A stretch of DNA of 32,000 nucleotides from Methanobacteriaceae archaeon UBA587 (GTDB taxonomy: Archaea > Methanobacteriota > Methanobacteria > Methanobacteriales > Methanobacteriaceae): positions 62,851 through 94,850 of the forward strand of contig DATN01000008.1 of the NCBI GenBank assembly GCA_002504725.1, in the 5' to 3' direction. Shown here piece after piece: positions 1-32,000 of this stretch. The number at the start of each line of letters is the position of its first letter. The stretch's first letter is position 1. Under the pieces are notes generated by a model that did no database searches, had not been told where the DNA came from, and saw only the letters and a program-made list of their open reading frames with translations. The translations under genes and the position numbers were made by a program.

Positions 1-823
1 CGACTATGTCCCACACATCTCCGTTTCTCACGAATTTTCCTTCCCATACAAAGGCATCATGGTTAACATGCAAACGTCGCATGGTACTTTCCATTCCATC
101 CAGACAGTCCTGCACGGCCTTTTGGAAAGTGGCATTGAGCTCTTCTTCATCTCCACTCTCATAGCGTTTAATTAACTGGTCTATCTCGGTTTTCATGTCG
201 GGATTTTCTTTAAGTTTTTGGTTCACCTGGAAATAGAGTTTACCAATCTGGTGATCTTTTTTATCCCCGGGACTGTAGGATTCCAGATCATCACCCAGAT
301 TAAGAAGTCCCCACACCACCATGGCGATTTGACGCCCCATATCATTGACATAATATTGGGTTTCCACTTCATAACCTGCTGATTTTAAAACACGGGATAA
401 TGAATCACCAATAACTGCATTTCTTATATGTCCTATATGTAATGGGCCATTGGGGTTGGCAGAGGTGTGTTCTAAGATTATCTTCTCTGATAATGGGGGT
501 CTCTGACCATAATCAGGGCCAATTCCGGCTATAACTTGGGAAGAGAATTTAGGATAATTCACATAGAAGTTGATATAGGGGCCTTTGGATTCCACTGTCT
601 CAAATATCTCGGGAACTTCCAGTACCTGTAATATGCTGGCGGTTATTTCCATAGGTGATTTTTTGAGTTCCTTGGATAACTGGAAAGAAATGGTGGTGGC
701 CAGGTCACCCATCTGGGGGTTAGGTGGTTCTTCCAGTTTTATTTCAGCAGGAACCGGGTAATCAAGTTTATGCAGAGCGTTTTCCAATGATTTTAAGGCT
801 TCTTCTTCAATTATTGCAAACAT
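1..823 (-). CDS. argS: arginine--tRNA ligase, N-terminal ~274 codons (gene continues past the left edge)
   Basis: Own minus-strand translation from the ATG (complement of 821-823): MFAIIEEEALKSLENALHKLDYPVPAEIKLEEPPNPQMGDLATT...EHTSANPNGPLHIGHIRNAVIGDSLSRVLKSAGYEVETQYYVNDMGRQIA. This is a class I HIGH motif in the typical ArgRS context. It is absent from the ORF track because it runs off the window. Confidence 0.85.
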   Translation of the reverse strand, partial: MFAIIEEEALKSLENALHKLDYPVPAEIKLEEPPNPQMGDLATTISFQLSKELKKSPMEITASILQVLEVPEIFETVESKGPYINFYVNYPKFSSQVIAGIGPDYGQRPPLSEKIILEHTSANPNGPLHIGHIRNAVIGDSLSRVLKSAGYEVETQYYVNDMGRQIAMVVWGLLNLGDDLESYSPGDKKDHQIGKLYFQVNQKLKENPDMKTEIDQLIKRYESGDEEELNATFQKAVQDCLDGMESTMRRLHVNHDAFVWEGKFVRNGDVWDIV

Positions 824-1032
824 TAATTCACCTTGTAATGTTTAATAGTAATTAATTCAATTCTTATAATCTAAATTTTTTATAATTCAATTTCAATATT
901 TTTAGATAAAATTTAATAAAATGATAAAAGGAGAAATTCTATCTTATTTTCTTAATATCCTTATAATTGATTTATTAATAATAATCGATTTCAGATGAAT
1001 AAAGAATAGGGATGGTAGATCTAATAAATAGC

Positions 1033-1461
1033 TTACAATCCCCTGATCCAAATGGTGACGTAACCAATTCGGGGGATGTACAATGGTTGATTGCCTATGG
1101 TTATTACTTTGGCAATTATCTGGGAAGGATAGACTGGACTGGGATCTGGACGGGGATTGTTGTCTCCTTTGATAACATAATATTTTTGTCCTGTTGTATT
1201 ATTGGTTCTTACGTCTATAACCCGATGTATAACTGGCTCTGAGAACCATGTGGCGTCATAAATTACTATTTCACCTTTTTGAATCTCGTTGGGGTTGAAC
1301 TCATGAATTCCCAGGAAGTTGACCTTTTCCACCAGCACTATATCTCCCCGGTAAAAGACCGGTTCCATACTCCCTGAAACCACCACATTCATATGCTGGG
1401 CAGCTATTATTCCCACGGCAATAATCAGGATATAAATGGCTATTTCTCGTTTATCAATCAT
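1033..1461 (-). CDS. archaeal/eukaryal-type signal peptidase I (S26B, Sec11-like)
   Basis: 142-aa ORF with an N-terminal TM segment ([15 protein letters not shown]) followed by the catalytic-Ser context [18 protein letters not shown] and HRVI, typical of S26 signal peptidases. Confidence 0.8.
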
Positions 1462-1629
1462 TTAAACACCTTAAGTATCAAAGGTCATGTCCTGTCCCTG
1501 ATTCTTAGACTATTAATAACTCATTAATAAATCATTACTAATTTTTTTCTATGGGTATAGTTTTATTTAAGTATACTTAATCTTCACAAGATAACCCTGT
1601 AAAAAGATTTTTTATATTAAGATTAAAAA

Positions 1630-3285
1630 TTATCTTAATATAGCTCCTTTATCGGCAGAACTGGCCATTTTCTGATATCGAGCTAACCATCCTTTAAGTT
1701 TTCGTTCCGGTTTAGCTGCAGAGGCAATTCTTTCTTTTATTTCATCTTCAGAAAGTTTAACTTCCAGTAAGCGGTTAGGAATATCTATATTAATCACGTC
1801 TCCGTCCTGCAAGGCTGCAAGAGGTCCATCAGCCATGGCTTCTGGAGAAATATGTCCTACACACGGTCCTCTGGTTCCTCCAGAGAATCTTCCGTCAGTT
1901 ATAAGGGCTACAGATTCGATCCCCATTCCAGATATTGCTGAAGTAGGATTTAACATTTCTCTCATTCCCGGGCCACCTTTGGGTCCTTCGTAACGGATGA
2001 CAATGACATCTCCTTCCTGTATTTTGTTATCAAATATGGCTTCCACACACTCGTCTTCACTGTTAAAAACCCGGGCTGGCCCCTGATGAGTCATCATATC
2101 TTCAGACACTGCGCCCTGTTTAATCACAGATCCATTCGGTGCCAGGTTCCCTTTTAAAATGGCAATACCTCCTTCGGTATGCACAGGGTTATCCAGAGGT
2201 CGAATAACTGATTCATCTCTGACAGAAATCTCTGCCAAATTTTCCTCCATACTGGAGCCAGTACAGGTGATTACGTCAGTGTTGAGCTTAGTTTCCAGTG
2301 CTTTTAATACAGCAGGAATTCCGCCGGCACGGTCTAAATCCAGCATCATGTGTTCTCCAGCAGGGGAAATGGATGCTATATGGGGTATCTGTTTACTCAT
2401 TACATCAAAAAGTTCCAGATCCACTTTCACTCCCTTCTCTTCCAATTCACTGGCAATGGCGGGTATGTGCAGGGCGGTGTTACTGGATCCTCCCAGGGCT
2501 AAATCAACGGCCACAGCATTTTCAAAGGCATCCTGGCTCATTATTTGTGAAGGGAGAAGTTGTTCTTTAACCATTCCCACGATTCTTGCTCCGGTGGAAC
2601 GGGCAATCTGCATCTTTTTGGCGTCCACGGCGTGAGCAGTGGCACATCCAGGTAAACTCATTCCCAGAGCTTCAGTAAGGCAGGCCATGGTATTGGCGGT
2701 GAATAAGCCGGCACAGGAACCCGCTCCGGTACAAGCACATTTTTCCAATTCGTCTAACTCTTCCATGGACATTTTTCCTGAGGAAACGGCCCCTACTCCT
2801 TCGTAAACATTGATCAAGTCCACGTCTTTGCCCTGGAATTTTCCTGGTAACATGGGTCCTCCGGTGACCACAATACAGGGGATGTCCAGCCGGGCGGCGG
2901 CCATGAGCATCCCGGGAACCACCTTATCACAGGTGGGCATCAGCACCAGACCATCCAGACTGTGGGCCTGGGCCATGCTCTCCACGGTGTCGGCGATTAT
3001 CTCACGAGAAGCCAGAGAATAGCGCATTCCCTCATGGTTCATGGCAATACCATCACAGATGGCCATGGTATTAAATTCAAAGGGCACACCTCCGGCCTGG
3101 CTGATACCCACCTTAACGGTTTCAGCCAGTTCCCTCAGATGGATGTGTCCCGGTACAATGTCCGTAAAACTGTTGGCTATTCCTATGAAAGGTTTTTCAA
3201 AGTCCTTGTCAGTGACCCCACAGGCCCTAAGCAGTGAACGGTGAGGGGCCCTTTGAAATCCTTTTTTTATTTTATCACTTCTCAT
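1630..3285 (-). CDS. ilvD: dihydroxy-acid dehydratase
   Basis: 551-aa ORF with IlvD/Edd hallmarks ([48 protein letters not shown]). Confidence 0.95.
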
Positions 3286-3599
3286 TAAATCACCAATCCT
3301 CTTAACAGATCTAATTAAATTTTTTTAATAGTTAATCAATTATTTCGATTAATAAATCAGTTATTGTTAAACCATTACTTGAGATATTCAAGAAATCAAA
3401 TTTTTAACCCATTTATCATAATAAACCATATCATAATTATAGATGTCTAACTTTAGGAGGTATATGTTAATAAAATTAATAGTTTCTTCAATTATTTCAA
3501 TTAATTCTTATAGCAATATCCAGTTTCTACTGATGTACTAACGATGTACTACATATAGAACTGTTATTATTTTATGTGTGAAATCTAATAATTATAAAC

Positions 3600-4841
3600 A
3601 TGGATACTTTATTGATTCTCAAGTTTGTAATTGCCCTGGCTATCGGGGTTTTAATTGGCATTGAAAGAGAACGCAAGACCAAGGAATCAGAATTTGCTGG
3701 AATCAGAACCTTCATTTTAATTGCTCTTCTGGGCATTGTTTCTGCTTATCTATCGGTTTATTATTCTAATTTTGTTTTGATAGCATTCATAGGGCTTTCT
3801 ATATTGATTGGTTTGAGTTACTGGGTGAGTACAAGGGATAATGGTGATGTGGGTCTCACCACTGAGATAGCTGCCCTTTTAACCTTTGTACTGGGGGTGA
3901 TGTGTTTCTGGGATCAGGGATACAAACTGGCCCCGATAATTGCCATCATACTAACCACCCTACTGGCACTAAAACCATCCCTGCACCATCTGGTCCAGAA
4001 AATCAGTGAAAAGGAAATGATCGATACCTTGAAGTTTTTAATCATCGCCTTTGTTATTCTGCCCCTATTACCCAACCAGACCATGGGGCCCTGGGAGGTG
4101 TTTAATCCCTATCAGATCTGGCTCATGGTGGTTTTCATATCGGGAATCAGTTATGCGGGATATATAGCCATGCGACTGGTGGGTCCGGAGAGGGGATTGG
4201 GACTTACCGGGATTATTGGGGGATTAGTGTCCAGTACTGCGGTGGTCACAGCCATGGCTGCCCGGGTCAGGGAATCAGAAACCCTTATGAAGGCCGCAGT
4301 TTTTGCGGCGGTGGTGGCCAGTTCCATGATGTTTCTGCGGATTTTCCTGGAGATTCTGGTGGTAAATCCTTCCTTAGCTCCCTTACTGGCAGCTCCTATG
4401 CTCATTATGGGTATACTGGGGATTCTGTTAGGGGTGTGGGTATGGAGAAGTTCCACCATCCGGGAAATGGATTCCCGGGTTAAACTGGAGAACCCCTTCT
4501 CTCTAAAACCAGCCCTTATATTCGGGGCATTGTTTGTGGCCATTTTATTTATCAGTAAAATCGCCAACATCTATTTTGGTAGTAGCGGAGTTTATGTAGC
4601 CAGCATCATATCCGGGGTGGCAGACGTGGATGCAATTACCATCAGTATGGCCCTTCTGGCCCAGAGTTCAACAGTAACTGCCACCACAGCGGTTACGGCC
4701 ATTACTCTGGCCAGCATATCAAATACTGTGGTTAAATTTGGAATAGCTCTTTTCCTAGGAACCCGGAAATTTGGAAAGAATGTAGGAGTTCTTTTTGCTA
4801 TAATTATTGCCTCCGGTCTTCTGGCCATTATTTTAATTTAA
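3600..4841 (+). CDS. MgtC/SapB-family integral membrane protein with C-terminal DUF4010-like extension
   Basis: 413-aa polytopic membrane ORF. The N-terminal GIERERKTKESEFAGIRTF motif is typical of MgtC-family proteins. Family assignment is by motif recognition only. Confidence 0.65.
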   Translation: MDTLLILKFVIALAIGVLIGIERERKTKESEFAGIRTFILIALLGIVSAYLSVYYSNFVLIAFIGLSILIGLSYWVSTRDNGDVGLTTEIAALLTFVLGVMCFWDQGYKLAPIIAIILTTLLALKPSLHHLVQKISEKEMIDTLKFLIIAFVILPLLPNQTMGPWEVFNPYQIWLMVVFISGISYAGYIAMRLVGPERGLGLTGIIGGLVSSTAVVTAMAARVRESETLMKAAVFAAVVASSMMFLRIFLEILVVNPSLAPLLAAPMLIMGILGILLGVWVWRSSTIREMDSRVKLENPFSLKPALIFGALFVAILFISKIANIYFGSSGVYVASIISGVADVDAITISMALLAQSSTVTATTAVTAITLASISNTVVKFGIALFLGTRKFGKNVGVLFAIIIASGLLAIILI

Positions 4842-5033
4842 ATTATCTTTATTTTCCTAATCTGTCCTGATTTTTTTATTTTAGATTTATTAAAAATTTC
4901 AATAGTAAAATAAATTTAAATCAAACTTCTAGGATTAAATAGGATCCTATTAATTAACTAAAAACGAAAATAAACAATAGATTATAGATTTCAAAATAGC
5001 ACAATTAATAAAAAAGTAAATAATTATAAATTA

Positions 5034-5357
5034 TTAAGACCGAATCATGGTCAGCAACATCTTGTATTGCTCCACTGCATGCAGGGCGTGGGGCTCATTG
5101 GCGGGCATAATGATAAATTCGCCTTTTTTAACCAGATTCTCCTTCCCTGAGATGGTGATAAGTGCTTCCCCATCAATAATCTGTACCAGGGCATCAAAGG
5201 GTGCACTGTGTTCACTTAAGCCCTCTCCCTTATCAAAGGCAAATATGGTCACGGTACCGGTTTCTTTTCTGATTATTTCTCTACTAACCACAGCACCTTC
5301 CTGATATTCCAGTAGGTCTGCCAGGTTCAATGCTTTTGCTTTTAAATCTTCAGACAT
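5034..5357 (-). CDS. cupin-domain protein
   Basis: ORF 5034-5390. I prefer the internal ATG at 5357, which sits 3 nt after GGTGAT. Small beta-barrel signature (VTIFAFDKGEGLSEHSAPFDALVQIIDGEA...MPANEPHAL). Confidence 0.7.
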   Translation of the reverse strand: MSEDLKAKALNLADLLEYQEGAVVSREIIRKETGTVTIFAFDKGEGLSEHSAPFDALVQIIDGEALITISGKENLVKKGEFIIMPANEPHALHAVEQYKMLLTMIRS

Positions 5358-5420
5358 GAAATCACCACTTAAAATATAATGATTTTTCATTAAATAACTT
5401 TTTATTTATCAAAAAGTATT

Positions 5421-5759
5421 TTAAACAATTCGAGTATCTTTAGTGGGTCTAGGGACTTTTATAACCAGGAAACGAAGATCATCAGGACTTTCATTGTACC
5501 AGCAGTGCATGATATGGGCAGGACTCTCAATCAAGGAATCTTTTCCCACTTCCTCTTTTTCTTCGCCGATTTCCACTATCCCGGTACCTTCCAGCACATA
5601 AAAAATTACATCCACCGGAGTAATATGTCTTTTAAGAGATTCGCCTGGTTTTAAAGTAATATGAACAGTCACTGCGTTTTCAGTATCATATAATTTACGT
5701 ACATCTACTTTATGAGGGGTTTCTGCAATAGGAACTTCCTTAAAGTTAGTAATTTTCAT
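5421..5759 (-). CDS. cupin-domain protein
   Basis: 112-aa ORF with cupin motifs (HITLKPGESLKRHITPVDVIFYVLEGTGIVEIGEE...SPAHIMHCWYN). Confidence 0.7.
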   Translation of the reverse strand: MKITNFKEVPIAETPHKVDVRKLYDTENAVTVHITLKPGESLKRHITPVDVIFYVLEGTGIVEIGEEKEEVGKDSLIESPAHIMHCWYNESPDDLRFLVIKVPRPTKDTRIV

Positions 5760-5867
5760 TTTTTAGCTCCTGACAATAAATAAAAACAATAAACAGATAA
5801 AATTTAGATAATTAATTATTAAATGAGGAAAAAAATAATTCCTCATTATATAGGTTAAATTAGGAAC

Positions 5868-7178
5868 TTATTGTCCCATAATTTTCTTTATATCGTCTTC
5901 TGCTTCTCCCAGTGGGGTGAGTCCGTAGTTTTCCACCAGAACATTCACGATATCATCATTGGCCCATCCCGGCAAGATTGGTCCAATATACATTCCCTGC
6001 AGGTCCAGGGCTAACAGGCTCCACAAGATAGCGGCTGCTTTTTGTTCCATCCAGCTCAGGACTATGGTTAATGGCAGTTCATTTAATCCCACTCCGAATA
6101 ATTCAGCTAATGCTGCGGCAATGTCAATGGCTACAATAGCGTCATTGCATTGTCCTAGATCTATGAGTCGTGGCACGCCTTCGATATCTCCCAGGTCCAT
6201 GGCATTGAACCGGTATTTACCGCAGGCCAGGGTTAAAACCACAGCGTCTTCTGGTAATTTTTCCACAAACTCGGTGTAGTATTTGGCTTTAGCCAGTGGG
6301 GAATCACATCCGCCTACTAAGACGAACTGTTTGATTTTTCCAGCTTCTACCAGTTCTTTAATCTTAGGAGCTAATCCCAGTACGGTGGAAGCTCCGAATC
6401 CAGTGGTTAAAGTGGCTTGTGTTGGTTCTTCTTCCAGATCACCCAGTTCCAAGGCCTTTTCAATTACTGGAGTAAAGTCATAGTCTTCGATGTGCTGTAC
6501 TCCGGGTAATTCAGCCACACCTACCGTGAACATCCTTTCTTTGTACTCGTCTTTAGGAAGTAAGACACAGTTGGAGGTTCCCACTACAGCCACATTGTAG
6601 TCAGCGAAGGTCTTTTTCTGGTCAAACCAGGGCCCTCCCAGTTGTCCCACCAAGTGTTTGTATTTTTTGAGTCCGGGATATCCGTGGGCAGGTAATAGTT
6701 CAGAGTGAGTGTATACATTGATTCCTTTACCTTCAGTTTGTTTTAAGAGTTCTTCCAGGGCTTTTAAACTGTGACCGGTGGCCACAATTCCGGGACCTTT
6801 AACCGCTCCTACTTTCACTTCAGTAGGTATAGGTTCGCCGTAGGTTTCCATGTGGGCCTTTTTTAGAAGTTGCATGGTTTTGATGTTCATTTTACCGGCT
6901 TCTAAGGCCAGTTCCACGAATTTACTGGCATCGAAGTTCACGTTGGTCAGGGTGGAGTAGAATCCTCTTTCCAGGAAGGCATCCACTTCGTCGTCGGTGT
7001 ATCCTAATTCCCGGGCGTGGTACAGGTAAGCAGATATTCCCTTTATGGCGTAGAGCAGGTTATCCTGTAACCGGGCTACGGTTGGTTCTTTTCCACATAC
7101 TCCTCTAACAGTACATCCAGTCCCACGGGCGGTCTGTGAGCACTGGTAACAAAACATATCTAATGCTTCTTTCTCCAT
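5868..7178 (-). CDS. hcp: hybrid-cluster protein / hydroxylamine reductase (short archaeal class III type)
   Basis: N-terminal Cys cluster [23 protein letters not shown] plus later Cys motifs. The ORF extends to 7250, but the ATG at 7178 has GGAGG 7 nt upstream (GGAGGAAATAAAATG), so I prefer it. Confidence 0.9.
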
Positions 7179-7333
7179 TTTATTTCCTCCTTCTACTTTC
7201 TGGTCAGAATTTTGATCTTTCATGCCTCTAATCATATCAACAAATCCCATGTTATCGCCTCGTTTATCATTGAATTATTGGACCTTTTCATTTGATTTCA
7301 ATTCCATCCATCAATTATGGCCCAATTAAATTT

Positions 7334-7489
7334 TCAGCACGGTTCAAACTGATCTTTGCCAACCTGGCACAGAGGACAAACCCAATCGTCAGGTAAGTCT
7401 TCAAATGATGTTCCAGGTTCTATTCCAGAGTCAGGGTCCCCGTCTTCGGGATTGTAAATATACGCGCATACTATACATCTGTACTTCAT
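7334..7489 (-). CDS. rub: rubredoxin (51 aa; absent from the ORF track, presumably too short to be listed)
   Basis: Own translation: [51 protein letters not shown]. It has two CxxC pairs and the canonical rubredoxin spacing and aromatics. GGTGA lies upstream of the ATG. Confidence 0.85.
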
Positions 7490-7710
7490 GTTTTTTCACC
7501 AGATTTGTTCCCTATACTAAACCCTACCCGCAAAACATATATAGTTTTTGTCACTAAATCAGTATAAAATAAGACAAAGAAAAAGATTGTTTTATAATCA
7601 AATTTTCCTAAAAAATCTGAGATAAAATGAATAATTAATAAATTTTTAGATAACTTTGATCAGATTTAAAAGGATTAAATATCCTATTTTAAGAATTATA
7701 TGGTGATATT

Positions 7711-8499
7711 GTGCCAGTAAATAAAAAAACGTGGAATTCATTAAAAACTATGGGTTTAACTGATTATGAGGCCACGACATATTTGGCTCTGACATCAATG
7801 ATTTCTGGAACTGCTACTGAGATTAGCACAGCCTCTAAAGTCCCCCGATCCAGGATCTATGATATTTTGAAAGAATTGGCCCGTAAAGGATTTGTAGAAA
7901 TTGAAAGGGGCCGACCTTTAAAGTACATTGTGGTGCCCCCGGCAGATGTTTTTCACAGGCATAGACAAAGTCTATTGGAAGATCTGGAAGAGGCAGAGCT
8001 GGAACTCACTGCAGATTATGAGAGTCAGATCTCCCAGGTACCGGCTCCTATATGGCTAATACATGGACCAGAAAAAATCATTAAAAAAGAGATGGAAATA
8101 ATTTCCCGGGCCAAGGAGAGCATCAATATCCGGGCGGGGTTCATGTTTGAGGGGGAAGCAGAACACCTTAAATCTAAAATCAACAAGGCAAATCGGCGTG
8201 GGGTGAAGACCAAAATAATGGCGGCTCCCTTTACTATCATTGGCAACAAGAAGATTCACCTCTCCAAGGAATTGAGTGGTATGCAGGCTGAGATCAGAAT
8301 CTACCAGATACCCTTTGTGAAGATGATTGTAAGGGACGGTACAGAGATGATGCTCATATTCTCTAAATTTTCAGGTAAGGAGAAGAAGGCGGTTCCCCAG
8401 AGCGCCATTGGGGTGTGGAACCAGTATCCCGAGATTGCCCGGAACTATGCTCATGTATTTGAGAATATGTGGGAGGGAGACATGCCTAAAAGGGGTTGA
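7711..8499 (+). CDS. TrmB-family transcriptional regulator
   Basis: GTG start 3 nt after GGTGAT. The N-terminal winged-helix region LGLTDYEATTYLALTSMISGTATEISTASKVPRSRIYDILKELARKGFVE is typical of TrmB. It is divergent from the rubredoxin-hcp operon. Confidence 0.8.
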   Translation: MPVNKKTWNSLKTMGLTDYEATTYLALTSMISGTATEISTASKVPRSRIYDILKELARKGFVEIERGRPLKYIVVPPADVFHRHRQSLLEDLEEAELELTADYESQISQVPAPIWLIHGPEKIIKKEMEIISRAKESINIRAGFMFEGEAEHLKSKINKANRRGVKTKIMAAPFTIIGNKKIHLSKELSGMQAEIRIYQIPFVKMIVRDGTEMMLIFSKFSGKEKKAVPQSAIGVWNQYPEIARNYAHVFENMWEGDMPKRG

Positions 8500-8795
8500 T
8501 TCGCCTATAATGGCTTTTTAATGGTATATTAATTATTAATCGCTTTTTTTAAATTTTATTTTAATTTATTTTGAAATATTTTTATTATTTTTAATATTTT
8601 TTAAAAAATAATAATTCGTATGATGGTATATGAAACTGATTAATTTAAATGAAACTTAAATAAACTTAAAAAGTATGAGGATTAATACTCAATAATCTAT
8701 ATTCATATAAGTATCTAAATTATAAGTTATCTACTGTAATGATTAATTTTCATTAAATTCAAACTTATTTATTAGGTTAAATATTAGGTGATAGG

Positions 8796-10634
8796 ATGCG
8801 CGTATTGTTAATTCACTCTGATTATTTAAAATACCAAACTAAATCAAAAACCAGGATAGCAGAGCAGATCGAAGATGATAAGAAAGAAGGATTCTTTGAG
8901 GATTCATTAGTGGTCTTCACTGCTGTGGAACAGGAAGACGAGGAAAATCCACAAGAAATCGTGGAAAATGTTATCACGGAAGTCAAGGATGTTTTAGGTA
9001 AAATTGGCGCAGATAATGTGGTTATATACCCTTATGCTCATTTGAGTTCTTCTTTAAGTAAACCTGATGTGGCCAAGACTGTTCTGCAGGAAATGGAATC
9101 CCGACTCCAGGAAGAAGATATAAAAGTGGCCCGGGTACCATTTGGCTGGTACAAGTCGTTTGAAGTATCCTGTAAGGGACACCCTCTCTCTGAATTGTCC
9201 CGAACCATCACTGCTAAGCCCAGAGAAGAAGAAAAGGCAGATAAAGCCGAAGAATCCAAGTGGTACATTCTGGACCAGGGCAATCTAATTGATCCAGATG
9301 AATTCAAATTCGAAAACGAGGATCTACGAAAACTGGTAAACTATGAACTTGGAAAAGGTGAATCCAGTGGAGAAGAACCACCTCACGTTAAACTCATGCG
9401 GGAAAAGGGACTGGCTGATTACGAACCCTCTGCAGATGTGGGACACCTTCGATGGTATCCTAAGGGCCGGCTGATCCGGGATCTTCTGGCAGATTACGTT
9501 TATTTACTGGTAACCAAAGAGGGGGCCATGCCGGTGGAAACACCTATCATGTATGATCTGGCTGATGATGCCATACGGGTGCATGCCGAGAAATTCGGGG
9601 AAAGACAGTACCGTATGGGCCACAAGAATAAAGAGCTCATGTTGCGATACGCCTGTTGTTTTGGTGCCTTCCGGGTTTTATCTGATTCATTCCTGACCTG
9701 GAAGAACTTACCGGCACGGGTATACGAACTCTCCACCTACAGTTTCCGGATGGAGAAAAAGGGAGAAGTTGTGGGACTCAAAAGGCTGCGTGGTTTCACC
9801 ATGCCCGATCTGCACACGGTGTGCAGGGACTTGGAACAATCTCTGGTGGAATTTGATAATCAGATTGATATGTGTATGCAGACGGGAGTGGACTTCCAGG
9901 TGAACTACGAGGTAATCTTCCGGGCCACCCAGGACTTCTACGACCAATATAAAGAATGGATGCATGCTTCCGCAGCAAAAATAGGAAAACCAGTCTTATT
10001 AGAGATTTTACCAGAACGTAAACATTACTGGATATCTAAAATGGACTTTGCTGCTATTGATTATCTGGGACGACCTATTGAGAATCCAACCGTCCAGATA
10101 GATGTGGAGAGCGGCGAAAGATTTGGTATCACCTATCTGGAAGAAAACGAAGAGGAAGGATACCCTATAATCTTGCACTGCAGCCCTACTGGAAGTATCG
10201 AACGGGTTATCTGCAGTTTGTTGGAGAAAACCGCCATTGAAATGAAGGAAAAACCACCAATGTTGCCGGTATGGCTAACTCCTACCCAGGTACGGATTTT
10301 ACCAATTGCCGAAAGGCACATGGACTATGCCCTGGATCTGGCCCGACAGATTAAGGATCAAAACATTCGAGTGGATGTGGATGACCGGCCAGAAACTGTG
10401 GGTAAAAAAATACGTAATGCTGCTACAGAATGGGTGCCTTATGTGGTGGTTATTGGGGATAATGAAATGGAAAAACGAGAAAGTCAGGAATTGACAGTCA
10501 ATATCCGGGAAACCAAGGAAAAACAAGTCATGGATTTGGAAACCCTTGTTAAAACGGTTCAAGAAGAAACCCGGGATATGCCATTCCGTGCTCTGCCTCT
10601 TCCTCTGCAGGTGTCCCAGCGTATCAATTTTTAA
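8796..10634 (+). CDS. thrS: threonine--tRNA ligase (archaeal type with N-terminal editing domain)
   Basis: 612-aa ORF with a class II aaRS core ([37 protein letters not shown]) and a C-terminal anticodon-binding domain. Confidence 0.93.
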
Positions 10635-10807
10635 TCCAATCAACGGTTAATTAATTTTTTTCTTTCTTAATTTCTAATTCTTTTCTTTTTTTATTTATTT
10701 TACTTTATTTTCGTGATGTCCTTGAAATTAATTTAATATTAATAAATAAATCAATGGAAGTAAAGGGTCTTAGTTTTAAGCCCATAATACGGGTTTTACC
10801 ACAAAAG

Positions 10808-10828
10808 TTATAACTTATAACTTAGAAG
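10808..10828. repeat. heptad array A: TTATAAC TTATAAC TTAGAAG (TTATAA hexamer on a 7-bp period)
   Basis: Read directly from the sequence. The array ends about 48 nt upstream of the parA start. Confidence 0.8.
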
Positions 10829-10875
10829 TATATTACTATAATATTATTATAAAATATCTGTGGGAGGATTTTTTC

Positions 10876-11646
10876 ATGGGAGAAGTAGTAGCAATCATCA
10901 ATCAGAAAGGAGGCTGTGGTAAAACCACCACTGCGGTTAATCTATCCACTGCACTGGCACTTTTAGATAAAAAAGTATTGGTGGTGGATCTTGATCCTCA
11001 GGGAAATGCCACCACTGGTTTTGGTGTGCAAAAATCCGATTTAGAGAGAACAGTATACACGGTGTTGAGTAGACAGGCTACCATGCGAGAAGCAGTAACC
11101 CCTACCATGGTGGAAGGATTGTTTCTGGTGCCCAGTAATATTTCCCTGAGTGGGGCAGAGGTGGAGCTCAGCCGGGAAATTGGTTTCCATTCTATATTAG
11201 AAGAAGCCCTTAAAGAGGTAAAAGATATATTTGACTACATTTTAATTGATGTTCCACCTTCCCTGGGGATTCTCACCCTTAATGCACTGGTGGCTGCAGA
11301 CAGTGTGATTATACCTATTCAGGCGGAATATTATGCCTTAGAAGGTATGGCAGATCTACTAAAAACAATTAACCTTGTACAAGAACGATTACAAAGTCCC
11401 GCTCCAATTAAAGGTATATTGATGACTTTATATGATTCCCGCACCAGACTAGGCCGGGATGTACACCACGAAGTTAAAAAATTCTTTGGGGAGGAGGAAT
11501 ACATCTTCAAGACCACCATCCCCCGTAATGTGCGACTGGCCGAGGCCCCCAGCTATGGAAAGCCCTGCATATTATATGATCAGGAAAGTACAGGTACCAT
11601 TGCTTACATCAAACTGGCCCAGGAAATGGTTAAACTGGAGGATTAA
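10876..11646 (+). CDS. parA: ParA/Soj/SegA-type partition ATPase (deviant Walker A)
   Basis: 256-aa ORF with IINQKGGCGKTTTAVNL (KGGxxK[ST] deviant Walker A), DLDPQGN and ILIDVPPSLG motifs. GGGAGGA SD upstream. Confidence 0.9.
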   Translation: MGEVVAIINQKGGCGKTTTAVNLSTALALLDKKVLVVDLDPQGNATTGFGVQKSDLERTVYTVLSRQATMREAVTPTMVEGLFLVPSNISLSGAEVELSREIGFHSILEEALKEVKDIFDYILIDVPPSLGILTLNALVAADSVIIPIQAEYYALEGMADLLKTINLVQERLQSPAPIKGILMTLYDSRTRLGRDVHHEVKKFFGEEEYIFKTTIPRNVRLAEAPSYGKPCILYDQESTGTIAYIKLAQEMVKLED

Positions 11647-11648
11647 TA

Positions 11649-12158
11649 ATGGCCAAACGCAAGTCTTCCAAATCCAAAAGCACAGGTTTGGGGCTGGGTT
11701 TGGATGCTCTTATTAAAGCCAAAACTAAACCGGTTGAAGAGCGTGATGCTGATGGGGGTACTGATTTAATATTAGAATCGGATGAGGAGCTGGAGGTATC
11801 TGTCACCAAGAAGGAGGATGTTCCAGAAACTCCTAAAAAAAGAACCCGAAAATCTAAAAAATCCCCATCTAAGAAGTCAAAGACTCCTCAAAAATCTGCT
11901 GCTTCAGAATCTACCAAAAAATCCACTAAAAAAGATTCATCTGTATCCTCTGCTGATTCTCAACGGGTTGAGGCAGTTTTAACTGAAGTCCGGAAGAATC
12001 CCCGGATTAGTTTGTGGTCGGCTCGTTCTGCTGCGGTTCTCAGGTACCTTAAAAAGACACAACCAGAATTCAGTATCAGTAATGAGGCATCAAAACTCAT
12101 TGAAGAGGCAGTTAAAGAGAAATATCCTGAAATATGGGATATTTTTGATGATATTTAG
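11649..12158 (+). CDS. candidate centromere-binding adaptor: ParB-like N-terminal tail + K/S-rich linker + probable RHH C-terminal domain (SegB/ParG-like role inferred)
   Basis: Starts 2 nt after the parA stop. The CDS itself is well supported. The function is inferred from the N-terminus MAKRKSSKSKSTGLGLGLDALIKAK, the TPKK/SPSKK/TPQK motifs and the strand-helix-helix pattern PRISLWS/ARSAAVLRYLKK/SISNEASKLIEEAVKEKY. Confidence 0.55.
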   Translation: MAKRKSSKSKSTGLGLGLDALIKAKTKPVEERDADGGTDLILESDEELEVSVTKKEDVPETPKKRTRKSKKSPSKKSKTPQKSAASESTKKSTKKDSSVSSADSQRVEAVLTEVRKNPRISLWSARSAAVLRYLKKTQPEFSISNEASKLIEEAVKEKYPEIWDIFDDI

Positions 12159-12243
12159 TCAAATCTCTTGTTTTTTTATTTTTTTAATTTTTTTCAACAA
12201 TGATTTTTTTCTATAATTCTTATCATTTTCCTATAACCGTCCC

Positions 12244-12293
12244 TTATAACTTATAAGTTATAACTCGCTAAGTGATAAGTTATAACTTATAAC
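12244..12293. repeat. heptad array B: TTATAAC TTATAAG TTATAAC tcgctaag TGATAAG TTATAAC TTATAAC
   Basis: Read directly from the sequence. It lies between the convergent ends of 11649-12158 (+) and 12362-13525 (-). Confidence 0.85.
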
Positions 12294-12361
12294 TAGATTT
12301 TTCTTTTGCCTGAAAAATTATTAAAAATTTATTTAAAAAGTTTTAAGGTCTTGAATTAAAA

Positions 12362-13525
12362 TTAATAGGCATCCAGGGCGGTCTGATAATTTCCCTGTAA
12401 CTTGATGAATGTTTCAGCCCGATTCACCGCCACACCTAATTTTTTCAAGTCATCCATTTTATGGAATGGTTTTTTTTGACGGATGGCAATTATACGACGG
12501 GCAGAAATGGTTCCAATACCCGGCACCCGGATAAGGTCCCGGTAAGATGCTGAATTTATTTCCAGGGGGAAAATATCCATTTCCCAGGCGGCAGTAATTT
12601 TAGGATCCTGTTCCACATCTAAAAGCCCATCTTCCTGAAAAACCAATTCGTCTAACTTAAAATTATAGGAATTTAGAAGTGCATCGGCCTGATAAAGCCG
12701 TCCTGCTCTTTGAGGATGAGGTCCGCTCTGATTCTCCAGGGGGGTCTCTTCCAGTGGCTGAAAAGCCGAAAAATAACTTCTCTTCACATCCAGTTTGTTA
12801 TATAACCATTTGGCGCGATTAAGAATATCCTCGTCGGTTTCATCAGTGGCCCCTACAATCATCTGGGTGGTCTGTCCAGAGGGGGCATACTTGGGATTAC
12901 GTTCATGGATATCTTTTATCCATTTTAAACGGCGCATAATGTCCTTCTGGTAATCTTTAGTGCTGGTAAGCTCGGAAAGCCCATCAGGGGTGGCTGCCTC
13001 AATATTCACACTCACCCTATCTGCCAGGGCCATGGCTCTTTTAATCAGATCTTTAGAAGTTCCGGGAATAATTTTAAGGTGTATGTAGTCTTGATAGCCA
13101 TGTTCTAGTCTTAAGATACGGGCCACTTCCACCACATTTTCCATGGTGGATTCAATGTCTCCTGAAATCCCGGAACTTAAAAATAAGCCATCCACCAACT
13201 TGCGCTGATAATAATTAAGAAATACTCGAGTTAATTCTTCAGGAGTAAGTTCCATACGAGTAAAATTCCTTTTACTATGATTAACACAGTATTTACAGTC
13301 ATTACAACACTTATTACTCATTAAAACCTTGAATAGGGGTACTTGACACCCATTACTCCTGGTACTATAATATATTCCTGGTAGCTGGGGAGTGGATTGT
13401 TTATGATGATTCACATAATCACACAGGTCGTACTGAGCAGTATCACTTAAAACCTGCATTTTGCGCATGGTATTCATTGAAATATAATCTGTCTCCCCAA
13501 CTATAATTGTGTTATGGTAGACCAT
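12362..13525 (-). CDS. radical SAM protein with C-terminal helix-hairpin-helix (putative DNA modification/repair radical SAM family)
   Basis: CNDCKYCVNHS (CxxxCxxC), N-terminal SDTAQYDLCDY and C-terminal LIRVPGIGTISARRIIAIRQ (HhH). The true start may be an internal Met (about 13477 or 13468). Confidence 0.7.
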   Translation of the reverse strand: MVYHNTIIVGETDYISMNTMRKMQVLSDTAQYDLCDYVNHHKQSTPQLPGIYYSTRSNGCQVPLFKVLMSNKCCNDCKYCVNHSKRNFTRMELTPEELTRVFLNYYQRKLVDGLFLSSGISGDIESTMENVVEVARILRLEHGYQDYIHLKIIPGTSKDLIKRAMALADRVSVNIEAATPDGLSELTSTKDYQKDIMRRLKWIKDIHERNPKYAPSGQTTQMIVGATDETDEDILNRAKWLYNKLDVKRSYFSAFQPLEETPLENQSGPHPQRAGRLYQADALLNSYNFKLDELVFQEDGLLDVEQDPKITAAWEMDIFPLEINSASYRDLIRVPGIGTISARRIIAIRQKKPFHKMDDLKKLGVAVNRAETFIKLQGNYQTALDAY

Positions 13526-13738
13526 TTGAAAATAAATATTGATCCAGATAATGGTGTATGAATTAGATAGAAGAAGATTAGATAAGAAGAGGAATTTGAT
13601 AAAGAAAAAATAATATTAATTATTACAGAAAATTACAGAAAATATGGAGGCCTGCATCTCAAACTGAAATTTTTTTAAGACCCGTTTTTTCAAAAATTAC
13701 TCCCATACTTAAATAAAATGGTGGATTTACTATAAATT

Positions 13739-15085
13739 ATGAGAATTGTTTTGGCAGGTACTGGAAGTGCGGTGGGAAAAACCACCATTTCCACCGGAAT
13801 CATGAAAGCTTTATCGGCAGAAAAGAAAGTACAACCCTTTAAAGTAGGCCCAGATTACATTGACCCTACCTATCACACCCTGGCCACCGGGAATCGCTCC
13901 CGTAACCTGGACTCCTTTTTCATGTCGGAGGGACAGGTGAGGGAGGCATTTAACCGTGCACTTAGTATATCCCAATCAGATTATGGGATTATTGAGGGTG
14001 TAAGGGGTTTATATGAAGGTATAAGTCCTATTGAAGATGTGGGAAACACGGCTTCCATTGCCAAAGCATTAAATGCTCCAGTAGTATTGATAATGAATGC
14101 TCGTAGCCTGGTTAAAAGTGCCGCGGCGGTGGTGCTGGGATTCAAAACTCTGGATCCTCAGATACGTATCGAGGGTGTGATCTTAAACCAGGTGAAAAAC
14201 CAGCGCCACTACTTGAAAGCCAAAGAAGCAGTGGAGAAATTATCTGATACTCCTGTTTTAGGGGGAATACTTCGCAGTGACTCTTTAACCGTAGAACAAA
14301 GGCATTTAGGTCTGGTTCCAGCTGTGGAAAGAGAAAACTTGCTGGAATACATTGAAAAATGGGGTCAGGTGGTGGAGGAAAACATTGATCTGGATGCCCT
14401 GCAGGATATAATGAAGAATGCAGGTAAGATTCCTGGTGAAAAAGAACCTCTCTGGCGGGTCCAGAATAATCAGAAGGTGAAAATTGGGGTGGCTCATGAT
14501 GAGGTATTCACTTTTTATTATCAGGAAAATCTGGAAGCTTTGGAAGATAATTCTGCAAAGATAGTGCCTTTCAGCCCGTATCATGATGAAGAAGTTCCTG
14601 ATGTGGATGCACTCTATATTGGTGGGGGTTACCCAGAGATATTCTCTAAGGAGCTGGAAAATAATACTTCCATGCGTAATTCCGTCAAGAAGTTCCATGG
14701 GGAGAACAGACCTATCTATGCGGAGTGTGGCGGTTTAATGTACCTCATGAACTCTATTAACCAGCATAAAATGTGTGGTGTCTTCCCGTACTCTGCTGAA
14801 ATGACTCCTAAGGTGCAGGGGTTGAGTTATGTTATTGCCCGGGCTCAGGAAGATAACATCATCACCCAGAAAGGAGACATACTGCGTGGCCATGAATTCC
14901 ATTATTCCCGGGTTAATATTCCAGAAAAAGCCCGTTTCGCCTTTGAAGTACTGCGGGGTCGTGGTATAATGGATTTACAGGATGGCATCATGGATAAAAA
15001 TACAGTGGCTAGCTATGTGCATACCCACGCCGCAGCCTGCCCGGGATTTGCAGAAAACTTCACCCGTAATGCCGCGGAATTATAA
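13739..15085 (+). CDS. cobyrinate / Ni-sirohydrochlorin a,c-diamide synthase (CbiA/CfbB family)
   Basis: 448-aa ORF with an N-terminal P-loop [25 protein letters not shown] and a C-terminal glutamine amidotransferase region ([17 protein letters not shown]). The corrinoid (CbiA) and F430 (CfbB) paralogs cannot be told apart by eye. Confidence 0.88.
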
Positions 15086-15131
15086 TTTGCTTTTATAATT
15101 ATGATTAGTTACGGATTAGAGATAAGATAAT

Positions 15132-16292
15132 ATGAAATTTCAGGATCTAAAAAAAATAGACATTTTTTCCCCATATATAATAATTTTCGGGATACTATTG
15201 TATCTGGCTCTGGCCCTCCCGGCATTTTATTATCATATTAAAGGATTAAATCCACCATCCCTTAACGTATATTTATATTTCCTTGGGGGAACTCTTTTCT
15301 TCTTAATAGGGGTTTTATTTCCGAAATTATTAGAAAAACTGAATAATGCGTTTAATTTTAATAGATTTAAAAATTCCAACCAGAATAAGCAGAAAGATGA
15401 AAAAGAGAGGTTATTCACCCGCTTCAACTTCACAAAAACCGAGTTAATCCTCATCCTAGTCGTATTCCTGGGGATATTGCTCCAATCCATTAATTTATAC
15501 AATTCTGGAGGAATACCTCTTTTTAGCGGTTATTTAAAAGCTAAAGCGGTGACCCGGATATGGATAATTTCTTACTTGCTGTTCTTACCGGGTATAAACA
15601 TACTTCTGGCTAAATATAACAGAAAATGGTATTATCTGTTATTTATTTTAGGAATGGCTTTATTTGCATTCACCGGTTACCGTACCACCACTATTGTTAT
15701 CATACTGAGCGTTTTCATAACCTTATACTTTACCCGGAATCTGAAATCAATATATTTCTTGTTATTTGTGGCAGCCCTGGCAGTAATAGGTCTTTTAGTG
15801 GGATATATTGCAGTAAAATCGATTCAATGGCAACAATGGGCCCTTAATCCATTAGAGTTGTTTTTTTATCGGGCGGGATATACCTTAACTGTTTTTGACC
15901 AGTTACTCCTGAAACAGGGCACCACCCATGGAACCTTGTTTTACTACTCCCTGACCGGATTTTTCCAGGCAGCCGATCCTCGGGCTATGGTGGGACAGGC
16001 GGTACTGGGATATGATCATTCCACAACCTCCACCATATTTGGCCCGGCCTTACTGGACTTTGGAATGTGGGCCTTAGCCATTCAAATGTTTCTAATAGGT
16101 TTGCTTATGCAGCTAATGTACTCGCTGCAAAAAAAAATAAAAGGTGTTTATACAGCATTTTATGCTATAATCCTGGCTCAGACTCTGGTTTGGATTGAAA
16201 CCGGCCCCACAGATCTGGTGGTCTGGATATTCTATTTAATATCTTTTATTTTAATTATATGGGCTTTCAAATCCAATAATACTATCAAATAA
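15132..16292 (+). CDS. polytopic membrane protein, oligosaccharide repeat-unit polymerase (Wzy-like) candidate
   Basis: 386-aa ORF with about 10 hydrophobic segments and a large loop. The architecture resembles Wzy/EpsG-type polymerases. No diagnostic motif was verified. Confidence 0.45.
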   Translation: MKFQDLKKIDIFSPYIIIFGILLYLALALPAFYYHIKGLNPPSLNVYLYFLGGTLFFLIGVLFPKLLEKLNNAFNFNRFKNSNQNKQKDEKERLFTRFNFTKTELILILVVFLGILLQSINLYNSGGIPLFSGYLKAKAVTRIWIISYLLFLPGINILLAKYNRKWYYLLFILGMALFAFTGYRTTTIVIILSVFITLYFTRNLKSIYFLLFVAALAVIGLLVGYIAVKSIQWQQWALNPLELFFYRAGYTLTVFDQLLLKQGTTHGTLFYYSLTGFFQAADPRAMVGQAVLGYDHSTTSTIFGPALLDFGMWALAIQMFLIGLLMQLMYSLQKKIKGVYTAFYAIILAQTLVWIETGPTDLVVWIFYLISFILIIWAFKSNNTIK

Positions 16293-16326
16293 ATATTAGG
16301 AAATACAATTTAAACAAGGTGCTATT

Positions 16327-17397
16327 ATGAAAATTGCAGTAGCTGCAGAATCGGCCCCAGCCCGGACTTTCGTACCCCTCCTGGAAAAACTGGATATGGA
16401 AACCATAGGGTTATCCCACGGGCCCGGGGCAAAAGAACTCCTGCAACCATATTGTAGTGAGATTCATCCCATTGGACAGGGGAGAGGTGCAGGAGCCCAG
16501 AAAAGATCAAATTCCCAGATTGCTAAACTGGTTATTAAGGATATATTAAAGGCCCGCCGTGCTCTCCAGGGCAAGGGAGTGGGTTTAGTTTTAACCTGTG
16601 GAAATGCAGGTGATGTGCGTAAGGCCATATCTGCTGCAAATATACTGCGTATTCCCACTTTACATATTGAACAGGATATCTACAATCCTATTGAAATGAT
16701 TGCCTTTTCTAATCTGATTACAGCTCCTTCTGAGGATTATAAAAATTATCTGGAGAATAATTATTCCCTGAAAAATGTGCACAACATCGGGGGATATCCC
16801 ATGGCAGCTTATGTCAGTAAAATGAATATATTGGGAAAGGAGGAGATCAAAAATCAATATGGTGTTGATGAATTCGTTTTACTGGCATTAGGCGGTGATT
16901 TAAAGGGGGAGGATATTCCCCCACTTATCCAGGTTATGGAATCGCTGGAGAAAACAGTACTGGTGGCACCCTTCCGTTTTAGTCCGGAATTCGTGCGATC
17001 TCAGGTTAGTTCTAATCATATTCGTGTGCTGGATGGATTTGTGGATCTTCCCAGTATAATGAATGCATCCCAGGCCCTGGTTTATGGGGCTGGAATGGGC
17101 ATCACCCTGGAAGCAGGTATTTTAAAGGTGCCTTCCATTAAGATAGCTGGATTTCATCACCAACACGCCAGTGTGGATCTGGCCCGGGTTCTGGGCATAA
17201 AAGTACTGGATATTAATCAGATTCCCTCTGGTTTTGACGATTTAAAGAAACCTGATGGCGACTATTTGGTTGATAGTGCCCAGATTGCCATTAATAATTT
17301 GATTTCATTAATTACTAATTTTAATAATGAAAAAAGATCTAAAAGTGGCTTTAAAAGTTTGAAAAAGATTTGGAATGCCCGCTCACAGTTCCGATAA
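16327..17397 (+). CDS. divergent GT-B (MurG/GT28-like C-terminal half) glycosyltransferase candidate
   Basis: 356-aa ORF with an AGGTG SD. The C-terminal ALVYGAGMGITLEAGILKVPSI resembles the GAG(T)xxExxxxGxPxI nucleotide-sugar motif of MurG-type GT-B enzymes. The N-terminal Gly-rich loop is absent. Confidence 0.4.
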   Translation: MKIAVAAESAPARTFVPLLEKLDMETIGLSHGPGAKELLQPYCSEIHPIGQGRGAGAQKRSNSQIAKLVIKDILKARRALQGKGVGLVLTCGNAGDVRKAISAANILRIPTLHIEQDIYNPIEMIAFSNLITAPSEDYKNYLENNYSLKNVHNIGGYPMAAYVSKMNILGKEEIKNQYGVDEFVLLALGGDLKGEDIPPLIQVMESLEKTVLVAPFRFSPEFVRSQVSSNHIRVLDGFVDLPSIMNASQALVYGAGMGITLEAGILKVPSIKIAGFHHQHASVDLARVLGIKVLDINQIPSGFDDLKKPDGDYLVDSAQIAINNLISLITNFNNEKRSKSGFKSLKKIWNARSQFR

Positions 17398-17509
17398 CTT
17401 GTTCTGCTATTTTATTTTAACACTTTAAGAGATTCTATTTTTTTCATTTTTTTCAATAACCTCTAATTTTCATATTGTATTACCTTTTATACCAATAATA
17501 TTAAATATT

Positions 17510-17528
17510 AATTAAGTATTACTTAATT
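17510..17528. promoter_or_regulatory. perfect 9-1-9 palindrome AATTAAGTA T TACTTAATT upstream of the C39 peptidase gene
   Basis: Read directly; the reverse complement of AATTAAGTA is TACTTAATT. It ends about 20 nt before GGTGAT at 17547. A regulatory role is inferred only. Confidence 0.3.
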
Positions 17529-17547
17529 GTATCAAAATTAATATCAG

Positions 17548-18021
17548 GTGATTGGCATAAAAGGAAGGCAAATTTCTCGTATTGATTCTTGGAATGATTC
17601 CTCGTCCTTAAGGGGAAGATTAAAGCATAAAATTGTAATGCAAAGTACCAGTTACAACTGTGGCCCGGCGGCACTGGCCACGGTAATGAATTACATGGGA
17701 ATTCAGTGCAATGAACAGGATCTGGCCCAACTGGCCGGCACTGATGAGACGGGAACCACCATGTATGGTCTCATGCAAGCAGCACGTAAACGAGGTTTAA
17801 ATGCAAGAGGAGTAAGAAAAAAGGCTGAAAATTTGAGGGTAAGTGATATAGTATTTTTAAATATGGGTGGAAAGACTCATTACAGTGTTATCCATCATTT
17901 GGGGTCAAAGACGGTGATCTTAGCTGATCCATCCTTAGGGGAGATTGAACTGAAAAAGGAGGAATTCCTTAAAATTTACAGTGGAAATGCTCTGGTGTTA
18001 ATGGGAACTCCCTTTGAATAA
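17548..18021 (+). CDS. stand-alone peptidase C39-like cysteine protease domain
   Basis: Q-x5-C context VMQSTSYNCGPAALATVMNYMG, then THYSVIHHLG (His) and ILADPSLGE (Asp), giving a full Gln/Cys/His/Asp set. The start is uncertain: GTG at 17548 lies inside GGTGAT; alternatives are ATA at 17557 and ATG at 17638. Confidence 0.7.
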   Translation: MIGIKGRQISRIDSWNDSSSLRGRLKHKIVMQSTSYNCGPAALATVMNYMGIQCNEQDLAQLAGTDETGTTMYGLMQAARKRGLNARGVRKKAENLRVSDIVFLNMGGKTHYSVIHHLGSKTVILADPSLGEIELKKEEFLKIYSGNALVLMGTPFE

Positions 18022-18237
18022 ACACATTAAAAAAATCATTCAAATTATTTTAAATATTCATAAAATCAATTAAATGAATTTAAATAGGCTAATTATAATA
18101 TATGATTATTATTTTTAATTTTAAACATGTTTAAGGAGTGTTTCTATCAGGATTCATTACTCCTATAAAAACTTAATCATCATAATTAAATCAAAAAGTA
18201 CTTAATATCTCAAGTATTAACACATTTTGGTGATATA

Positions 18238-19068
18238 ATGGTTGTAAAAATCGGTATAATTAAATGTGGTAACATCGGTACCTCTCCTGTCTTGGATTTA
18301 TTACTTGATGAGAGAGCAGACCGACCAAACATAGATGTATGTGTAATCGGTTCTGGGGCTAAGATGAACCCAGAAGAAATCGAAAAAGCCGTACCATTAA
18401 TGCTTGAAATGGAAAGGGACTTTGTTATATTCATAAGCCCTAACCCAGGCGCTCCAGGTCCTGCTAAAGCCAGAGAATTATTATCTGCAGCAGACGTACC
18501 TGCCATCATCATTGGTGACGCTCCAGGGCTACGATCCAAAGACGAAATGGACGAACAAGGTTTAGGATACATCATCGTTAAAGCCGACCCAATGATCGGT
18601 GCACGAAGAGAATTACTGGACCCAACTGAAATGGCTTCATTCAATGCTGACGTAATTAAAGTGTTAGCTTTAACTGGTGCTTACAGAGTTGTACAAAACA
18701 CCATCGACGCTGCAGTCGCAGCTGTTGAAGCTGGAAGCGCAATTGAATTACCTAAAGTGGTAATTTCCCGAGATGTAGCTATTGCAGCTGCTGAATTCTC
18801 TAACCCATATGCTAAAGCTAAAGCCATGGCTGCCTACGACATCGCTACCAAAGTAGCTGATATTGACGTAGAAGGTTGTTTCATGACCAGAGAAGCAGAA
18901 AAATACATACCAATCGTTGCATCTGCTCACGAAATGATTACTACCGCAGCTAAACTCGCAGCTGAAGCTCGAGAAATCGAAAAAGCTAACGACACTGTTG
19001 TCCGAACCCCACACGGTGGACAAGGACAAACCATGGCTAAGTCCGCTTTAATGGACAAACCAGAATAA
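18238..19068 (+). CDS. mtd: F420-dependent methylenetetrahydromethanopterin dehydrogenase
   Basis: 276-aa ORF, MVVKIGIIKCGNIGTSPVLDLLLDERADRPNIDV..., with the characteristic Mtd N-terminus and length. Confidence 0.93.
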   Translation: MVVKIGIIKCGNIGTSPVLDLLLDERADRPNIDVCVIGSGAKMNPEEIEKAVPLMLEMERDFVIFISPNPGAPGPAKARELLSAADVPAIIIGDAPGLRSKDEMDEQGLGYIIVKADPMIGARRELLDPTEMASFNADVIKVLALTGAYRVVQNTIDAAVAAVEAGSAIELPKVVISRDVAIAAAEFSNPYAKAKAMAAYDIATKVADIDVEGCFMTREAEKYIPIVASAHEMITTAAKLAAEAREIEKANDTVVRTPHGGQGQTMAKSALMDKPE

Positions 19069-19080
19069 GTTAGCTAACAA

Positions 19081-19127
19081 GCGGTCCTCTGGACTGCTAA
19101 TATTTTATTTTTTCTTTCTTTTGTTTT
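19081..19127 (+). terminator. hairpin (7-bp stem with one G.U pair, loop tct) followed by a long oligo-T tract after mtd
   Basis: GCGGTCC tct GGACTGC followed by tattttattttttctttcttttgtttt. Archaeal termination typically uses oligo-T tracts. Confidence 0.5.
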
Positions 19128-19318
19128 AATTATCTCATTTTTTAATTAATTGAAAGTTTTTATCAATTCAAACTTGCTCATGGTTATTTATTGATACTTT
19201 TATTGATTATTATAATTTAGAATAAGCACAGAATTCGTATTATTGCATAAAATTATTTTAGATTTATATAGTACTAAATTAATATGTATTATGTAGTATT
19301 GTATTATCAAGGTGAAAT

Positions 19319-20530
19319 ATGATAGAAAATCTAATAGAACGTTTCTTTAAAGCAGCCACCATGGAGCGATGGAATGACCATATTCGTCCTGTGGAACTGA
19401 CCGAACTGGATAAACAGGCTCATAAAATGATCATAGCATACGTCCTGGCTAAAATAGAAGAGGACAGCAGAGGTATTAAGTCTATTAACTGGATCAACCT
19501 TATTGAGGGATTTTTATTTGATTTTCTGTATCGTCTGGTTTTAACTGATCTTAAACCATCAGTTTTTCACCGTATGATGGATGAAAAAAGGGAAGAATTG
19601 AATCAGCACGTTTTAAGAGAATTGAAAACGGACCTGGAAGGTTTAAATGATCCTAATTTTGAGATTAAGTTCAAAAATTATCTTTCCAGTGGCGAGGTAA
19701 CCTTGGAGAGAAAAATTCTCCGGGCAGCCCATTATCTAGCCACGGATTGGGAGTTTAAGATAATCTATAATAGTGCACCATTTATCTATGGAATTGAAAA
19801 AACCAAGGAAAATATAGAGAACCAGATTGAAGATCACTACGATCTGATTGGTGTTCAAAAGATAATGCTTAAGAAGAAGTCTTTTGGATTCATAGATTTA
19901 TGTGGGCAGCTCCGTTTCCAAAAAAGATGGGCCCACACGCCCCGCATACCTGAAACATCGGTATTGGGGCACATGTTGATAGTGGCTGCTACTTCTTACC
20001 TGTGCACCATGGAAATGGGGATAAAACCCTGTGACAAGAGAGTATACAACAACTTTTTTGCGGGTCTGTTTCATGATCTCCCGGAAGTCCTGACTAAAGA
20101 TATTATTTCGCCAGTTAAACAGTCAGTGAAAGGTTTAGATGATATTATAAAGGAATACGAAGATTATCAGATGAAAAAAGAATTACTGCCTCTTCTTCCG
20201 AAAACATGGCACCCTGAAATGCAGTATTTCACTGGAGACGAGTTCAAGAATAAAATCAAGCAAGAAGATGAGGTTAAATTCGTTTCATTCAATGATTTAA
20301 ATAAAAAATACAATGATGATGTTTTCATGCCATTGGACGGAGAATTAATCAAGGCGTGTGATAGGTTAGCTGCTTTTGCCGAGACCAAAATATCATTCCG
20401 GCATGGAGTCACCTCCAAAGACATGGAAGAAGCCCAAAAAACTATGATGGATGAATGGAAATCTAAAAAAGTTTCAGGAATTGATTTTGGTCAAATTTTC
20501 CGAAATTTAGAGAAACTAATCGATGAATAA
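19319..20530 (+). CDS. HD-domain phosphohydrolase family protein
   Basis: 403-aa ORF with VLGHMLIVA ... GLFHDLPEVLTKDI ... ACDRLAAF (H...HD...D metal-ligand pattern). Confidence 0.65.
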   Translation: MIENLIERFFKAATMERWNDHIRPVELTELDKQAHKMIIAYVLAKIEEDSRGIKSINWINLIEGFLFDFLYRLVLTDLKPSVFHRMMDEKREELNQHVLRELKTDLEGLNDPNFEIKFKNYLSSGEVTLERKILRAAHYLATDWEFKIIYNSAPFIYGIEKTKENIENQIEDHYDLIGVQKIMLKKKSFGFIDLCGQLRFQKRWAHTPRIPETSVLGHMLIVAATSYLCTMEMGIKPCDKRVYNNFFAGLFHDLPEVLTKDIISPVKQSVKGLDDIIKEYEDYQMKKELLPLLPKTWHPEMQYFTGDEFKNKIKQEDEVKFVSFNDLNKKYNDDVFMPLDGELIKACDRLAAFAETKISFRHGVTSKDMEEAQKTMMDEWKSKKVSGIDFGQIFRNLEKLIDE

Positions 20531-20897
20531 TGTTATAATAGCCTCAAAGAGAGATATTATGGTTTCAGAAAGGGATTTAAACAGAATATTCGATGATTAT
20601 AATGAAATAATGATTTTTGCATCGTCAAATAGGCAGAAAATAAGTTTGATTGAGGAAAAAACTAATTTTAAAAATACTGAAGAGTTTATGCATCTCATGG
20701 ATTTCATGCAGTTCCAGGTTGCTAAAATTGATTCTGTTTTAGGGATTATTGATGATTTACTATCTGATTACCATCAGATGGCTATTGAAATTGAACCTCA
20801 TGAGTTGAATGGCATGGAACATGATCTAGAAGTCGTTAAAAAGGAATATGTTTCTATTTTAGATCATTGGAGTGATTATGGACAAACTTTTTATTAA
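20523..20897 (+). CDS. hypothetical small helical protein, translationally coupled to the HD protein
   Basis: 124-aa ORF whose ATG overlaps the HD gene end (ATCGATGAATAA, 8-nt overlap). No recognisable motif. Confidence 0.45.
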   Translation: MNNVIIASKRDIMVSERDLNRIFDDYNEIMIFASSNRQKISLIEEKTNFKNTEEFMHLMDFMQFQVAKIDSVLGIIDDLLSDYHQMAIEIEPHELNGMEHDLEVVKKEYVSILDHWSDYGQTFY

Positions 20898-21071
20898 CCT
20901 TATTATATTTTATTTTTAAAAATAAGATTGGAATTCATTTAATTATCAAATTAATTTTATTAGAGGGTTATATATTTTTCTTAAAGTTTAATAATTCTTA
21001 ATTCCCGCTAAATATATCTTATTTTAGTTTTTTCTTTTTTCAAAATATAATTTAGTATTACTATTTTTTTA

Positions 21072-21113
21072 TTAGTATTACAAAAGACCGGGATTTACAC
21101 TGAAAAGTAATAA
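21072..21113 (+). repeat. R1: 42-nt direct repeat copy upstream of the surface locus
   Basis: TTAGTATTACAAAAGACCGGGATTTACACTGAAAAGTAATAA. It matches 37 of 42 positions with 25988-26029 (hand alignment, no gaps). Confidence 0.8.
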
Positions 21114-21172
21114 CACAAAACTAATAAAAAGTATTAAATAGGAATAAAGCCAACCATTTTTTACTAAACGTA

Positions 21173-21559
21173 ATGGAGGTGATAAGTATTAAGAAACAAG
21201 GAATTAAGAGACATATGGTATTACTGAGCTTAACGGTTCTTTTGGCACTGTGTATTTGTGGAGCGGTGTCCGCAGAAGACTTATCAACTACAGGAGGCAA
21301 TGAAACCACTACGGTTGATAATCAGATGGTTGACCCTATTATTGGGATAACTGTGAATTATGAGTATGATTCGGACAAGAACATTAATCCGGAAATAAAG
21401 GTTTACGATACTACTGGTACAAAGATAAATTTCACAAAGACATATTCTGATGCTTTTAAAGCATATCAACTTAGTTTTGATTATTCTGGAGTTGTCAATG
21501 GTACTAAATTCAACATTACAGTTTCAGCACCGGTTATATTACTCAGATGCAGCAGCTGA
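21173..21559 (+). CDS. N-terminal fragment of the large surface protein (signal peptide plus first ~110 aa); the frame breaks near 21530
   Basis: Signal peptide KKQGIKRHMVLLSLTVLLALCICGAVSA/EDL and sequons NET, NFT, NGT, NIT. A full GGAGGTGAT SD at 21175-21183 lies inside the ORF-track start, so initiation may be at ATT 21188 or ATG 21215. Confidence 0.6.
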   Translation: MEVISIKKQGIKRHMVLLSLTVLLALCICGAVSAEDLSTTGGNETTTVDNQMVDPIIGITVNYEYDSDKNINPEIKVYDTTGTKINFTKTYSDAFKAYQLSFDYSGVVNGTKFNITVSAPVILLRCSS

Positions 21560-24195
21560 GTGTTTTCACTTCAGCAACCAATGGTTCTGACCCTAATTAC
21601 TATGGCAATGCGGTCTTCAATATGAAAGCCACGGCAAACTACAAATTAGGAAGGACAGTAACCCAGAAAGCCAACCAGATACTTAACTTCTCTGGTGCAG
21701 ATAGCGTTCTGGTCATAACTACTGCAGGTGTGCCCAAATTGAATGTTGAGACCAGTGAGGACTGTATTGAGGGTATCCTGAATCAGGCCAATGGTTTCAT
21801 AAGCTATGGTAAGGGTAATTTGTTGATGTTACGGCAAACCGCAAATGATCCAGTGGACTTTGCTTTCATAGCTAAGAAAGGAAACACCTTAACCACGGTT
21901 ATATTCAGAAACGGTTCCACAAAACCGGCTTACATTGGCACCATATCTGAGAACATGACTCATGCTCAATGGAACGCCTATGTAAAGAATGTAACCACTG
22001 AAAATGGATTCTCATTTGCCAGCCTGGCCAATGCTTGGGCAGCTGGAGCTCCTAATGATGTATTAAGAGAAGCTGCTTTCCATGGGCACGTCTGTCAAGG
22101 AACACTGGGGGGATACACCATAACCAGGGCATTATTACAGTACTATCCTCCGGTACAAGCTACCATGGGCGGACCTGGATCTCCAGGAGATGTAACTTCC
22201 TATAAAATCCTGGGGGTACCTGGAGACTCTGATGATGATGCAGTAATGTATTTCCTGGATGCTACACCGGGTAAAAGTGGATACGTGGGTTATGATACCA
22301 CTTCTACTGGGGCTACTGTAAGCATGGTGGGATTCATCCGCTGGACCGACACCACCTACAAACTGGTGAACAATACCGACGGAACCCAGTCCTATGTGGT
22401 AAATGTACCGGGAAATGGAACCCTCATAGTAATGAGTTACAATAGAGATGCTAACCAGCAATTATTCATGGCTGAAAAAGGGATAACCACCTTGGGGTCA
22501 CTGGAAGAAATTCAGTTTAATTCATGGATAATTCAGAAAATCTTAACCAACCCTATTAGTCTGGTTAATGTGACCCTGGAATTACAGGGATTGAATGAAA
22601 CTCATTACTACTACCTGGTGGGAACCGCCACTAATATTACGTTCCCTACCACTGCTAATGCCACCAACAAGGGTCAGACCAGATTCAATGCCTCAGAAGC
22701 ACATGGTCTGGATATTGCTTACATCCAGAGTCTGAACCTGCCTAATGCCACCCGTTCCAACAATGTCACTGCCATCGATAACCTGAACTATAATGAAATG
22801 AAGGACATCGGTAAAAGGGCTGCGGAACTGGCAAAACAGATATTCCTAGCCCAGGGTATTGATCTGGAAAAGGATGACATGGACTTAGCTGTTCTGACTT
22901 CTGCAGGTTATGTCTATCTCAACGGACAAACCACCGAAGCAACCTGGGATGGTATTTTTGAAGTTTTAGGTTCCCGTTTAAGTAGGTCTACTCTTCTACC
23001 AATTCATATGGGACTATGGAAACCATTATGGTTTGACTTTGTCCTGAGAGGATTTGATGGAACCACCATGAGTAATGTGTACCTTAGATACAACCCCAAC
23101 AATGATACCTTCTTTATAGGTAACAATACGGCTACTGATGGTAATTTAGTAAATGACATTGGACCTGCTGCTTTAAACAATGCTAGTAAAGTAGGTAATC
23201 TGAGCAAGTACGTTATTCCTGATGGAAACTGGTTCAATATCCAGAGTATTGCCAATGCCTGGAGAAATGACCCATCATTCGACCAGTTGATAACCTTCCT
23301 CTTCCACGACCACGCCTGTCCGGGAGTACAGCCCGGATTCTTTATAACGGACTATATCTTCCAAAACTATCCATTAAGTGGCAATCAGAGCTACTTCTGG
23401 ATGGCATCCAGTATCTACTGTAAGGACGACAGTCTGGTCTACTTACTGGGCGTTTCTCCTGGAATGGGAAGCTATATGAACCAAAGACTCACTGGTGAAG
23501 AAACTTCCTCTGAATATCTGCCTGGCGGAACTGAGGAAGGAGTGATAGTAGTCTGGGATCCAGATACCAACACGGGAAAGGCAGCCATAATAAGTTTCAA
23601 ATGGCCTACCTATAACTTAGCAGGTCTCACTACCAGTGAAGCTCAAAGGGAAGCCATGATATCTGCATTTGTAGCTCTTTACAAAGGACAAAACAGTCCC
23701 TATATTGCGACTCCCCTGAGTATTGTTACTTCTGAAGAGAAGTATATCACTAAAGAAGAATTCGACCTTATTAAACAGGGTGGAACTGCTTCTGCAAGTG
23801 CTTTAGCTTTCCTAAAGGGTTTACCAGTACGATCCTTATCTGATCTGATACCTGCTGTTGATGATGGTTCAGATGATGGTAATGATGATGGTAATGATGA
23901 TGGAAGCAATGATGGATCCAACAATGGTGGTTCTCATAATGGAGGATCTCACTCTAATGGAGGTGCATCTGTTGGTGAAAGTTCTGTAGCGGTTTCTGCA
24001 GCTTCTGAAACTACCGAAGCTGGTGATGATTCCTCTTCATCTGGTAAAAAAGCCTACGAGGTTACCAAAAATAACAGCAACACTTCTAGTGGAGATAACA
24101 TGGGCTGGTATATTTATGGTCTGATTGGTATCTTTGCTCTGGGTGGATTAGTTGGATTTGGTTTCCTGCGAGGAGGACTCGGTGGAAAAGTATAA
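21547..24195 (+). CDS. large sequon-rich surface protein with two FmdE-like FHxHxCxG modules, a D/G/N/S stalk and a C-terminal TM anchor; probably continuous with 21173-21559
   Basis: 882-aa ORF with ANAWAAGAPNDVLREAAFHGHVCQGTLGGY (22078-22101) and ANAWRNDPSFDQLITFLFHDHACPGVQPGFF (23302-23325). I count about 20 N-x-S/T sequons by eye. C-terminal GWYIYGLIGIFALGGLVGFGFLRGGLGGKV. It has no signal peptide of its own, and its frame is open upstream to 21508. Confidence 0.7.
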   Translation: MQQLSVFTSATNGSDPNYYGNAVFNMKATANYKLGRTVTQKANQILNFSGADSVLVITTAGVPKLNVETSEDCIEGILNQANGFISYGKGNLLMLRQTANDPVDFAFIAKKGNTLTTVIFRNGSTKPAYIGTISENMTHAQWNAYVKNVTTENGFSFASLANAWAAGAPNDVLREAAFHGHVCQGTLGGYTITRALLQYYPPVQATMGGPGSPGDVTSYKILGVPGDSDDDAVMYFLDATPGKSGYVGYDTTSTGATVSMVGFIRWTDTTYKLVNNTDGTQSYVVNVPGNGTLIVMSYNRDANQQLFMAEKGITTLGSLEEIQFNSWIIQKILTNPISLVNVTLELQGLNETHYYYLVGTATNITFPTTANATNKGQTRFNASEAHGLDIAYIQSLNLPNATRSNNVTAIDNLNYNEMKDIGKRAAELAKQIFLAQGIDLEKDDMDLAVLTSAGYVYLNGQTTEATWDGIFEVLGSRLSRSTLLPIHMGLWKPLWFDFVLRGFDGTTMSNVYLRYNPNNDTFFIGNNTATDGNLVNDIGPAALNNASKVGNLSKYVIPDGNWFNIQSIANAWRNDPSFDQLITFLFHDHACPGVQPGFFITDYIFQNYPLSGNQSYFWMASSIYCKDDSLVYLLGVSPGMGSYMNQRLTGEETSSEYLPGGTEEGVIVVWDPDTNTGKAAIISFKWPTYNLAGLTTSEAQREAMISAFVALYKGQNSPYIATPLSIVTSEEKYITKEEFDLIKQGGTASASALAFLKGLPVRSLSDLIPAVDDGSDDGNDDGNDDGSNDGSNNGGSHNGGSHSNGGASVGESSVAVSAASETTEAGDDSSSSGKKAYEVTKNNSNTSSGDNMGWYIYGLIGIFALGGLVGFGFLRGGLGGKV
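23860..23919 (+). repeat. in-frame 12-bp tandem repeat (GATGATGGTNNN x5, last two units degenerate) encoding DDGS/DDGN
   Basis: gatgatggttca gatgatggtaat gatgatggtaat gatgatggaagc aatgatggatcc, read directly. Confidence 0.8.
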
Positions 24196-24223
24196 GTAAA
24201 TCAACATTAGAATCCGGGGTTTT

Positions 24224-24257
24224 TTGCTGGATACTCCAGCAACCCTTTATTTTTTTA
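24224..24257 (+). terminator. perfect 8-bp hairpin (TTGCTGGA tac TCCAGCAA) followed by a T-tract
   Basis: Read directly, 29 nt after the stop of the large ORF, followed by ccctttattttttt. Confidence 0.5.
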
Positions 24258-24327
24258 ATAAAAATTTAATCGTATTAACTACAATCAATTGCCATTTTAA
24301 CTCTTAAAACTAAATGGAGGTGGGAAC

Positions 24328-24756
24328 ATAAAAAAAGAGATCATAATCTTAATAACTGCTTCAATTCTTTTAACCAGCATGGGTGTTGTAGTGGCTCACC
24401 CCGGGCATGGGGATTATTATCCCGATGAGGTGACCTTTAATGATACTTCCAGTGGAAGTTCCAGTGATAATTATGATAAAAATACTAATACTGGATCTGA
24501 TGCTTCTTCTTCGTCATCATCGTCTTCATCTCCCTCTTCTTCGGATACCTCATCTAAAGAATCAGATGAGGGAACTTCCAACACCAGTGCCGATACTGGC
24601 GGTGTAGAAGAAGTAACTGATGTTAATAATTCTACCAACTATCCATCTAAAAATTCTGATAACATGCCTGGGGATATTCTTTCACTAATGGTGGTATTTG
24701 GGATGGGTTTTGGCGCAGTAATTGCTTTATCTAAACTAGGACTATTATCCAAATAA
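24328..24756 (+). CDS. small secreted Ser-rich protein with predicted N-terminal His after signal cleavage and a C-terminal TM anchor (putative AUA start)
   Basis: The ORF track starts at ATG 24379 (MGVVVAHPGHG), which has no SD and leaves no signal peptide. GGAGGTG at 24316-24322 places ATA 24328 at canonical spacing and yields (M)KKEIIILITASILLTSMGVVVA/HPGHGDYYPDE. The frame is open from 24301 with no ATG, GTG or TTG before 24379. Confidence 0.5.
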   Translation: MKKEIIILITASILLTSMGVVVAHPGHGDYYPDEVTFNDTSSGSSSDNYDKNTNTGSDASSSSSSSSSPSSSDTSSKESDEGTSNTSADTGGVEEVTDVNNSTNYPSKNSDNMPGDILSLMVVFGMGFGAVIALSKLGLLSK

Positions 24757-24821
24757 GATGAAGTATATTTCTTCAATTTATATTTTAAATAGAGTTTTAA
24801 TCAAAGGAGGAGGATTTATTC

Positions 24822-25445
24822 TTGCATTTACCTGACGGACTTTTACCTTTAGGGCAATCAATGATTTACTTTATTATAGTACTGATACCCTTGGCTTTAT
24901 ATTTCTTTAAACTTTCTAAAAACGATTCTAAAGAGAAAATAATTGTAAGCACAGGAATACTTTCAGCTGCAGCTATTGCAGGGTCTTCTATATCCATACC
25001 CTCTCCATTCGGGGTTCCCATACACTTTTTTATAATCCCCTTAGCTGCAATATTGGTAGGGCCTTTGAGCGGGGTTATGGTGGCATTTTTATGTCTTTTG
25101 GTGCAGTTCCTATTTTTGGGGATGGGAGGCATCACCTCATTAGGGGCCAATGTCTTTACCATGGGGATAATGATAAGCTGTTCCACCTACTTTTTCTACA
25201 AGCTGACCCTAGATTTAAATGAAAAATTGGCGGTATTCTGTGGTACACTGCTGGGAATAATAATGGGGACCATAACTCAAGTTTTCATATTGGTGTTAGC
25301 AGGTGTGGCCACCTTTGAAATGTTACTGGCTTCATTGATACCATTTTATTTATTCATAGCAGTACTTGAAGGGGCCGTAAATGTTTTCATAATATCTTTT
25401 ATCTCTAAAATTAAACCAGAGATGTTAAAAATGGATAAAATTTGA
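24822..25445 (+). CDS. cbiM: CbiM/NikM-family metal (Co/Ni) transporter substrate-capture membrane protein
   Basis: TTG start after AGGAGGAGGA gives the N-terminus MHLPDGLL, matching the conserved CbiM/NikM M-H-x-x-D-G metal-binding N-terminus. 207 aa, multi-TM. Confidence 0.75.
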   Translation: MHLPDGLLPLGQSMIYFIIVLIPLALYFFKLSKNDSKEKIIVSTGILSAAAIAGSSISIPSPFGVPIHFFIIPLAAILVGPLSGVMVAFLCLLVQFLFLGMGGITSLGANVFTMGIMISCSTYFFYKLTLDLNEKLAVFCGTLLGIIMGTITQVFILVLAGVATFEMLLASLIPFYLFIAVLEGAVNVFIISFISKIKPEMLKMDKI

Positions 25446-25470
25446 ATTATAATCTTAAGGAGACTTTAAA

Positions 25471-25941
25471 GTGAATATTAAATTAATTACTTTTCTAATA
25501 ATTTTTTTTGGAATGATAAATACCGTCCATGCCCACGGTGTGGATGTTACCAATCAATCAGTGATTGTAATTGCGGATAATTCCACTGGAGTCATGGTTA
25601 AAAAACTGGCAAATGAGATGGGCCTCAATGTTTCAGTATACAACTTTAAATCAGCGGCTGATGTTGAACACCAATTAGAGCATGCTCTTTCCGATCCTAA
25701 CAAGAGAATTCTTGCAGTAGCCTATCAGGACACAGTAAATCTATTTATATCTGAAAATCCATCTGTTTCCAATAGAATTTTTGTAAGTTCTGCCAATGAA
25801 ACTGATATTAAAAATGGGTTAATGCTACTGACAGACAATACAAATAGCGGTTTCTTGCTTCCCTTTGCAACTGGTTTGCTGGTGGGGTTGATGGCAGGTC
25901 TGGGTTTAGGTGCCTTCTGGACGAAAAGGAAAAATTCATAA
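25471..25941 (+). CDS. secreted/bitopic protein with predicted N-terminal His and a C-terminal TM anchor, in the position usually held by cbiN
   Basis: GTG start 8 nt after AAGGAG. MNIKLITFLIIFFGMINTVHA/HGVDVTNQS; C-terminal TDNTNSGFLLPFATGLLVGLMAGLGLGAFWTKRKNS. No sequence similarity to CbiN recognised. Confidence 0.5.
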   Translation: MNIKLITFLIIFFGMINTVHAHGVDVTNQSVIVIADNSTGVMVKKLANEMGLNVSVYNFKSAADVEHQLEHALSDPNKRILAVAYQDTVNLFISENPSVSNRIFVSSANETDIKNGLMLLTDNTNSGFLLPFATGLLVGLMAGLGLGAFWTKRKNS

Positions 25942-25987
25942 TATTTTTGTAATTTTTTCCCTTTGCACCTTTTTTCATAACTTTATT

Positions 25988-26029
25988 TTAGTATTAAAAA
26001 AGACCTTGATTTCCAGTGAAAAGTAATAA
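25988..26029 (+). repeat. R2: 42-nt direct repeat copy downstream of the surface locus
   Basis: TTAGTATTAAAAAAGACCTTGATTTCCAGTGAAAAGTAATAA, matching R1 at 37 of 42 positions. Confidence 0.8.
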
Positions 26030-26367
26030 AAAATTACATTAAAAATAAATATTTTTCATTATAGATAGAGGAGCCCATATTGATATATCTCCTCCTACAA
26101 TCATTATAGTATTTATTTTTGATCTATGTGGAAAATGATAACTGCCTTGACTATTAGTGCTATAAAACCATTAAATGATAATTTTCATAAAGGATTCTTT
26201 AAGGAATTAATCAGTAAATTTCTCCCGAAATTTTTGGCTTTAAACAAAAAAGAAAATTGAGTTTTCCTGGAAGTGGATTGAATTTAAAATATGAAATTAG
26301 GGCGGGTGAAATATACATCCCTTTTTTCTAAGCTAGTCCTAATTAACATCAATGTTAAAAGGGATAT

Positions 26368-26949
26368 TTATAAGACGCCTTTGGTACTGGGTATCTGATC
26401 GTGTTCCACCTGCACAGCATCCTTTAATGCCCGGGCTAGAGCCTTAAACAAGGCTTCGATCTGGTGGTGATCATTTTCTCCTTCCACCCGAGCATTGATG
26501 TTTATATGGGCGCTGTGAGCAAATGATTCCAGGAAGTGTTCCACATTTTCTGTGGAAAGATCCCCTACTTGAGGTTTGTGGAAGTTCATGTCCATGATAC
26601 AGTAGCTCCGGCCACTAATATCCACTGCTACGGTGGCCAGTGCCTCGTCCATAGGGACAATTGAGTGGGCTATTCTTTTTATTCCTTTTTTATCTCCCAC
26701 TACTTCTTTAAATACTTCTCCTAATAGTATTCCCACATCTTCCACGGTGTGGTGGTCGTCTACTTCCACATCTCCCTGGGCACGGATTTCCAGATCAAAG
26801 AATCCGTGTCTGGCAAAGGATTCCAGCATATGGTCCAGGAAGTCCACTCCAGTTTCAACAGTATACTGTCCCTTTCCATCCAGGTTTAAAGAAATATCAA
26901 TTTCTGTTTCAGAAGTTTTTCTTTTCTTAGAACTTTCCCTTGGCATCAT
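26368..26949 (-). CDS. hisB: imidazoleglycerol-phosphate dehydratase
   Basis: [33 protein letters not shown] ... [11 protein letters not shown] ... [19 protein letters not shown]. The ORF extends to 26964, and several Met codons at 26946-26964 are possible starts. Confidence 0.9.
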
Positions 26950-27145
26950 TATCATCTCTAACAATTTTTATGGCTTGTTCGGGACATTTACCCGCACAAA
27001 TAGTGCACTGGTGGCAGAATTCTAGATTATCTGCAACCGCTTTTTTTGATTTCTTGTCAATACTCCAGATCACTCCTCCTTTAGGACAAGCTTCCAGGCA
27101 AGTTCCGCAGCCGGTACATTTATTTTTGTCAACTAGAATTTTCAT
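26927..27145 (-). CDS. 2x[4Fe-4S] ferredoxin
   Basis: 72 aa with [12 protein letters not shown] and [12 protein letters not shown] cluster motifs. Confidence 0.85.
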
Positions 27146-27214
27146 AAGTTAACCTCTTCTCATGCTTTGATGATTTTCGATGTTATTTTACCTTTTTTCT
27201 CATATTTCCTTAGA

Positions 27215-27249
27215 TTATAAGTTATAAGTTATAACTTCTAAGTTATAAG
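27215..27249. repeat. heptad array C: TTATAAG TTATAAG TTATAAC TTCTAAG TTATAAG
   Basis: Read directly. It lies 10 nt beyond the stop of the ModE-like gene and about 70-105 nt upstream of the ferredoxin start (minus strand). Confidence 0.85.
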
Positions 27250-27258
27250 ATATAATAA

Positions 27259-27954
27259 TTAAATTTTAATTAAAGATAGTGATGTAGCTTTAAATCCCAC
27301 AAAAACCTTTTTTTCAAGACTTAATTCCAATTTTTCCCAAGAATATTTTGTAATATCTACTAAAACCGTAATAACAGGGTCTAAGGCTACTTTAAGTCTT
27401 ACCATTTCGTTTTTTATTTCCATACTCACTATTTTTCCTTCCACAATATTCCTCACACTGGATTCTTGGGGCTGGAGCATTATGAAAATATCTTCTGGGC
27501 TGATTAGAATTAAGACATTGTCTCCTTCCTCAAAGTTTTCAATTAGAGGAAGTAAAACTTCGTTTTTTCCAATTTTAATATTCATTACCCGATTATCTAA
27601 ATCTAGAGAACTTACCTTACCTTCTATTTCATTCAAATTGGAGTGTTTTTTCAGTATCTGGTTTAGTTTAGTGAATTCTCTAAGAATTAATTTTCCTGTA
27701 TCTGAGAGTTCACTCCCTCCCCCGCCCCCTTTACCTCCTCTTTGGGTAAATACCACTGGAGTTCCCACGATTTTCTCTATGACTTCAATGTATTTTAGAG
27801 CAGTTCGGTAGGGAACCCGGGACTTTTTAGAGGCTTTAGTAATAGAACCACAGTTATCAATGCTTTTCAACAGACGAAATTTTTTTTCGTCCATGAGCAG
27901 ATATTTATCTCCTATCTGCAACTGATATTCGGGGATATCTCTAGAATTAGTCAT
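27259..27954 (-). CDS. ModE-like regulator: N-terminal HTH (ModE N-terminal type) + C-terminal TOBE domain
   Basis: SITKASKKSRVPYRTALKYIEVIE...QRGGKGGGGGSELSDTGK (ModE-type HTH with the Gly-rich turn). The C-terminal half is beta-rich and TOBE-like (RNIVEGKIVSMEIKNEMVRLKVAL). Confidence 0.7.
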   Translation of the reverse strand: MTNSRDIPEYQLQIGDKYLLMDEKKFRLLKSIDNCGSITKASKKSRVPYRTALKYIEVIEKIVGTPVVFTQRGGKGGGGGSELSDTGKLILREFTKLNQILKKHSNLNEIEGKVSSLDLDNRVMNIKIGKNEVLLPLIENFEEGDNVLILISPEDIFIMLQPQESSVRNIVEGKIVSMEIKNEMVRLKVALDPVITVLVDITKYSWEKLELSLEKKVFVGFKATSLSLIKI

Positions 27955-28015
27955 TTAGACACCTTTTTTATTATTTTATGGTTTAGACTTGATAAATTTA
28001 ACCAATAATAATGAA

Positions 28016-29578
28016 TTAGGCCGGTGTGTACTTATCAATAACCTTTATAATTCTTTCGCAGGGTCCTGATAAAGGCCCTAACCTGCCTGTGATACGGCGC
28101 ATCATGCGGATGTCTCTTTTTTCAAATCCTTTAAGTAAAGTAAATGCCGTTACGAATATCAGAGGAGATACTATAATGGCTAAAATTAATCCTAATATTG
28201 TCTGAGGAATAAAGAAAATTCCCAGGCCCATAACTATTGAAGCAAGAGCTATCTTAAGGAAAGCCAAATAGGGTGGTTTAATTTGGGTAATTTGAAATGT
28301 TTTCCACATTACTACTACCATTATAATGAATGTGGAGATGGTTGTAGCTCCAGCTGCACCTTCTATACCAAAAATTGGCACCATAATTAAATTCAGGACT
28401 ATATTGATTGCAGTACCTCCTAAAAGAACGTACATGGGCATTCTAGGATTTCCTATCCCTTGGGCAATACTGGAAGAAGTCATAAATAAACTATAAAATG
28501 CCATTCCCATAACCAGTATAGTTAAGGCCCCGGCACCAAAAACGTACTGACTACCAAATAACAAATCTAAGATAGGATATGAAAATAGGGCAATTCCCAC
28601 ACATATAGGGAACACTGTTAAAATTACAATACGGTAAGATTGGACAACATAAGTCTCTAAAAGAGCCTTATCCTTTAAACTAAATGCTTCTGATGCTGCA
28701 GGAAGTACAGCTGTTGCCACAGAAAGCGAAATTACCAGAGGCAGTCTTGCTATGGGATCCGCGGTGGTATAGTAACTGGCAAATTTGGTTACTAAGAAGA
28801 TACCTATTACAAAAACGCCCACGTCATATATGGCCATTTCTGAAAGTGCGGTTATAATAACTGGGATAGAGAATTTCAAAAGATTGGCCATTAATCCTAA
28901 TTCCTGGCGGAAATTGAATTGATCTTCGGGGTCTGGTTTGGGAAGATATTTGTATAAATATTTTTTGAATATAAGCACGGCAGATATAGCGGAGGCCATA
29001 AAACCGAGTCCAGTACCAATAACCGCTCCTGCGGCATAGAAACCTGCTGAAACCAGAACTACTGCAAAAACAATCATGAAAATTTGTTCAACAGCACGAG
29101 TAGCCACAATATATTCCATTTTATAAAGTCCCTGAAAAGCGCCCCGGAAGGCCCCTACAATTACACTGAAGGGGGTGATTAATGCGACTGCTTGCAAGGG
29201 ATAAGCTAAAAGAGGTTTATGAAAGACTTCATTGGCTATGAATGGACCCGCAAAGAACATAAATAATGAGAATATTATTCCCAGAAACATCATAAGTTTA
29301 AGAGAAGTGAAAACTACTTGGCGGGCCATCTGGTCTTCACCAAGGGCTTTATGCTGGGATACATATTTAGCAATTGCAGGGGGCAGCCCTCCAGCTGAAA
29401 GTATCTGAAAAATGCCTTGGAAAGGTAAAGTTAGACCTACTAATCCATATTGTTCAGGACCTAGCATTCTGGCCATTAGAACCCGGTATACATAACCCCC
29501 AACTCTAAAAATGAGGTTACTAATCATTATAATGGTGCTGCCGCGTAGTAATTTTGCTGTGCCCTTACTTGTATTCAT
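28016..29578 (-). CDS. MOP-superfamily polysaccharide/oligosaccharide flippase (Wzx/MurJ-like)
   Basis: 520-aa ORF with about 14 TM segments. N-terminal MISNLIFRVGGYVYRVLMARMLGPEQYGL is typical of polysaccharide-biosynthesis flippases. Confidence 0.8.
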   Translation of the reverse strand: MNTSKGTAKLLRGSTIIMISNLIFRVGGYVYRVLMARMLGPEQYGLVGLTLPFQGIFQILSAGGLPPAIAKYVSQHKALGEDQMARQVVFTSLKLMMFLGIIFSLFMFFAGPFIANEVFHKPLLAYPLQAVALITPFSVIVGAFRGAFQGLYKMEYIVATRAVEQIFMIVFAVVLVSAGFYAAGAVIGTGLGFMASAISAVLIFKKYLYKYLPKPDPEDQFNFRQELGLMANLLKFSIPVIITALSEMAIYDVGVFVIGIFLVTKFASYYTTADPIARLPLVISLSVATAVLPAASEAFSLKDKALLETYVVQSYRIVILTVFPICVGIALFSYPILDLLFGSQYVFGAGALTILVMGMAFYSLFMTSSSIAQGIGNPRMPMYVLLGGTAINIVLNLIMVPIFGIEGAAGATTISTFIIMVVVMWKTFQITQIKPPYLAFLKIALASIVMGLGIFFIPQTILGLILAIIVSPLIFVTAFTLLKGFEKRDIRMMRRITGRLGPLSGPCERIIKVIDKYTPA

Positions 29579-29735
29579 TGAATCACCAATAAGTCTTGAA
29601 AAATTTAAAAATAGGGTTTGAAATAGATATTATTTAGAGTATTAGTTAATATACTTGATTGAAAATTTAATTTATTATTTTAAAAAATATTTCATTCATT
29701 TACATAATCCAAAATTAGAATTAAAAATGAAATTC

Positions 29736-30344
29736 TTAAGGTTCATGCCTAACTGGATTATATCTTTCCAAATAACGCGCAAACATATCAACTGTCTTTT
29801 TAAGTCCCCTAAATCCTTCCTTATCTTCCTGAACACCTTTTAAGGTATCCTGAGACCAGAAACAGGCACCCAGGTTGGCTCCAAATGATCCTCCGCTCAC
29901 AGGAATTATGCCATTAAGGATGTAATAAGTGTGGATCTGTTGCAGGGCCAGTTCCTGACCACCAGCACGGTCTCCTCCCACGGAAATACCCATACCAATT
30001 TTGCCCCGTAAAAAATCATAATCAGCAGCCCCCAATGCCCGACAACGATCCATTATGGCCTTTGTCTGGGCACTTATGCCTCCGTTGTACATGGGGGAGG
30101 CAATGATAATCCCCTGGGCCTTTCCCAGCAATTCGTATAATTTGTACATGTCGTCTTTCAGGAAACATTCCTTTTTCCGCAGGCAGTAGTCACAGTGACG
30201 ACAGGCCCCAATTTCTTTGCCCCTGACCCCGAAAAATTCGGTTTCGTATCCTTTTTCTTCCATTTGGTCCAGAGCTTCTTTTAAAACGTAATCCGTGGCC
30301 TGTTTTCTGGGACTACCACATATTCCAAGAATCAACTTTTTCAT
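29736..30344 (-). CDS. iron-sulfur flavoprotein (Isf / NADPH-dependent FMN reductase family)
   Basis: MKKLILGICGSPRK (flavodoxin-like FMN site) plus the compact Cys motif CRHCDYCLRKKEC (Cx2Cx2Cx5C) typical of Isf. Confidence 0.8.
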   Translation of the reverse strand: MKKLILGICGSPRKQATDYVLKEALDQMEEKGYETEFFGVRGKEIGACRHCDYCLRKKECFLKDDMYKLYELLGKAQGIIIASPMYNGGISAQTKAIMDRCRALGAADYDFLRGKIGMGISVGGDRAGGQELALQQIHTYYILNGIIPVSGGSFGANLGACFWSQDTLKGVQEDKEGFRGLKKTVDMFARYLERYNPVRHEP

Positions 30345-30420
30345 CTAATTCCCCACATTAATAGTAAATAATAATTAAATCTTAAATTTTCGCATAATTC
30401 CTAAGTTGCCTAGCATGGAT

Positions 30421-30897
30421 TTATTTTATTTGAATGCTGTTGATTATGGTATCATAATGTGCTTGGTATTTGGTGAACACACTATCCTTGAACAATCGAG
30501 ATGTATTTGAGCCATAAACTATTATTTCATAACTTTTGTTATTTTTAGAGAAAGTGTACATTCTAAAAGTGCTATTATCACTTGATTCCAGGGTATCCCT
30601 GCCGTCTATTTTAAGAGAACTGGGGGATCCGCTATTAGCCTGGAAAGCAGGTTCCACCTCAGATATTACCACACTGGCTATTTTCTCTTTGGGATTTTCG
30701 ATTCTAATCATCCATTCTGTGGTAGGATAATCTGATAGGTCTTCTATCACAGTAACCGTCCAGTTATCAGGGTAATCAAAAGAAACATGCTCGTTTTCAA
30801 AATGCTTAACACTGAAATTATCTGTATTTGAAGTACAACCCATAACAGCTGCAACACATAAAATAAGCCCTAAAATTAGGTAAACTTCTAATTTCAT
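30421..30897 (-). CDS. hypothetical lipoprotein/secreted protein
   Basis: Signal peptide ending in the lipobox-like VMGC (MKLEVYLILGLILCVAAVMGCTSN). No other motif recognised. Confidence 0.5.
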   Translation of the reverse strand: MKLEVYLILGLILCVAAVMGCTSNTDNFSVKHFENEHVSFDYPDNWTVTVIEDLSDYPTTEWMIRIENPKEKIASVVISEVEPAFQANSGSPSSLKIDGRDTLESSDNSTFRMYTFSKNNKSYEIIVYGSNTSRLFKDSVFTKYQAHYDTIINSIQIK

Positions 30898-31048
30898 ATA
30901 ATAAATTATGTTTTAGCTTAAGATTTATATTTTATTATATGAATTTTTAGACTATAGAAAATATCAAGAAATAATTATTTTTATTCAGATAAACTAATTT
31001 TAAAAAATTTTTAAAAAAAGAGAAAAGAGAGTTAAATTTAAATTTTAT

Positions 31049-32000
31049 TTAAATAGACTCGTCTTCGTCCAGAGCCAGTCTCATGGTGTCTGGGTCTTGT
31101 GGCATGTGGTCTAAGAAGTCGTCAGCTGCTCTTCGCACATCTCTGGAACCGATAATGTATCGTCCCACCACGATGATGTCGGCTTTGCTGTCTAATGCTT
31201 CGTCCACTTTAGCAGGGGTTATTCCACCGGCTACTGCTACTAAACCATTCTTACCAATGAGTTCCTTGATTTGACTAATGTTACCCCACTCAGTCATTTC
31301 ACTCACATCTTCACCCCTTTCGGCTTTTAGGGTTTCTAAGTCCACGTTTCGGTGGAGTAAAACGATATCTGGTTTGTAGTTAATGGTCTGGAGTTTTTCC
31401 ACGAAGTTGTCCACATTCATCATGTCTAGGATGGAGTAGATTCCCTGTTTCTGGGCCTCGTGTATGGCCTTATCAATGGATTCCACGGTACCTAATCCTG
31501 AGATGGCTACGGCGTCTGCAGTTTCATCAGCGGCCATTTTAACTTCAATTCGACCTACATCCAGAGTTTTAAGATCAGCTATGATGAATGCATCTTTTCT
31601 CAGTTCCCGGATTTTGCTAACGATTCCCACACCGAACTTTTTAACCAGTGGAGTGCCTGCTTCTAAGAGAATTCTTTCCCGGTCAGGTAAGCTGTTGATG
31701 ATACGTTCCATTTCATCCATGTTGTCCAGATCCAGAGCAACCTGTAAGTATGGTGGGTTCCATAATCTCACAGCACGGAATCCCATAATTGGGTGACTTC
31801 CACGGTCTTTTTCGCCTAAAACTTTGTCTATGGTTGGATAATCTTCTAAAGCTCTTCTTAGTGCCAATTTAGTGGCCCCATAATTGTACTGGTAAATTTT
31901 ACGGTAGTCTTCTGCTTCGGGGTGTATAAATACACTGGCCATGATAACCAGGTCTTCCACCTGGTCTTTAGGGATGATTCCCTCTTCCACTGCATCAGCC
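31049..32000 (-). CDS. fae-hps: bifunctional formaldehyde-activating enzyme / 3-hexulose-6-phosphate synthase, C-terminal part (gene continues past the right edge)
   Basis: The Hps/OMPdecase-like barrel ([47 protein letters not shown]) is preceded by a Fae-type C-terminal region ([15 protein letters not shown]). The frame stays open to position 32000, upstream of the GTG reported in the ORF track. Confidence 0.85.

Follow-up and report, generated by a model that had tools for sequence, protein, structure and literature searches.

A segAB locus with a ParB-type SegB tail and conserved TTATAA heptad arrays, a candidate chromosome partition cassette of Methanobacteriales

Two adjacent forward-strand genes in the window (the whole 32,000-nt stretch of Methanobacteriaceae DNA analysed here) encode a ParA-type ATPase, SegA, and a second protein, SegB, which starts 2 nt past the SegA stop codon with the residues MAKRKSSKSKSTGLGLGLDALIKAK (Table 1). 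The initial annotation had called them a deviant-Walker-A ATPase of 256 aa and, 2 nt on, a 169-aa ORF, and both were found where it had placed them. SegA matches the Pfam family CbiA (1e-24) in addition to AAA_31, and its residues 2-254 align along their full length with M. xanthus ParA (8RAY, 1e-71) and Thermus Soj (1WCV, 1e-61). H. pylori Soj also aligned full-length, and Sulfolobus SegA (7DUT) gave a weaker match (3e-20). The deviant Walker A form of chromosomal ParA/Soj, KGGxxK[ST], is present as KGGCGKT, as are the ParB-pocket residues and DNA-binding arginine of this group. Y81 and E117 of M. xanthus ParA correspond to Y61 and E97, both invariant among 12 SegA sequences, and R238, implicated in non-specific DNA binding, corresponds to R219 as read from the window-8RAY alignment only. 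The semi-conserved acidic pocket positions E82 and D110 are T62 and S90 in the window protein. As a side observation, the residue at SegA position 62 appears to vary with the central residue of the SegB tail motif described below (Thr or Ser with Leu or Met; Ser, Asp or Glu with Arg or Lys), a suggestive covariation in a small (n = 12), phylogenetically confounded set.

Table 1. Features of the segAB locus and of the heptad arrays in the window
Feature	Position	Strand	Description	Basis
Array A	10808..10828	.	TTATAAC TTATAAC TTAGAAG; two units perfect, the third degenerate; candidate SegB site (operator and segS)
Putative core promoter and leader	10829..10875	+	AT-rich TATA-like run tatattactataatattattataaaata; Shine-Dalgarno GGGAGG at 10862-10867	Read from sequence
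segA	10876..11646	+	256-aa Soj-type ParA ATPase; deviant Walker A NQKGGCGKTT, residues 9-18	Pfam AAA_31, 7e-65
segB	11649..12158	+	169-aa predicted centromere-binding adaptor; ParB-type tail, disordered linker, SegB RHH domain	Homology
SegB residues 1-25	11649..11723	+	Basic stretch, then GLGLGLDALI (11685-11714), ParB-type ParA-binding motif	Tail profile
SegB residues 26-104	11724..11960	+	Linker, acidic then K/S/T-rich, low-complexity	Sequence; AF2
SegB residues 105-169	11961..12155	+	Predicted DNA-binding RHH domain; KNPRISLWS strand, TQPEF loop, two helices	Homology to solved SegB RHH
T-runs directly after segB	12171..12194	+	Probable oligo-T terminator	Sequence
Array B	12244..12264	.	TTATAAC TTATAAG TTATAAC	Sequence; Tandem Repeats Finder
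Array C	12273..12293	.	TGATAAG TTATAAC TTATAAC; 8 bp past array B (phase +1)
Radical-SAM/HhH gene	12362..13525	-	Convergent with segB
Array D	27215..27256	.	TTATAAG TTATAAG TTATAAC TTCTAAG TTATAAG ATATAAT; 6 units; conserved secondary site

Array A lies 48 bp 5' of the segA ATG and adjoins the TATA-like sequence. Arrays B and C are separated by an 8-bp spacer, TCGCTAAG, which puts them out of register by one position, and both lie between the trailing T-run of segB and the 3' end of the convergent radical-SAM/HhH gene. Archaeal RNA polymerase terminates at oligo-T. Array D is ~ 15 kb from the cassette (10808-12293), with a ModE-like gene (27259..27954, minus strand) on one side and a small ferredoxin gene and hisB operon (minus strand) on the other. 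The arrays next to the genes had been reported in the initial annotation at 10808-10828 and as two blocks within 12244-12293. These positions hold, with three and six units, and there are indeed arrays on both flanks; the inventory had missed the conserved fourth array. Tandem Repeats Finder reports period-7 repeats at 10808-10824, 12243-12294 and 27215-27255. With up to one mismatch allowed, the window has 11 matches to the double heptad TTATAASTTATAA, where 0.12 would be expected and none of 100 dinucleotide shuffles had more than one. All 11 matches are confined to the four arrays. The Sulfolobus S1 site GAAGAGTCTAG, with two mismatches, is absent from the window (5 matches against 5.8 expected), and Rfam returned nothing over the whole window.

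By homology, the 169-aa protein is a member of the SegB family. We found 669 SegB homologues, and a profile of 24 family members matches Sulfolobus SegB (7DUV/7DV2, E 4e-12 and 7e-9), while BLASTP of the window protein against Sso SegB gives 37% identity over the C-terminal 60 aa (E 6e-13). A published C-terminal signature of SegB, K/R-D/N-P-K/R-I-G/T-V/L-WS (Charles-Orszag 2025 preprint), fits the window sequence KNPRISLWS, with Ser at the signature's G/T position, where the orthologues have Thr. The segA-segB pairing is kept in every orthologous locus examined. In Sulfolobus, the C-terminal domain is assigned to the ribbon-helix-helix (RHH) fold: two SegB dimers bind the S1 site, one per half site, with the beta-strand in the major groove and base contacts by K52, W56 and K75, and a left-handed superhelix arises as dimers are linked by stacking of P72 (Yen et al. 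2021, PMC8682754). The Sso base and backbone contacts K52, W56, K75 and S77 fall on R119, W123, S142 and S144 of the window protein, and the dimer-dimer residue P72 falls on P139; W123, S144 and P139 are conserved, and the residues at K52 and K75 are changed. The beta-strand NPRI[ST]LWS is invariant in all 120 close SegB homologues.

We infer from this homology to a solved structure that the SegB C-terminus forms an RHH dimer, in keeping with the fold originally proposed for it. An AF2 monomer of full-length SegB (mean pLDDT 62.8) has the RHH strand modelled as a helix, as expected when an obligate-dimer fold is modelled alone, and a Foldseek search of that model against the PDB gave no meaningful match; the model lends the RHH assignment no independent support. 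Neither ParBc nor any helix-turn-helix (HTH) family was matched in Pfam (E ≤ 1) or NCBIfam, nor was any other family. This agrees with the earlier statement that no ParB/Srx or HTH domain is present, and indicates that SegB is not a ParB family member. The Pfam search likewise gave no match to the ParG and Omega_Repress families at E ≤ 1, so the likeness to these proteins is architectural and mechanistic only.

The N-terminus of SegB resembles that of ParB. A profile of 14 tails, run against 177,635 PDB sequences, has Thermus Spo0J residues 1-17 as its sole match (E 0.013; the Spo0J N-terminal sequence was verified), which bears out the ParB-like N-terminus described in the initial annotation. 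The profile was needed, since phmmer of a single 32-aa tail against the PDB found no matches. The tail motif is present in 116 of 120 close SegB homologues, and LG[RKLM]G[LIVM].. occurs in 65 of the best 150 SegB family representatives; 14 of the remainder have a Sulfolobales-type tail and 71 are assignable to neither. The ParB-type tail, found in Archaeoglobales as well as Methanobacteriales, is on these counts the commonest N-terminus of the SegB family, and the initial view of the protein as a hybrid overstated its oddity. Among these 65, R is the most frequent central residue (32), followed by K (27), M (4) and L (2), which fits ParB, where the central residue is Arg or Lys, with Lys in roughly 50%. 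The aliphatic residues around a central R/K that mark ParB/Spo0J are present in the tail profile, and the window protein itself has Leu at the centre (GLG-L-GL). In M. xanthus ParB, the R13A substitution keeps binding and abolishes ATPase stimulation. Given the central Leu, together with T62 and S90 in the SegA pocket, stimulation may work differently in this pair, or may rest on the upstream KRK.

The linker between tail and RHH domain has AF2 pLDDT values < 50 over most of its length. Both its length and its sequence are hypervariable, and the 99-aa Methanothermobacter orthologues lack it altogether. An acidic stretch and a K/S/T-rich region are present, as the initial annotation had it; the minor-groove role it gave to S/TPKK motifs was rejected for want of conservation, and the linker is better described as a hypervariable spacer.

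The arrays recur with segAB well beyond the window. We surveyed 80 metagenomic SegB loci (64 after de-replication), taking up to 600 bp upstream of segA and up to 400 bp downstream of the segB stop. An array occurs upstream of segA in 48 of 51 loci (39 of 41 de-replicated), most commonly starting 54-58 bp upstream, and downstream of segB in 50 of 77 (42 of 62 de-replicated). Upstream arrays are also found in loci L005-L009 and L130. Orthologous operons thus carry the arrays. Nor are they dispersed: array density is 1.97/kb in the segAB flanks and 0.05/kb in the rest of the ± 10 kb, a 40-fold difference. Flanking arrays are found at the segAB loci of Methanothermobacter, M. congolense, M. alcaliphilum and a 25%-GC relative, and the M. 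congolense locus repeats the two-block, phase-shifted downstream layout of arrays B and C. Downstream arrays are absent from the Methanothermobacter and Methanobrevibacter loci examined, so bracketing of the operon is not universal. We conclude that TTATAAS arrays are, by conservation and position, cis-elements of segAB.

Could the arrays be neutral 7-bp microsatellites of an AT-rich genome? A scan of a genome collection found at least 120 perfect triple-heptad stretches, mostly bacterial microsatellites, and homogeneous (TTATAAC)n or (TTATAAG)n repeats are common in Poribacteria, Bacteroidota and IMG/VR contigs. Among the matches listed, 107 of 114 arrays in other taxa are of this homogeneous kind, as are nearly all of the 38 stretches in IMG/VR, none of which adjoins segAB. 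In SegB-anchored arrays, however, C and G spacers are mixed in 11 of 13, with alternation favoured; array position is conserved across genera and GC contents; and shuffled controls yield no arrays, with at most one double heptad in shuffles of the window. Neutral origin is effectively refuted. Of the 14 Methanobacteriales hits among the matches listed in the same scan, 7 touch segAB, a further 5 fall within a block of conserved synteny that related genomes have 5-11 kb from segA, and 1 shares a contig with segB at a distance of 23.7 kb.

The genomic setting bears on whether the cassette belongs to the chromosome. In the window, the operon sits among housekeeping genes (IlvD, prismane protein, TrmB, ThrRS, CbiA, MTD, hisB), a synteny common to Methanobacterium and Methanothermobacter, and the flanks examined contain no integrase or viral genes. 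Both observations argue against a partition module carried in by an integrated plasmid or virus, which we regard as very improbable even though SegB-like genes occur on element-like contigs (one from IMG/VR, L172, and one where the gene is beside Cas4-like and MazE genes, L173) and one array, in L129, adjoins a terminase gene.

The same synteny, and in particular the strongly conserved order ThrRS-segA-segB-radical SAM, could by co-inheritance alone hold segAB and the arrays together as neighbours. The arrays would then be bound by another factor or be structural DNA (TBP/TFB decoys, nucleoid-protein sites or origin repeats), and TTATAA is indeed similar to the archaeal TATA element. Yet the arrays follow segAB even where the gene upstream of segA differs (DUF1786 in L006, an unknown ORF in L007, ThrRS elsewhere), and their hexamer-S-hexamer design with a 7-bp period is of the type defined experimentally for SegB. 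The invariant DNA unit, found across genera with GC contents from 25% to 50%, is matched by the equally invariant SegB strand. In none of the segAB loci examined is there a Cdc6/Orc1 gene within 10 kb, and we take segAB of M. thermautotrophicus to be roughly 40 genes from oriC/cdc6-1. A factor other than SegB, or a structural role, is an improbable explanation, and the arrays are very probably the sites at which SegB binds DNA.

If SegB does bind the arrays, they may serve only as operators. SegB would then be an RHH autorepressor that also acts at a few other promoters (e.g., fer4-hisB), with no centromere role, and SegAB might organise chromatin rather than segregate DNA. At every locus, the upstream array adjoins the core promoter or overlaps it, and array D has counterparts in nine other loci, immediately 5' of a ferredoxin homologue and 5.8-9.7 kb from segB, so that an array precedes the ferredoxin-hisB operon in 10 genomes. 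Promoter overlap, seen for array D and for some of the upstream arrays, makes a purely regulatory role conceivable. ParG and omega, both RHH partition proteins, double as repressors, and the Sulfolobus sites are perhaps regulatory too (Barilla 2016, PMC5120986). Set against this, arrays B and C and their counterparts in 42 of 62 lineages are situated between the ends of converging genes, a setting in which a promoter would not be expected. In one lineage, segB is followed by 1.1 kb of non-coding DNA with 6.5 copies of a 52-bp repeat, each containing a triple heptad, and this tract resembles a centromere more than an operator. The partner of SegB, moreover, is a complete Soj-type ATPase that keeps its ParB-pocket and DNA-binding residues. 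We consider an operator-only role unlikely.

So, is this a partition cassette of the chromosome? We think it probably is: a chromosomal segAB cassette of a Methanobacterium-like archaeon, in which SegB RHH dimers would occupy the heptads and present a ParB-type tail to a Soj-type SegA. Every computational test that we ran supports the core of the initial reading, namely a segrosome resembling SegAB and type Ib systems, with an RHH adaptor, a ParB-like tail and flanking cis arrays. SegA, judging from its full-length homology and conserved DNA-binding arginine, is expected to act as a ParA of the Soj type and, as an ATP dimer, to bind the nucleoid. Each SegB dimer would read one palindromic TTATAA hexamer, and adjacent dimers, 7 bp apart, may contact each other through the conserved proline of the TQPEF loop, so that three to eight heptads could nucleate a wrapped left-handed nucleoprotein filament. 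Omega forms such a filament, like Sulfolobus SegB. The tail motif (basic residues plus GLGxGLDALI) may fit into the ParB-binding pocket, at the interface of the SegA dimer, and tails docked there would stimulate ATP hydrolysis and couple array-bearing DNA to a SegA gradient. Since array A adjoins the segA promoter, it should double as an autoregulatory operator; arrays B and C, between two convergent terminators, and the distal array D are possible further centromere (segS) sites. The arrays would offer a candidate centromere for the whole order Methanobacteriales.

A broader evolutionary reading is possible, though we would stop short of calling it probable. The ParB-type tail may be the ancestral or majority N-terminus of the SegB family, with Sulfolobales SegAB as a derived outlier and Methanobacteriales carrying a 10-25-kb TTATAA-S centromere zone around segAB. 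SegB would then essentially join a ParB tail to an RHH body and work with a true Soj, and the proposed transfer from Sulfolobaceae to Methanobacteriales would be reversed.

Archaeal chromosome segregation is known almost wholly from Sulfolobales. Barilla 2016 (PMC5120986) posed as open questions the extent of SegAB conservation in Euryarchaea, the range of variations on the theme and the appearance of archaeal centromeres. In the ChIP-seq study of Kabli 2025, no site near the segAB genes of a euryarchaeon was convincing, and "quite different" motifs were predicted there. The TTATAA-C/G arrays are a simple, conserved candidate for that predicted motif, directly testable in tractable or medically relevant methanogens (Methanothermobacter, Methanobrevibacter). 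The combination of genes had initially been thought undescribed; SegB orthologues beside ParA genes in Methanobacteriales were in fact reported both by Barilla 2016 (PMC5120986) and in the Charles-Orszag 2025 preprint. We found no description of the TTATAAS arrays or of the ParB-type tail of SegB in the searchable literature. The docking site of ParB's ParA-binding motif on ParA was recently mapped, and linking the SegB tail to that motif yields a concrete hypothesis on how one and the same ATPase could be driven by two centromere-binding folds that are unrelated.

As in Sulfolobales SegAB, a ParA gene is followed directly by segB, and the C-terminal RHH domains are homologous, with the counterparts of W56, S77 and P72 kept. 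An unstructured tail and a hypervariable middle region are also shared. Sites lie upstream of segA with secondary sites elsewhere, and both sets consist of palindromic hexamers with a single C/G spacer and a 7-bp period, TTATAA-S-TTATAA here and TCTAGA-S-TCTAGA in the Sulfolobus SegB ChIP-seq motif (Kabli 2025). The differing hexamer is accompanied by changes at two base-contact residues, K52 to R and K75 to S. Sulfolobales sites are 13-bp pairs, ~ 83% of them intragenic, whereas those described here are intergenic tandem arrays of 3-8 units, with higher-order repeats of up to 52 bp. The Sulfolobales SegB tail, MSELDFLLKKK, is unlike the basic residues plus GLGxGLDALI of the present family, and the window ATPase matches bacterial Soj much better (1e-61 to 1e-71) than it matches Sso SegA (3e-20), a protein with an atypical dimer.

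With bacterial ParABS, the locus shares an ATPase that is Soj/ParA from end to end, with the counterparts of Y81 and E117 and the DNA-binding arginine retained, and an adaptor N-terminus of basic residues followed by LG-R/K-GL-D/E-AL-I/L. It differs in having neither a ParB/Srx CTPase domain nor an HTH or parS; an RHH domain is predicted to read heptad arrays instead. As there is no CTPase domain, CTP-gated clamp closure cannot juxtapose the tails, and dimerisation and array clustering must do so. Type Ib systems (ParF-ParG of TP228 and delta-omega of pSM19035) resemble it in their RHH dimer, in a flexible N-terminal ATPase-activating tail and in a centromere that doubles as operator, all three being predicted here. 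The locus differs from those systems in that no homology between SegB and ParG or omega is detectable by sequence (no Pfam match), the tail motif is of the ParB rather than the ParG type, the ATPase is a 256-aa chromosomal Soj rather than a ParF, and the system is chromosomal and vertically inherited.

The ParA gene, the 169-aa gene and heptad arrays A–C (TTATAAS, a 7-bp unit with C or G in the last position) were confirmed where the initial annotation had placed them, and array D lies beyond that original finding. Arrays B and C are located between the T-runs 3' of segB and the 3' end of a convergent gene, and array D is flanked by a ModE-like gene and a minus-strand operon of a small ferredoxin and hisB. 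There are 11 matches to the double heptad TTATAASTTATAA (≤1 mismatch) in the window versus 0.12 expected from dinucleotide shuffles (largest count 1), and all of them fall within the four arrays. TRF independently called period-7 arrays at the same positions, and no further heptad arrays were found in this genome with 10 kb added on each side. Owing to the palindromic hexamers, a perfect 15-nt inverted repeat (12251-12265 / 12278-12292, 12-nt loop) spans arrays B and C and could allow cruciform extrusion, or a hairpin in any read-through transcript. Approximately 3-10 kb left of the window start (L133:12418-20059), ~10 consecutive minus-strand small ORFs of 66-361 aa, without a Pfam family, adjoin the ArgRS gene; this run may represent either an integrated element or a gene cluster specific to the lineage.

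Coordinates of the segAB operon, the heptad arrays and the higher-order repeats of a 29%-GC relative (contig L176)
Feature	Position	Strand	Description
ParA ORF (segA)	10876..11646	+	256 aa, deviant Walker A NQKGGCGKTT
Second ORF (segB)	11649..12158	+	169 aa, start MAKRKSSKSKSTGLGLGLDALIKAK, 2-nt gap after the ParA ORF
Radical-SAM/HhH gene	12362..13525	-	convergent (Pfam)
Array A	10808-10828		TTATAAC TTATAAC TTAGAAG
Array B	12244-12264		TTATAAC TTATAAG TTATAAC
Array C	12273-12293		TGATAAG TTATAAC TTATAAC; 8-bp spacer separates B from C
Array D	27215-27256		6 units, 15 kb downstream
Higher-order repeat	L176:10940-11271		52 bp x 6.5, with triple heptads
Higher-order repeat	L176:6880-7083		79 bp x 2.5, with triple heptads, further upstream

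The heptad arrays are conserved cis-elements of segAB. The gene order IlvD ... ThrRS-segA-segB-<radical SAM ... MTD is kept from Methanobacterium to Methanothermobacter, and this housekeeping synteny argues against the alternative that the cassette is a mobile-element partition module. A TTATAAS array occurs close upstream of segA in 6/6 orthologous loci that were retrieved through protein identity. M. congolense and M. alcaliphilum have arrays directly 3' of segB as well; the Methanothermobacter loci have no intergenic space 3' of segB and no downstream array. Among 80 metagenomic SegB loci sampled without bias (64 clusters at 95%), arrays of at least 3 units occur ≤600 bp before segA in 48 of the 51 loci with enough upstream DNA (39/41 after de-replication), most commonly starting 54-58 bp 5' of the segA start, and arrays ≤400 bp after segB occur in 50 of 77 (42/62). 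Thus, as the initial annotation had expected, orthologous operons carry the arrays, which are concentrated near segAB rather than scattered: de-replicated density is 1.97 per kb in the segAB flanks versus 0.05 per kb in the other 561 kb, and block-shuffled controls contained none. Nor are the arrays away from segAB placed at random: in nine loci one is immediately 5' of a homologue of the window's small-ferredoxin gene, the same site as array D. One 29%-GC lineage has ~20 triple-heptad arrays around segAB within 6.5 kb (L176; also L180), including a 52-bp repeat present in 6.5 copies within 1.1 kb of non-coding DNA 3' of segB, a layout resembling plasmid iteron-type centromeres. The most serious rival explanation is that the arrays function only as operators. 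Upstream arrays and array D do overlap promoters, but arrays also exist in terminator gaps, and the 52-bp higher-order repeat is similarly at odds with a purely operator role.

When 185,579 species genomes were scanned for three perfect heptads, at least 120 stretches matched. Among the matches listed, at least 14 are from Methanobacteriales: at least 7 of these 14 touch segAB, at least 5 (Methanobrevibacter) flank a gene for a HAD hydrolase, within a block located 5-11 kb from segA in related loci (a distance taken from synteny), one is on the same contig as segB, 23.7 kb away, and one adjoins a terminase gene. The last, on a Methanobacteriaceae MAG contig (L129:1268-1309), reads TTCTAAG (TTATAAG)x3 (TTATGAG)x2 and is 1.9 kb from the terminase large-subunit gene (phrog_2, 1e-22); it represents either a microsatellite or a host-centromere-like array on a (pro)virus. 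In Poribacteria, Bacteroidota and viral contigs, 107 of the 114 arrays among the matches listed are homogeneous (TTATAAC)n or (TTATAAG)n microsatellites, whereas 11 of 13 SegB-anchored arrays mix C and G spacers. Alternation is preferred in the latter (17 CG/GC versus 5 CC/GG transitions), which places each hexamer at the centre of an 8-bp palindrome (GTTATAAC or CTTATAAG). By their sequence, the arrays in these other groups differ in kind. Neutral microsatellites are effectively excluded as an explanation for the SegB-anchored arrays by the mixed spacers and the conserved positions at segAB and the ferredoxin site. Homogeneous 7-bp microsatellites are frequent in Poribacteria, Bacteroidota and IMG/VR contigs (L010-L129, non-archaeal, and L134-L171), with ~20 loci in Poribacteria among the matches listed, several per MAG, and often adjoin other 7-bp repeats, e.g., (CCACTAA)n.

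The 169-aa protein matched no Pfam or NCBIfam family, and every one of its 669 homologues with a source name is from Methanobacteriales. Alignment of 24 homologues revealed two conserved modules and, between them, a hypervariable linker that is missing in the 99-aa Methanothermobacter proteins. The only meaningful PDB match of the 24-sequence profile is Sulfolobus SegB (7DUV, E 4e-12; 7DV2, E 7e-9), at the C-terminal module; in a pairwise comparison, the 169-aa protein is 37% identical to Sso SegB across 60 residues (E 6e-13). On this homology, we assign the protein to the SegB family. An AF2 monomer model with Foldseek gave nothing informative on the fold. In Sulfolobus SegB, the C-terminal domain is a ribbon-helix-helix (RHH) whose beta-strand sits in the major groove, with base contacts by K52, W56 and K75; one S1 site binds two dimers, one per half site, and P72 in the alpha2-alpha3 loop stacks between adjacent dimers, generating a left-handed superhelix in the crystal (Yen et al. 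2021, PMC8682754). In the window protein, W56, S77 and P72 are kept as W123, S144 and P139 and are invariant in the alignment. K52 and K75 are replaced by R119 and S142, and the change of two of the three base-reading residues fits an altered DNA specificity. The strand NPR[IV][ST]LWS is invariant in the 120 closest homologues (120/120). A distant SegB-family branch of 150-210-aa proteins (P0221, P0254, P0255, P0262, P0272 and others) has an RHH-like module at the extreme N-terminus (..KITLYS..LRYF..TIP.F) and a second matched stretch, without a ParB-type tail.

All but four of the 120 closest homologues (116) have the N-terminal module, a basic run followed by [G/A/S]LGxGL[D/E][A/S]LI, and the four look truncated. 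Its resemblance to ParB, proposed initially, was borne out: a 26-position profile built only from 14 Methanobacteriales tails had a single match (E≤10) among all 177,635 distinct PDB sequences, residues 1-17 of Thermus thermophilus Spo0J/ParB (MSRKPSGLGRGLEALLP, E 0.013, sequence verified). This peptide has been shown to stimulate the Soj ATPase. Work on M. xanthus defines the same tail motif and a matching pocket on ParA. Searching exhaustively with HMMER and a mixed SegB profile yielded 294 family representatives at 50% clustering, some of the ParB-type members being from Archaeoglobales MAGs. N-termini of the best 150 of the 294 are ParB-type in 65, Sulfolobales-type in 14, RHH or truncated in 18 and unclassifiable in 53 (mostly fragments or mis-started ORFs). 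The supposed hybrid is thus no oddity of the window genome, and the ParB-type tail appears to be the commonest N-terminal form in the family. Sulfolobales SegB starts with MSELDFLLKKK and is missing the GLGxG part; MAFFT aligned its LDFLL with LDALI, and the two tail types may share a short core. The central residue of ParB-type SegB tails (R 32, K 27, M 4, L 2) roughly matches the ~50:50 R/K split reported for ParB. The Leu of the window SegB is a caveat, because M. xanthus ParB R13A retains ParA binding but not ParA activation. An Archaeoglobaceae MAG (JAVQRY010000025.1, L173:960-1050) pairs a ParA gene with a SegB gene (tail MRKLGKGLDAIL, strand NPRVVIWS) adjoining Cas4-like and MazE genes, with only two heptads upstream of the ParA gene (CTTATCACTTATAAC). 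The SegB family, and perhaps the heptad motif, reaches into Archaeoglobales and element-like contexts.

The partner ATPase is, from its alignments, a chromosomal Soj-type ParA (Pfam AAA_31, 7e-65). Full-length alignments were obtained with M. xanthus ParA (8RAY, 1e-71), Thermus Soj (1e-61) and H. pylori Soj (1e-60), whereas Sulfolobus SegA (7DUT, 3e-20) matches only the first 165 residues. Of the M. xanthus ParA residues identified by Thanbichler and co-workers, the invariant ParB-site Y81 and E117 map to Y61 and E97 and the DNA-binding R238 to R219; the semi-conserved acidic E82 and D110 correspond to T62 and S90. Across 12 loci, SegB tails with a central L/M accompany Thr/Ser at the E82 position, and R/K-centred tails accompany Ser/Asp/Glu, with acidic residues confined to the R/K group. 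This suggests a weak covariation between the tail (window 11685-11714) and SegA that, at n=12, is phylogenetically confounded.

The in vivo Sulfolobus SegB motif, 5'-TCTAGA S TCTAGA-3', shares its grammar with the window arrays (palindromic hexamers, one intervening C/G, 7-bp period) and differs in the hexamer. No convincing sites were found near Thermococcus segAB, and divergent motifs were predicted for Euryarchaeota in an analysis that did not include Methanobacteriales (Kabli et al. 2025). The Sulfolobus site is absent from the window. By analogy, we infer that SegB binds the heptad arrays, given one RHH dimer per half site, the Pro72 dimer-dimer contact in the crystal, and an invariant beta-strand matched by a DNA unit that is invariant across genera of 25-50% GC; the alternative is that another factor binds them. 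If SegB is the binding protein, its dimers would load cooperatively, one per TTATAA, with neighbours 7 bp (~240 degrees) apart and the DNA wrapped. Clustered ParB-type tails would dock into the conserved pocket of nucleoid-bound SegA-ATP dimers and set off hydrolysis, the outcome being a ParABS-like gradient mechanism. Array A, beside a TATA-like sequence and Shine-Dalgarno (SD) site, may act in autoregulation of the operon as well; the upstream array of other lineages is between a TATATA element and the SD. Arrays B and C, in a transcription-free gap between two terminators, and the conserved site D would be additional segS (candidate centromere) sites. A contig classed as viral by IMG/VR (UViG_3300030493_000264, L172:937-2468) has a ParA gene and a 258-aa SegB-like gene (tail MAKRSVMGKGMDALF, strand ANPRISLWS) and no TTATAAS arrays. 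The palindrome TGAGTCATGACTCA, resembling the Sulfolobus GAGTCTAGACTC site, occurs ~10 times within the part of segB that encodes the linker and once over the start of segA, and a centromere could be embedded in segB itself.

The initial annotation knew of no description of this combination; Methanobacteriales SegB orthologues beside ParA genes are, in fact, already on record (Barilla 2016, PMC5120986; Charles-Orszag 2025 preprint). In the preprint, the N-termini of these proteins are called 'lineage-specific domains of unknown function', and a transfer from Sulfolobaceae is proposed. In the literature searched, we found no description of TTATAA-S arrays as candidate segS in Methanobacteriales (with the secondary site and higher-order repeats), of the ParB-type identity of the SegB tail and its dominance in the family, or of the partner ATPase as canonical Soj type rather than Sulfolobus-type SegA. 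The locus turns open questions into simple experiments. Lacking a CTPase or HTH domain (Pfam, NCBIfam), the window SegB falls outside the bacterial ParB family. The initial SegAB/type-Ib-like reading is supported by the SegB homology; by Pfam the system falls outside type Ib ParFG and omega/delta in sequence, yet by analogy it would work alike.

Follow-up and report, generated by a model that had tools for sequence, protein, structure and literature searches.

Described systems for nickel and cobalt uptake

Nickel is required for methane formation. To our knowledge, the working of the cluster presented below has not been described by anyone. Metal sites built on an N-terminal His occur in CopC (His1-Pro2), PmoB (His-Gly), the histidine brace of LPMO and the Ni-hook of NiSOD; the sites of CopC, PmoB and LPMO bind Cu, and NiSOD binds Ni through Cys. 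Among NikM-based transporters, a 2009 survey reported only NikMN1QO and NikMN2QO in archaea, and NikKMLQO, in which NikN gives way to an extracytoplasmic NikK and a membrane protein, NikL, has been reported in bacteria only. A separate protein family, FmdE, carries an FHxHxC...CxxD site that bound Zn/Ni in crystals, and most of its members are encoded beside metal transporter genes (PMC2954224).

Here we describe a gene cluster that probably encodes a Methanobacteriales-specific, nickel-starvation-induced system for nickel capture at the cell surface and uptake.

Content and distribution of the cluster

The cluster lies in a 32,000-nucleotide stretch of DNA (the window) from Methanobacteriaceae archaeon UBA587 (GCA_002504725.1 DATN01000008.1:62851-94850). 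A first-pass annotation of the window had placed four consecutive same-strand genes at 21173-25941, and all four are present there on the + strand (genes i-iv; Table 1). The same four-gene set is carried by dozens of species, a recurrence which argues that it did not arise by chance, and the question raised by the annotation, whether the four genes co-occur in relatives, is answered by their co-conservation in four genera (Methanobacterium, Methanothermobacter, Methanobrevibacter and Methanosphaera). The cluster is confined to one order of methane-producing archaea, the Methanobacteriales.

Table 1. Features of the four-gene cluster and its promoters (positions counted from the first letter of the window)
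Feature	Position	Strand	Remark
Gene i promoter/operator: TATA-like AAAATATAA tract, then GTATTAC boxes	21040..21137	+	
Gene i N-terminal fragment (128 aa): signal peptide and Ig-like/transthyretin-like domain	21173..21559	+	Frame lost near 21530
Frameshift site	21528..21533	+	Window 1 nt short of the intact L006 gene
Gene i main ORF (882 aa): two ~330-aa modules, stalk, C-terminal TM anchor	21547..24195	+	
Module 1 metal motif FHGHVCQG, residue 303	22078..22101	+	Predicted site
Module 2 metal motif FHDHACPG, residue 711	23302..23325	+	Predicted site
Stalk-coding 12-nt tandem repeat, DDG(S/N) units	23859..23903	+	Two units more than L006
C-terminal TM anchor of gene i	24112..24174	+	Preceded by conserved AYEV[ST]K motif
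Gap from gene i to gene ii: hairpin GCTGGA-TACT-CCAGC, T-run, TATA-like A/T-rich tract	24226..24278	+	Read from sequence
Gene ii: signal peptide, mature HPGHG (His codon 24397), Ser-rich linker, C-terminal TM anchor	24328..24756	+	
Gene iii: CbiM/NikM-type S-component-like permease, 207 aa	24822..25445	+	TTG start, MHLPDG
Gene iv: signal peptide, mature HG (His codon 25534), ectodomain, C-terminal TM anchor	25471..25941	+	

Among the 26 loci with sufficient flanking sequence, the CbiM-like gene (gene iii) is present in 23, and in every one of these gene iv lies directly 3' of it; in 31 of 45 loci the gene for the FmdE protein (gene i) is followed immediately by gene ii. The partners are kept together although their order differs between genera (divergent, inserted or split), and in Methanothermobacter the ii-CbiM-iv triple forms a unit of its own, apart from the FmdE gene. 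Frequent neighbours in relatives are DUF2162-ExbB-DUF2149, exported CobN-like proteins and nicotianamine synthase (NAS); with the same 26 loci as the base, ExbB plus DUF2149 are found near the cluster in 11, a CobN-like gene in 7 and NAS in 4. The TM segment of DUF2149 contains an ExbD-like Asp, and DUF2162 has no detectable relation to CbiM (hhalign probability 0.5%). Within the window there are no CobN-like, ExbB, DUF2149, DUF2162 or NAS genes, and no fmd/fwd genes.

An exported protein with two FmdE modules

The Pfam model FmdE (PF02663) matches gene i over two stretches (70.7 bits, cut-off 22.9; E=1.7e-19), placing both modules in the family to which they had been provisionally assigned; PF02663 is also present in all 120 of the homologues listed. 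Each ~330-aa module consists of an alpha/beta pre-domain and an FmdE core, and the two represent an internal duplication (26% identity, E=2e-14). Ligand positions were assigned after the FmdE crystal structure, in which His15, His17, Cys19 and Cys55 hold a metal of mixed Zn/Ni occupancy, mainly Zn (PMC2954224). In module 2, FHDHAC and the downstream YCKDD are invariant in 18 sequences and make up a full His/His/Cys/Cys tetrad; in module 1 all 18 homologues keep the His, His and Cys, and the fourth ligand position is Ser instead of Cys. Overall identity among the homologues is 41-50%, at which the metal-ligand residues are invariant. When an AF2 model (pLDDT 76) was compared with known structures, as had been proposed earlier, the top PDB match in Foldseek was the FmdE-fold entry 2glz (probability 1.0, TM(target) 0.54); the E-value of just 0.015 reflects the multidomain nature of the query.

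With both frames fused, gene i encodes 1007 aa, in keeping with the original description of a protein of roughly 1000 aa with a signal peptide, two modules, a stalk and an anchor. A hydrophobic N-terminal signal segment (residues 15-33) ends VSA↓ED, and an S/G/D/N-rich stalk is followed by a C-terminal TM segment (981-1001). The fused protein has 25 N-x-S/T sequons (about 20 had been noted), compared with 13.3 +/- 3.2 in composition-matched shuffles, and it may be glycosylated.

(It should be noted that, as a correction to the annotation, gene i carries a frameshift in this genome, where it reads as the two ORFs of Table 1. In the contig of a close relative, L006, which is 99.1% identical, gene i is intact and encodes 985 aa; the sequences differ at 21530, where the window has CAGCAC-CGG and L006 has CAGCACAGGG. 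The window does differ from its close relative by this frameshift, whether through mutation or through assembly error.)

Two anchored proteins with a predicted N-terminal His and a CbiM-type permease

Genes i, ii and iv all encode hydrophobic signal-type N-termini and C-terminal anchor segments, consistent with the export that had been proposed for them. The predicted cleavage of the gene ii product is ...VVVA↓HPGHGDYYPDE, and A↓HPGHG shows no variation across about 45 loci. There is no ATG, GTG or TTG upstream of the signal peptide; since an in-frame NIKKEIIILITASILLTSMGVVVA is read 5 nt past the Shine-Dalgarno sequence GGAGGTG, the start is probably ATA at 24328. The DNA of this region is identical in L006. 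The earlier picture of a Ser-rich anchored protein with HPGHGDYYPDE as its predicted mature N-terminus holds; as a correction to it, the gene lacks a canonical start codon. Because gene i is frameshifted and the start of gene ii is non-canonical, the system may be partly disabled in this genome.

Gene iv has a GTG start, and its predicted signal peptide ends ...VHA↓HGVDV, as described before together with the C-terminal TM segment. Its ectodomain is a four-stranded, flavodoxin-like alpha/beta domain with an invariant DVxHxLxH motif; homologues show little or no variation in A↓HG, DVxHxLxH and AYQD. Neither gene ii nor gene iv matches any Pfam or NCBIfam family (gene iv even at E up to 1). In both products His would become residue 1 upon cleavage of the signal, and the A↓H junction is invariant.

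Gene iii, whose product begins MHLPDG as first reported, belongs to Pfam CbiM (PF01891, 140.1 bits, 1.1e-40, full length). When it is aligned to NikM2 (4M58) and CbiM (5X3X), Met1, His2 and the His67 equivalent are kept, and its start is closer to the MHIPEG of NikM2 than to the MHIMEG of CbiM. It falls under the cut-off of all 12 NCBIfam CbiM models (best 112.3 bits vs 219). Neither the window nor any of ~50 related loci has a CbiN, CbiQ or CbiO gene beside gene iii, and no energising module is encoded within the window. The permease is predicted to transport Ni or Co.

Promoter boxes and the response to nickel

Upstream of gene i, exact copies of GTATTAC at 21055-21061 and 21075-21081 form GTATTAC-N13-GTATTAC, and one-mismatch boxes are present at 21107 and 21131. 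The palindromic box GTAWTAC has a density of 3.19/kb in cluster promoters and of 0.46/kb in other intergenic DNA, a 7-fold enrichment; nine control heptamers were all flat. Published NikR boxes, GTGTTAC-N13/14-GTAACAC, consist of two 7-bp half-sites that are 13-14 bp apart. The GTAWTAC box seems to resemble these half-sites, and the arrangement in the window would match their architecture. Across promoters this strict spacing is not the rule: an N12-14 dyad at <=1 mismatch is found in only 9 of 79, the most frequent box spacings being N25, N14, N17 and N11. In Methanothermobacter the boxes are located in the promoters of the Ni-induced genes.

Another one-mismatch box, GTATTAA at 24272, lies between genes i and ii. 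The hairpin, T-run and new TATA-like tract in this gap suggest that a second transcription unit starts there, so that, as a correction to the annotation, the four genes look like two units.

Insight into the metal comes from published proteomics of M. marburgensis, which covered limitation for Ni, Fe and H2/CO2. MTBMA_c10580 (D9PWQ4), the gene i orthologue from another genus (47% identity), is ~330-fold up under nickel limitation only, reaching ~3% of summed intensity (1.3-2.6e7 at 5 uM Ni vs 5.5-7.3e9 at 250-10 nM); it falls under Fe limitation and is flat under H2/CO2 limitation (PMC12350162, supplementary file 8). This protein is nowhere discussed in that paper. Under Ni limitation c10530, by gene order only the presumed ExbB neighbour, rises about 30-40-fold, and c06490, by gene order only the probable gene iv orthologue, about 17-21-fold (PMC12350162). 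CobN pieces are scarcely detected in this data set, and the CbiM-like and gene ii orthologues are not detected in it at all. Nickel-dependent expression is thus a finding for the M. marburgensis orthologues. Since the gene i orthologue responds so strongly to Ni and not to Fe or H2/CO2 limitation, the published data support narrowing a previously unspecified metal to nickel: of the earlier list (Ni, Co, Cu, Mo/W), Ni is favoured and Cu and Mo/W are not.

A model for nickel capture and its alternatives

Taken together, these results are best read as a NikM-like permease base with new accessory parts. The pathway originally envisaged, surface metal capture feeding a CbiM-type permease, withstood each refuting check that computation allows, on HMM matches, export signals and co-conservation, and has further support from the proteomics; within it, we infer metal binding, hand-off and energy coupling. 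At low Ni, a Ni-responsive repressor, probably NikR-like, would quit the promoter-overlapping GTAWTAC boxes. The gene i protein would be exported and, on its flexible D/G/N/S stalk, held by its C-terminal anchor. Because its two displayed FmdE modules would bind Ni(II) in or beyond the pseudomurein wall through His-x-His-x-Cys(+Cys/Ser) sites, this abundant protein could act as a high-capacity capture protein. The products of genes ii and iv would gain a free amino-terminal His once the signal is cleaved, the former as an HPGHG hook borne by a long, Ser-rich tether and the latter as HG on a small alpha/beta domain that also bears an HxxxH motif. Both would replace CbiN/NikN and pass Ni to the permease by ligand exchange. 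Like NikM2, the permease would hold Ni with His2, His68 and the amine of its own N-terminus. Energy for translocation would come from a shared ECF module whose genes lie elsewhere or, in relatives, from the adjacent ExbB/DUF2149 (ExbD-like) proton motor.

The same architecture might instead serve nickel in chelated form, with free Ni(II) not being the substrate, an idea that we regard as rather unlikely. The substrate would be a Ni-nicotianamine-type metallophore, given the neighbouring NAS, or a metallo-tetrapyrrole (F430 or a corrinoid), with an exported CobN-like, HmuS-type dechelatase powered by ExbB/DUF2149 and with the FmdE protein as receptor or transfer station. NAS is indeed found a few kb away in Methanothermobacter and at several Methanobacterium loci, where its promoter bears the same GTAWTAC-type boxes, and the series of exported CobN-like protein and DUF2162-ExbB-DUF2149 parallels HmuS-T-U-V of Bacteroidota, in which HmuS is a proven heme dechelatase; the ExbD-like Asp of DUF2149 also speaks for this reading, and the literature states that the function of archaeal CobN homologues is unclear. 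But all of these neighbours are missing from the window, NAS and CobN are present at just 4 and 7 of 26 loci, the CobN pieces are barely seen in the Ni-limitation proteome, and the CbiM/NikM site suits a bare ion.

Cobalt uptake, or broad scavenging of divalent metals (Co/Zn/Ni), with the orthologues responding to nickel through cross-regulation, would agree with the best NCBIfam and Pfam names (cobalt transporter CbiM), with the mainly Zn and partly Ni occupancy of the FmdE crystal site (PMC2954224), with CobN-like neighbours that are nominally cobaltochelatase subunits, and with a proteomic design lacking Co or Zn limitation. It is nevertheless distinctly unlikely in our estimation: the ~330-fold induction follows limitation for Ni but not for Fe or H2/CO2, the boxes look like NikR half-sites, MHLPDG is nearer NikM2 than CbiM, and Methanobacteriales already possess separate CbiMNQO sets. 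Very improbable, finally, is a role for the FmdE protein and the small anchored proteins in the envelope or in stress (e.g. wall remodelling or a Ni-sparing surface change), with the permease adjacent through inherited synteny. Some synteny is to be expected among four genera of one order, the Ig-like N-terminal domain recalls surface/adhesin proteins, the M. wolfeii gene i orthologue is 3.3-fold up under thermal stress, and gene i is open to loss by frameshift in this genome; yet the partners remain together despite rearranged order, the metal ligands are invariant among divergent homologues, a cis-element is common to the cluster promoters, and Ni limitation raises the gene iv and ExbB orthologues together.

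Comparison with known systems

Like NikMNQO/CbiMNQO (TtNikM2 4M58, RcCbiMQO 5X3X), gene iii is of the CbiM family and retains Met1-His2 and the His67 equivalent of the square-planar metal site; those systems have CbiN/NikN, CbiQ and CbiO, whereas gene iii, which is under every NCBIfam CbiM equivalog cut-off, stands without them and is always accompanied by two unrelated single-pass N-terminal-His proteins and usually by the ~1000-aa FmdE protein. CbiN/NikN is a small two-TM protein, unlike the products of genes ii and iv with their signal and C-terminal anchor. With NikKMLQO the cluster shares the idea of dedicated extracytoplasmic accessory proteins in place of the N component of a NikM-based transporter, but genes ii and iv are outside known families, have a cleavable signal, a C-terminal anchor and a free N-terminal His, and lack QO genes beside them. 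Bacteroidota HmuSTUV (CobN-like HmuS, HmuT, ExbB-like HmuU and DUF2149 HmuV) has the same pairing of ExbB and DUF2149 by a CobN-family protein that is seen in relatives' loci; the corresponding genes are outside this window, and archaea are without an outer membrane or TonB-dependent receptor.

Gene i has the fold and the FHxHxC...CxxD metal site of FmdE/FwdE-like proteins (PF02663; 2GLZ, 2GVI, 3D00). These are cytoplasmic dimers of about 150-200 aa, often with a zinc ribbon and in part within fmd/fwd operons, whereas gene i encodes two copies, each within a module of ~330 aa, in a protein that is exported, rich in sequons and anchored in the membrane. As in the N-terminal-His metal sites of CopC, PmoB, LPMO and NiSOD, the mature His end in genes ii (HPGHG) and iv (HG), here predicted and invariant, would arise by signal cleavage. 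There is no sequence or fold relationship between them and those proteins; rather than enzymes, genes ii and iv encode tethered peptides or small domains, and their metal is probably Ni.

An exported protein with tandem FmdE modules

The four-gene cluster (genes i-iv) lies in a window from a member of the Methanobacteriales; mtd, hisB, a fragment of fae-hps and further housekeeping genes of methanogens are also present. Gene i encodes a large protein with its nearest homologues in Methanobacterium (an uncultured contig at 98% identity, M. oryzae at 70%). Its reading is split over two frames in the window. A 12-kb contig, L006, which is 99.1% identical and has the same gene order, carries an intact gene i of 985 aa. 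The two differ here by C in place of AG, a compound change and not a simple homopolymer slip. Because gene i of L006 is intact and differs at this site, the frameshift is real relative to a close relative, and it is either a mutation or an assembly error.

Positions of the features discussed, in the window and in related loci
Feature	Sequence	Strand	Position	Remarks
Genes i-iv	window	+	21173-25941	four genes
mtd	window		18238-19068	
C39-peptidase-like ORF	window		17548-18021	precedes mtd
Exact boxes	window		17477, 17516	upstream of the C39-peptidase-like ORF
Paired exact boxes	window		21055-21081	GTATTAC-N13-GTATTAC, directly after a TATA-like tract
One-mismatch boxes	window		21107, 21131, 24272	24272 is ahead of gene ii
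Frameshift site, gene i	window		21528-21533	CAGCAC-CGG; L006 has CAGCACAGGG at 21530
Stalk repeat, gene i	window		23859-23903	12-nt tandem repeat TGATGATGGTAA, 3.8 copies, encoding DDG(S/N) units
C-terminal module, gene i	window		24040-24195	
Start region, gene ii	window		24310-24335	ATA at 24328
hisB to flippase run	window	-	26368-29578	
ModE-N/TOBE regulator	window	-	27259-27954	
CobN-like gene	L001		11080-15954	Methanothermobacter
ExbB-family and DUF2149 genes	L001		16151-17850	
ExbB-family and DUF2149 genes	L002		12955-14693	
Tandem FmdE paralogues with CobN-like, FmdE+zinc-ribbon and NAS genes	L007		1-7473; 16042-16878	Methanobacterium

The reconstructed protein (1007 aa) has a hydrophobic signal segment at residues 15-33 (...AVSA/ED), 25 N-x-S/T sequons as against 13.3 +/- 3.2 in shuffles, and the motifs FHGHVCQG at residue 303 and FHDHACPG at residue 711. 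Its C-terminal part is an S/G/D/N-rich stalk containing the 12-nt repeat, followed by a transmembrane (TM) segment; the window exceeds L006 by 24 nt (two units) in this repeat, and stalk length is therefore polymorphic. Pfam places FmdE (PF02663, E=1.7e-19) on two stretches, and the two halves form an internal duplication of ~330-aa modules (26% identity, E=2e-14). An AlphaFold model built with 18 homologues (pLDDT 76, pTM 0.76) has an N-terminal beta-sandwich and then two alpha/beta+FmdE modules, with the FmdE-like structure 2glz as its best PDB match; a profile of the whole protein gave no meaningful match among PDB sequences.

A crystal study of FmdE described a solvent-exposed site (His15/His17/Cys19/Cys55) of mixed Zn/Ni occupancy and found that metal-ion transporter genes adjoin most family members (PMC2954224). 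In our 18-sequence alignment the metal ligands of module 2 are invariant (H698/H700/C702/C736, with C736 in YCKDD); those of module 1 are also invariant except at the fourth position, which is an invariant Ser. The FmdE modules of gene i are genuine members of the family; their exported tandem arrangement is without precedent.

The extreme C-terminus of gene i consists of low-complexity stalk, a conserved AYEV[ST]K motif and the TM anchor, and it matches the C-terminus of the NCBIfam long-CobN model NF004645 (E=9e-4). In Methanothermobacter the CobN-like protein, too, starts with a signal peptide. These similarities suggest a surface-anchoring module common to the FmdE protein and the long CobN proteins, possibly a sorting signal.

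Two small tethered proteins and a permease

After ...VVVA/HPGHGDYYPDE, the gene ii product runs through 70 residues of Ser-rich linker to a TM segment at its C-terminus. In the window sequence its signal peptide has no ATG, GTG or TTG ahead of it; there is an ATA, 5 nt after GGAGGTG, where a relative has ATG (MKKEV...), and the DNA of this start region is identical in L006. (The string AATGGAGGTG is present at the 5' end of both gene i and gene ii.) Because gene i is frameshifted and gene ii probably starts at ATA, the sequence suggests reduced function in this genome. The HPGHG protein occurs at ~45 loci, mostly directly downstream of the large protein.

Gene iv has a GTG start, a predicted mature N-terminus (...VHA/HGVDV) and a C-terminal TM segment; its model places a small four-stranded flavodoxin-like domain between the signal helix and the TM helix. 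No specific structural relative emerged, the matches being only generic flavodoxin-like/Rossmann 2x2 folds. The family has 40 representatives in 1.84 billion proteins, its named members are all Methanobacteriales, and A/H-G, DVxHxLxH and AYQD are invariant or nearly so. No Pfam family is assigned to gene ii or iv. Either being CbiN, NikN or PDGLE was rejected for lack of a Pfam/NCBIfam match; a relationship of gene iv to DUF2149 was rejected at a probability of 0.4%. Genes ii and iv are outside every described family.

Between them, gene iii (TTG start, product beginning MHLPDG) matches CbiM in Pfam (PF01891, E=1.1e-40). In alignments to NikM2 (4M58) and CbiM (5X3X), Met1-His2 and the His67 equivalent are kept. 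No CbiN, CbiQ or CbiO gene lies beside the permease in any locus examined.

Response to nickel limitation

Source data of a 2025 Nature paper on M. marburgensis in Ni-limited chemostats list MTBMA_c10580, a 105-kDa "uncharacterized protein" that is absent from the main text (PMC12350162). This protein is D9PWQ4, and because it shares a 90% cluster with P0054, a homologue of the gene i protein, sequence comparison makes it the gene i orthologue, with 47% identity over the full length. At 5 uM Ni its intensity is 1.3-2.6e7; at 250, 125, 50 and 10 nM it reaches 5.5-7.3e9, an increase of ~330-fold, to ~3% of summed intensity (PMC12350162). On the metal, which the first-pass annotation had left open, these data point to Ni: the orthologue responds to its limitation and not to that of Fe, under which it is down, or of H2/CO2, under which it is flat (PMC12350162). 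Gene order makes c10530 the ExbB protein; labelled "Transporter" and proposed as a Ni transporter in the same paper, it is ~30-40-fold up. The DUF2162 protein (c10540, by gene order) was detected only under limitation, and MTBMA_c06490, taken as the gene iv orthologue by gene order only, is ~17-21-fold up under Ni limitation (PMC12350162).

A palindromic element in the promoters

De novo word statistics on the intergenic regions of all loci yielded a palindromic heptamer, GTAWTAC, often extended to AGTAWTAC. Its density is 3.19/kb upstream of cluster genes versus 0.46/kb in 217 other intergenic regions, and nine control palindromes matched in composition show no such difference. In the window a pair of exact boxes and several one-mismatch boxes precede cluster genes. 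In one Methanothermobacter stretch (18.9 kb), 3/4 boxes fall in the promoters of the nicotianamine synthase (NAS) and FmdE-protein genes; in the other (18.5 kb), the sole box is 85 bp upstream of ii-CbiM-iv. The half-site and 27-bp layout in the window resemble published NikR operators (GTGTTAC-N13/14-GTAACAC). A strict NikR dyad is unsupported as the general operator form, and because box spacings vary across loci, we only infer that the boxes may belong to NikR. Riboswitch control (NiCo, cobalamin) was rejected, since no Rfam element at all matched between 17000 and 27000 at E up to 1.

The only other exact intergenic boxes in the 32-kb window lie upstream of the C39-peptidase-like ORF. Since Mtd synthesis is Ni-regulated in Methanothermobacter, the mtd region here may be under the same regulator as the cluster.

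Conservation and gene neighbours

A scan with one genome per species gave 53 large-protein loci, essentially all in Methanobacteriales, together with one Methanomicrobiales-labelled MAG and a few probably mis-binned contigs. The MAG (L057) has a complete i-ii-iii-iv set plus NAS and CobN-like genes, its permease being 66% identical; this reflects either mis-binning or lateral transfer beyond the order. A CbiM-like gene is present in 23 of the 26 loci with enough flanking DNA, and gene iv always comes directly after it. Gene order is rearranged across genera while the partners remain together: i-ii-iii-iv in Methanobacterium and Methanosphaera, iii-iv divergent from i-ii in Methanobrevibacter, and ii-iii-iv as a separate unit in Methanothermobacter.

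One recurrent neighbour is DUF2162-ExbB-DUF2149 (11/26 loci). The lone TM segment of DUF2149 contains an Asp like that of ExbD (LVDAMLVLAVG); in L001 and L002 the segment is ExbD/TolR-like and its Asp conserved, and every DUF2149 gene stands after one of the ExbB family. A distant relationship of DUF2162 to CbiM was rejected (hhalign probability 0.5%). Paralogues of the large protein also occur, with at least four in Methanothermobacter (clusters of P0052, P0054, P0059 and P0065). In L007 two tandem ~1000-aa copies lie behind an exported CobN-like protein that carries a CarboxypepD_reg domain; that genome also carries NAS and a gene for a conventional cytoplasmic FmdE+zinc-ribbon protein, a few kb off.

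The minus-strand run beyond the cluster (hisB, a 2x[4Fe-4S] ferredoxin, the ModE-N/TOBE regulator and a MurJ/Wzx-like flippase) shares synteny with Methanobrevibacter millerae (L004) and is separate from the cluster in other genera; in Methanosphaera and Methanothermobacter the cluster lacks the regulator, the ferredoxin and hisB. Because the run does not travel with the cluster elsewhere, it is no evidence for Mo/W. A Mo/W reading resting on the adjacent ModE/TOBE gene was rejected: in Methanobrevibacter, as here, regulator, ferredoxin and hisB are housekeeping neighbours kept by synteny.

Proposed mechanism and alternatives

Taken together, these observations are probably best explained by a Ni-starvation-induced surface capture and uptake system of Methanobacteriales. 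Low Ni would derepress the promoters, and the abundant stalk-anchored FmdE protein would bind Ni at the surface. The two tethered free-N-terminal-His proteins would stand in for CbiN/NikN and deliver the ion to the N-terminal amine/His2/His68 site in the NikM-like permease. A shared ECF module encoded elsewhere or an ExbB/DUF2149 motor could supply the energy.

The three alternatives diverge chiefly over the substrate or over transport taking place at all. In one, the CobN-like protein would strip the metal from a Ni-metallophore or tetrapyrrole substrate; exported CobN-like and NAS genes recur beside the cluster (7/26 and 4/26 loci, respectively), and we regard this reading as unlikely. A cobalt or broad-spectrum metal system, set beside the CbiM-family permease on the one hand and the proteomic response to Ni on the other, is quite improbable. 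That the cluster proteins have an envelope or stress role and no part in transport seems very improbable. In a 2026 proteomics paper the M. wolfeii orthologue (A0A9E7RTD5) is taken for a stress protein of the cytoplasm that binds FmdE (PMC13355700), a reading that overlooks its predicted signal peptide and anchor.

Nickel capture and uptake remaining the preferred explanation, a more specific form of it can be offered tentatively, as a possibility that we do not favour outright: metal import of a type unrecognised so far, in which an abundant wall-spanning protein with extracellular FmdE Ni-binding modules captures the ion, two membrane-tethered N-terminal-His hooks relay it to a stand-alone NikM-like permease, and the energy comes not from an ECF ATPase but from an archaeal proton motor of the ExbB/ExbD type (DUF2149) that acts on the C-terminal anchors. 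If this form were true, the FmdE family would gain its first defined biochemical role, as Ni-binding modules.

Significance and comparison with known systems

Hydrogenotrophic methanogens cannot do without Ni, which goes into [NiFe] hydrogenases, CODH/ACS and the F430 of methyl-coenzyme M reductase. The cluster bears on how they obtain it at natural nanomolar levels; according to the 2011 genome paper on Methanothermobacter, its transporter was not identified. This gene set occurs throughout the order that accounts for most methanogenesis in the rumen and the human gut (Methanobrevibacter, Methanosphaera), and our literature search found no paper describing it. If true, the capture and uptake explanation would account for an unexplained M. 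marburgensis Ni-starvation protein, give a role to the long-enigmatic FmdE domain, show a CbiM-type permease working with new partners and offer surface-exposed, lineage-specific targets for methane mitigation (vaccines, inhibitors).

A comparative survey gives archaea only the NikMN1QO and NikMN2QO types. Gene iii is of the same CbiM family as the permeases of CbiMNQO/NikMNQO, but it falls outside their operon-level definition because N, Q and O genes are absent nearby, and all its scores for the NCBIfam CbiM equivalogs are below cut-off. The proposed action of ExbB/DUF2149 on C-terminal anchors would be akin to bacterial TonB systems. In Bacteroidota, hmu operons place an ExbB+DUF2149 pair after HmuS, a heme dechelatase of CobN type, and the methanogen DUF2162-ExbB-DUF2149 mirrors HmuT-U-V of these operons. 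We class the finding as NikM-based nickel uptake with new accessory parts.
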